Assembly: GCA_907165135.1 (NCBI GenBank) | Contig: OU015567.1 | Location: forward strand, 14,880,001 to 14,944,000 | Length of the DNA stretch: 64,000 bases | From: Oikopleura dioica | Taxonomy: Eukaryota; Animalia; Chordata | Direction: 5' to 3' | In this document: positions 1-64,000 of the stretch, piece after piece | Position numbering within the stretch: position 1 is the stretch's first letter | Layout of the letters: each line of letters begins with the position of its first letter | Position numbers and translations under genes: made by a program | Notes under the pieces: generated by a model | The model's database searches: none | Seen by the model: only the letters and a program-made list of their open reading frames with translations | What the model was told of the DNA's origin: nothing

Positions 1-270
1 AAAATTTTGACAATTTTTTTGTTTGAGAAATTTTTTTTCTCAAAAATTTTCATAAATTTTTTTCTCAAAAATTTGACAATTTTTTTTGAAATTTTTTTTT
101 CTCGAAAATTTGACAATTTTTTTTGAAAATTTTTTTTTCTCAAAAATTTTGAGAGTTTTTTGGGTAATTTTTTTTCTCGATAATTTTGACAATTTCTTTC
201 TGAGATTTTTTTTCTCAAAAATTATGACAATTTTTTTGCGAAATTTTTCTCGAACGGACTTGTTTTCCTG
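1..270. repeat. Degenerate A/T-rich tandem repeat (unit approx. TTTTTCTCAAAAATTTTGACAATTTT)
   Basis: Repeated variants of 'tctcaaaaattttgacaattttttt' run from the window start. The 61-aa ORF over it is a Phe-rich artefact. Confidence 0.8.
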
Positions 271-875
271 AAATTTAAAAAAGCCATTCTAAATTATCAA
301 CAAAAAACGACTCATTAGCATCTTTAGACATGTCTGAGAAGAAGATCATCTCGAAGATTTATTTCCACTTTGTCGGGATTGGCAGTCTTGTTGCTTCTCC
401 CACCAAATCTCAGACTGGACTTTTGTAACGACAAAAAGGCAGGGTGCTCGTTTCTAACCAAGAAAGTGGAAATAATAAGCAGTTTACGGGCGCCGTGGCG
501 ATTAACTTTTGGATTGTGTAAAAGTCGCTTTGCAGTCGCTTTATCAGCCTGGCTCAATTATCAGCTAAATTCGCGAAACGAGCGGGAAACGATAAAAACT
601 TACAGAACACTTTCTTTCATCATTTATCGAGAGGATCAGCCGCGCAGTCCGGATATCACATTGCTTAATATTTTAAGAAGTTCTAGCCAGAAAGGAGTTC
701 CAGAGGTTGAGATCGGTTAGAGCATACTACTAGTCTTAGGAACAAACTGATAAGAGCGACTCTTATCGACAGCTTTCATGCAACTCGTGAATATCAATCA
801 ATATATACAGTAATTATACTTAGAAAAGCAAAATGCAGTTATTCGCCAGTAAGATTTCAGTATGGTTGTAATATA

Positions 876-1050
876 AAATAGGGGATCCCTTTTACCCTAA
901 CAATTTTTAAGGATATCCGTGCCCAAACTCGCTGTGAAAGCAATTTTAAGGGACTAAACCAAAAACGGAAGTGAATTTTGGGATAACCATTAAGATTGCT
1001 GTATTTGGCTTACCGGCCAATCAAAATCCAGATCCATAAAATCACTTCTA
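876..1050. repeat. Dispersed repeat with CCGGCCAATC core (other copies inverted at about 35555-35640 and 46370-46490)
   Basis: 'ggaagtgaattttgggataacc...accggccaatcaaaatccagatccataaaatcac' matches the reverse complements of the other two loci. Confidence 0.7.
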
Positions 1051-1092
1051 TATTTTGGTTTAACCCTTTTAAGGGGTATTCATCTAAAATCT

Positions 1093-1319
1093 TGATAGGT
1101 CAAGAATGCCTCCACTCTATTGTGGTCCTGCTCTGCTCTCTAGTCTAACTGTAGCCTCTAGATAACACAGAAAAGGGTAGTTTAGGTGTTGTATTCAAGT
1201 TAGGTGAACACGGACTTGTACACTGAATTGTGTTATGGTTGCACAGACTGAACGCAGTGGAAAAGCGGCGGGCGCCTCCAGATCTCTATCAGATCTAACG
1301 GCTTCTTGCTGACCTAACA
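1093..1319 (-). repeat. 3' LTR
   Basis: Identical to 3768-3994 and preceded on the minus strand by the polypurine tract. Confidence 0.95.
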
Positions 1320-3470
1320 GCTCCCCAGTCTTCGAAGTCTTCTGACGATTGGAGACTCTAGAATTGAAGAAAGAAGTGTAGAGATGATCCAGCGGAAGAT
1401 GTCCAATAGGAGTAGAGATGAAAGCGGTGCTGAGCCAAGCGTTTCAATTTGTGATGCGCGTTGAGAAGATCGAACCAAGCGAGTAGAAATTATGCAGTAA
1501 GTTGTCCAAACAAGAAGGTTTACCTTGGTTGGGCACTCATGTTTTGGAACAATGAGTGGCGCGTTAGCGACTTGGTTAGAGCATAGTTCCAGTTGGCTGA
1601 TCAGAACCTGTTGCCAATCAAAGGCGCAACTTTGACGGAGGTTTTGAATATCATCCAGCTCCCCAAACTTTCGGCAAGGCATGAAGTTGGAAGAAGGTTC
1701 TAGATGAAGCAGACGGGCGGTTTCGCATCGCGTCCAGGTAAGCATCCCCAAATACATGTTTCTTCTCCAATGAGCATTTGAAGTCCAGGAAATGTCGACA
1801 TCGACGAGAAGAGTATTTCGGATGATCGTGGCACTTGAATTCTCGCTATTTTCGGACCAGTGCGCGTCCAAAAATTTCGGCGAGCTGAAGCTCTTTTGAG
1901 CCAGAGGCGCTTGGGCGTAGCTACAAAAGCATCAGAAGCAGCAAGGTCGAGCAATTCGCTGTAGCTATCTTCAGATGAAATCGACGAGTCAGCACTTACA
2001 TCAGTTGGCTTTTGCTCGGATTCCTGAGTTGAAGTAGGGTCGGCGGCGTCTCTGTTATGCGACTTTTGAGGAGATTCTGGATCTGGCGAGTTCAACGGGG
2101 AGTGCGTGTGAATCGCGACCAGAAGTTGAAGAGTGGTGTCCGTTTGAGCATCAAGAAGCAGCAATTTCTCCAAAATGCTCGTGGCCAAAGACATCTTCGC
2201 GGCAACAGCAAGAATTAAATCTGCTTCGTGTTGTCGAGTCGAAGGGTGCCACAGAACAAAGACATCATACGCCTCTTTCACCATTGAGGTAAAATCTTCG
2301 ACGCTTTTACGACTGATCAAGTCGTATTTAGATGACGAATCCAAGCAGTTGTAGATTTCCAGACGTTCATCGTGGTTGAGACAAGCCTCACTTACAGATT
2401 CATGAGCGCTTGCGTCGATGGTGCGGCGTGTCAGCCGAATCAACCTTTCACCAACATCGGCGGAAGTAGAGAAAACGGGAGGTAACTCGCGGGAAACGAT
2501 GGCGTCGAGAAGGTCCGATTGAAGTCGACAAGCGTATTTGAAGTCGGCAGTATCGATGAGTTCATCGGGGTGCAGGAGTACGTGAGTCATGAGTGCAGAT
2601 GCGCAGTGAACTTTTGGCGGTGAGCGAAACCAGGCCAAAAATTTTGCCGTTAAGATCGCATCATGAGCAGCAGCGTAGTCGGCGAAAATGGGACGATCAG
2701 CAATTCCAACGGATTTCTTCGCGTTTGAAACCCAGCGGACTTGTGGAAATACTGGTCGGTTTCTTGGGCAATCGTGCGCTGGCGAAAATCAGCGGCGGCA
2801 GAAGAAGAGGCTTTTCTACCTGTGGAGTGCGCTGAAGTTGATTCCAAGTCGAATTACTTCGAGCGGCGCGATTCCGCGTCTATTTCCAGCTCCAGCTGTT
2901 TCGGGCGACGTTGATCAAGTGAAGAGGAGTTCAACAAGGGCGGCGACGAGTTAAAGTTCACCCAGCGAGGCGGGCTAGAAGATAACCAGTCGGGCAGTAC
3001 GTCTCGAGAAGTTTGAGTCGACCAGTGCGGGGCAGTGGCAGAAATGGCGCTTCCTTTGTCGTCAGTGTTGAAGTCGAAGGTGTTGCGAACAGCGCGGTTA
3101 CTGTTGGCCTGGTCGTTGCCGTGATGAAAAGAGCGGTCAAGTGTACACGAGACTTGATTTACCTCAAAGAAGCGCTCAAGTTTTTGAAAAACTATGAGCG
3201 GCGCGTTGTACGCGTCTTTGGGTCGTGACTTTACTAGCAGAAGTCCATCAGCAACAATTCGGTTGGTCCAAGCAGAAGTAGCGGTGTTGGCGGGAGATGT
3301 TGTGATTGCGCGCGGCAGTTGGCGGAATCAGCAACGGCAACGGTTGTTTTTGCCTTGGCGCGCGAAATTTGGGCCAAGTTGACTGTGGTCCGGCGGTCGA
3401 CACGTCAGCAAACAGTCGAAAACAAGGTCGTCTAGGTCCAGAGTTGAGCGGCAGAATTCCAGTTTAGCTT
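1314..3470 (-). pseudogene. Decayed internal reading frame(s) of the LTR element, product unassigned
   Basis: Long open stretches in changing frames: about 158 codons at 3327-2853, the 312-aa ORF 2638-1700, and the 185-aa ORF 1871-1314, which stops inside the 3' LTR. They are interrupted by isolated stops and frame changes. No YxDD, CCHC, HHCC or DDE motif was found. Confidence 0.55.
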
Positions 3471-3750
3471 AACTTGGCGGCAGAATCGATGAAGTCGAAA
3501 CAAGTACCTGCGTTGACCCCGAGTAATAAACTGATCAAGTTTATTTACTCCGTCAGGGGCTTTGTGGTGAGCAAATTCAGGCAGTTCCGAGGTAAAAATC
3601 ACCGTTCGTGGCGGAGCAAGTATCAGCAGAAATCCAGCGGTTCAAAGGTCTCCAGAAGTCTCCCAGATCGCGTAGTGGCCGAGTGAAACCAGGCGATCGA
3701 GCGTGTTACTTATCGTGAAGTAGTCCAGTGTCCGGCGAAAGCAATGAGCA

Positions 3751-3765
3751 CATCTGTTGTCACCA
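3751..3765 (-). promoter_or_regulatory. Primer-binding site of the LTR element (tRNA identity not assigned)
   Basis: Minus strand TGGTGACAACAGATG next to the LTR end; TGG is complementary to the tRNA CCA end. Confidence 0.75.
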
Positions 3766-3767
3766 GT

Positions 3768-3994
3768 TGATAGGTCAAGAATGCCTCCACTCTATTGTGG
3801 TCCTGCTCTGCTCTCTAGTCTAACTGTAGCCTCTAGATAACACAGAAAAGGGTAGTTTAGGTGTTGTATTCAAGTTAGGTGAACACGGACTTGTACACTG
3901 AATTGTGTTATGGTTGCACAGACTGAACGCAGTGGAAAAGCGGCGGGCGCCTCCAGATCTCTATCAGATCTAACGGCTTCTTGCTGACCTAACA
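3768..3994 (-). repeat. 5' LTR
   Basis: Identical to 1093-1319 and followed on the minus strand by AC-TGG (PBS). Confidence 0.95.
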
Positions 3995-4355
3995 AATCTT
4001 TTATTTAATGAACGCTTTTATTGATGGTTTTACAGTTTTATTCACAAAAGAAAAATCGAAGATGAAATTAAAACGAACTCTGCTGATGGATTTGCTCAAT
4101 TTTAATCAATCCGGTTTTGATTTCCGACATAAAGAAAGATTGAAAATTTTGGACTGGAGGAAGAACGTTTTGAGCAGCGACAGGAAAGAAAAAATCTGTT
4201 CACAGAATGTGACGCAGACCTCCGCAGCGCGGAAGAAAACTTCCGAAAGATGCAAGAAAGTCGTTTCAAAGGAGATTTATCGGAAAGAACTTTTTCGAAG
4301 CATGTTTCTGGTTTTCGACGAGAATATTCGAAAAAACGCGAAAGACAGAATTTTT

Positions 4356-4550
4356 GCAACCTGCGAAGAAAACCTGAGTCAGGGTCCTAGAAGAGCTTTG
4401 ATGAAAGCCGCAACAATTAGGGTTAGGGTTTGGGTTGATAATTTAACCTTTGATCAAACCGTTTCGCGGCTTCTTTTAAAAAGCCGCTACGCGACTTTCA
4501 CCAAAGCTCTTCAAGGACCCTGACTCAGGTTTTCTTAGCAGGCTGCCGAG
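4356..4550. mobile_element. Family-A palindromic MITE copy
   Basis: TIR core AACCTGAGTCAGGGTC / GACCCTGACTCAGGTT with internal AAGCCGC motifs. Confidence 0.85.
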
Positions 4551-5904
4551 TCTAGTCTTGCATTTTGTTCTAAATAATTTGTCGCAAACTCAAATTTTCG
4601 CCAAAAGAAAAGGAAATGATCGTGGAGTAATTTGCCTGTCGATTTTCCGCTGTGGCGATGCTTTTTTACATAATTATGACATAAAACGAACTCAGAGATC
4701 CGAGTTCTTTCGGAGTTTACAAGGTCAAAACGTTTTTGAGTTCGTTTTTTTGCAATTACTAATTAGTAAGTAGTTGCCACTTGTCTAAAAAACGGCGACT
4801 GGAGCAAAACTGCGGTTAACTTAATTTAGGGTTTTAAAGCTAAATGGCATTATTTATGAAAACAGGCCCTCTAATTTCTGGCGATAAAACCACTCCTACG
4901 AAGAGCTTATCCTCCCCGCCGGAATCTTTTTCGCACGTTGAGCCCCTCTCGGAAGATCTATCCCAAGTAATCGCTTCTTCGCAATTCTGGATTAAAAACA
5001 CTCTATGTTTCCACCATCACACCAATTGCCTAATTTCAAAATAAAATTAACGGTTCATCCATAAATACCAAATTTCTCTCCTTGTAACCTACTAATATTA
5101 AGGCGATTTTACAGGCATTACTTCTGGGAGGCCTTTATTTTAACGGTTTTTCAATCTTCAAGCGGGTGACCATTTTAACAGATCTTTGAAGCCCAAAAAA
5201 AATCCGATAAAATGGTGACCTTCTTGAAGAATGTTGGCACTGCTAACATTGGCAACCTGTGTGGAAACCTGAGTCAGGGTTCTGAGATACACGCCGTTTA
5301 ATTAAAGGTATTTCAGGACCCTGACTCAGGTTTCTACACAGATTTCTGGGAGCAGGAGCGAGCAAAAGTTCAAAAAAAAAAAGAATTCTTTTTTCTTCAA
5401 CTTTTTAAGTTTCGTTCCAATAGCATTTGTTTACCCCTGCCCAAAAGAGCGATTAAATTCATTTAGGGAAGGGTTTCTTCCCTGTTTTTATATTTAGAGC
5501 AGCTGATTGCGGTTTCTGAAAAAGAGTCTTGTTTTGCGAAAACAAAAGTAGTCGCATCTCAAGCGGAGAAGTCGTTAGTGAGCCTCGTCATCTGGGATGT
5601 TGGTCCAAACAGTGCCTGCCCCTCTCTCCCAAAAGTAAAATATTTTACCAACAAGGCGCCATGTTTTCTCCTATCAACCACGCGGTCGGTTTTCCGTTCA
5701 ACATCGAGAGTATTCCCAAATATCGAGGGAAATTATACGCTGTACTAATTTTTAGATACGTAAGTTAAGAGCGGCTTAAAGTTCACGCAAATTGGGTTAC
5801 CTCAAAGTCAAACCACTCAAAAACTTGATTATACATTTTGAAAAGAGCTTGAAATAAAGGAATGAATATACAGTAAGATTTCAAGGCATCAGAGAAATAG
5901 GCGA

Positions 5905-6148
5905 CTGGGCTCGTTATCTTGTGTAGAAAGCCTGAGCCAGGGTCTAAGAGAATTTTAAAGAAAAGCCGCGCAGCGGCTTTTTCAAAAACAAAGCCGCGAA
6001 GCGGCTTCCCAAAATTATTTTTCTAGGCAGATTTCAAATTCTTATGAAGCCGCTTTGCGGCTTTGTTTTTAAAAAAACGGCTGCGCGGCTTTTCTTTTAA
6101 GTTTTCTTAGACCCTGGCTCAGGTTTTCTACACAGTTTGCCGACCCAG
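5905..6148. mobile_element. Family-A palindromic MITE copy (a short copy lies at 5251-5345)
   Basis: CTGGG...CCCAG termini and four AAGCCGC-N3-GCGGCTT hairpins. Confidence 0.85.
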
Positions 6149-9113
6149 TATCTGACTGTATTTGCGACTAGAAAACTTTGAAGATTACCGTTGGTTGTTG
6201 GATCAATTCATAAATTTTCGCGAATTGGGATGGATAAATGCTGGACTGTTGCAAACATTCCGCGGATATTTGCAAATGCCTTCCGCGCGATCCGAACAGA
6301 TCCACCGCTTTTCCGACTGGTCAATTAATGGCTGATCCCGTCTTCCCGTCGGATTAAGCTCGCCACGTTAGATTTGCTCAGAGTAAAGGAGGCGCCGCCC
6401 GTTTTCTGCTAATTTTACGCGGTCTAAAAAGCCCACCACCGGGCTTCTCATACTTTCCACCGTAAAAACTCAAATAAATAAAGCTTCATTCAGCCATTTC
6501 GACAGCTTGAATTCGAGTTCACAGGAATAAATGTCGTTCAAGAGAAAATCTCGCGTCTTTTTGATTCTTCGTTTTTTCTAAATAAGCATCTGGCGACCGG
6601 CGGTTTTGTCTCTTGGCATTATTCGATTTGTGGTTTGCTTCGGAAAGCTGTTTCTGCCGGAATAAATAATTCGATCATATTCTCCGCCGCCGAATCCTCA
6701 ACAGATTTTTAGAGCGATCGAGCCTGAGCTCCATCATATGAAGAACAGTGGCCGTTTTGGAGAAGGTGCCAATTGTGTCCATTTCCTTTCCAAATAGAGC
6801 ACGATACTCCAATCGTAGATAAGATAACAGTTACTTCTGGACGAGATAAAACGGCAAGTGGTGGTTTCTCTATCGTGCCACCAAAAAACCTGAGGACAAG
6901 ATGCTAAACCCGTCTGTGACCATCTATCTAAACTGTTTACCTTGATGAGTTAACCCTTTGCACGTAGATTTATCGTTAAGGGTGTCAACAGCGATCGAAT
7001 ATACGATCAAAAATCATGGTAAACTTGAGATGTTAACTGTTCGAAATTTGGACACCAAGCGTTTCTCGGTCAAATACCGGTGAAAGCAGACTCAAATCCG
7101 GGGTTACGCCACCACTACGACCCTCAAAGCTTGTGATTGGTCGATGGACAAAAGATGTCTCTAGGGGTGGCGACATGCTTGAAATCCTGGGCAAGGGCTT
7201 GCTCTCACTGGTATATTGAGCTGTTGATTTTTGTCAATTTTTTTCTCAAGAGTTCCAAAAATAACTTCATCTACCTTTTGCGGAAATTCCTTGATCGTCG
7301 ATCGATGTAGATTTGCATGCAGACAACTCAAAATGGAATTAAACAGCATATCTAAAAGATAAACTACGTAGCTAGTTTGCCTCTAAAGTGAGTGGAACGT
7401 GTTATTTGAAGATCCAAGATAATCTTGCAGGCGGAATCGTTCACCGTGTGCAATCGCATCATCTTCTAGCTGGGGTAAATCACCGAAGCCAAAATGTCAC
7501 ACGACCTAGTTCCCATGTCCACACAATTCTTCCGTTCCAGATAATGCGGAAGTCAGGAATACTAAAAACGTATTTTTCGATTCAAATCCGATGCTGACAT
7601 TTAAATTTGTATAAATTCAAATCCGGTTTTCTGACTGGCTTTTTCCTAAGGGTCAATAAAGCAAAGTCCTTCGTCCTGAGTTTACGGGGATCAATAAGGG
7701 TGTCACTATGTTAACATTTTTTGTCAAAAACCCGAACCCAAATCCCAACCCGTGTTTCAAACTGAGATAAAACCTGTGTAGAGAACCTGAGTCAGATTCT
7801 TGAGAGTTTAAATAAGGGATGACTACATAAAACTGAATGGTCTAAAATCGCTTTGATCTTTGACCAAGGAAAAACACAAGAAAGAAAGTAGTGATAGACT
7901 TTTCAGAATCCAATTAGGATTACTGGTGAAATAAGGGTGGATTGATGTTTGTGGAGCAACGTTATAGATTTTATTCATAAATCTCACATCGAAATGATTC
8001 CGTTCAGGAGACAGGTATGTAGTGGAACGCCTTTTCGAGGGCTTTTCGGAGATGGCGAAAATTAATTAATCTCAAGAGTTTTAACTCAAGCCATCAGCGA
8101 ATTTCAAAATCAAACTTTTTTAATCTTCAAAGTGAAAATTGAATAAGGGTCCACCAATTTTTCAATAAGTCTAAATTATGATTTAATTATAATTTTCATA
8201 ATTTTATAAAATCGACCAGCTGGAGCCTTGATAATTCATAAGCTTTAGATAATTACGAGCAATTACTGATGATTATTTTCGCTCATTTTTGTTTTGCATA
8301 AACTCAATTTATATTTGTCCAACAAATTGTCCTTTTTTTTCTGGGCCGGTATTTTTCTAATTTGAACAGCACAAATTGGCTACTTTGTTTTTGCGTTTGT
8401 CGATTAAAGGCGTTGTTTTTTATCAGAACTGGTTGGGTACCAGAAGTGTGGCCAGAGCGGAGCCACTTTCGATAAAGAAGAACGCGAGTTTTTCTTTTTT
8501 GGTGAATACGTTTTTCGCAAAAGCTGACGAAATCACGAATAAATGTGTTGAAAGTTTACCGCCGCCCAAACACAACGGATAAATTGTTTTTAAAACATCG
8601 ATTAATATTTTATATATTCATGAGTAGCGATCGCCGCAGCACAGAATTGCGGAATTTATGCAACAGAGCTGCAGGGAGATTTCAAAACAACTTTATCAAA
8701 GAATATTTATCGGAAAAGAAATCATGGTAATTAATCAAATGAAGCTCCTCCTTTTCAAAATTAGATTTTGAACTTTGCGAGTTTCAAAACTTGGCTATGT
8801 CTGCACTAAAAAGCGAGAATATACTATTAAAAACTGCGGTCACGATCCAGTGTAAATACCTGAGTCAGGATCCTGAAATAACCTTCGCTTAGCGGCTTCG
8901 TTTCTAAAAAGCTTTTTAAAGTTTGGCGAAGGCTTTTTATACAGGCTGCCAAGCCTATTCCTCATGAGACTCATTATAATTGTCTCCAAGACTCCAAACT
9001 GGTCTCAGAAACTGTAAATAGAGTGAAGCAAAAAAACGAAGAGCAAATATCACCCAGTCCATTTCTCGCGAATTTTACGTGATTTTTACGTTCATATTTT
9101 TTCGGAAGCAAAG

Positions 9114-9359
9114 ATGGGATTTATTTTTAGCAGCTGCCGAAAAGGAAGCAAAGAGCAAGAAACCGACAATAACCATGAAAAGCAAGACAATCCGGGGGAG
9201 CAAAACAAGAGCTTTCAAGAAACGAATGAAAAGAGGTTGGATACAGAAACGGATGTGAAAGTTCCAGAAAAAACTGTCAACCCACAGCAAATAGAAAACA
9301 TTGATCAAATCGAAATAGGAGGCGAGCCAGATATCCCTTCTATGAATGATGAAAACTGA
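9114..9359 (+). CDS. Small hydrophilic protein (81 aa) with possible N-myristoylation/palmitoylation motif
   Basis: ATG-GGA start giving MGFIFSSC, then an E/Q/N/K-rich disordered body. AATAAA lies about 10 nt after the stop. No family recognised. Confidence 0.45.
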   Translation: MGFIFSSCRKGSKEQETDNNHEKQDNPGEQNKSFQETNEKRLDTETDVKVPEKTVNPQQIENIDQIEIGGEPDIPSMNDEN

Positions 9360-10210
9360 CAAATTTCTGCAATAAAAATTTGTTGAAAGAACACTCGAGA
9401 ATGAATTGAGCATGCTTCATGCAAGAGTAGCAAAAAAGAAAGTTGTTTGTTGCAAATGCAACTTGCTGGAGCGTTGTTTGCTCCAACGTGCCTGCTTATG
9501 CTCGACTTTAGTAATTCTGCGTTGCGCAATGGGCAGAACGCGCGGCGGAAATCTATAAATTGCCATGGCATTTTTCAGCCGCGTGAACAGCTTATGCACT
9601 AGGTTTGGGGCTGACGTCAGAAATGGACATTTGTGGCATCCGTTTAACTGTGAATAATTATTTATTCTATGGTGACGAACAAAGCACGGAAAACAGCTCA
9701 GCTTCAACATAGGATTTTTCCCTTTTCTGTCAATAATTGGCAGCGGGGCTCGACAACGAGTGCTAAAAACCCTGAGTCAGGATCTTTTTGAAATTCATCG
9801 TTCAGGGGGACGACGAGAATCGGGATTTCCGTGACGAAAAATGCGGGAAAACCTGATTTGATAGGCTAAATCTGACTTTCTTGGTGGATAGAAAAGGGTT
9901 GAAAAAATAAGGCGACGAAAACTAGAAAAAAATTTGACCAGAAAAAGTCGGTCAAAAATGCCGGCAAAGTAGGGCCATTTTCCCGAAAATGCACCAAAAA
10001 TGGTCATTTTTTTTACAATTTTGTTCATTTCACCCCCTAAATCTAATTTTTATCAAATGATTTTAGGCTCAACAGATTCGAGAGGATCTGTAGATTCCAA
10101 AAATATAAGATTCATATCCAGACTATGCGTATAAGCGAAATTACGATCACCCCTGAAAAAATTCTCGTCGACCCCCCCTTAATGTATCATAAATTTTGAA
10201 GATAAATTTT

Positions 10211-11141
10211 GAAGTAGCGGCTTTAATTATAAAAAAGCCGCTACGCGGCTTTTCGTAAAAGATTTCTCAAAACCCTGACTCAGATTTTTAGCACAAGTTA
10301 TCGTGCTCACCTGTGTAGAAACCTGTGTCAGGGTCACTCAAAACTCTAATTCGTCGTGGACACAGGTTTCTACACAAGTTGCTGAGCCCATATTAGCTTA
10401 GTAATTACGGTATTAATAATAAAGCAGAATGAGTTAAAATCAATTTCGAAAAAAACTCGAAGGTCATTAATTTTCCCCCAAACTCAGAAATCTCCCACCA
10501 CAAATATTAGAAAGCAAAGTTCGTTAAGGAGAAGGGTGTCGGTTAAAAATAGCGCGTTTAGGTTCTCGCCGTAATAGATTCATTCCCCTAATTCTGATTT
10601 AATTTCCGACCCGTCGTGGCTCTGTTTAGAACGGAAGCAAATCGCCGAAAAAATATCTCAAAATATTTCGCTCAGGCCGAGAACCGTACACAAGCAATTA
10701 AGTATTTAGCTTGGCTGAACGATAAATAGTAGCTTACGAAGTGAATATGTCAAGAAACAGCTAATAATTTGATTAATGGAGCTCAATTTTCAGAAAAATC
10801 TTTTTAAAAAGTTATCATAGTGACCTCCTTATTTTGCCGTATTTATTTTAGGGCAATTATTTTTCATAGGACAAAATAAACACTTCAACTATCTTTTGAG
10901 CGGATATGAACAAGGGTACAAGTATAATTATTTGTTTTCCGTTAACTCTACGAGAAGCCCGCTTCAAACTTTGATCTTACTGCATTGACGCCCTTAAGAA
11001 TCTGATCTCCCTTTTTATCTGCTCGAAAACCTGTGTAGAAACCTGAGTCAGGGTCCCAAAAGAGTGTCAATCAAAAGCCGCTATTGATTCTTTTAGCTCT
11101 CTTCTAAACCCTGACTCAGGTTTCTACACAGGTTTTCAAGA
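10211..11141. mobile_element. Family-A MITE copies (10211-10390, two partial; 11021-11141)
   Basis: ACCTGTGTAGAAACCTG(A/T)GTCAGGGTC and its reverse complement. Confidence 0.75.
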
Positions 11142-12877
11142 GAGAAGAGAATCCGAGAGTTGTGAAATCTGCGATGAGATCCTTTTCTTTGTCACTCTTC
11201 AGTCGGAAGTCCATATTTAGCAGCCCGAAAGCGGCCTTTTGGCAGGTAACGATCTTCAGCTGGGTAATTCTTCTGCCGGACTGGTCCGTCTTCCATAATC
11301 TCAAACTGATTTTCTTTTAGAAATTTTCTCCCCGCTTTTTTCCGTATTTTCTCCAAGGTTCAGCACCAAGGTGATTCCGAATTCGTTGCATAAGAATAAT
11401 CAAAATTCGAATAATTTGATTGAGTAATCGCCATTTAAATGAAGTGGATCTTTTCTTTGAAGCTAAATCACTACTTCAACTCTTCGAATTTGTCTCAAAA
11501 CAGGATTTACATATTGGCAAAGCATTGTATGGCGCTTACCGCTTTTTTGGAACAGAGCTTTGCAAACAAATCTGAGCAGGATTAATTATGCCAAATGGAC
11601 ATTTGTTAATTTATGCTTGAAAATTGAAGAATAAGCTGAGCTGGATTTTTTCGGTATTTGATCATTCAGCTATTTTAGCAAAAATATTTCGCTGATTTTT
11701 AAAAGAAGCAAAACGTGAAAGCCGTCAGAAAATGATGATCGGTAGCTGGGATTTCATCAAAATTTATCTGATAAGCGTCGGAAGCCGTGTCAGCCGGTGC
11801 ACAAGCTCAATTCACAAAATCGGCCAACTAAGATATCCCTTTACTTATAAATTATTCACGTTCCTAGAAAATTGAACCAGGGAAGACTTTTCAAGGATTT
11901 TCTGATGTAATTTTTTGATGAGGAAATTGAGGAATTTATCAGTTCGAAAAATAAAAAGAAGAGTTCAAATTCTAAGATCGCCAAACCCGAATGTAAATTT
12001 GCTTTTCTGAAAGAAAAAAGGCAGACATGCATGTAACTTGTAAGTAAACTTCGTGATCTGTTATGAAACTGAAAAGCTTTATTTACTCAGAATCTTCTAT
12101 AGACTATCTTCTATAGAATGACCTTCAGTAGGATGGTTGCAATAAATATTGCAACTCTGGCCAGACTGGTCACCCTTGCCAGTCTGGTAACCCTTGCCAG
12201 ACTTCCCCCTAATTTCCTTGTCTAGCTAGGTTAGGGTTAGGGTTAGGCACTGGGCAAATGACAGGACAAACTCAGACCAGGGGGAAAGTCTAGGGTTAGT
12301 TAGGATTACTGAAGGCAGACTTATTGTTTACACTCCTTCAGTAGAGTGACTCTACTAGAGTCTTTACTGTATATAATATACAGTATATTCTACAGTGTAA
12401 AAGTCACTCTTAAGGATTCATTCTCTCTTGAGTTCTGACTTTTGAAGGTACAGTTTAACCTGTCGTAGTATGAACGAGTTTTTACAGGAATTATTCATCC
12501 AATTATTTTCGAAAAGAGATACAGAAATAGTCTTATTAACGAGAGAAGCTAGTCGAAATGATTTTGATGATATTCAAAAACTACGTTCTTCTTGATAACC
12601 TTCGAAATACTCCGAAATCTTATCGTTTTTCTTCAAGAAAAGCTCGTAGAAAGCACACGTTTCGAAGATCAAATTTAACAACTTGCTTGAAACTTTCTTT
12701 ATTGCTCAAATACGCATACGACCCTCGGTAACCTGCAAAGACGAGTGCACTGTTAGATCCAGACAGGGTCACTTCTGTTTGCTTTTCAGTCTACATGCCA
12801 CGATAAAAGCAAGCTTTCACTCTCTTCAACTCTTCATTTGACTTTAAAAATCAAAGAAAAAAAGAAACTTTTGAAAG

Positions 12878-13715
12878 ATGAAATTTTTCGGACTTCTTGC
12901 TCTCTATGCTCAGGCTAACGGCGAAAACAAATTTCAAGATGTAGCTGATGACATCAAGAATGTGCTTGACATCACACTTGACAATGTTCAAAAGGTAACT
13001 TTTTAGAGAAATAGTTTTGTAATTGAGACAAGTTTGTTTTGAGCTCAGAAAAACCTGTTTTTTTCGCACAGTTCCAATTCTGAACTAGATTTTTTCTAAC
13101 TCAGGTGTCTTCACAGGCTTCTGAGCCTAACTTTGATTTTTTTCGAGGAAAAAGACCTTCTTTTGAAATTTTCTTTAAAGATCTCCGAGAAGCTCGGCAG
13201 CCTCGATCTTCCTCAAATCGACATCCCCGAAGTGACCAACTACAAATACGAAGCTCCCGAAATCAAAATCCCCGACGTCGCCAACTTCAAATACGAGGCA
13301 CCAAAGATCGAGATCCCCAGCGTCGCCAACTACCAGTACAACGCTCCCGACATCAAAATCCCCGACGTGGCCAACTACAAGTACGAAGCTCCCGAGATCA
13401 AGATCCCCGACGTCGCCAACTACAAATTCGACGATTCGGAGATCAAATCCAAGTTTGACAGAAACGACTTCAACTAAAAAAAATTTCGCCTCTAGAACTC
13501 AATCGACTTTCGATCATCATTCTGGAAAAAATCCACTTCCAAAAGTCGAAGAAGTCTCTGAGACATTTGAAGACGACATTTTAGAAGAAATTTATTATTT
13601 TGACGATGAAGATTTTGGCCAGAACGATGAGCGGAAAGAATCGAGTTTTGAGTTTTACAGCTTTGATGATTTGAAATTACTGATAGCTGATTTTTCTGAC
13701 AAGTTTTGGAAATAA
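12878..13715 (+). CDS. Secreted protein, about 202 aa, with five 15-aa repeats and an acidic C-terminus (3 exons: 12878-12994, 13181-13452, 13496-13715)
   Basis: Signal-peptide-like MKFFGLLALYAQANG. GT-AG introns of 186 and 43 nt join the exons in frame (609 nt total). Repeat PEIKIPDVANYKYEA x5 at 13211-13435, with strong C-ending codon bias. AATAAA overlaps the stop. Confidence 0.8.
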
Positions 13716-14824
13716 AAAAAAACAGAAAAGAAAGAAAAATTTAGAGCACCTTAGTTTGTGTTAGTCTAACGGCGACGGTGGTAGTTTATTGAATTACATA
13801 TTCGACATTTATGCTCATTTTTAGAGTAGCGCCACGCACCGCCGTCACGTTTTTTTAACACCTTTTAAAACACAAATGCATTTGCATCTTTTTCATTCTC
13901 TCGCAAGAAAAAGAATGCACGGTGAAATTTCATGGTCTGAGAGGTGAAGCAACAGTACTGCTTTAGTAGCCTATAGAAATAGTTGCGAAGGCAACTGCAG
14001 GTTAGGAACCGCATAATCGGAGAATTAGCCAGATTTAAGTCTGTTGCCAAAATTGAATCAAAAAGCGGCTTAATGATTGTAACGTTCACTTTTTGCGGTT
14101 GCTGATTTCCGAGTACTAAGCAACATTTGAAAAGTAGAAAAGCTTCAAAAGACCGGTTTTCGCAACTTTTTTTCAATCAATCAAAAATCTGTCTACGAGA
14201 TTTTAGCCAATCAGGTTTCAGAAAGAAATACTGTCGAAAAAAACCCTAACCCTAACCCTAACCATACTCATTACCCCATAATTTTTTGGCAATAAAAAGC
14301 CCAGTAAAGGCGATTTTTGATTCGAAAAAGGAGTTGACTTTTCAAAATACCGTAAAAAGGTTGTGATAATTAGAAGCCTCATCGTCGTAAATTAGCATCC
14401 CACTCAATTCTGCTCAAATACCTTTCTCTTCCCATAGTTGACACGTCTTCGGAATGGATGTCCTTAACCTGTGAGAATCTACTTATTTCTACCTTACGCA
14501 TTATAATTATTTTTCTTCATTTTTTCGTGAGAAAGAAATTCTGAAATTAATTGAATTTTCGAAACCGCTGGAATTTTTATTGAGCGATTAAGGGTGTATG
14601 TAGTCAATTTCTAAAGTAGGCTTGGTCAGCTGAGCCATTTTGACCATGGTATAGTATTTGAAATTTGCAGTAGTTTCTTTTTGAACAGGACATTCTTGCG
14701 GCTTCCTCGCGGCATAATTCTGAAGAATATTTTTATACAATTCTGATTTACTGTTTCGCACCTGTCGCTCGAGATCTGGGATACAGTCTGAATGCAGGTA
14801 GCGATCGCACCAACCGAGCCTGAA

Positions 14825-15163
14825 CAGCGTTGCAAATTTGCTGAGCTGAGTGAGCTGAGCTGGCTGAGTGAGCTGAGCAGTCGCTCAGCTCAGTGATTTT
14901 GGAAAATGATCTGATCTGCTCAGCTCAGCTCAGCTCAGACAATTATCACTTAGCTCAGCTCAGCTCAATAATTTGAATACAATTTTACTACCAAAAACAG
15001 TAAAAACAGCTCAGCTCAGCTCAACTCTCTAAAACAAAAGGTCTGCTCAGCTCAGCTCAGTAACCTCCGAAATAGGCCAGCTCAGCTCAGCTCAGCTCAG
15101 AGAAATTTTTACTCAGGTCAGCTCCGCTCAGCTCAGAAAAATTAATCAAAATTTGCAACTCTG
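14825..15163. mobile_element. hAT-like MITE with (GCTCA)n arrays
   Basis: TIR CAGCGTTGCAAATTT / AAATTTGCAACTCTG with 8-bp TSD AGCCTGAA (14817-14824 and 15164-15171). Confidence 0.9.
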
Positions 15164-15215
15164 AGCCTGAAGATTATAAAAATGGGGGTGCCATTGGATT
15201 TTTAATTTTTATTCA

Positions 15216-15255
15216 TAACCCTAACCCTAACCCTAACCCTAACCCTAACCCTAAC
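15216..15255 (-). repeat. Interstitial (TTAGGG)6 telomere-like tract
   Basis: (TAACCC)6 TAAC on the plus strand. Shorter 2-3 unit tracts occur near 4417, 12229, 14243, 17178 and 36535. Confidence 0.9.
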
Positions 15256-16155
15256 TGATATTAGGGGCAAGATTTTATTTTTGTTTTTTTTGAAAAAGTT
15301 TGATTCGACAAATCTTCCAAGGTCGATTTACGAAGTTCGCTCGGTTTTAAAGACAGCACGTTAGTTTTGGTTTGTCGATGGATCCAAAATGTTGACCGAG
15401 GACGGTTTTCCGGATTCAATCAGATTTGCTCGGGAGGTCATCAGATTTGTCTCACCAAACCAAAATTAATCGCCGCGACCAGCCATGCTCTTCTTGCGGC
15501 TTTGACAATTTAAATAGCTCAGCCAAATTGACTTCCGTGAACGGCTTTCTAATTAATGGAATCAGCACGTTGGCTTTGTTAGACAGGCTTTTCCTGTTTT
15601 TCAATATACAGTCATGTCTTTTACCGAAATTTTATTGAAAAAAATTTCAACTGAAATCGTCAATTATCATCTAAAATCGTTTTTCATGAAGATTTTTTTT
15701 TGATAAATTTCTTAAAATAATCAAATCGAAAGAAATTACTTTAATACTTTCCTGTAAGAAACCTGGACTAATCAAATCAAGGCGGCAAGATAAGAAATCC
15801 AAAAGACTTGAGAGGAAGAAATAAGTACAGGCACGTAACCAGAGTCAGCAAGAACAAAGTACCCTGGTCATTTTCAATATTGAGGGACATTCTTTTTCAT
15901 ATTCGCATATCACCTTTTCCCGCCGCTGGACAGCGAAGGAGGGTTTTTAAATTTCGAAGGAAGCAATCCTCCATTTAAATTTTTGCTTATTTTCACGTAC
16001 ACGCGCTGCCAAAATGTGAATGTTTTTGCAAGCGCAGGATTTCCGTAACGAATAAAGTGATTCGGGCTAATTTCTTTCGTGTCTTGCGTCATCTGGATTA
16101 TCGTAAAGGTGGCCTCGTTCTGGTACAGTGATTTTTAACCGTAAAAAAGAAGAAA

Positions 16156-16502
16156 CTGGCCTCGGCAACCTATTTTGAAAACCTGAGTCAGGGATTTGGG
16201 AGAGCTCTGATGGAAGCCGCGTAGCGGCTTTCTAAGAATGAAGCCGCATAGCGGCTTCGCCAAACCAGGGCTGGATAATTTGAAATCAACACAAATCTCA
16301 ACACCCATATTTTCGGAATTTGGCAATCCTGATTGGTCAATAAGGCCGTTTTTGGGTGTTGAGATTTGTGTTGATTTCAAATTATCCAGCCCTGGTTTTG
16401 GCGAAGCCGCTATGCGGCTTCATTTTTAGAAAGCCGCTACGCGGCTTCCATCAGAGCTCTTGCAGAACCCGGACTCAAGTTTTCTACATTTTTGCCCAGG
16501 GT
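16156..16502. mobile_element. Family-A MITE with a second palindromic element at its centre (16266-16394)
   Basis: Outer family-A arms. Inner perfect IR of about 41 bp, CAGGGCTGGATAATTTGAAATCAACACAAATCTCAACACCC. Confidence 0.85.
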
Positions 16503-16965
16503 TAAAAATTCAGATGTGTCGAGAAAATGCTGTGATTTGAAATAGAAATGTAAATTTGATGGACCCTTTTAGGCAGAGAAATTAATCTCTTCAGATTTTT
16601 TATTCAAAAATTCATCAAGCTCGTTATCTCAATAAAAAGTTCATATCTGCCAGATTCTTGTTCAGCCTCAGGGAAACAGATGCAGTAATTAATAAGCGTT
16701 TAAATTGAACTGGAATACTTTCAATGCTTTATAAATTTTTGGCCGCAGCTGTCCGCTTTAGCCACCACAGGCGGCTGTGTTCAATCTCAAACAACAAAAT
16801 AAAGAGACAAGCGTAAGCCGCATACAATTATCGTTTCCAGCACGTTGTATCGTAATATTCGAGGGGGAAATTTATTTTACTTTTGTCAAAGCAGCGTAAT
16901 TTTAATTTTGGTAAAACTTTTCAAATAAAATATTTTTTGTGAGATTTTTCGATGATTTTAATTAG

Positions 16966-17108
16966 AGGTGGCGTCTGGAATCGACAAAAAATATCGAAAA
17001 ATTTTCAACCAATCAGAACCCTGGATTCGGCAAACCGGCCAATCAGCAGCCGAGTAGCCGCCCACGCAAAATTTGTCGAAATTTTTAGTCGGTTCCAGAC
17101 ATCACCCC
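16966..17108. mobile_element. CCAAT-family MITE (other copies at about 20330-20500, 22820-22955, 34752-34905, 47166-47325, 53245-53389)
   Basis: TIR GTCTGGAA(T/C)CGACAAAAA / TTTTTGTCGGTTCCAGAC. The asymmetric core has two CCAATCAG motifs and GCCGCCCACGC. Confidence 0.85.
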
Positions 17109-19007
17109 GTTAATTGGTCTAATTACTTAAGGGTATCCCAATTGTAATGAAATCCATAAGTTCCCAGAGGGCAAAAGTTAGGGTTAGGGTTAGGGTTGGT
17201 CTTTTTGCAAACCTGTCCTTTTCGCGATTAAACCAGCAGCAGTAGATATTGAACACAACTTGTTAAAACAATTTAGTAATTTGCCATCTTACAATTAAAA
17301 TGAAAAACTGGCTTACTTAGTGTCTTCATGGAAATTTTTCAACAAGTCTCAAGACATGAGACTCTTGAATACTTCAAATTCGCTCAAGTTAAAAATTTCA
17401 CGCCCCTTGTCAGGATCAGCAAGAGAAAGAATACGAACATTCCAATCTTGGTCGGGCAATCATAATGTGAATTAACCTCTTACAGCAGTTTTACAGAAAT
17501 TTGTCTAATTTTTTTAACTTAAAATTTTTCTCATATTTGCTAGTAAAGATGAAAAATAGGGTCCGCATTTTAACGGAAAATTTTCTGTCCTAGATCCTTT
17601 TTTTAACGGATTTCTTCAGGTCTTTCCGAGATAGTCGCCATTTTAATGGATATTTTTAGCCCCAGGCAAATATCCATTAAAATGGCGACCCTCTTAACAA
17701 AAAATAAATCCGTTAAAAAGGGGCAGAGTAATTTCCTCTTCAAAATAAGAGCTCCTATTTTATGCCCTCCCTTTGAAATTCCAGTTTCAGTACCATGTGG
17801 GCGGTGAACTTGTTCTATCATAATCGGCGGAATCATTCTTTTCTCTTTCTTTTTTTTTCCTTCGTAGTTGAGGAAGAGAGTAATTGAATTGGAAAGCGAT
17901 TAGTATCGGGTAGTTATCAATCAAGAAGCTCATCAAAAATGAGTGCACTGCTGTGTTGTTCCTTGCGCCCTGCTCGTTGATTTCAGTCCCCTTTTTTCGA
18001 TTCGCGAAAAGAAGAAAGTTCGAAAGATTTTTCCAAGTTTCGCTTGAAAAGTGTTGGATTTCACTCTTGAGTCGTTGGAAAACGTTGTTGCGTGATCTAA
18101 GAGAGCCGCGTAATCGTTGTTGATCCTCTGGCCTTGGAAAACACGGGAAAGCAGTTCCAGTGTAACAATTCAAGCTTCCTTCGGTAATTCTGCCTCTCTC
18201 CAAATCTCCACCGGCTTTCTACTGCCCCGGAATGGACTGAAACCGAAAACGACTCACGTGAGAAAAGTGAACGATTCAGCTCTTACACGTTCACAGGAAC
18301 TTTGTAACTCGATTTCGACAGACTATGGATCAAAACTTCGGTAACAAAGAACTGTTGCTTATTTCATTCTTCAACACATTTTTTATTAAAAAGAAAATTA
18401 AAAGATCTCCATCTCTTCTCGTCTTGCTTTTTCTCGACTTCTTCTTCTGCAGATCGCGATTAAAATAAAAATGAGTAGACTTGAAAGCCCTAAAATTGCA
18501 CCAAGCAAAATCATCGTCAGGTCAATTTTTTCTCAAAGAAAGGCATGAAAATCCTGCTTTCTTTTATGGATCTACTGTTTGCGCAATTCCCTCATAATGA
18601 GCTTGTTCGAGAATAGATCACAAAAAGGGAAATCTTAAACAAATTAAACGATCTCTTCTTTATTGTTGAACTAAAAAGGAAGTTCCTAGAACTCGAAAAT
18701 CAACTGAAGAAAATCTTTATCTGACCAAGGACTTATACATAACTCTATGGTGTAAGCACCCTTAGGAATAAACCTCATGAAGTTTAAGGCGGAAGGGAAT
18801 TAAGAGCAACGTTGGATTCTAAGAAATATTGAAAGGCTTGTTCATCAAAAATCTTAAATTTATTATTTTTATTATTTTGAAGAAAATTAAGTCTTCTTTT
18901 TCAATACTGAGCTCAAATTGGTGATTTCAAATCACTTATTTGCCTTAAAAATTTCCAACTTTTTAGCAAAAACAGTATTTTACTTATATAACTTCTTTTA
19001 ATAGAAT

Positions 19008-19525
19008 CAGGGTTCGAAATCGCCTAGGCGAATTCGCCTAAAAGCTAGGCTAGGCTAGGCTAGGCGAATTCGCCTTGCTGCCTAGCTAGGCGAGGACTCT
19101 TGAAATTTCGCCTAGCCTAGCCTAGCCTAGTCTCATACTGGTGCCTTAGGCGAAGCTAGGCGACAAGGCGAAAATGAAAATTCGCCTTGAATTTCGCCTA
19201 GGCGAAGAAATTAGGCGAATTTAGGCGTAATCTAGGCAGATCTAGGCGAAATCTAGGCAGATCTAGGCGAAATCTAGGCAGATCCAGGCGAAAATTTCGC
19301 CTAATTTTCGCTTTTCGCCTAATTTTCGCCTAATCGCCTAGAAAAATTGAAATGCATCGCGTTTTCGCTTTTTCGCCTAGATTCGCCTAAGGCGAATTCG
19401 CCTAGCCTAGCCTAGCCTAGAGTCTGTGACAAAAAATTCGCCTAGCTTTTTCGCCTAGCTTTTTTAAATTCGCTCTGCCTAGCCTAGCCTAGCCTAGCGA
19501 CTTTTCGGCCTGATTTCGAACCCTG
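19008..19525. mobile_element. hAT-like MITE with (CTAGG)n/GGCGAA arrays (relic copy at about 23890-24020)
   Basis: TIR CAGGGTTCGAAATC / GATTTCGAACCCTG with 8-bp TSD AATAGAAT (19000-19007 and 19526-19533). Confidence 0.92.
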
Positions 19526-21391
19526 AATAGAATCAATTGAATTTTTATCGAATAAAATATGGATTTGAAAAGTTTACTTGCTCGAATCAGTCGCCAGAAG
19601 AACAGTTGATGATTCACCGTTAATTTTACATAGAGAATGTTCCGTTTGCTCTTACATCTCCTCGCATAGCTCACGGGCGCCCTCGATTGTGCGTGAAAAC
19701 TCCGCGTCGCTAGAACTCTCTGGCGCCTTGTCCGCGCGTGCGGCGTCGCCGAGGCGCTCGAGAGGCGCGCTGGCTATTGTATGTTCTTATCAAATCTTTG
19801 AATTACTACAAACCCCTTCTGAACGGCAAGCATAGCATTATTTTGACAAATTTTTACACTTATTTTTTCTACGTATTTGCCATATTGAGATCGATAGAGA
19901 GAGTATTTGCAGCACCCAGAGTATCAAAAACGAAGATTAACACCGAAAAACCCCGAAAATCGACACCGACCTAAAAATCGTGTAGTCGACGGGTAGACCC
20001 TAAGCGTCGAGTTTCATTTCGCCACAGTTTACAGTTTGAACGTGAATTTTCGAGTTCGCTAGAAGCAAACTCTGAACTCGAAATGTTGCTAGTCTCGAAT
20101 CCCGGACTAGGTAAATAACCGGAGATCTTTTTTCTTGAAAAAATTTTGTCTTGCCGAATAAGGTGGTATTTTGATTTTTCCATTGAAAAATGGGAGATTT
20201 CGTGCGCTTTTTACGTGCCTGTTGACGGTTTTCATTATTGAATTTCCAATTTTTGTGATAATGCTTAAATCAAGAAAGCAATAAAAGATCGTTCGTAAAA
20301 AAACTGGATATATTTACTACGAAACTCTAGGATGGCGCCGCTACTCGACAATTTTCGGCCAACAAAAAACTCGATTTTTCGATTTTTTTTTGAAATCTGA
20401 TTGGCCTCTCGGTCAAATCCGCAGATCTGATTGGTCCAAAATTATCATCAAATTTTTGCCGAAAATTGTTTGCCGAAAATTGTCGATTCTTGCCGCCAGT
20501 AAATCTCTTAAAAATTTTTAAGACTTATTATTAAATTTTTACTTTATGCATACAGACTATTTGCGATCTTTTTCCGGAAAAACCGTGGAGGGGGTCTCTA
20601 ATTAGATGAAAGCCATCAGCAAGGTACTTTCTTTCTCACGAAATCTTTAAGACGACCTTTTTACATATTCATATTGGTGCCCATTAACTTTATCTACAGA
20701 AAATATCGATGCTTTATCTTTTTTAATAATTTCTATCGTAAATTTTACTTACTTGTCAAGCAAATGCATTTGCAAAGCTTGCATCGTTTTATTCTAACTT
20801 GTAAATAATTTCTTTCATTTTAAGCGGATGCGGTAACGTATTAGACCCTCATTAATGTTTCTTGAAAAATTGACAGAAAGATTCAAAATCAAGATGAAAC
20901 TTAGTGTCTCTGGCATGACTTTATTTTTTCCCCTCTTTCTGTCAAGATTTTCTTGTACCCTTGGTGTTTCCCTAATTTTTGACGCTAAATGACAGCCTTA
21001 ATAGGCAGTCCTCCGGGGAAGACAAAATTGAATGCAATTGAAGAAGAACCAGAAGAAATTAAAACTTTAAAAGTTATTAATGAAGGTACAGGACCGGTTG
21101 AACCAAGAGAAAATGAGTGTGTTTTCAAGTTTCTTTTTTCATGAGCGTAAAAATGCGCGCACAAGCGCATCTAAGAGGGCGCGAGTGAGCTTCAAAAACA
21201 ATTTATCATTAAATTTACGATAAATGCGTAGTCTGGATATTTTTAAAATCTGTTTCTTTCTAAGATCGAATTATTGTTCACTTCGACATGTAGCCTTTCT
21301 GACGTCTGTTCTAGTCGACTCTAGCAATAACCAGTATTTTTACAAGAACCCAAAAATTTTGGATATCCGGGTCAATCAATTTGTACAGTGG

Positions 21392-21540
21392 TGTGAGGAG
21401 TTTCCGCACCCTTTGTGAGTGCTGCGTTGCCGCACTTTTAGCCCGCACTTTTTCTACTTTTCTCTTCTAGAGGTAAAAAAAGTGAGTGCTGCGTTTTCGT
21501 ACCTTTTACCCGCTATTTTGGGTTGCGGAAACTCCTCACA
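21392..21540. mobile_element. Small MITE
   Basis: IR TGTGAGGAGTTTCCGCACCC / GGGTTGCGGAAACTCCTCACA with an internal duplicated GTGAGTGCTGCGTT. Confidence 0.7.
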
Positions 21541-24412
21541 ACTGTTAATATATTTTTTGGGAAAATATGATCAGATTCTTTGTTTTATTCTTTAAATATT
21601 TCTCTGTAGGCTTTAACGACGTTCAGGTGATTCAATATGTTGTTATACTGGATGCACAATAACAAATCAGCACTTCTAAAAATTCACCAGAGAGACCCCA
21701 CAAGTATGGGTCTAGCGTTGGACTTTGCGTCCAACAGTATCGGTCTAACTTCGGATTATTCATCTTTAGCGACCCCTCCCCATCAAGAATCGTGAAAATA
21801 GGGCTCTTTAGTGAACGTTTTTCTGAAAAACTACCTTGGGTAGACCCGAAATTTCAATTGCAAGCTTTTGTTCGAACGCTCGCCTGCAACCGTTCCCCTT
21901 ATGATGATCTCACGATCAACAACTTAAGGTTATACAGGCCCTTAAACGTAAGGTTGTTAAGTGCAGCTTTTTTTCGGGTTTTTAAGTGTGATATACCTTT
22001 TATTTTTTTTAGGATAAAGTTAAGCCCCTAAGCTACGACCGTTTTCTTTTTTAGAACTTTTGGTCTACGAGCTTAAGGACGAAAGCCCCTTGAAAATTTT
22101 ATAAGTCGAATCTAAGTCGAATTTCCAGATCTATATTTCCATTAATTATTGCCTAAATTGCCCTTAACTATGTTTTTATAATCGTGTTTATAATAGAAAT
22201 AGTTTTGATGGTTGGTATACCCTTATTCATCATTAAAAAATAGCGAACTGGAATTTCTGTCAAAATAGTCTAAAGGAGAAAAAAAATGTTTTGAATAAAA
22301 GTTCTTCCTGGTGGTCTAAACTACCCAAAAAGGCAAAAAAATTTAGATAATTTTGACTTTTACCTTATCTTAAGTGTGGATTTTCGAGCGGGGCATTAAT
22401 CATGTATCAATGATTACGCATGTTCGAAACAGAATCAATACTTCAAAAAGCATTTTTTTTACGAAGGAAGATCAATCAGAGATGTAATTTCTTGTTTAAC
22501 TTATTGCGATGCTTTTCAGATTTTCGAAAAAATGGGTCAGTTAGAAAAAAATAATCGAATTTTTCAAACTTGGTGAATGACGAGCATTCAACTTAATGCC
22601 ACCTTAGATCTAACAAGAATTTTCTCTAAAAATATTTTTGTCAGCACATTTTCGCATACTGAACATACTGAGAAAAAAGCCATTTCTTGAAAAATGACAA
22701 TATTTGCCTCAGATTTCTCGAGTTACGTTACATGCCGTATTTTCGAAATTTAATTTTTAGGGTACGAGGGTCTTAGTTATACGTGGTCTTAACTCTCAAA
22801 GCTCTCCCTGCCTTTGGAGAGGTGTCTCAAACCGACAGAAGAATTTTGACAAATTTTGCGTTGAAATAATAGCCAATCGGACGCCTGGATTTGGCTATCT
22901 GGTCAATCGACAGCCGAGCAGCCGTCAAAGTTGTTTGAGTTTTTGTCGGTTCCTGACGCCACCTCATAGCTTTGTGCGGATATGTGAATTTTGTTAAGGA
23001 AAACTCTTGATTTTGAGCCTTAGAATTGAGATTTTTGTAGTTTTTAAATTCTATTTGATTCATTATCAAACAAAAATTTCGAATATTTGCGACTTCGGCA
23101 AAAATTATGTTAAAAACAATTTAAATTAAAAATATCGATTTTTGAGAAAATCGAATATCTTCGTCTCATTAAAATTTTACTTGTTGATATAGTGACGGTA
23201 TTCTTTTCGATCGCCGATGTTTTTTAACCCTTGCCCGCATGAAAAATTTTTCACCCCTGCCCGCATATCGACCTACGCGTAGGTCGGGCCTTTTGAGAGT
23301 ATTCAATCGTGATTAATTTTCGAAAGGACATGAATAGAAAGTTTTAAGGGTGAGCTTTTTCCTTAACGCCGGAACGCATATTACCATTTTCGGGTAATAC
23401 GATTTTGCTCATCAAAAAACCCATATTATATTTGATATACGCATATAATATGACCACGCTCAAGTTATATTTTTGTAGCTTAGAGTCCAGTTATTATATA
23501 TAAACCCGGATTTTTATTCTCTCTATGCCCAAATCGCGACAATATTGGGTTAAAAAATGGTCAGAAATTGGCAAAAATGGCCATGCGTTCCAGGGTTAAC
23601 ATGATAAAATTTCAAATGTCAAATGTCAAACTAGAACAAATGTCGTTTTTCCAAAAGTATAATTACGTTTAAAAGTCAATTATCCTACGCGTAGGTAAAA
23701 TGAAGGGTTCGGTATTTTTCGGTTTCAAAACGACCATTTTTGGAACCAATTTTATGAAAATTTTTTCTTCTCTAAGCTGCTGGTTTTTTTGGAAGGCATT
23801 TCGTTTCACCTGATTAATCAGACTTAACCTTACTAAGCAGGTTACCTCAAGATTACTACCTACCAAGTTCTACCAACCAGAGGTAGAAAATGCCTAGGCA
23901 AATTCGCCTAGAAGGCTAAACTTGGCGAGGTTTGGCGATTTCGCCTACCCTTCCCATGTCTAGCCTAGCCTCAAGGTGACAAATATTGGCGATTTAGGCT
24001 TCAATTAGGCGAATTTAGGACCTCGCTATCAAGAATCGTTAAAATGAGGCTCATTCTAAGGTAGACTTTTTATTCGAATCGCTTCCTTTAAATCAGACCC
24101 TCATCTGCGATCGTTTTCTTTTTGATGATCTCTCGATTATAAATTTAATATACAGACCATAAAAGGTAAGGTTTGTAGGTGCAGGTTTTATTTGGGTAAA
24201 CATTTTTGATTAACCCTTTATTTTGTTTAATTTCTTAATTTTATAACAACTCATAAGGTATTTTTCTCCTATATTGAACTGCTCTAGAGTTCCTTTAAGT
24301 CTGAAGATGATCTGTTGATCGAAACTGGTAATTTAATAAATGTGATATAGAAAACTTTTAGTTTATTTTCAGGGTTAAGTCAAGGCCCTTAGCTAAAACG
24401 GATCCAATTTAA

Positions 24413-24683
24413 GGGGAAGATCGTCAATATTTGGGTTTCTCTTGACCAAAAAGCGGCAAAACCTGATGAGGTAGAAAAATTCCGATTTCTCAGGTGAAAA
24501 AAAGGGTTTTTGAAATCTACCGGCGACAAGGAGAAAATATTTTGGCTGGGAAAAATCTGTTAAAAATCCCCTCAAAGTAGGGCGAAAATCCGAAAATTTT
24601 GAAAAAATATAATATTCATATGCAGACCAAATGTACAATTGTGATTTTGATCAACCCGTAAAATCCATATTGACGATCCCCCG
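24413..24683. mobile_element. TTAA-flanked MITE (GG...CC termini)
   Basis: TTAA|GGGGAAGATCGTCAATAT ... ATATTGACGATCCCCCG|TTAA. Confidence 0.65.
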
Positions 24684-25250
24684 TTAAAAATTCTTTGGTC
24701 AACAGAACTGAGGAGAACAGCAATCTTTTAAATTACATCAGTAGAAAATAAGGCAAATTTTCACACTTTTATATTCAGTTTTTATTGTTTCTAATGTTTT
24801 TATAATTATTTATATGATAGAAATTGATTAGAAAATCGTATCGGTAATGAAAAATTCTAGAGTTATGACCAAAAACCAACTTAATTGAAAATATGATCAC
24901 CGCTATCTAGAGATCTATTCTTGAGATACTTTCAGACCTTCTCTTTTAAAAAAATTAAAGATATTTTATTGATTAAAGATTAAAGATTTTTGTAAAATTT
25001 GCTAGTCGCTTCTATTAAGTTTAAAGCGGTAAGTTATTTATTGGCGCTATTTAGGCATTTCGAAGGTGGCATATTATTCAAGGCATGTATTAATGTTTTC
25101 TTATCATATAAGTATTTTATTTTTCTTTTGAGTCTGAGGATCATTTATTTAAAAAAAAGTCGTTATACAGTTTGCATATGGCGTGAAAGGAAATTACCCA
25201 AAAATGCGTTAATATTCGTTCCAGGAGAAAATAATTTATGCGTTCCAGGG

Positions 25251-25513
25251 GGATGTAGGGCGCGTAGGTTCTTCATGCAGACCTCGGTTCAGCAAAATGC
25301 AGACCGCGGGTCTGCAAATGAAAAAATTTTATCAGAATTTAAGATGAAACAGGCGCTTTGGTGCGCTCCGCGCCTGATCTTAGAGAAAACTTCATCTTCT
25401 AACATTTCTAAATCAAAACGGGCCAAAGGAGCCAAAATTTTGATCGTCAATGCAGCTTCCGGATCTGCATTTTGCAGACCCCGGGTCTGGCAGAACCTAC
25501 GCGCCCAACATCC
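25251..25513. mobile_element. Palindromic MITE
   Basis: IR GGATGTAGGGCGCGTAGGTTC / GAACCTACGCGCCCAACATCC with internal TGCAGACC motifs. Confidence 0.7.
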
Positions 25514-26763
25514 TTCCAGGGTTTTAATTGGTTAAGTGTTCTAAAAGACAATTCGAATTCAGACTTAAATCTTAGTCTCAAGACTTGGCTAGACCTCACT
25601 TATCTTAATGTCTGAAAAAATGAGACTAGACTAGTCTACTCCGCTCCTTCAGTAACCCTAACTAGCCGTGCCCTTTCCACCTCCGGTTCGGTTGATCTGT
25701 CATTCTGCTCTGTTCCGCTCAATTTTTAAAATCGAGTTAACAGTCACATGAAATACCCTGAGATTGGAACAAATATTTTCGATCCAGGCTCTGGTGGGTG
25801 GGGTCTTCTTTATAAATTTATTATTACTAACTGCCGACTTAATTTTTTCGACTTATTTCCAAACTCCGACTATTCCAACAGTCCTTAGACAAGTCTTTAA
25901 TACTAGCCTAAACGAGACAAGTGATTTTTGAAAGGGCTTTGGACTAGACTTGACTTGGACAAGGGATTTTTGTGGGATCTCAAAACTTGACGAGAGTAGT
26001 TTTTTCAGTCTTGGTTCATGTTTAGAACTCTTATAGTCTCAAAAGAATGGGCATTTTTGCCTTTTACTAGAGCTGTCGATTTCGGAGCGTTTACGATCCT
26101 CACGACTTTTCATCCATGACTTTCTGCTAACTTTTCTCCGCCGCAAACTAGCGGTCTTCCACGCCGATCATCTTCTATTTAATATTAATTTTATGGGTAT
26201 ACCCTTCCTAAAGAAAATTTCTGTCATAAAAGAATATATAAAATTGAGTCGACTGCGGGAATAACGAGCCTTCTCTTCACAAATTTCGCAAAATACTCCT
26301 AATTTTTGCACCCCGCTTGCCTATTTTTTTTCAAAATTTTTGAATTTTTGTGAAAATACCTGTTATTCTCGCATTCGTTATTCTAGCAGTCAACTTCATA
26401 CAAGGAATATTAACTGCAATAGAAGTGTGGAACGGTTATACCTGACGGCGTTAACGTTATTCTTAAAAAAATTAAGGGTTACCCTTTATTATGAAGGATA
26501 GTGTCTGTTACCGACAAAAAATATCATTTTTATAAAGATAATTTCGATGGCCCAGCATTATCTGCTTGGCTAACAAAATATCTCAAAAATGCCTAGAAAA
26601 GTCCATTGTGGCCGTTTATGCATAATTTTAAGAAAAGATTTTCCTCAAGAGATTACTAGAGTTTCTTTTTCTGAAGTCTTTTTTTATTTTTTTTTAAAGA
26701 TTTTTCGTCGATTCAAGAGGCCACCCCATTATAGACCCGGAAACAACCTGCACCTTCCCCCTT

Positions 26764-27033
26764 GCATTATTTTTGTATAAGGGGCAGCATGACGAGCTCT
26801 ATCGAAAATTCTTTTCGTCCGGCCAACAGATTGAATCAGAGACAAAGATGCAGCCTCCAGCGAAATCCAAAAGTTGAATCATCGGCAATCGCTTGGATTT
26901 GACATCACCCCTTGACCCAAAGTGGAGCTAATGGACCGGAGCCCTTGCCTCTGATTCAATATGTGGGCCGGACAATAGGAATCTTCGTTAGAGCGGGCCC
27001 TTATGCCCCTTATTGCATCCACAAAAATAATGC
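26764..27033. mobile_element. Palindromic MITE
   Basis: Degenerate IR of about 85 bp beginning GCATTATTTTTGT...AAGGGGCA. Confidence 0.65.
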
Positions 27034-27838
27034 TAGGGTATAGCAACGTTATCTTATTGCCAATAAGGTTATATAAGTTATAGGGTCTGTATATCCTTAA
27101 ATTAAAATCGAAAGATCATCAAAAGGAAAACGGTTGTAGTCTTATTAAAAGTAAGCACTTACGGAGAATAGTGCTCATGATGGAAATCGCCCCGGTTGTT
27201 ATTGAAAGACCCCTCCGTAGAACAAAGAGTCTTCTTCAGATACTTTCTGTAAAAAAAAAAACTCACTCCGCAACTGGAGCTCGACATTTTTTGTCGATAA
27301 GGCCCTTTAATCCGCTGTCATTATTGAATTGATTCCGGAACGGGAAAAAAAGTGTAATGGGTATTTGCACTGACCTCCTGTACCCTTAGCGAAAAATAGG
27401 TCGCGCTGATCCCTCTCGCTGGCGCTTGGCCAGAAATTGTCAGTTAAATCGGACGTGTTTTAGGAGGAAACTTTCTTATAACATTTTTATCCTGATAATA
27501 TATCTGCATTAATGACCTGAAAATATCTTTATATAGCTTTTTGAACGTGCAGATTTCGAAAATTTCATTTAAATATCGAAATTCCGATCATTTTTGGAAA
27601 CAGTCGTTTGAATTTGAAGGAGATATAATTGCGCTAGAGAAAATCTAAAAACGCCATGTGTAAGAACACATTTAAATTGGTATGTCAACGAAGTTTCAGA
27701 AAATTATCTCAACGGGAAGGTCTTGTCGACAAAAATTGTCGAGCTCCAGTTAGGGGGTTTTCGGGGCGCGTTCCAGTTGGGGAGTTAAGAGCCCCGTTTT
27801 CACGATTCTTGATGGGGCGGGAGGGGGCGGTTCTCTAA

Positions 27839-27999
27839 CAGTGGGTTGCGCAGGTAGTTGCCCCCTAAAGAGCGGGTGAAGGGGCAACGAATCCTGCAAT
27901 CACTTTGAGCGAGTCTAGAAAGGAACAATAGAAAAAGCGCGGGCAAAGGGGCAATCAAAGCTGCAATCGCAAAGGGGCAACCAACTGCGCAACCCACTG
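27839..27999. mobile_element. GC-rich MITE
   Basis: IR CAGTGGGTTGCGCAG.TAGTTGCCCC / GGGGCAACCAACTGCGCAACCCACTG with internal GGGGCAA repeats. Confidence 0.7.
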
Positions 28000-28129
28000 A
28001 AGGTGAATTTTTGTCTCTAGTTCCAAAAAACCTTGCCCAATAAATGAAGTTTCCTACACATAAGGGGCTTACTTTTAATGTTTAAAAGCAACGAAGAATG
28101 CATCAAAAGCTTTAATCGCCGTTATTTAA

Positions 28130-29608
28130 GAACCCCCCCCCCCCGTCAACAATTTTCCAAAAATCTATTTTCGGAATTTCAAAATTTTAACCCCGGAAAG
28201 GGATTCTACAGGTCAAAAAACGATTTTAAGGCATCATTTTTTGGGGGTCTATCTCGACTCTAACACCCTCAAAATTGCGTTTGAAAATCGGACTTTTTGA
28301 CGAAATATGACGAAAGAGTCCCAATTTCGCTAAAATTTGAGATTTTTTTTTGGTCAAAAAGTCCTCCGAACAAGTTTTTATGCTGAATTGAATTTACAGG
28401 CACACTAAGAAGCCAAAATATGGCTTTTTAAAATTATCGATTTTTCGATGAAAATTGTTGACGGGGGTGTCCTTAATTGAAATTATTGTCTCAGATCATC
28501 TGGAAAATCCAATTCGCGATTTTCTTCTTAAGGGGTAGAACTAGGTTTTTCGAAAATAGCCGATTCTAGACCGGCGCTCAAAGCCAGGAGAGCTTAGATT
28601 TTCAAGTTCTCTCTTCGGTTGAAGAAAGAACAAACTAAGATCTTACAACATTTTTCTTAAAATTTCTTTTCGTCAACACATTTTGGCGCTAGAGAGCGAA
28701 ACGTCAACCCATCTCTTCGAAAATCGTAATTTTAGCGTATTCGCGTCCTCAAATTTATCGAGTCACGTGACTAGCCAAATTTTTTAAATATCATTTTAAA
28801 ACAGTTTAACCATTTATCTAGCAACATTTTCGAGGAAATTGCGTAATCATTAGTAAAAACAGGTTTTTCTTATTTAAAGTGCCTCCCGAAAATCACTGTT
28901 TTTCCGAAAATCTAGTTCTTCCCCCCTTAAAGGACATTCTCTTTAAGGGGGTGGTGGTCGAGAAAATATTTTTCGTCTTTTTAAAATTTTGATATTATTT
29001 TCAGATTCCTTGATAAAAAAGGAGCATTTTTGGTCTCTAGCTTTTCTACATTGGAGCAACTTTATTTAAGAAAATTTTCGATTTTATGCTATGAAATCGC
29101 CATTTTCGGGAGTTTTGAAACGCGTTTTTCTCACTAAAACTTACTCGAAATTGTTTTTTCATTGCAAAGTTATGTTTCTTGATCATATTTTAATTATAAA
29201 AATCTTAAAAAATTACGATTATTGTGATGTTTTGGAAAATTTCATTGAAAAATGAGTGAAAATGCCGATTTTCAGAAAACAACATGTTTTCATTCTATTA
29301 CTATTTTCTTTTCTATTAAGGTTAACATTCTAAAACTAAGCCGCCCACACGCTAAAGGGTCTAAACTTTCCTCTTGGTAAGTTTTATTTCGAAAAAAATA
29401 ATAAGGGGATCGAGTTTTTTAGGTCAAGAGATGGGTCTACTTTGAAGGAACTCTTCACCATTTTTTCGAGAAAATATTTTTTTCCAACATAGCCGCCCAC
29501 ATAAATTGGACCCTTTTTAAGTTATTTTCAATTAGAGAAAAAAAATTTTTTTCGAAAAAATTGAAGTTTTTTAGGTTGAAAAAAGTCTTAGTCTCGACTA
29601 CCACCCCC
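28130..29608. mobile_element. Three adjacent TTAA-flanked MITEs (28130-28472, 28532-28926, 28947-29608), Kolobok-like termini
   Basis: Each is bounded by TTAA on both sides, has purine-start/pyrimidine-end termini, and has its own 17-25 bp TIR, e.g. GGGGGTGGTGGTCGAGA / TCTCGACTACCACCCCC. Confidence 0.8.
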
Positions 29609-30186
29609 TTAAATATTTAAAAATATGTATGGAATTTGTTATGCGATCATGTGACTGGAGATATCCGAAGTCGGAGTATTAGCGAATAACGGGAATTTTT
29701 GAGAGATTTGTTGCTTTTGAGCCTGCGAATTCAAAAATTTGCTGACTAAAAATTTCTAATAAAGATGTTTATAGAATAAAAATGGATCATTCTATACCCG
29801 AGGATAAAAATTGAAAATCTAAGATTCTCTTGTCTGTAGCGCCAGTCAAAATTGCCTTTTTCGAAAAAAACTCGTTTTATCCGTTTATGTTAGCATCGAA
29901 TAAGGATATTAATTTGATGACCTTATAAAACAAATTTTTTAACTCGAAGAATTGTCACAAGTGCCTTAAGGGTCATAAAAGAGCTCTAAAGTGCAAGATG
30001 TGACATCTCTGTTTCACTGGGACTCAGTCAAATAGGGAAATTGGGCTTTCTGATGTCGAGAAAAATAAAAACTCTTTCCTTCTGGGAATAAACATACGCT
30101 TATCTGAAGCTTGGAAACACTCATTTTTCAAAATATCCTTAAAAATGATAATCAAATATTTACTTGAAAATTAAGGTGATGAGAAG

Positions 30187-33100
30187 ATGAAAACTGCGGC
30201 GAAACTCGACAAGACATCAGTAGAGAGTGACTCTGGTAAGTTTTTCCTAAATTTTTCTCATGAAGAATAAACCAAGGACTGAATTAACATTCGATTAGGG
30301 TGCGATGATGATCCTGAATCTTTTGACTATCGATCCAAGAAGATAGCAGAGGCAAGAAGAATGAAAGGTAAATAACTCGTACTCCAAAGTTTATGCTGCT
30401 CTTCGAGCAAGTATCGATTTATATTTTTCTATCCAACTGAAAAGCTCATGTCGTTTCCAACATGAAGGGAACAAAGGACTGATGCGTTGACACTAGAATC
30501 GGTGACACTTGATAAGCCATCGATTCCACGAATTTGGCGGTGTTCTTTTATTGAATTTGATCAAAAAATCATGATAACGAAAAACAGCACTTTATTCTCA
30601 TTTCCCACATAAATATGTTTAATTTACACATCTAACACATTGCACAAAATAAAGTAACGTCACATTACTTTGATCGAAAAAAGTGCAAGCTAGGGTGGGC
30701 TACCCATCGGCGAAATGTCAGTGTAGGGTGTTGAAGAACTTCTAAGGTTAAATAGGGGTTTTTGATTGGCTTTCACAACACATACTGGCATTTGATTGGC
30801 TGACGAGTCAAGTGACTACGGCAATTTTTCAACCCTCGTTTAAAATTTGGTTGTCTTATTTTTTATCTTGTTCTGATACCCTGAATCATAAAAATGAAAA
30901 AAAATTATTATTCTTAAACAACAATTTAGCAATTACTGGAAACATAAGCGACTCGACTGAAGACCTATCTGGCTCCGAAAGTACAACAGCGTTGAGCAAT
31001 TCTTCGAAGACTGCTCAAAGTGGACACAACTCGGACTCGGGCAATTCCACGGAGAACTCGGTGGCCTCGACAGAGTCTGTCTTGTCGCTTCATCCGGACG
31101 ACTTGGACTTCGACGAAAAATGCACAAGTGCACTTGCGAAGAATATTGTTAAGTCAAATAATAGCCAATGTATACTAGCCGTGAAGGAATACGCGAGAGA
31201 TAAACTCGTACAAGCAGTTAATGGCTACAAGGTAAACCCACACTTTTCCAATTTCTGTTGCTGATTTTTATCGCCGAAAGCATTTTAATTTATTTCATCG
31301 AAATATCTTATGATCTGTTTTCATATTTTAATTTCGGGAAAATAGATTCAATAGCTCCTTATTATCTCGTTAAAAGCTGTCATGGAAAAGGCCAATTTGA
31401 TAAATAAAGTGCCTTCAGAATCTGAAGTTCAGATTAAGTATTCCTATTCACTGTTTTATTATGACCTACTGTTCAGTTCACGTGTGCCTGAATTTTGACA
31501 AGATTCTAAACTTTTTCAGGTGAAAATAGCCATAATTGGAGAACTTGGGGCGGGTAAAACCACCCTTATCAAAGAGATCTTTGGAGGAGGACCGCTGAAA
31601 GAAGCAAAACTGAGCAAGGATAAGCCAACAACAAGGTAATTTTTCTGATTATTAACAGCTAGTCAGGCAGGGCTCTTTAGAAAAATTTGATTATTTTGAA
31701 CAGTAGTTCCACCAGTAGGGCAAAGCCTTTGACGACTTTATTAAGGTTTCCCCAGAAAAATAAAAATACTTTAAAATTTTCGATAAATATACACATTTTT
31801 TGGGCACGGCCAATCAAAAGGCTTAAGACATAATGCGGTGGCGCTTCTCAAGATTCGAGCAAAAATCGTCGGTATCATTACTTCAACATTTTTCTTCCTA
31901 GAATACCTTTGCTTTTTCTAGCTTCGCTATAATTAATTTAATGTTGTGCGGTATTTTTATATTTTTGTTTTACGACGAATTTCCGTGAACAATAAATAAG
32001 CCTGACTGGTCCTTCTACCTTGCTAAAAAATAACTTATTGTTACTTTCAGCTATAAATATCCGAACCACAAGAACATCACGTTCACCGAAATCCCGCATG
32101 TGTCCTCAACCCGCCGCGCCGATCGAGAAGAATATATGAAAAACATGAAGCTATATAATTTTGACTTAGTTTTGCTTCTTACAGATTCACATATTCGAGA
32201 GTGGAGCATGTGGCTTGGCCGTCAATTTAACGAAAAAGAGATTCCCTTTTTCTACGTTAGAACTAAAATTGACAAAACCACAGCCGAGGATCAGGCGAAA
32301 TTTCCCAGGACTTATTGCGAGGATAGACTTGTCTCGCGCATCAGACAGCGATGCAAAGACTCGATTCAAACTGGAAAGGTAAAAAACACTAGGGCTTATG
32401 TTGTCTCCGCCAGGAACAAGGACAAGTGGGACTTCCGAGCGCTCGTTCAAGGTAAGAAAAATTAACACTCTAAAAACCGTTTGATTTCTAACAATTTGAA
32501 TGTGACTAGAATAGAAATTCGCAAGACAGCTTATCTAAGCCGTTTCTAGTACTGAATTATTGTATGAAAAACAAAAATCTAATATTGTTTGAAGTAATCA
32601 GTCAATTAACCCCTTCTTATGAATCTTTTTTGAGTTCAAAAGGGGTTGAATGTTTCTGACTCGCTGAAACAGTTTAGCTTTTACAAAGAATTTGTTTTTT
32701 AAATAATTCGATAATTTAGAAAATAAAGATTCATTCCCTTAAAAACAAATAAAAATTAATAACTCTAATCGTAAGAACATGATCCGTCTGTTATTGACCA
32801 CATTTTCAGCTCTCGGAGATGAGCTACCGAAGAATAAACGACGATCGTTGAATATTTGCTTGCCAGCGCTGACTCCTCACATTATTCACGAAAAGCAAAA
32901 AGCTCATGCCGCGCGAATATGGATGGTCGCCGCAATTTCGGTTGCATCAGGTTCGAAAATTTTCCTCTTACAAGTTTTTTTTCTTATTACAATTTTTTTT
33001 ATCTTTTTTTCAAGTCTCAAAATACCGCTTCAAGATCGCGGCTTAGCAATTCTGCTTTTCAGCTATTTGAGAGTTATTTGCTCGTTACAGAAGAAATCAT

Positions 33101-34142
33101 GATCACATTTTTCAAGCTACTATTAGCAAATAACTGTTGATGCAATTACCACCCTACACATTTTTGCTGGCAGCTTAGACTTCATTTTTTGCGCAAGAAA
33201 AATTGCAAGGCTCATTTCACAAAAACTTTTATGACTTCTGAAAAAGAAAAGTTCACATAAATTTTCGATTATTAAAATCAATTAGCACGTGATCAGCGTT
33301 ATAACTTTATATGCACAGGTGTGATGGACATTCCCGGCTTCGCGCTGTCGGCGGATGTCGAGCTGTTGCGCCGCGAATGTCACAATTACAAACATTCGTT
33401 TGGCATCACCGACGCCATCATGCACAAACTCTGCCTCGACGAGAACAATCCAGCTCTGGAAGCAGCTTGGGACCTGATCTTCTACGACTCCGGCATTCAC
33501 TCGATTCTCCGTCAGGAAGGGGTCGCAAATTATCACTTTGGACGTTGCCTTTTTCATAGAAAGAATAACATTCCAATATTGTACGAAGCGACAAAGTGAT
33601 AACCCCTCAATACAGGCGTCAATTGAAATCGATCCAACGGACTTGCTCAAGTTCGAAAAGAAAGTTCCTTTGCTCGGAGGAGGAATCAGTTTCCCTGCAA
33701 CGTGCAGGTAAATCCTAAATCACATACATAGGCGAGCATCAGATAACAAAGCCAATCCCTCACCTGTCTCGAGTTTTATCGGCTTTGTTCTGCGTAATTT
33801 ACGACAAAAACTTGATTCAGCTTTTTAATAATAAATAATTTCATCGAATAACTAAGTGTCATAATAGAAGATTGTTCATTTCATACGCTAACTACTGATA
33901 CTTTACTGTCGAGTATACAATCAGGTCTTGTCAGTCAGATTTTAAAAATAAGGATTAGGGCTTTGGTACGCGTTAGGGTTAAAATCAAGTTAACCCGAGT
34001 CAAAACCCTAACCGTTACCTTATTCCGCCTTTTAAAAAATTTTCTTCACACAATATTGTTGATAACGAAATTTTCAGCACACTTCGATTTATTCTGCAGG
34101 AGTTGGCGGCGATGGCTCTTCGTTACGTGTCTCAGGACTTAG
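30187..34142 (+). CDS. Immunity-related (IRG/IIGP, p47) GTPase-like protein, about 471 aa. Exons 30187-30235, 30299-30367, 30930-31231, 31520-31635, 32051-32451, 32810-32950, 33319-33521, 33616-33707, 34100-34142
   Basis: All joins are GT-AG and in frame (1416 nt). G1 VKIAIIGELGAGKT and G4 FFYVRTKID are present. IRG-typical segments are YKYPNHKNITF, YVVSARNKDKWDFRAL, LPKNKRRSLNICLPALT..IHEK..RIW and VPLLGGGISF. The last exon frame is uncertain (an alternative frame ends at 34207), and an upstream exon is possible (acceptor at 30175). Confidence 0.85.
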
Positions 34143-36268
34143 ACGAGTGCGATTCGCTAGATGACGAAGATACTTTATCGGATATTTCCGATATGTCGGA
34201 CAGATAGATGTAGATATACTTTTTTTCTCCGTTTACTAGTTTCAAGTTTTCATTAACCATTAAACCTTTATTTGTAAATATGCACCAAAAACCGAATTAA
34301 TTTTAAAAAGAAAAACTTTTTTTCGAGCTGCTATGAGCTGATACCCTTAATTGAATTTATCATTCGAGAACTGCTTTTATGATCTTCTCGGAATATAGAT
34401 CAAACTCACCTATTTCTGAACTCAATTTTGAGCCCAGAATTTTGAGCCTTATTTATTCTTATGCAAGTCCCAACGTTTTTTTCTTCATCTCTCTGACGCT
34501 TTTTCGCCTTTTTGGCAAAGTATCTTCAAAAATTGTAAATAATCATTTCCCAAAACTGTTTTATCGCGAATTTTAAATTTTAATCTTTCTTTATTATGAA
34601 ACTGATTAATGTTTTAAATAATTTTCTCGAACGCACGAGTCATTTTTTTCATCAAAGGTAAAGGGTTATAAATATTAATCAGCATTTAACCTAGCTTTTT
34701 CGGAACAATTTTTTGATGATCAGACCATCTTGTTTCCTATCTTCATACAGAGGATGGTGTCTGGAACCGACAAAAATTTCGACAAATTTTGCGTGGGCGG
34801 CTACTCGGCTGCTGATTGGCCGGTTTGCCGAATCCAGGCTTCTGATTGGTCGAAAATTTCCACCGACAATTTTTCGAATTTTTTGTCGGTTTCAGACACA
34901 TCCCCTTCTACTGGTGTCCTGTGTTGTTAACCTGAGTCAGGGTCCTAAAAGATCTTAGATTAAAAACCGACCATAGTCAATAATTAAAAAAAAAACAACA
35001 TGGTCTTTTCATCATAAATTGTTCTGAAAAAAATTGTAGTTGCTTTAAATCATTTGGATCACCTTATGATAAATCATGCGCTAGAATCAGAAGAGCTAGT
35101 AGAGTTCTTTTTCGCTTTTGTTTTTACCCTGCAAAAAGCTTTTAACTTGGCACGAAAGAAGAAAATCTCCTGAAAACCACATTTTCTTTTGTTGCTACAT
35201 CATCCTTGGGCGAAGACCAGGGTCGATGTTTGCTAACAAGTTAACCTTAAAAGACGCCTTGCCTAGTGCAAGAGCGTTTGCAATAGACAACTCGATCTTA
35301 CTAGGATTAGTGATAATGTTTATCGCTTTTAATTCTCTAACTTGTACATTTGTACATTTCTGCAAATAAACTTCCTTATCAACTGTTCAAATCCAAAAAC
35401 AAACTTTGTCTCTTTATTTGCATGAGCATTGAAAAACCGAATGTCAGGAAAAATAGCAAGCAATCGAATTGAGAATAAGGTAGGATGAAATATCCCAGAC
35501 ATCCATTTTTATGCTTTCTTGTATTCAAAATTTGGGTTAAACCTATTTATGGGAGTGATTAAAGTGATCAGGGTTTTGATTGGCCGGTAGCTCAAATACA
35601 ATAATCTGATTGGTTATCCTAAAATTCACTTCCATAAATTCGCTTAGTCCCAAAATTTAGGCTCAAAAACCTGTGTAGAAAGCCTGAGTCAGGGTCTTTA
35701 AAATAATGGTTCATGACTCAGGATTTTTACACCGGTTACTGTACCCAGATTTTGAAAATCAAAAAATTTTAGTCCATAAGTTATAAACAAAATAAACGGT
35801 AAACTATTGCATAAAATGCCTGATCCAATTCCTAAACTGCTTTTTCAGGTCTTATGTTCGAATTTCACCTAAGCAGCTTTCTCAAAAAGAGTGTGAAAGA
35901 CCACTTATAAATTGATATCATATCATAGCTCATCATTCGCAAATTGGTCATACCATAAATTTGTATTGAAACTGAAAAACAAACACGGCACCAAAAACTC
36001 GGCGTTTCTAAAGATCCAAAAATATACTGAGCACGTTTGAAATTTAGAGCTCCCGGAAGCGTGGCTCACTTTCCGCCATAATCACTTCTTATTCCCCGAT
36101 CGCTTATCGCCAAAGCAAACTATACCTTGGCTCAAGTCGTTTTGCGCGCTTTTTGAACGTTGAGAGCAAATTGGCATTGAACTCGACAAACAACAATTTT
36201 AGTTGATTTTTCTCGGAAGTAACAGAAAAGACGCTTGATGAGCTTGTAAGCCTATTAGCCGGCTCAGG

Positions 36269-36670
36269 CTCGTCACTTACGGATATGCTCGCTTGAGTTG
36301 AAAAATCCAATCGTGAAAATACCCGGCTCAGATTTCAACTCAGCCAGTTAAATTGTATAACACTCTGAAAACGTTGGTCATAGGGAAGTCTAGACAACCT
36401 GTGTTGAAAACATGTGTCAGGGTTTTGTAAGAGTAAAAAGAAATGTCGAGTAGCGGCTTTTATATTATCGGTAGTAGGGATTAATATTTCGGTACAGTAC
36501 GAAGAGACTTTTAGTTTCTCCCTTAAACCGAAGTTAGGGTTAGGGTTAGACTTCCCTATGACCAACGTTTTCATAGTGTTATACAATTTAACTGGCTAAG
36601 TTGAAATCTGAGCCGGGTGTTTTCACGATTGGATTTTTCAACGCAAGGGAGCATATCTGTAAGTGACGAG
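36269..36670. mobile_element. Foldback MITE with arms of about 115 bp
   Basis: CTCGTCACTTAC...CATAGGGAAGTCTA is mirrored at about 36550-36670. The loop contains a family-A fragment and TTAGGG repeats. Confidence 0.85.
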
Positions 36671-37484
36671 GTTACCTAACCCTAACCCAGGGGCTTCGCC
36701 TCCAGGACCTCCCTCAAGCAAAAATACTTACAGTTAACACCCAAAATTCGGTACATTATTTTGTAGCCGAAATCTTCGAAAATGTACCGAATTTTGGGTT
36801 TTCGGGTATTTTTCCAATTTAACAACATAATATGAAATTTTCTCTGTTTTTCTGTCTTACACCCTGTTTGCGGACTGCATATTTATCTTTTAGCAAGGAA
36901 AAATCGATAAATAGAAAAAGTTATCACAAAAACAGAGAAGAACATTTTGATCGAGCCCTTTTTTGAAAAAAATTTTATTGGCATTCGAGGATCAATTGTT
37001 TTTTCATAGGGATTCGTTGACTACTTGACCCTATACTTAGTCAGGGTTTGAAAAGTGGAGAGCATCGGCATGCTAGAGCACTGAACATGCTCAAGGAAAT
37101 TTCAGCGGCCTGTGCTCAATTGTACTCAAGCTCCATTAGATTTTTATCATTTCACGTCATTTCGATCATAAATTTGAGCACGTCGTGCTCTAACAAGTTC
37201 AAGTTCAGTTCCTAACCCTAACGCTTTTACAGGAAACAGACAGAAAATACACGAGTATGAATTTAGGTGAGCCGGTACAACTCGTCAAAGTGGGTTTGGC
37301 GAATTTTGTTTAGGGGCGGAAGACGCATTTATGAAAATTGGAATGACAAGGAGCGACACCCTTAGCGGAAACCCTGTGCTCGCACTCGTCATAGCGCGTA
37401 AATTCAATTTTCGCAAATAGGAAGCAACGGCCAAAACGATTTCGCCTTTTTGCGCTGCTTTTCTTTTTTGTTGATCGCTATTTG

Positions 37485-38427
37485 TAGGGAAACTCGATGA
37501 AAAAGAGCTTTTTTCTGGGCTTAGTGGGGGGCACATATAATACAGTTTTAGAAAGCCCAGAAGCTGGGGATCATTTTGACTATTGACAGTTAGGGGTTTG
37601 ACACATGCCCTGGGGCGTTTAGGGACGTCTAAAGTCCAGAAAATTGGGCAATCTCGGAAAAATGACCAGATTTTTTTCTGTCGAGCTTTAGAATATGAGA
37701 ACATTACCTACTTATAGAGGAGGTTCTGGCGCTTCACAATCTGTGTAAAAAACCTTTGTCACCCCCTATTCTAGGGGCGCTAGAACCTCTAGAAGTTGTG
37801 GAAGTCATCCGAAAATCGGTATTTTTAGGAAAATTGGGTAAAAAGTTAAATTTTTGTCGGAAATCAACAAAGCCAAATTAGAATCGACTTAACGTCGAAA
37901 AAATACAGTTTGGAGTCATTTTGAGATGCTTCGGACTGAATTTCGTCGAAAGTCTAGTTTTTCTCATTTTATGACCCCAAGTGACCGCGAATGACCCCAA
38001 ACTGTATTTTTTCGACGCGAAGTCGATTCTAACTTGCCTTTGTTGATTTCCGACAAAAATTTAACTTTTACCCAATTTTCCTATAATAGTACCGATTTTC
38101 GGATGACTTCCTCAACTTCTAGAGCTTCTAGCCCCCCTAGAATAGGGGGGTGACAAAGGTTTTTTACACAGATTCTGAAGCGTCAGAACCTCCTCTACAA
38201 ACTGATGAGAGCGGCTTTCCAAAAAACCCGACAGAAAAAAAGTTACGGCCCTTTTTCTAAACTTGCCCGATTTTCGGGTCTTGTAGAGGCCCAAAACGCC
38301 CCAGGGCATGAGTTAACCCCTACTGTCAATAGTCAAAATGATCCCCAGCTTCTGGGCTTTCTAAAACTGTATTATATGTCCCCCACTAAGCCCAGAAAAG
38401 AAGCTCAATTTTCATCGAGTTTCCCTA
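37485..38427. mobile_element. 943-bp hAT-like foldback element with arms of about 430 bp
   Basis: Termini TAGGGAAACTCGATG / CATCGAGTTTCCCTA with 8-bp TSD GCTATTTG (37477-37484 and 38428-38435). The arms align along their length with scattered mismatches. Confidence 0.92.
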
Positions 38428-39334
38428 GCTATTTGACTTGGAGTTCCGATCTTTGGTCATTCTAATTCCCTTTCGTTTATTCAGGAGTTCCATCACTGTA
38501 ACGATTTTCTGAAGCTCATTTTTTATTGTTGAAATTTAATTGTCGGAAAGGAATCGATATTTTTCTGAGTGAATTCCGAATAATTCCTGGTCTACGTTTT
38601 GAATGGTCTTAATGTCGATAATTTTGCATAAATTGCGATCGGCAAAATACTGCTGAGTTGAATCTGGTCGGCTTCCGACCCAGCTCAAAATCCTGTTTAC
38701 TCCACTTCCGCCTCTGGGAACCTCTGACGCTGTTTTTCTCCGAAAAGAAATCACTATGTCCTGAACCTATTTGAACTAAAAACGTGTGTTTCTGTCAAAG
38801 AAGGGTCAAAAAATTGTACAAAATTCAAGATTTTCTATTAAAAAAAGTTGATTCTATTGCGTCAAACCCTCGATTTGAATTATTGACTCAGACAAACGGA
38901 CATCTTTGTGATGCTAATTTAGCTTCTTATGTCGGCCCTTTTGGCGTCTTTCTGAAAGTCATCTGATCCAGGCTGAACAAGTGTGATAAGAAAGTTATCC
39001 CTATCGATGTCTAAATATGCGGTGGCTTCTTCCAAACGGTTGTTAGGAGCTTGCGTTTGCGTTTTCCACGTTGAGGAGGGCTAATCCGCTCTTAGTACTG
39101 ACATCGGCAAGAAAAAGAGGCGGAACGCTGTTAAGCTTTTCAAAAATTTAACTTTTCTGTTGTTTTGCGTCGAATCAGAACCCCGTGGCACCGGATAATA
39201 AATACTTGGGCTAGACTTTTAAACATCCCAATTTGCCAATTCGCGTGAATCTTTTTGGAATTATATTTTATATATTTAACCAGCTCTAGAGGGCTCTTAG
39301 CTTCAATTCCCGATTCTTTCTATAAGGTCCTTCC

Positions 39335-39507
39335 CTCGGCTCGAAAACCTGTGTAGAAACCCTGAGTCAGGATCTGAAAAGATATAAATGAAAAGCCGCG
39401 CAGCGGCTTTTTGAAACGAAGCCGCGAAGCGGCTTTTCAAAATTTATTTATAAACTCAAGCATTAAATTTCCTGACTCAGGTTTTCTACACAGTTTTCCG
39501 AGCCGAG
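39335..39507. mobile_element. Family-A MITE with 8-bp TSD
   Basis: CTCGGCTCG...CGAGCCGAG flanked by GTCCTTCC (39327-39334 and 39508-39515). Confidence 0.9.
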
Positions 39508-39855
39508 GTCCTTCCCCATTTTATTGATTATTTTTTGAAAAAATATTTTTCAAAAACGTTTTGTTCCATGGAAAACCGGTTTCCATTTCGCCTTTTTTAT
39601 CTTTCTCCACAAATGGATAATATTTTTCGAAGATGAGCTTTTCATTTTTCTTATCTTTAGAATAAATGTGAAGTCGAGTTTTCCGCTGGATCATTATCGC
39701 CAGTGCACAGCAACTTTTCGCGGTTTCTTGTCACAAGCGATAGCACTGACCGCCTTGTCCTGATATGGACGCTAGAATCACGTCATGAATCCGCGAAGTC
39801 TGATTCTAGGATTTAAGTGGCTCAACTTTTGTTCAACAAAAGTATTTTTTTCTTA

Positions 39856-39960
39856 TATAATATAATATAATATAATATAATATAATATAATATAATATAA
39901 TATAATATAATATAATATAATATAATATAATATAATATAATATAATATAATATACTATAA
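39856..39960. repeat. (TATAA)n microsatellite
   Basis: 19 perfect units at 39856-39950, then TATAC and one more TATAA. Confidence 0.98.
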
Positions 39961-40037
39961 TAAAGGGGGAGTCCAAGATAAGGGACTTTTTAAAATAAGG
40001 AACGAAGGGTTGGGAATCCGTTAAAATAGAGACCCCC

Positions 40038-40629
40038 AGGATGAATGAAAATGACATTCTCGGGACCAAATCCTGACCCCCATGTTTTTGTGCTCATCTG
40101 AAAGCCCGTGATCTGGGGAGTCGAATGGTATAGGTTTCGGGTCTTAGTCATCAGAAATGACGTCATAGGGCCTCTGTGATTGGTTGGAAACAACCGACAC
40201 CTGTAACTATTAAGTTTGCTGATAAAAGTATGCTGATTTTGGGCTCATTCGAAAGAGCAGGTCGAGATCTACTAGCGGGGCACATGCGGGAGGAATAATT
40301 CCCAGCGGAAAAATTCAAGAGCCACCTAACCACGTGGTCAAAAATTGAAAACCGGTTGGTTGACCCAGATTTGTAGGCCCGCTAGTAGATTTTGAGCTGC
40401 GCTTTCGAATGAGCCCAAAATCAATATAGGTTCCTATATTCAATTAAAAACTAGCGGTAGCTATAGGTTAACCCCATACGGCCCTTCAATTATCCATAAT
40501 GACGTCATTTCCGATGACTCAGCCCCAGAATTATATATCATTCGAATCCTCAGAGCACGGGCTTTCACATAAGCACAAGAAACCTGAGGGTTGGATTTTG
40601 CCCCGAGAATGTTATTTACATTCATCCCC
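40038..40629. mobile_element. Old foldback element with an inner palindrome (about 40234-40423)
   Basis: Degenerate arms of about 130 bp (GGATGAATG...GAAATGACGTCAT) and inner IR GATTTTGGGCTCATTCGAAAG / CTTTCGAATGAGCCCAAAATC. Confidence 0.75.
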
Positions 40630-41616
40630 AATTAATAAAAAATGACATAATCACCATAAACAGTTACACATAGCCGCTGTCACGTTTTGAGTCGGAAAAT
40701 CGCCTCGCCACAAAGGCGGATCAGCTGGTCTCTTGCGCGACTGATCGCATCAACCTTCCGGCGAACTTGTTGCACAATCCCCATGAAAGCATCCAATACC
40801 TCAGTAAACTAACGGAAGGCGAAGACTCGTGATACTAGAAGAGAGGCATCCGAAACGCGCGGAACGTTGCTTGAACAAAGTTATTAGGAGTTTAGAAACA
40901 TTCGCGACACACTTTGCGCGAATTTTTGGTTTTCGCGAGGAGAACAACGCGGTTGCAACGCACCTAGCGCCAGATGATTGGAGACACTTCACATCAAAGA
41001 TGAGGTTCAAGGTACTCTGCCATACAGAAAATTTGAAATTCCGATTCTGCTAAATTCAATCAAGTTCAAAAATTTTTGAAAGACTCAAAAAGTTGATTTT
41101 TTCGCTAGGTTGTGAAATACTTGAAGGCTGGAATAGACGACTTCTCGGAAGGAGCCGTCAAATTAGCATCAGAAATGCTAAGAGGATTAAATCGGAAATA
41201 CCGCAATTGATGGTTCAATGGCAAGAGGAAAATTATTCATTTTTCGGCGACCTCTAACATCGAGGTCTGGCGGAGGGCATTTTGTTCTAATAAGAATTGA
41301 ACACTTCCGTCATTTATTTTCAATCGACTAAAAGATACAGTGGTTATAGAAGTTATATTTCCATAATCCCCGAAATGGGTATATTTGCTCGAATACGGGT
41401 CTTAACCCAGTACCGGAGCTTATCTTCCGAATTGTTGCGTCAGGGGATGATCTTTGGAATGAAGCCGCCACAAGGGAAGTAGAAAGGAAATTCTAGCTCT
41501 AAAAATTGGAAAAACAATGCAACTTTTGGTGGCTTTAGAAAAACTGCTGAAAAGCTGCATTTTTGGTTCATCCAGAAATTGCAAAGAAAAGGCTTTTGAA
41601 GATTCTCAAAGAAAAA

Positions 41617-43025
41617 CTGGCCTTGGCAACCTGTGTAGAAAACCTGAGTCAGGGTTCTGAAAGATCGTTGATAAAAGCCGCACAGCGGCTTTTTAAAAAT
41701 CAAAGCCGCGGAGCGGCTTTAGCAACACTACTCTATCAATCTACTTATTCAACTAGTCAGGGACCCTGACTCAGGTTTTCCATACAGGCCGAGCCAAGTT
41801 AAAAAGCTGAGTAAGAGATTGGAGAAAGGATCTTCTAAGTAACGTGAACATGTCTCGAATCGAATTTGAACAGCTCAGTTTCGCAAAAAGAGGCTCCATT
41901 TCTCAATGTTTTGGTCAGCGTGCAATTAAAGCGCGATTCAACTTAATCCGGCAGAACGTGTTAAAGGTCCCTTCCTAGCTGGTCGGTGCGCGATCGCGAT
42001 TTCATGATATTTTATTTTCCAGCGATGGCCATTTTACAAACCACGTGAAAGTTTAGATAATCGCGGCTTTATACACCGAGTAACATAAAGGCCAGTTTTA
42101 GAAAATTTCTCCAAAGACGGTACTTTCCTCTTTCATGCTTGCCTTGGTAAAAAACTGTGTAGAAAACCTGAGTAAGGGCGGCTTCGTACTTTAAAATGCC
42201 GCTACGAGGCTTTTCATAAATTCTGTTTTAAACCCTGACTCAGGTTTTAACTCAGGCTGCCTCAGAAGCCTAGTCTGGGCTCGGCAACCTGTGTAGAAAA
42301 CCTGAGTCAGGGTCTAAAACAGAATTTATGAAAAGCCGCGTAGCGGCATTTTAAAGAACGAAGCCGTCCTTACTCAGGTTTTCTACACAGGTTTCCAAGC
42401 CAAGAGCCCAGGTTAAAATTTTGGATAGAAGTAGAAATGGATTGTTTTGCAAAAATCGAGTACTTGATCTAATGTGCATAATTTACTCTTTTTAGAGCAA
42501 ATTTGTGGAAACGAGCTCCAAGTGCGTTTTTGGAAAAGAGCTCACTTTGGCGAATCGATCCTGGATGCCACTTGAGATGGTTGGTTGTCTAAACATGAGT
42601 CTTTCTTGAAAGCGGCCATAATTTGACACAGCTGGACTAATTACGCCATTCAAAGCTAAACATTAAAGATGCTGCTCTTCGGGACTTTGGCATGCTTCTT
42701 GAGTGAACTGGAGCTCACAGAAATGAATAATAATGAATTTGGAGTATTGGCAAAACGAGTTAGATGGAGTGCGCAGTCTTGCACAACCACTTCTCTTTAC
42801 CTTTCAAAAGTTACTCGGCAAAAGTGACCAAGAAATGCATCGAATCCAAAATTGTTTCACTGGAAAGATTTTCAATTGAAAAACAGGCAGTTTGCGTAAA
42901 AAACTGAGATGGGCTCAGAAACCTGTGTAGAAAACCTGAGTTAGGGTCTGTGAGAGCTCCGCGGCTTTTGATTTTAACCTTTTCAGGCCTTGACTCAGGT
43001 TTTCTACACAGGTTGCCGAGCCCAG
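41617..43025. mobile_element. Family-A MITE cluster (41617-41800; inverted pair 42145-42410; 42909-43025)
   Basis: Recurrent GGCAACCTGTGTAGAAAACCTGAGTCAGGG and its reverse complement. Confidence 0.85.
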
Positions 43026-44057
43026 AGTAATGGCTTATCGTGAATCAATGTTGTAACAAACGACTCAAGAATCAGTTTTACATGTATCATTCTTTCGTCG
43101 TTTCCGCATTGAACATAAGTCCTACACATGTATACCAACGTTAAGACTGATTTAATTGGGAAACAAGAAATGAGTGTGTTGGAGTCGCAATTGTTTGATC
43201 ACTATTGGTGTAACCGTAAATGAAAATCCGGCGTCTCGCAAGCGGTTTGGTCTGATTGAGTTATGTTTTGTTAAATTGTTACAATTAGCCAACGCACCCC
43301 AAAACAGTTTCTTACGTCGCTGGGGCAAATTACTCGATTGATTAGATGTGATAATTTGGTTTCAGCTCGACTCATCAGATAAACGAAGTGCATAAATATA
43401 GATCATAACACATCTACGCTTTTGTATAATCAGATACAGATATTGTTGGATAAACCGTTGTTCTGACGGATTTTACGCAAAGGTTCAAAATCGTAAAATT
43501 AATTGCCTATTAATTGAATGTAAATATTATTAAATGTTTATTGCTCAAAACTCTAATTGTTTTATGGTTATCATTTTGTCGAGATTTTATATTCACGAGT
43601 TTCATCTAGCAAATTCTTACAGTGAAATTTAAGTTTTCTCATTTTTTTTCATTTTTGCTCTGATGGCTCAGGATGGGTCCGGATGAGTGTTATATGATAA
43701 ATATTATGATAAGTGATCATCAGCAATCAAAATCATGCAAAGAAACCCTAGTTACGTCGACATAAAGAAAAATCAGATTTTGACCTCATGTGACCTCAGG
43801 TGACCTTTTATGACCCCAAGTCACATGTTAAAATGATCAGTGGATCATGGGCTTTCTTTTGATATATTATTCATCCCTTTAAGAGGATGATAAAAAATTC
43901 GATTTTCCCACTGTGCACCCCCTACCTATAAACGAAATGACTCTTCGCGCATCATATTTTTTAGTTAATTCAAAACAAATACCAAAGGCGAATATCCTCC
44001 AGTGCGCCTTTGTTTGATCTCACGCAAGTTTTCGCCTGTATTTTCAAAGGTCTTAAA

Positions 44058-45149
44058 ATGTCGTCCCAAACATCAGATGAAAGTGATCAACCCTCACTCG
44101 TTTATAGTGACGTCACAGATACAACTCCGAGAGATTTTGTGCCTCCTCCTGCTATCAATCAAGGTATTAAATGTGAAACTCTTCCAGTGATTTTATGTGA
44201 GAAGCATAAATTGGCGATATATTATGTAAAACTACGCAATGTAAAAACCTTTTAAAATTTAAGCAGTAATGAATGCGGATATATCAGCTATGATTGAGCA
44301 AAAACTTCAAGAAAAATTAACCCCTATGTGGATCAAAATAAGCAATGCTGATCGAGATCGTCACCGGATGAAAGAAAATTATAAAATTCTTGAAATCGAA
44401 AATCGTCGACTTCGCGAAAAAATTGAAAAACTTGAGCACACTATCGAAAACCGAGAAGCCTCGATGTTGCAAATACAAAAAGAAATGGACGAAATAACTC
44501 GTTCTCTCGAAGAGTTACAGAAAGATGTCTTCTCAAGAACAAGAATGCTTGAAGCTAAAATTATGGACCTACAAATGATGCATAGAAGGCCGGCGTATCG
44601 TCAACAACTCAGTCGACGGAACACTCCAATAAACCCTATTACTGCCGTGTTGAGTACCGGGTTTTCTAGACTTTTATCCTTTCGCCGTCCAGGATCCTTC
44701 ATCCAGGATGAAGAAGAACAATCAGAAAGCCCAACGACGGGACTTGATTATAACTTCGATTTTGAGTCGCAAATTCGTGAAGAACTTAAAATTTTGGCTC
44801 CTGATGCTAGTCGACTTGTTGTAGAGGTAATATAACAGAATCACAATAAAATAGTATTTCTTCAATTCAGCTCAATCTTGGAAAACCTATTCGTTTATGC
44901 GAAGAAAATTGGATATTTGAGTTGTCAGTTTTTCCAAAGAGAGAAATCCGATTAACTATTGCAAGAAGAAATAAACATCAGTGGATTGGTCGACGCTTCA
45001 CTGCGATTTTTGAAGAAAAAGATGGGAATGATCTTAAAAATATTCAACATATTGAGAGTGTGTGCGACAATGAGGAGAGTCTTCCACATGTGAAATACAA
45101 ACTGAAGTTTCCATCCCCACGCTTTAAAGCAACTGTTCTTTTCCAATGA
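44058..45149 (+). CDS. Coiled-coil protein, about 314 aa, with a C-terminal beta-rich domain (exons 44058-44163, 44267-44826, 44871-45149)
   Basis: Two GT-AG introns (103 and 44 nt) join three ORF-track fragments in frame (945 nt). Heptad-rich segment LEIENRRLREKIEKLEHTIEN...LEELQKDV. AATAAA follows the stop. Confidence 0.8.
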
Positions 45150-48100
45150 AATAAAAAGCTATGTAACAAAGGCTATCTTATATTCGCTTTTGATGATGAT
45201 TTATCCTAAATTATGATGAGATAATTGCAGTTGATTATGGATAGACTTTCTTTTCTGAAAAAACTCCGCGAAGACAGTTCGTCTTTGAGATAAAGTCCTT
45301 TGAGATAAGTTCCATAGACGGCTCGCTGATGCTGCTCGGCAAGAGTCTTTTGAAAACAAGAAGAAGCGAGTCAAGAATTGTGAGAAGAAATATTTTCGAA
45401 CGGTGGTTTAATTGCCCGTGCTTCCGGCCACAGTTGGGGCTCAAGGCGACTTGAAATATCAGAAATTATAAAACTGCGCCAAGCAGAAAAATCTTTCGCG
45501 TTGCATCCGGGATGCTTTAGATGGAGAACAGCGCTTCCCTCTCCGTTCTTTAGAACTACTGTAAACAGGCTTTGAACTTGAATTAGATGGGCGCAATTTT
45601 GAAATGTTGAAAAAATGCACTGGAAAGGTCCTTGAGCGACGTGGAGGAAAATGTCGAAAATGACGAGAATAATCGTCGGCCGCAGCTGCGAGGTTCAACG
45701 AAAATCAAAGCGGGAATAATCACGTGACCTTCGTTGGATTAGCCTCACGTGTTTCGCCCATTCTCGGAAGTTGCCTGTCTTCCTTGACCCGCCAGCTAGT
45801 TTAACCGTGATTCTTAAAGAATTACCATTCCGCCAAAAAAGTGAGCAATAATAGTGTTCGAAATCAACCCTTTTTCGTCGTCAAATCCGTTTGGGTAGTG
45901 TTAGATTGGCGGGAAGCAGGATTTAGCGAATCTGAGTCGAGTCGAACTAAAACCAATTAACCGGATTTCACATCATCTAATCTCGCCTGCGATTAATTCT
46001 AAAATCTAATTCTATAGTCCGTTTTAAATTCAAGTTAAGTTGCTGTTCATTTCTATTTATAGCGAAACTGGGGGCTGATTATGTGATCAGATAAATAGGG
46101 CGCTGTATCTTCTACGAAGCCCTGCTTGGTGTGTTTACCAAAAGAGAAAAAGTACTAAGTAGCCGGACATTCCTGCCCGTTCACTTATCTCACGAGAAAA
46201 AGGAGCTGCTTGTCACGATTTTACGAAAAAATTCTACCCGCCTTCGGGTTGATCCCGCAGCAACTCGGCTTGATCTACTTTGAATAATGATCTAATCTTT
46301 CGAAATCATATATATTTTTTTTAATTAATTTATTTGATAACTTTGATTGTGGGGCAGAACAAAGAAAACAAAGTGATTTTAAGGATCTGAATTTTCATTG
46401 GCCGGTAGGCCAAATAGCGCCATCTTATGGGTCTTTCAAAAATGCACTTCCATTTATTTGCCCGTTAAAGAAGGGATCCCCTTATTTTTTTCTTTTGTCC
46501 TTTTTGCGAAAATCTTTCTGGCCCGTCCCAGTTTTTGCTGACAGATTTTGTCGGGCTGAAATACAATTTGCATTTTTCGTGGGTATCGGATCAGCTGACT
46601 CCTGCGGAAGTCACGTTGCATTGGATATTTTTTTGTTGTTCAAAGATTATCAAATCAATCAGCTAAAATTCTTCGGATACTTACTCCTTTTTTGTTTGAA
46701 ATAATTTTTAAGATAAGCTAAAAGACTATTTTGAAAGAGAGAAATCGGACCGTTCCAACCAATTTGGAGGGGAATAACCATAAATTTGCTTTTCAGAGCG
46801 CTAAATAAAGATCATCACGTGGTTTTCCCCACCCTAGAAAAGTGGGTACCGTCAATTTGCCCCCACGTTGTTCACAATCATTTTTCTTGTGTTTTGTTAC
46901 AAAAAATTACAATTGCCAAAATTTTCCCAAAATGAAATAATCAAACAGCTGAAATTTTCGGATGAACTTTCGGTGTTGGAATTCGGGGCATTTTACTGCA
47001 AAGGAAGAGAAATGCTGGGTTACGGCATCGAAAGTACCACAAGCATTTTTGACAATTGAAGGGGTTAAATTTTGGTACTTACAGAGGAATGTTAGGATTA
47101 TCTATTATTTTAAGACGCTGAGAGGCCTCTCTGTCTGAGGGATGTAAAAAAGAGATTAATAAGATGGGATTGTGTCTGGAACCGACAAAAAAAATTTTGA
47201 TAAATATTGCGTTGAAATTTTCAACCAATCAGAAGCCCGGATTCAGCAAACCGGCAAATCAGAAGCCGAGTAGACGCCCACGCAAAATTTGTCGAAATTT
47301 TTTTGTCGGTTCAAGACACCACCCCAATAAAATAGAGGGTACCCTTAGGAAGACCCAACACTTATTGGGGGTCTCCATTTTAACGGGTTTAAAATTTCTC
47401 ACAAAAAATTTCAGAGATATTAAAGAATGCGTTAAAAAGTGACCCCCTTCAGAAAAATGAAATCCGTTAAAATGGACACCCCTCAGAATCTTTTCCCGTT
47501 GAAATGGGACCCCAATTTTATTATGAAAACGTGTGCACAAGCCTGAAGAATTCTGATTCCAGGGACACATTCTTGGATTCATTTTAATATTCTCCGTCGA
47601 TTGAATTTTCCAAAACTCGCCAGTTGCATTGAGTGTTTCCACGACAGTTTTATTCCCGAGAGAAACAGTAAATCTTCTTTTTGGAAAAAATGTTTGGCTA
47701 TGTTCTAAACTTATGTCGAAAAGAGAGAGTCTTGAATTTTCTCAAAGTGGAAGCGAAAATGTGAAGAGAAGAGTTTAACACATTGTGGAACATTTCTCGC
47801 AATTCAATAAAAATAACTGGCTTCAAAACACTAATTCGATCATGCAGAATTTTTTTTCATAAAAATGACGCTTCGGGTTAAAATGATCAATCGAATTCGA
47901 GTTCTGCATAAATTTTATTTTAAATTTTAGTTCAAGTTCTTCCCCAAAATTTTATTTTCTCTGAAATGATTTCTAAGATAAGAAACGCAGTAAAAAGTAC
48001 TGCCAATTTGACAGTGTAAACTCTGCATTGTTTGATGAAGCTTATCGACCCTAGCACCCGTATCTCGGGTTCCAAACAAAGCAGTTTCTATTTGCCACGT

Positions 48101-48155
48101 TCCTTCCTTAGGAAAAACTCAATGTTCCAGTCGTATTTTAGAGATTCTGAAAGCC

Positions 48156-49585
48156 ATGATCTGCAAGCCTTTGTACATCGCAAAACCCGAGGAAGGGGTC
48201 CGAAAACTCGTCAAAATCGCCTCCAAGAGCGTCAGAACAAATTTGAGCGTCGAGCAGACTTTTGAATACTGCCAGACCTTGTGGCAGATTGCTGAAGACG
48301 CGAGAACGCAAAATGATGAAGAATACGAGTATGTGAATAAATGGGCAATGAACAATACGATTGTCAATTTGAAAATGAAACTTGAAAATACAAATCAAGG
48401 AATTGAAAATCACGTTTGTATCGGACGATTTGGGCCGACAATGGATCGTCTTGAAGTTCTCCGAAAATCCCTGGATAAAAGATACAAGGAGAAAATAGAA
48501 AGACCAACGACCGGACAAACTCGTCCAGATGTTCTTCCGCCGATTTCTCTAACTCCTCGGGCTCCATGCGAGCGAGAAACCTGCAAAAATTTACAACAAC
48601 TTTATCATGATTTAATTAAGCAAAATCAAGAAATATGCAAAGATAAAAACGATGCACTCGAAATGATGCGACAAAGAAACGGAATGCGTAGAAAAACTAA
48701 ACCCGATCACCCTAGCAATAATCGAATTAATCAACTGGAAAAAGAGAAAAAAGATCATCTTTTGACAATACAAGCCTTGCAAGCTACAATCGCGAATCAA
48801 CAAAGACAGATAGATTCTGCTATAGGAAACGACGAAAGCAAGAAATTCAAAGATTTAGTGGAGAAGCAAGGGGAGAGAATCGAAGAACTAGAAAAAGAAG
48901 TTAACAACAAACAAAGAAGAATGGAGATTTATGCCCGTGAAAATGCTGAAAAGGATAAGAGAATTTTATCATGTGAACATATCCTCAAAGATCTTACAGA
49001 AGGACAGAAGAGACAATCTCAACAAAGTGAAAAAAGAATAACTGAACTTCAAAAACTTCTGAGAGAAGAAAATCGGGCATTTACGGATTGCGAGAAGCGT
49101 TTATTTGATGCAAGTCGTGCGCTTGCTGTATTCAGAAATCAAGCGCAAAAAGAAGACAATATTCATTTGAAAACTATAAGAAATCGTGACGAATCAATCA
49201 AAATTCTGAAAAAAAGAATCAACAAATTAGAATTTGATCTTGACTGTAGAAACGAACATGGTGCAAATGAAGATGTTCACGAATTACTAGAAAAACTGCA
49301 AAGACTAGAGGCAATCGAAGAAAAGCTTCTGTGCCAAATCTGCTTCGAGTAAGTTGAATCAACAAAACGTTCTATTAGCAAATCTCCGTTTTCATGGTGA
49401 GCTGCGTTGGTTAATTTTTCTTCAGTGATTACAATGATAAGGAGCACTACTCTGCGACCCTGTCCACGTGTGGGCACGTGTTTGGAAAAACTTGCATTGC
49501 AGAAGCTCTCAGGAGTCAGCAACGATGTCCAATTTGCAACAAAAACGCCACCGCGAGAAATATATTGCGAATTTTTCTTGTGTAA
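48156..49585 (+). CDS. Putative RING E3 ligase, about 450 aa: USP8-dimerisation-like N-terminus + coiled coil + C3HGC3 RING (exons 48156-49348, 49426-49585)
   Basis: A 77-nt GT-AG intron splits the RING: CQICFDDYNDKEHYSATLSTCGHVFGKTCIAEALRSQQRCPICNK. About 230 aa of coiled coil precede it. AATAAA lies 3 nt after the stop. An acceptor-like TTTTAG lies 15 nt upstream of the ATG, so an upstream exon or trans-splicing is possible. Confidence 0.88.
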
Positions 49586-50562
49586 CAAATAAATAGCAAA
49601 AAAGGGATGAACACGTGAACAGTTACATATCACTCGACTCCTCCCTTACTTATCAACAGATGAGTCTAACGGCCGAATTGGCAAACAGCGGTGACTATCT
49701 CAAGATTTTTTGTAAACTCTCCTAGGAAATTTAAAGCGCCCGAATTTTGTGTCACGTTTTTGATAATGCTCATTTCAATTAATTATTTGTTGTTTCGGAG
49801 TTGTTTGGGCCGACTTTTTTCTTTTATTTTTTAGACGAACTTTTGAGTCTTGAAATACGATTTTGGAAGACACGGCAAAGGGAAACTAGAGCAATCAGAA
49901 AGGGTGGATAATTGGAGATATTTCCGGTGGAAGCGAGATTGAAGTGATCTTCTTTTTGGACTGAAAGCTGAAAGGCCGATCCGATTCTTGGCCAAATGTC
50001 GTCTCTTCCGATTGAGCCTGTTAGTCAGGCTCATTACTTCCGCTCCAGGGATTTTATCAACGTTTTTGCCCGTTTGAAATTGCCTTATTGTTCAACCCTC
50101 TTTTTTGGCTGCGAGAAAATTGATGACGAGCAAAAAGCCCTACCGAATTAGTCGCGGATAAATCAAATGTAAAAATAATCCGGAGAGCTTGGAGCGCTGA
50201 TTCATAACACGACTTTTAAGCGCTATAAATATCCTTTTCCCCCAAGCTTACTCGCTCTAAACAGTCTTATGCAACATTACTTTACTGTATGCATGTTGTT
50301 AGTACACTGCCCCGGCCTAGTCAGCCTTGGCGACTTCTATCAAGTGTTGAGAAAAGCGTAAAATTGCCGATTGTATAAATTATTCAAAATTGTCCCCAGC
50401 CAACCGGTTGGTTTTGTGAAAGCAGCGCGGTTGGAATTCGAAATTTCCATCAGCAACAGAGCCCATTTAATTAGACTCATGGTAATTGATCTAATCACTC
50501 ATAGAAATAAAAATTACCCATCAAGTAATTTAACTAAAATTACTTTTTAAAGAAATTCAAGA

Positions 50563-51962
50563 AAATCTGAGTCAGGGCTTTGTCAGGGTTAGAGATTGGG
50601 TTAGACTCTTTTAAGACCCTGACTCAGGTTTTATTCACAGGTTGTCGAGCCTCGATAAGGGTGTGTCGTCTCTTCTTTTCTTAGAAAAAGGGAGTTACCT
50701 AAAAAGTCGACAGTTATCCCCTTAGTGTCGTTCAATTGGACACGATAATCTTAGGGGAGGCTTCATTTTCTGAAATTTGACGTGCTACACTTGTAAAATT
50801 AACCTATTTCAAGTGATCCAAAAATGACTTAGCAGATCCAACTGTAATGAAATAACGAAAAATGCCCCTATCCGACCTTAAAGCCACAAATTCATCAAAA
50901 ATTCTCACTGTGATGATCCTTCACGATGCAAAATACCGATTTTCTAAAATCTCATTTTTCGCATTCTCCGGAAATTGAAGATTTCCACGTTTATGCTAGG
51001 GAAATTCCGCGACCCTATTTTCCGCTTTTGGCTAATCAGGGTTTTAGATATTCTCAAACATCATCATTTTTAGAGCTTAAATATTTAACCCGCGGTAATT
51101 GATCGTTTTAAAACATCAGCCTTAGGGGTGAATTCTCAGAAGTTCATTTTTACGTATTTTTGTAGAAAACCTGAGTCAGGGATCCTGACTCAGGGTTAGG
51201 TTAAGGCTTCGCCATAGTGAAGAATTAGATTCAGTTCAGAATTTTGATAAAGCCGCTTCGCGGCTTCGCTGTTAAAAACCGCAAAGCGGCTTTTATTCTA
51301 GTTCTTTCAGAACCCTGGCTCAGATTTTTCGGGGTTCCGAAGCCTTAGCAAATTGGATGGGACGAGATTTGCGCGCATCTGTGATCTTGCGTTATGTAAG
51401 TCTCGAGAAGAGGGAACGGGATTGTCCTTTTCGCGCATTCTTTCAAAGAGGCGTAATTAGATTAGGGTTCTCTAATCAGACAAAATCAAAACGAAACTCG
51501 AGTAAGCGCTCGGCGGGAGCGAGCAAAAGGTCGCTTCATTTTAACTTTTAACTGGCAAAAGGGCGAGAACAAAAACAAATCTAAAAACAAAATGGAGATT
51601 TCGCGGCCTGCTCTTCCCGACTTTCTAGTGGCGAGCGAATTGGTTAACGCTAGTCGAACAGTGACGCCAAAATCGCCGAAGAGGTGACCGCCAGGAGGAA
51701 GCCATAAAGGGCGATTTTAGGGGATCATGGAGAGCTTATCGTGAAAAAAGAGCAACTTTGAAGTCATAAATTTTAACAGACTAGACCTAACTTAGGGCTC
51801 AGCTTTGCAGCCTGTGTAATAAACCTGAGTCAGGGTCCTGAAGGATATTTAATGAAAGCCGCATTGCGAAGCCGTTTCGCGGCTTTTTTCTTAAAGAAGC
51901 CGCTACGCGGCTTTCATTAAATATCCTTCAGGACCCTGACTCAGGTTTTCTACACAGGTTCC
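50563..51962. mobile_element. Family-A MITE copies (about 50563-50652, 51160-51330, 51795-51962)
   Basis: CTGAGTCAGGG / CCCTGACTCAG arms and AAGCCGC hairpins. Confidence 0.8.
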
Positions 51963-54252
51963 TTTGCTAAAATTTAGGGTTTATGAAACAAAATTTGGTT
52001 TTTCTATAAGATGAAATTTGATTCATTCTAAAGCGATAAATAATTTTTCATTTTGGAGCTTTGGCAGATGTCTGATATCATTGCGATTCCTGTCACCTTT
52101 TTCAGAGAAGGAATATTGAACATTATTGGATTTAGATAGCACGCTTTCGGATAAGACTATCATTTTCTAATTTTCTAAAATTAAGAAAATTCAAAGCAAG
52201 GATTTAACGTTGCCTCGCACCGCAAATAAAAGTAAAGCTGGCGAAATCTAATCAAATTTTCACGAAAACGCGAGAAAATTTAGAAATAGCGCCAAAGTTA
52301 AAATATAAGATCTAAGTGTTAATTACAGTTTTGAAATAGAAAAAAAAATCTGAAAAAAATTCCAACTCAGTTCACTTTAAAAAAACCGTAGCCGCATTTG
52401 AAAAAAGAGTTCTGAGTCCGTTCTACTTAAAAGAATTAATGCATGACGATTATTGAAGTAATTGAGCCTTTTGTGTTCTTTTGAAAGTCTTCAGAGGAAA
52501 TTCATCTGGCCAGTTTGGGATTATCCGGCTTCTCGATTAGAAAAAAAAAACGGAAGACGCGCCGTCGGCGCCGCAAAGTTGCAATTCGAAAACGTCATGT
52601 CCGGTTCCACCGAAAATGCTCCGCTCAACCAACTAAGAGAGCTCCTGAGCTGGACAGAGTTAAATTCTAATTCTACCTAAGTTAGAGGCTACCACACCTG
52701 TTTTAAGATTTAAAATGGGGTCTCTATTTAAGGGTATCAATATCGATTGGCTATGGCCCATAGTCTATGGGTCGAAATCGATGTTGACACCCTTAATATA
52801 ATTGGGATAAATTGGGGAGCCCGAAATTGGGGCCCCAATTTTAAGAGCCGATTTCTTAAAATCTGCCATTGATTAAGGGGACCCTCTCCTCCCAGTCCAT
52901 AATTTGGGGGCTCTATAAACAAGAACCCCTTTTTACTAGAAGTCATAAAATTAAGCCTAATAGGAAGATAGAGGTCCTAATGAGGGAGAGAAAGAGACAA
53001 AGGGCTTCCTTCAAATGGACCGGTCGGTAAACTTTCGGGCCTAACGAGCATTTAATTCGGCCCCGCTGAGTTGCTTCGCAGAAACCTTTACGAAACGGTT
53101 AGACGTGATTTCGCACACTTGTTTAGAAGAAAAGCACTCTCCGCACCTTTCTTCTAATTGTATTCTCCGCATTTTTCAAGAGAAAATTATAATAATTATT
53201 GCAAAAGAACTTGACTATCTAGAAGAGTTTCCCAATTAAAATTTGGGGAAAGCGGCACGAATCGACAGAAAAATTTTGACAAATTTTAAACCAATCAGAA
53301 GCCTTGATTCGGCGGACCGGCCAATCAGGAACTAAGTAGCCGCCCACGCAAAATTTGTCGAAATTTTTGTCGATTCGTGCCGCTTTCACTAAATTGGGAT
53401 CTCTGAATTAATTATAGCTTCAAAAATTGTGATTTTAAAATTCACGAAATTCTTATCAGAGAAAAAGATTTCGCGAGCTTCAAAAATCCGAAAAATGTTC
53501 ACCCCGTTTTGATGCAGCTCTTTTCTCCCTAATCATTTTTTCGACATTGTATTGTCCGTCTTCTTCTTCCCGCTTGGTTCTTATCGGTCTTATGTTTTTA
53601 TGTTTTGATTTGCGATTAGAAAGTGTTTTTGTGGAGCCAGTTTTGGGGAATCTTCTTCCAGTTGTGTTTGATTTCACAACCGGGCACAACGTCGACTCTG
53701 TTTTAAAACAAACACCGCTCAAATAATCGAGCCAATTTGATAATGTTATTTTACGGAATTCAATTAAAACGACATGCGTTCAATTGCGCTTCATGGCAAA
53801 ATTGCTTTCCAATAGAAAATTTACTGAATAATTATTTTGACACTGATTTGCGAAGCGTTTTTTAATGAAGAGTAAAGAAAATATTTCGAAAGAAAAAGTA
53901 ATTAAAGCAATTAAAAATGACTTCGACTTCAATTAATTAATCAGAGCTGTATTTGTTTTGAAGGCTATTAAGGGGACGACCTCAATTACACTAGAAAACA
54001 GTTTCGACAATCGAAAGTTCATCATTCAATGAAGCAATAAATCAATGCTCTCAGCGTCTCTGTTCACATCAAAATGGATAAGTTTTGAGAATGAGACCAA
54101 TAATCGGATTCGTCGTCGGTTTCCAGCGGAAACGACTTTTCGAGCTAGAGGAGAATTATGACGACCGTGGTTTTCAACTTCCTATCACTAAACTCATTAG
54201 CTCACAAAATCTGCTGACATCATTCAGCAACGTTCTTTTCTCGGAGTACTTA

Positions 54253-54562
54253 TATTGATCATCTTGCTTTTTTCGGCTTTTCAATCAATTCTTTCCTCAA
54301 AAAACTTCTGAGCTCCTGATTTGAGCTCGACAACCTGTGTAGAAAACCTTAGTCAGGATCTGAAAAGGCTTTAATAAAAAGCCGCGTAGCGGCTTTTACG
54401 TTAACAAAGCCGCGTCGCGGCATTCCAAGTATTTAGAGATATTCAAGCTCTTTTCAAATCCTGACTCAGGTTTTCTACACAGGTTTCAGAGCTCAGATCA
54501 CGAGCTCAGAAGTACTGTAATGAAAAAATGATTGAAATGCCGAAAAAGCGAGTCGATCAATA
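54253..54562. mobile_element. Family-A MITE (54321-54496) nested at the centre of an older palindrome
   Basis: Outer IR TATTGATC...CTTTTTCGGC.TTTCAATCA...CTTCTGAGCTC is mirrored on the right. Confidence 0.75.
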
Positions 54563-55238
54563 AAAGGACCTCATTTGAAATGGGTTTGGACCTGTTTCAA
54601 GTGTTTTATCTCTACTTTGTCGTCTGGTATGAAAAATGGAAAGCTTGGGCAGTTTCCGGCGTCGTAATAAATTTCTGGTTTTGAACGGCGGCATCGGATT
54701 ATGCATCATTTTCCATGCGCGTTATTCAACACAAGGATCGGAAATGTCTCCTGCGCGGACGACAAAGTGCCACTTTTTCAGGAACATGGAGATATTCGCA
54801 GAAGCATGCGCATGATAAAAGTGTTCAAGAATCGCGCACTTCTAAAGGGCACTCAGCGATATTACCTTGCCTGTTTTTCTAAAGAGCATGCGACGCGTTC
54901 CAGAAAATTTTTGAGAAAAGAGTCGAGTTATCAGTTCAAGCTCAATTTCAAAAGGCCCCTATTCGTCCTTTTTACTCACTATTTTCGCAACAGTTATTTC
55001 CGTAACGTCACCCCTCCACATAAACAATCCCAATTTTCGGCGTCGTCTTTGATACAAAACTAACGCGATATGTCCAGGACAAATACATCACGAACTAACT
55101 ATAACGTAATTACACTCAAACGTCGAAAAGATGTTGTCAAACAATCTCATTTGAAGCAATCGCTATATTTACTACAATACAGAAATCTTGATTCAAACAT
55201 AACACGAGCCGACATAACTAAAGTGCTCTTTCTGAACC

Positions 55239-55572
55239 CTGGGTTCGGCAAAAGTGAAAAAACCTGAGTCAGGGTCCTGACTGGGCTCGGCAACCTGTGT
55301 AGTAAACCTGAGATAGGTTCCAAAGAGCTGTAATGAAAAGCCGCGTAGCGGCTTTTAGAACGAAGCCGCGACGCGGCTTCGCAAATATTTAAATGACAGA
55401 TTGATATGGTTTTAGGAAGCCGCTTCGCGGCTTCGTTCTTAAAAGCCGCTACGCGGCTTTTCATTACAGCTCTTTGGATTTCAAAGTTTGGAACCTATCT
55501 CAGGTTTTCTTCACTGGTTGCCGAGCCCAGTCAGGACCCTGACTCAGGTTTTTCACTGTTAGCCGAGCCCAG
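55239..55572. mobile_element. Family-A MITE (55281-55530) nested inside another family-A copy
   Basis: Doubled TIRs: ...AACCTGAGTCAGGGTCCTGA|CTGGGCTCGGCAACC ... GGTTGCCGAGCCCAG|TCAGGACCCTGACTCAGG... Confidence 0.85.
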
Positions 55573-55834
55573 GAACCGACTAATCCTCTAAAAGAAAGAG
55601 TCCCTCCACAAGACATAAATCAGGCTAAAGAAGCAATTTGATTACACGTGCCGCTTACCGAGACCTTTTAGAATGTCTCTTTTCCATAGTCAAGAACGCG
55701 AATTCACCAGACTCCAGCTAATTTGTTTATTTTCAGCTTGATAAGGTCTTTAAACACTGAATAACAAAATTTGTTCGTCGTGTCGAGGTGGTGCATTTTT
55801 TTCGGGATCTCGAGATTTTTCAGATTTTTCTTTC

Positions 55835-58800
55835 TCAACACAGCTGGAGAGATGAGGTTCTGCGGGAGACGGTTGCGTTGTCGAGTGATGCAAGGAAGGA
55901 ATTGAAGGTTTGAGCGCCGGTTACTGCGCCTTGGGGAGCTACAGTAAGATCGACTTTTGGAAAAATGAACTTTTGACACTTGAAAAATGTAAATTTTCAA
56001 AAGGAGCCAGCTCAATTTGAAAAATCAGCCACTTGAACTCGATGTCTTGAGCTTAGATTTTCTGCTGATGAAAGTATAATTACGCCTAATTGAGCATGTT
56101 CCGCGAGCTCTGGATTTGCCTAATTCGTTAATCATTTTTAAATTTATTCTTGATTTCGAGCATAAACTCGTTTAGAGGGTGACGTGTGATTTTCCCCCGA
56201 GTCCTTGCTTAGTTGAGCGAAACTGGCATCTCTGAGCTTGGCGGCCTGTGTAGAAAACCTGACTCAGGGACCCTGAGTTAGGGTTATTGAAAGCTGAGAA
56301 GTGGTTTTGCCAAATTTGTTTTTTCAAACCATCAAGATTGTTCTTGCAAAGCCGCTTCGCGGCTTCGATTAAAAATAAGCCGCTGCGCGGCTTTTCAATA
56401 AATCTTGACTCAGGTTTTCTACAAAGGTTGCCAAGCTTTCATAGACCAGAAAGAAGGCTAGTCGATCCTTTCCTGGATTGATCCTCTCCGTCTTGACCGA
56501 AAACCCCTCTCGCGTTCCTTGCATTTCAATCGTTACTGTATGTTCTTGAGCATCGGCATCAGACACTTTTATCTGGCTGGAAATGGAATTTCATAATTTT
56601 CTCCATGGCGAGTTATGAAATGGGCTCAAGCTAATCGCGCTTTTCTCCGTCAGAAAAAAATATAGAGATCTCAAATCTGTCAGAAAGCGGCGTATTTGCT
56701 CAGCCTCTTTTTTGGGTAGACTGATTTTTTTTGTTCTCTTAGACATATTTTTACGAAGAAAAGGGAGATTTTTATACGACCGAAAATACTCGTTTTTAAC
56801 ATTTGATTTTTCCCAAACTGTGGAGAAAACCTTAGCCAGGGCCTTGAAAGAGCTTTCAAGAAAAGACGCGTTGCGGCTTTATAGAAACGAAGCCGCGAAT
56901 TCAAAATACAGTAGAAGCTCTTTCAAGACCTTGATTAGGGTAAGAAGCCACAAAAAGGCCGTCGAGTTCTCAGTTAGATGATGTTTTCAAACGCTCGAAT
57001 TTCGTCCCACTGCAAATAATAATTCGCACAAATGTAATTCTTGCGAAAATTGGTTGTTGACGGGCGAGGCTGAAAATAATCCGGAAGGAGCCACAAATCA
57101 CACCACTCATCTAAACCAAGACGCCGGGCTAAGAAAATATTTTCGAAATGCTTTCTAATGTTAACTGGCGAGGTGGCAAATCAAGCTCAATTACGGAATC
57201 GCACAAACACCGCTCGCGTTACTGAGATAAGGCTCGCCCGCTAAAGCACTCTTTTTCTAAGAGACGCGTCTTTTTGGAGGGGATTATTTGTGCCAATTCT
57301 ACAGCACGCAACTTGCGCAAGTTTATTGCTGTTAGCAACGGTAGAGCAAGTTTTGGGCGGATTATTTGTTCAAGATGGGATAATCCAGAGGTTAGACGCG
57401 ACAATTGAACATTGCCAACTGAACCAAGCGGTTGATAAAACATCTAGTAATGCAATAATAATTCCAAAGAATACATTATACAATATCTAAATGCTGTGAA
57501 AAGCACAATATGATATTGTCAATATCCCTTTTTATAGCGAATCTTTCCTTCTTTTTTTCGCTTCGTTTTCAATAGAAAAATTCATGGCGAAATGAAATTG
57601 AGCGAGACGAAATTGAGCGAAGCGGAGCTTCGCTTCAAATAAGGAGGCTTCTTTTAGAGCGAAGCTTCGCTTCTCTTATTTTCGCTCCTATTTCGAGTCA
57701 ATAATGAAGCGATAATAAGCGAAGCGAAGCTTCGCTCTAATAGAAGCCCCTTATTTGTAGCGAAGCTTCGCTTCGCTCAAATTCGTTTCGTCATGAATTT
57801 TTCTATTAAAAACAAAGCGAGAATAAACGAAGCGAAAAAAAGAAGAAAAGAGTCGCTATAAAAAAGGGAGGTTTTTCGAGCCGAAATTAACTTTTTTGTA
57901 AAGAAAAGTCTGCCGAGCAAATTGAGCTATCAAGATATGCTCTTGGATCCACGTTATCTTTGATGACAGAAACATGTTTTTAGTCTGACGGGCTAATTCT
58001 AGGTTAAGGGTCTCCTTGTGTAATGTTGAAAAGCTGCCTGATCGTCAGAAGATTGATCCAGTGTTGGTTTTGATAAATAAGGGCCTCATGGACGGTGGCT
58101 TCCGGACACTGGTGCAATCATCCGGCTTCCGCTTAAATATTTGGAACCGCCAGCTTCCTTTATCCTAGTATATGTTATGAATATGCAGTTATGAAAAGCC
58201 TCAGTTCGTTTAGCATATCACCAGCCAGGTATAACTAATACCGCAGCTGCGCGACCAGAGGACGAGTCTATCTGCTCTTCAAGAAGCATATAACTACAGT
58301 AGACCAAAAGACAGGAGATTCTTTGTTGAACTTTTTCCTGGGTCAGGCAACCTTTGTACCTGACTCAGGTAGAAAACCTGACTCATGGTCCTCGAAGATT
58401 TTTGATGAAAGCCGCGGAGCGGCTTTTCTTAAAACGGAGCCGCAAAGCGGCTTCGCCAGAATGGAAGTTTTGGTGAAGCCGCTTTGCCCTTCCAGGACCC
58501 TGACTCAGGATTTCTACGCAGCTTTTTTCTCCTGAAGATTGCGTCAAATCGAAGATGGATCGCGTGTCCCGGAAGACAGATATAATTCAATAATCAGTGG
58601 CTAAATGCCACAACATGACCCCATAAAATTCACAATCGCTTAGCATTCTTCGACCTTTCGATTTTCACTCGAAACAATGTTCGAAGCAGACGGCTGCTCT
58701 GAAGAAAATTAAATCTTAGAAAAATCAATCTACACTGTTTGGTGGCTGGCGGCGTCTTCTAAACACCATTTGATAATTAATCGAGTTCGGGCTCCGTTAC

Positions 58801-61800
58801 CACCCTCAAATGCGTCTTACATCATTCTTTTTTATTTTGTACTGTAACTTGGTTACTTTTCAAAATTACCGTTTCTCCGTAAGCAGACTCCTTCCGACGC
58901 AATTTTAACAAGAAACGCTGAAATTAAAAATTACCAATTTTGAAATTTCAAAATAAAAAAAAATCTCGCAAACATGCATTTCTTGCATAATTTCTTCTTC
59001 AAGCAAATTTCCTTTCCGGAACTTTAAATTCACCTCCCCTCAAAATTACCATTTTCCAAGACTTTGTAATACGGTAATTTGACTTTCTGGAGTAAAACTG
59101 AGTTTTCCCAAAAATTACGAAAAATATTTGAAAATCCATCTAATCAACCATGAGAGAAAAAAATCTGTTCCCACTTTCGTCATTCTTCAGCCAGTTCCTA
59201 ATTTGCCGATAGTCTTGTCGAAACCGATTCCAAACAGGGCTAATGTGGCTTTTTTCGGGTCACCAGGCTGAGCTCGGCAACCTGTGTAGAAAACCTGAGT
59301 GAGGGTCTGAAAGAACTGAAATGAAAAGCCGCGCAGCGGCTTTTCAAAAACGAAGCCGCGAAGCGGCTTCGCCAGAATTTTGGTAGATTTTAATGGTGAT
59401 ATTAGCGAAGCCGCTTCGCGGCTTCGTTTTTGAAAAGCCGCTGCGCGGCTTTTCATTTCAGTTCTTTCAGACCCTCACTCAGGTTTTCTACACAGGTTGC
59501 CGAGCTCAGTCACCAGGGGTTCGAGGAATTATTAACCCGTTCGTGCGTTTTCGGTCATTTCTTTGTATAAATTCAAATTTGTCAGAAAAGAAGAAGAAAC
59601 TCAATAAAATCATTGAATCAGTCGAATAAATCTTTCCTACTAGGTTAGCTAGTATTAAAATAACTCATTAGTAGGGCCGCACTTGAGTCGTTATTCTATT
59701 ATGTCGGAATTATTTTTCTTTTGGGCAAGCGGGGCTGCTCGGAGCCGGACATCCTTCTAAACCCAACTAGGTCGACCCAGCGCAGCGAGAAATTAAACAT
59801 TCTAACTGGATTGATAACTTGGCTGGTGACCCTTAACCATAGTGTTGACGTTGTTGGGTGCCAGTGGACACAGCTCGCGGACGGGGCCTGTTAGAGGGTT
59901 AAATAGGATTCGGGTATCTAAAGGATAAGAATATGAAGTAAGAATAACATCTAACTGCTCCCTCTTTCCTTCGTACAAAACGCAGCTGCCTTCTGCGCCG
60001 GGATCCGAAAAAGAAAGAAGAAGAAGATGAAGAATGACCTTTTTATGTCAAGGTCTGTCGATTAAAACAGAATCTCGGCCTCGAAAAAGCTCGATTATTC
60101 AGGAAAGCTGTGCATTTTCACGGGATTTGGGCGAATCCGGTGACCCGCCGAACCACCGGCCAGATGATGCGACACTTCATTTTCCATTGAAATATTTATC
60201 GAAAGCAAGACCACATCACATGTTTTCCCGCGCCCGTTTTTTATAAGCAAAACACGATGTTCAATTTTTCATTTACCGTTATTGGTCATAAAAAGCTCAA
60301 ATCATATTCAATAACAGACCCCGATTGTCATTTTTGACCGACTAAATTTCCTTATGAGTCATCAAAATCCGAGAAGCCGCTAGCGCCTTCGAGCATAAAC
60401 AGAAAAAAGCCGCCCAAAGCGCGGCTTAAATACTGTTTCTCGAAGCCGCAAGCGGCTTCTCGGATTTTGATCACTCATAAGGAAATTTAGTCGGTCAAAA
60501 ATGACAATCGCGGCCTCTTTTCTGCGATAACTATTTAAAGTGTTTCACCGTTTCGTTTACGCTTGCGTGAATTCTAACACAGGTGTTCGTCCTTCTTCGG
60601 ATCCCGGAATGATCTTTAGGCATCTTGCTCGCCAAGTCGGAATGCAGCTTTAGATGGCTCGGGTGCTTGCTCATTGTTATGTGCATCTGAGCAATGCTGT
60701 CGCGCATTCTGAAGATGTCTTCCGAGCCCCAGAGAGCTCCGCGCGCTACAAACGCGCTCCGCCGATGCTGAATGGATCCGATCGTTATTTTTAGAACAGA
60801 TTTTTTGGTTCAAAATGCCGTTTTATGTTTGACATGCGAGAAAACATTTTACGGGGCATTCGGTTATTACCATTTGCTTACGTAATAAAAAATAAGCAAC
60901 TACAGTTTTTATCAGAGTTGCAAATTTGCTGAGCTGAGTGAGCCGCGCTAACTGAATGAGCTGAGCAGTCGCTCCGCTCAGCTCACCTAAGTGATTTTAA
61001 CACAATTTTTCTACTAAAAACACAGTAACGCTCAGCTCAACAAGCTCAGCTCAGCTCAAATATGGGTTCGCTCAGCTAAGCTCAAATTAGGGTCCGCTCA
61101 GCTCAGCTCAAATTAGGGTCCGCTCAGCTCAGCTCAAATTAGGGTCCGCTCAGCTCAGCTCAAATTAGGGTCCGCTCAGCTCAGCTCAAATTAGGGTCCG
61201 CTCAGCTCAGCTCAAATTAGGGTCCGCTCAGCTCAGCTCAAATTAGGGTCCGCTCAGCTCAGCTCAAATAAGGGTCCGCTCAGCTCAGCTGAAATACGGG
61301 TCCGGTCAGCTCAGCTCAAATTACGGTCCGCTCAGCTCAGCTCAAATTAGGGTCCGCTCAGCTCAGCTCCGCTCAATGACCTCCGAAATAGGCCACCTTA
61401 GCTCAGCTCAGCTCAGAAAATTTTTTACTCAGCTCAGCCTAGCTCAGCTCAGCAAAAATAAAGCAAAACTTGCAACTCTGGTTTTTATCGAAAGATCGAC
61501 ATTTAGAAAAAGCACTTGATTTGTCGCGCTCGGGGGTTTGAGAGGATGAACTCACCATAAAAGCTGATTGTTTCTCACCTTTTGGCAGAGGGTTCTAACG
61601 TTGTCTTCGACTTCCTGCACTGACAAGCCAGAAGGTGATCCGATTAACACATCCGCCTAAAACAATGCTTTTTCGAAAAGGTTACGCCTAATTAGACACA
61701 TTTTATTTTCTGACATTTTTTCGGCAAGCAGATGCGCCCCTCTCTCTAAAATCAGGAATAAGCGCTTTTTCGCTCCTTTTTTCAGCTGCTTGTTTTGCAT

Positions 61801-63772
61801 TTTGCCAAATTAAGGGCGTCCAGTTCAAAACTCTAACCTGGCTGAGAAGAGTCTCCGCATGATTCGCCCAAATCGCCGGATGCGCAACTTCAACAATCAA
61901 CTCGGCCTGAAAAAGTTCAAATTCGAAGAGGTCCAATTGACCGGGCAAATTTCTTAATTTTCAATTAAGAGCGCAACTCGTTTGTAATTTTCTTTTAGAA
62001 CCTGCAAAGGCATATCAGGAATGTCGTCTAAGTCCTCGAGGATCTTTTCTTCGGGGAGATCGAGTAACTTGTCCATTGATCGATTCCAGACCCAGGCGAC
62101 CTAAAATTTTGAAGGTAATTTTTCTCGAAAAATAGAATAGGGAATCAAAACTGGGCTCGGCAACCTGTGTAAAAACCTGAATCAGGGTCTTAAAATTCAA
62201 AAATAAAAAGCCGCGTAGCGGCTTTTTTGAAAACGAAGCCGCTAAGCGGCTTCGCCAAAATTACAATACCAACTATGATATTCTAGAAAAGCCGTTACGC
62301 GGCTTCGTTTAAAAGCCGCTAAGCGGCTTTCCATTATAGCTCCTTAAGAACCCTGACTCAGGTTTTCTACACAGGTTGCCGACCTCAGGGTCGAACCCCG
62401 GCCACGAGAGTCTCCCCTCGAAATGTCTAAAAGTAATCCCATCCACGTCAGTTGCACCGTATTTCCTCGCCCTCCCCATAGTACGGGTGTGCCCTTATTT
62501 ACCCTAAATGTATCTCTCTAACATGATGATGCTCTCAAATCCGGTTCGATCCCCCATTTGGTAATTGGTGGCGAATTGTATAACCAAAACGCAAAATGTT
62601 ATCGCAGACCACAAAAGGAGCACTAGGCAATTACGTGGAATGTTATTTTCAGCGCCATTCCTTTATGTTATCCAAGCAAGATCTAATTGATCAACAACTC
62701 CAGTTTCTTGTATTTACCGCTTTGTTCGCTCTCCAACTATCCGCTCCTTCTATATTTAGCAAATGAAACCCATCGTTAACCCGCCAATACGCAGATGTTG
62801 ACATGCTCGACAAAGAGAGAGCTGAGGAGTTACAAAGATGGGTTAAACAAATTCCATCATCTTTTTAGAAATAAACCGAGAACTTGATACCTTAGTATAA
62901 ACGATGGAGCTATTTTTGGATGAAAAATGGCCAGAAATTCATATTTCCGGAAGGTCCATTTTTGCATCAACGGTTTTTATGCATATTTGCGCCTTGTTCT
63001 TTACGTGTTCTATGCATACAGCCCCGTTGACATTTCGGTTCAAGGGAAGAAGTTGACTTTTTCAACTGATTTCCAGATGATTTTTGATGATTGCCGCGAA
63101 AACTAAAGCCGAGTCGAAAGGCTATCTGAAAATCCCCATCGAATCGAGTCGAGTCGACTTAGTCAACTTATTAGTCGAAAAGTCGAAAAACTGGAAAAAT
63201 ATATAAATTTAGTCGAAAAAGTCGAAAATAAGTCGAAAAGTCAAAATTTAGTCGAAAGTCGAAAGAGAAGTCGAAAAGTCGAAAGCAAAATAGTGATTCT
63301 TTTCGACTTTTTCGACAAGATTTTCGACTTATTCGAATAGATTTTTCGACTTTCTACTCAACATTGCTCTCGACTTTTTGACTAGTCGACAATCTAGTTT
63401 ACACATCGGGTCAAGTCGAGTCGAATCGAGTCGACTTATTTCCACAACCAGTCTAGTCGAGTCGAGCTAGTCTTTTCGACTAAGACTCGACTCGACTCGA
63501 CTTCGACTTTAGTCGAAACTCGACGAGTCGATTTAGAACCCTGATTGAATAGAATGCTTTGAATAGAACATCACCATTCTAATAGCATAATTTGAATTCA
63601 ACCAGAGATGCCATCAAAATTGACCCTAGCCTTAAGAAAATAGAAAAATATTTTTCAAAGATTACGGTATTTGATCATGCAATTCATCCTTTACCATAAA
63701 AACTAAACAAAAAGCTCTGTATATTTTGGCTTACCTCTAAATGAGCACTCTTCTCCGCATAATCATAAATTG
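55835..63772 (-). CDS. ASPDH: Aspartate dehydrogenase domain-containing protein, 5' end beyond the window. Exons 63772-63735, 62100-62002, 61906-61838, 61656-61579, 60767-60592, 59985-59969, 59887-59831, 59248-59198, 56565-56473, 55938-55835
   Basis: The spliced translation gives VAWVWNRS, ELIVEVAHP, ADVLIGSPSGLS, AFVARGALWGSEDI, MSKHP, VLYEGPVRELCPLAPNNVNTM, GIGFDKTIGKLVSD, TERINPAPQGAVTG and a terminal LQLC*. These are colinear with remembered vertebrate ASPDH motifs (VFVWNRD, DLVVEVAHP, FVARGALWGAEDI, YEGPVRGLCPFAP, RENPAEPGAVTG, IHLC*). The junction around the 17-nt micro-exon is uncertain. Confidence 0.92.
56238..58520. mobile_element. Family-A MITE copies inside ASPDH introns (about 56238-56438, 56817-56945, 58338-58520)
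   Basis: Family-A TIR cores and hairpins. Confidence 0.8.
57526..57868. mobile_element. Palindromic MITE with (CGAAG)n / GCGAAGCTTCGC arrays
   Basis: IR CCCTTTTTATAGCGA.TCTTT / AAAGAGTCGCTATAAAAAAGGG. No TSD seen. Confidence 0.85.
59268..59509. mobile_element. Youngest-looking family-A MITE (242 bp) with 8-bp TSD
   Basis: Near-perfect palindrome (arms of about 100 bp) with termini CTGAGCTCGGC / GCCGAGCTCAG and TSD TCACCAGG (59260-59267 and 59510-59517). Confidence 0.95.
60322..60510. mobile_element. MITE with unrelated TIRs but family-A-like internal GAAGCCGC..GCGGCTTC hairpins
   Basis: IR CGATTGTCATTTTTGACCGACTAAATTTCCTTATGAGT / ACTCATAAGGAAATTTAGTCGGTCAAAAATGACAATCG. Confidence 0.85.
60913..61480. 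mobile_element. hAT-like (GCTCA)n MITE, second copy, with an expanded 26-bp minisatellite
   Basis: TIR CAGAGTTGCAA / TTGCAACTCTG with 8-bp TSD GTTTTTAT (60905-60912 and 61481-61488). Same family as 14825-15163. Confidence 0.93.
61044..61355 (+). repeat. 12 x 26-bp tandem repeat GCTCAGCTCAGCTCAAATTAGGGTCC
   Basis: Units counted directly. The central units are identical and the edge units are diverged. Confidence 0.95.
62151..62385. mobile_element. Family-A MITE copy
   Basis: CTGGGCTCGGCAACCTGTGT... arm and four hairpins. Confidence 0.85.
63139..63543. mobile_element. (AGTCG)n / GTCGAC-array element, left end not found
   Basis: Dense AGTCGA/TCGACT repeats. The right end GATTTAGAACCCTG resembles the TIR of the 19008-19525 element. 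Confidence 0.75.
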
Positions 63773-64000
63773 CTTTGAACGAGATCCAAATTTTTTCATC
63801 AAATTATTGAAATTTATTGTTTCACTGTTTTTACTAAAAATTAGCTGGGATAAGACACTTTCAGGTAAGTAATAAGTAATGTTTTCCTGAAAATGATGTC
63901 AAAAGAGGACGAAAACGGCGTTTCGTAAAAGTGACGAGTGCGCACATTTTCGAGCTCTATAATATTTTCCCGTTTACATGGCTTTTCGGCGAAGTGGTCC

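What the first reader, a model, noticed from the sequence alone, without database searches (positions are those of the whole stretch)
48156..49585. Deubiquitinase-type USP8/AMSH N-terminal domain fused to a RING E3 ligase
Seen: residues about 12-112 read ASKSV...YCQTLWQIAEDARTQNDEEYEYV...FGPTMDRLEVLRKSLDKRYKE. These align by eye with the USP8 dimerisation domain (...KIFKTAEECRLDRDEERAYVLY...LGP...AERLSESLKLRYEE). A long coiled coil follows, then a spliced C-terminal RING with CGHVFGxxC, the Gly-for-Cys variant found in RFWD3. Known: this MIT-like domain normally sits at the N-terminus of the endosomal deubiquitinases USP8 and AMSH/STAMBP and binds ESCRT-III CHMP proteins. Inference: a targeting module from ubiquitin erasers has been attached to a ubiquitin writer. 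That could be an ESCRT-recruited E3 or a ligase that heterodimerises with and antagonises USP8. I know of no described protein with this architecture.
Basis: partly seen in the sequence, partly recalled or inferred. Interest (0 to 1): 0.78.

Follow-up and report, generated by a model that had tools for sequence, protein, structure and literature searches.

The report
USP8-type MIT domain on RING ligase
A two-exon gene of the planktonic tunicate Oikopleura dioica encodes a 450-residue protein that joins the N-terminal ESCRT-binding type of domain otherwise carried by the deubiquitinases USP8 and AMSH to a long helical rod and an RFWD3-type RING finger, a combination for which I found no relative outside Oikopleura.

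Summary
Exon 1 (48156-49348), a 77-nt GT..AG intron and exon 2 (49426-49585) give exactly the public 450-aa Oikopleura dioica protein chr2.g8195. Residues 4-112 match Pfam USP8_dimer above its cutoff when scanned alone. They are 34% identical to the first exon of a genuine USP8 gene, and a small profile of them finds human USP8 first among solved structures. They fold into a helical bundle whose best structural matches are AMSH and USP8 MIT domains. Residues about 140-400 are predicted helical. The RING has Gly at the fifth ligand position plus a co-varying upstream His, as in proteins that carry the RFWD3 WD40 domain.

An exhaustive search of 1.8 billion proteins found no other protein with both ends. 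A Bergen-lineage O. dioica contig does hold the same pieces in the same order, annotated there as two genes. O. dioica also has several small coiled-coil plus RFWD3-type RING proteins, and a RING-less relative of the N-domain exists. This looks like lineage-specific domain shuffling.

Function is inferred only: an ESCRT-III-recruited E3, or binding to other MIM-like motifs. Expression was not shown, because no reads were laid in four RNA runs. I rate it a new domain combination of known parts, of moderate interest.

The parts
48156..49348 (+). Exon 1 (residues 1-397 plus two bases of codon 398). One uninterrupted reading frame holds the N-domain, the helical region and the first CxxC of the RING.
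48165..48491 (+). USP8/AMSH-type extended MIT domain (residues 4-112).
   Evidence: Pfam PF08969 26.8 bits. 34% identity to a USP8 first exon. Profile A1 finds USP8 2a9u/8y9a first in the PDB, E 0.0014. AF2 model pLDDT 75, best structural matches AMSH Z 11.3/11.0 and USP8 Z 9.3.
48573..49331 (+). Long alpha-helical, presumably coiled-coil region (residues about 140-392).
   Evidence: Single-sequence AF2 secondary structure; composition.
49332..49348 (+). First RING ligand pair C393-x2-C396 (CQIC), at the end of exon 1.
49349..49425 (+). Intron of 77 nt, GTAAGT...TTCTTCAG. It sits at the same place in the RING as the intron of the Bergen-lineage gene.
49426..49585 (+). Exon 2, the rest of the RING: H405, C413-G-H415, G418 at the Cys5 position, C421, C432-x2-C435, then the tail ...NILRIFLV. 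Stop at 49583-49585.
49588..49593 (+). AATAAA, a likely polyadenylation signal 3 nt after the stop.
   Evidence: Read from the sequence; not tested.
48136..48141 (+). TTTTAG 14 nt before the ATG, a possible (trans-)splice acceptor.
   Evidence: Read from the sequence; untested.

Best explanation
This is an intact, lineage-restricted Oikopleura gene for a RING-type ubiquitin ligase. Its substrate- or site-targeting module is a USP8/AMSH-type extended MIT domain.

Shown here:
- The gene structure.
- The identity of the two end domains.
- The helical middle part.
- The same order of pieces in a second O. dioica lineage.

Inferred:
- The roughly 260-residue helical region forms a parallel coiled-coil dimer that pairs two RINGs.
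- The RFWD3-type RING still binds two zinc ions, with His405 standing in for the missing fifth Cys ligand (Gly418), and recruits an E2~ubiquitin.
- The MIT domain docks on MIM helices. The most likely partners are the C-terminal tails of polymerised ESCRT-III subunits (CHMP1/2/3/4), so that ubiquitin is written on ESCRT-III or nearby cargo at endosomes or the midbody, where USP8 and AMSH erase it.
- The gene probably arose when a copy of the 5' part of a USP8-like gene was joined to a member of an Oikopleura expansion of small coiled-coil plus RFWD3-type RING genes.
For: Gene model:
- It equals public protein P0001.
- The N-terminus and C-terminus coincide with those of homologues.
- The N-domain, the coil and the first CxxC lie in one ORF.

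N-domain:
- Pfam USP8_dimer is above its cutoff on residues 1-125.
- phmmer against 1.84 billion proteins hits P0003 at E 2.8e-11.
- P0003 itself scores 33.7 bits on USP8_dimer. It is the first exon of a gene with WW and UCH (86.8 bits) pieces.
- BLASTP gives 34% identity over 112 aa.
- The profile search of the PDB puts USP8 first.
- Foldseek's best natural-protein matches are STAMBP/AMSH and USP8 (ranks 1, 3-5 and 7-10; probability 0.84-0.99, TM about 0.5-0.58).
- VIA-align Z is 11.3 and 11.0 over 115-117 residues for AMSH, ahead of core MIT domains.
- The best TM-score by query (0.69, row 2 of the list) in the Atlas structure search is a JAB + USP8_dimer cluster.

RING:
- 58 hits share Gly at the Cys5 position.
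- 57 of 60 such RINGs have His 7-9 residues before Cys3, against 14 of 106 controls.
- 6 of 10 long hits carry WD40_RFWD3.

Conservation:
- Bergen contig L002 has colinear matches to residues 15-102, 92-135 and 369-449, and the same RING intron position.

Literature:
- The USP8 MIT domain binds MIM1-type motifs of CHMP1B, CHMP2A/B and CHMP4A/B and is needed for endosomal association (PMC12057046, PMC6033466, PMC9477494).
- CHMP1B is ubiquitinated and is deubiquitinated by USP8 (PMC6033466).
Against: - No transcript evidence: 0 reads were laid in four RNA runs of the species label. This is not a test, because nothing shows that the same lineage is in those runs.
- The Pfam match is only just above its cutoff and falls below it (22.0 bits) when the whole of exon 1 is scored.
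- Z of 9-11 is within the range that helical bundles reach by chance, according to the tool's own note.
- Foldseek E-values are weak, 0.13-1.
- No binding, ligase activity or localisation was tested.
- Groove residues for MIM binding were not evaluated.
- The OKI and Bergen copies share only about 27-36% identity, so they may be paralogues.
- The family evolves fast, so a conserved cellular role is not assured.
Confidence: 0.55

Rival explanations
1. The architecture is real, but the N-domain does not read ESCRT-III. It would serve as a self-association module, as a USP8-binding module, or as a binder of other MIM-like short linear motifs. The ligase would then act in a pathway unrelated to endosomal sorting.
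For: Pfam names the domain for the crystal dimer of USP8. The USP8 MIT domain also binds non-ESCRT peptides with a degenerate [DE][LIF]x{2,3}R[FYIL]xxL[LV] motif (PMC12057046). Sequence identity to USP8 and AMSH structures is only 15-22%. A RING-less relative made of the N-domain plus coil exists.
Against: Full-length USP8 is reported monomeric in solution (PMC12057046). Most tested human MIT domains bind some ESCRT-III tail, although a non-binding class exists, and AMSH and USP8 bind several (PMC9477494). The coil already offers a dimerisation device.
Confidence: 0.27
2. This is a young chimeric gene that is not expressed or has no selected function: a by-product of the very fast gene turnover and genome scrambling of O. 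dioica.
For: No RNA reads were laid. There is only one database protein and no orthologue was found by word searches. The locus in the Bergen assembly is interrupted by repeats and an assembly gap and is annotated as two genes.
Against: The 450-codon frame is intact, with a canonical intron, a stop and AATAAA. All RING ligands of the RFWD3 type are kept. The same order of pieces is kept in a lineage whose copy is only about 30% identical, which argues for long retention.
Confidence: 0.12
3. This is an annotation artefact: two neighbouring genes (N-domain plus coil, and coil plus RING) wrongly merged.
For: Both halves exist as separate proteins elsewhere: P0002 without a RING, and P0004, P0005 and P0014 with only coil plus RING.
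Against: Residues 1-397, from the N-domain to the first CxxC of the RING, are one uninterrupted ORF with no internal stop. The only splice lies inside the RING, at a position shared with P0005's gene.
Confidence: 0.03

Closest known systems
USP8 (UBPY) N-terminal MIT / 'USP8 dimerisation' domain (PF08969; PDB 2A9U)
   Same: N-terminal position, length of about 110 residues and a five-helix layout. The closest sequence relatives of residues 1-116 are USP8 first exons (34% identity). Human USP8 is the top PDB hit of the profile.
   Different: No rhodanese, WW-like or USP catalytic domain follows. A coiled coil and a RING follow instead. This is a ubiquitin writer, not an eraser.
AMSH/STAMBP MIT domain (PDB 2XZE, 9LE4)
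   Same: Best structural match of the predicted N-domain (Z 11.0-11.3, 115-117 residues aligned), including the helix before the three-helix MIT core.
   Different: 15-16% identity, and no JAMM domain. Binding of CHMP3 or other tails was not tested.
RFWD3 (FANCW) RING
   Same: Gly at the fifth zinc-ligand position, an upstream His, the CGHxFG signature and a CPxCNKxA...I..ha tail (h = hydrophobic, a = aromatic; here ILRIF). Many of the best RING hits carry the RFWD3 WD40 domain.
   Different: The RING is at the C-terminus rather than before a coiled coil and WD40. No WD40_RFWD3 domain is present, so there is no reason to infer RPA binding or DNA-repair function.
Small coiled-coil plus C-terminal RFWD3-type RING proteins of O. 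dioica (OKI chr2.g4599, chr1.g998, chr1.g1799, chr1.g523, PAR.g11062; Bergen CBY12930, CBY39586)
   Same: Coil followed by the same RING type ending the protein. The RING intron position is shared with CBY39586.
   Different: They are 100-210 aa long and lack the N-terminal MIT-type domain. Their functions are unknown.
BRE1/RNF20-RNF40 and other coiled-coil, C-terminal-RING dimeric E3s
   Same: The overall plan of a long coil plus a C-terminal RING. BRE1 RINGs are among the PDB hits (E 3e-6).
   Different: No BRE1 domain match. The RING is of a different subtype, and the N-terminal domain is different.

Membership tests
USP8_dimer / extended MIT domain (PF08969) | Match to the family profile at or above Pfam's gathering score | tested here: met
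   26.8 bits against 24.6 on residues 1-125, covering profile positions 4-113 of 114. It scores only 22.0 bits when all of exon 1 is scored.
USP8_dimer / extended MIT domain (PF08969) | Helical-bundle fold like the USP8 and AMSH N-domains | tested here: met
   AF2 with 4 sequences gives pLDDT 75 and pTM 0.68. AMSH Z 11.3 and 11.0, USP8 Z 9.3, Vps4 MIT Z 9.6. Foldseek TM about 0.57. The Z range is not beyond what helical bundles can reach by chance.
USP8_dimer / extended MIT domain (PF08969) | Binding of MIM helices of ESCRT-III | not testable with these tools
   No multimer prediction or assay was available. No MIM1-like motif occurs within the protein itself.
USP8 or AMSH orthologue | C-terminal deubiquitinase domain (UCH/USP or JAMM) | tested here: not met
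   The Pfam scan shows only RING models after the N-domain. The protein ends 15 residues after the last Cys.
Canonical RING finger (C3HC4 / RING-H2) | Eight Cys/His zinc ligands in cross-brace spacing | tested here: not met
   Seven are present: C393, C396, C413, H415, C421, C432 and C435. The fifth position is Gly418. RING profiles still match (zf-RING_2 37.8 bits).
RFWD3-type RING | Gly at the fifth ligand position with the CGHxFG signature and a conserved His 7-9 residues before Cys3 | tested here: met
   H405...C413-G-H-V-F-G418. 57 of 60 Gly-type RINGs among the hits have this His, against 14 of 106 Cys/His-type RINGs.
RFWD3 orthologue | WD40_RFWD3 propeller (PF23419) after the RING and coiled coil | tested here: not met
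   There is no WD40 match and the RING is C-terminal. True RFWD3-like hits have it, for example P0072 at 261 bits and P0148 at 275 bits.
BRE1 family | BRE1 domain (PF08647) in the coil | tested here: not met
   No such match at E up to 10. The Atlas likeness to BRE1 clusters scores 0.86-0.87, below its 0.9 lead threshold.

The most novel reading that the evidence does not exclude
This would be the first ubiquitin ligase that uses an MIT domain to read ESCRT-III polymers: a dedicated writer placed at the sites where USP8 and AMSH erase ubiquitin. It would offer a natural handle on how ESCRT-III subunits such as CHMP1B become ubiquitinated.
Probability: 0.35. Interest if true: 0.65.

Novelty: new variant of a known kind. 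Interest (0 to 1): 0.47.

Why it matters
MIT domains are the adaptors that bring enzymes to ESCRT-III filaments: ATPases, kinases, proteases and deubiquitinases. No ubiquitin ligase is among the human MIT proteins surveyed in PMC9477494. ESCRT-III subunits are nevertheless ubiquitinated and are deubiquitinated by USP8 (PMC6033466). A natural MIT-coil-RING protein would show that evolution can place the writer under the same address label as the erasers. It would also give a compact reagent for testing what ubiquitin does on ESCRT-III.

The locus is also a clean example of domain shuffling in a very fast-evolving chordate genome. Finally, the survey of hits documents a His that co-varies with the Gly substitution in RFWD3-type RINGs. 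That bears on how this RING subtype binds zinc.

Tried and rejected
- **RNA evidence.** That is no test of expression, because nothing shows that the Okinawa lineage is in those runs.
- **Word-index protein searches.** Searches with exon 1, with residues 1-130 and with alignment A2 returned only the protein itself and P0003.
- **Single-sequence phmmer of residues 1-125 against PDB sequences.** It gave no USP8 or AMSH hit; the best was a designed repeat protein at E 0.011. Only the 4-sequence profile found USP8.
- **ESM Atlas.** The search by features gave generic RING and BRE1-like clusters below the 0.9 lead threshold for the whole protein, and nothing for residues 1-125.
- **Full-length alignment A3.** It was meant to support a better AF2 model, but it placed the N-domain rows under the C-terminal part, so I did not fold it. 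The full-length model is single-sequence and poor outside the helices (pLDDT 55).
- **Maximum-likelihood tree of 60 Gly-type RINGs.** It left the position of this protein unresolved: 59 columns, 32 of 55 inner branches open.
- **Synteny between the window and the Bergen contig.** Only the gene's own pieces matched.
- **Self-scan for MIM1-like motifs.** None found.
- **Considered and rejected:** an RFWD3 orthologue (no WD40), BRE1 (no BRE1 domain), TRIM (no B-box, and the RING is C-terminal), and a merger of two genes (single ORF).

Full report
**What is in the sequence**

The + strand holds an ORF at 48156..49352 (398 aa). Reading the DNA, a GTAAGT donor starts at 49349 and a TTCTTCAG acceptor ends at 49425. 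The split codon GA|T gives Asp, and exon 2 runs in frame to TAA at 49583-85. AATAAA follows at 49588-93. TTTTAG lies 14 nt before the ATG, and in-frame stops lie further upstream.

A word-index search with exon 1 returned one protein, P0001. It is 450 aa, 100% identical, and named Oidioi.mRNA.OKI2018_I69.chr2.g8195 of Oikopleura dioica. Its sequence reads ...CQICFDDYNDKEHYS... across the junction. The public annotation therefore uses the same splice.

Wherever a full-length query was needed I used the database protein P0001 by its id.

**The N-terminal domain**

- Pfam: USP8_dimer (PF08969) scores 26.8 bits (cutoff 24.6, E 6e-6) on residues 1-125 and covers profile positions 4-113 of 114. Scored within the whole of exon 1 it reaches 22.0 bits, below the cutoff.
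- Exhaustive phmmer: a run of P0001 against 1.84 billion representatives found only two proteins that match the N-terminal part. They are P0002 (E 5e-18, 39%, residues 3-163) and P0003 (E 2.8e-11, 34%, residues 5-116).
- P0003 is a real USP8 exon. It scores 33.7 bits on USP8_dimer. On metagenomic contig L003 it is the first coding piece of a compact gene whose later pieces match WW (30 bits) and UCH (86.8 bits).
- Pairwise BLASTP gives 38 of 112 identities, starting at LYIAKPEEGVRKL / LYLAKPDEGVKKL.
- PDB by sequence: a 4-sequence profile (A1) puts human USP8 N-domain entries 8y9a and 2a9u first, at E 0.0014. The single sequence had not found them.
- Predicted fold: AF2 on A1 gave five helices with mean pLDDT 75 and pTM 0.68.
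- Foldseek ranks STAMBP/AMSH MIT (9le4, 2xze) and USP8 (2a9u) as the best natural proteins (probability 0.84-0.99, TM about 0.5-0.58, E only 0.13-1.1), interleaved with two chains of a de novo designed protein; Vps4 MIT domains follow.
- VIA-align gives Z 11.3 and 11.0 over 115-117 residues for AMSH, 9.6 for Vps4 MIT over 82 residues, and 9.3 for USP8.
- In the Atlas structure search the best TM-score (0.69 by query, second row of the list) belongs to a JAB + USP8_dimer cluster.

Each line is modest on its own, but they agree. Residues about 4-115 are a USP8/AMSH-type extended MIT domain, nearer to USP8 by sequence.

**The middle part**

Single-sequence AF2 predicts helices 140-177, 186-221, 225-368 and 372-400, with pLDDT 70-89 over about 190-310. 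Residues 201-392 contain no proline and are 42% E/K/R/Q. "Coiled coil" is therefore a reasonable reading, but it is unproven.

**The RING**

Exon 2 alone matches zf-RING_2 (37.8 bits) and other RING models. It also matches RNF4, RING2/BMI1 and BRE1 RINGs in the PDB.

Ligands C393, C396, C413, H415, C421, C432 and C435 are present. The fifth position is Gly418.

Among the 150 best hits of the exhaustive search, 58 RINGs have this Gly. Six of ten long N-terminal-RING hits that I scanned carry the RFWD3 WD40 domain, with scores up to 275 bits.

A His lies 7-9 residues before Cys3 in 57 of 60 Gly-type RINGs, against 14 of 106 Cys/His-type RINGs from the same list. Here it is H405. I infer that this His replaces the lost ligand, so the RING is probably competent. 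This is an inference.

A tree of the Gly-type RINGs did not resolve where this protein sits.

**Relatives and origin**

No hit carries both ends. A protein that matched both the N-domain (20 bits or more) and the RING (35 bits or more) would have ranked among the first ten, and I inspected all of those.

O. dioica has several small proteins made of a coil plus a C-terminal RFWD3-type RING:
- Okinawa: chr2.g4599, chr1.g998, chr1.g1799, chr1.g523, PAR.g11062.
- Bergen: CBY12930, CBY39586.

CBY39586 lies on Bergen contig FN655581 (L002). On that contig, tblastn with P0001 finds colinear matches on one strand:
- residues 15-102 at 1224-1472 (E 3.5e-7),
- residues 92-135 at 2128-2271,
- residues 369-449 at 3606-3842.

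The RING intron sits at the same codon position. That locus is annotated as two genes of 280 and 104 aa, and its first coding piece is not annotated. The same architecture therefore exists in a second, very divergent O. dioica lineage (27-36% identity). Whether it is an orthologue or a paralogue is open.

P0002 and P0151 (254 aa, Logan contigs L001 and L004) have the N-domain and a coil but end at a stop. A convergent gene begins 37 nt later, and there is no RING within 340 nt. They are a RING-less relative.

Together these points fit domain shuffling within larvaceans: a USP8-derived 5' module joined to a coil-RING gene.

**Expression**

Twenty-four runs with the species label were offered, and none is shown to hold the stretch. 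Laying three oligo-dT RNA runs and one single-cell run on 47700-50000 gave zero reads. By the tool's own wording that is no test. Transcription and the splice remain unconfirmed by reads.

**How it probably works**

From the literature:
- The USP8 MIT domain binds MIM1-type helices of CHMP1B, CHMP2A/B and CHMP4A/B, and this is needed for endosomal association.
- AMSH MIT binds 10 of 12 human ESCRT-III tails.
- CHMP1B is ubiquitinated and is deubiquitinated by USP8.
- The word "ligase" does not occur in the survey of human MIT proteins.
- Full-length USP8 is monomeric in solution.

These points come from PMC9477494, PMC12057046 and PMC6033466.

My best reading is a coiled-coil dimeric RING E3 that its MIT domain addresses to ESCRT-III assemblies, or failing that to other MIM-like motifs. 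The heterodimer-with-USP8 idea is less likely. None of this was tested.

**Verdict**

The architecture is real at the DNA level, because N-domain, coil and first CxxC share one ORF, so a merger artefact is very unlikely. The kind is a new combination of known domains and is confined, so far, to Oikopleura. Function is inferred. Interest is moderate.

Noticed in passing
L002:1212-3845 (Bergen O. dioica FN655581.1): The locus with the same N-domain, coil and RING order is annotated as two separate genes (2179-3021 and 3487-3845). Its first coding piece (1212-1496) is unannotated. There is an assembly gap at 1612-1710, and tandem repeats of about 45 nt at 3022-3400 lie in presumed introns.
   Followed up: partly
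L001:240-1004 and L004:36-800: A 254-aa relative with the USP8-type N-domain and a coil but no RING. It ends at a stop, and a convergent gene begins 37 nt downstream. The source organism is unknown (Logan contigs).
   Followed up: partly
hits (P0004-P0150): In RINGs with Gly at the fifth ligand position (RFWD3 type), a His 7-9 residues before Cys3 is nearly universal: 57 of 60, against 14 of 106 in ordinary RINGs of the same list. This suggests a ligand swap.
   Followed up: partly
O. dioica proteins P0004, P0007, P0014, P0018, P0027 (Okinawa) and P0005, P0030 (Bergen): O. dioica has an expansion of small (100-210 aa) proteins made of a coiled coil plus a C-terminal RFWD3-type RING. One well-supported RING clade also holds 13 metagenomic sequences.
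   Followed up: partly
L005:22-2077: Two ORFs overlap in different frames: 22-1071 (Pro-rich) and 1043-2077 (coil plus RFWD3-type RING). They may be one gene with a small intron or a contig frameshift.
   Followed up: no
L003:2163-5217: A compact genuine USP8 gene (USP8_dimer, WW, UCH pieces) on a metagenomic contig. Its N-domain is the closest non-paralogous relative of the one studied here. The organism is unknown but the gene density is like a larvacean's.
   Followed up: partly
window:44269-44835 (+): A 188-aa coiled-coil ORF with only a weak, sub-threshold likeness to KASH_CCD (24 bits, cutoff 43).
   Followed up: no
window:47164-47642: Overlapping ORFs on both strands both contain the words CLEPTKK. 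This may be an inverted repeat or a mobile element just upstream of the gene.
   Followed up: no
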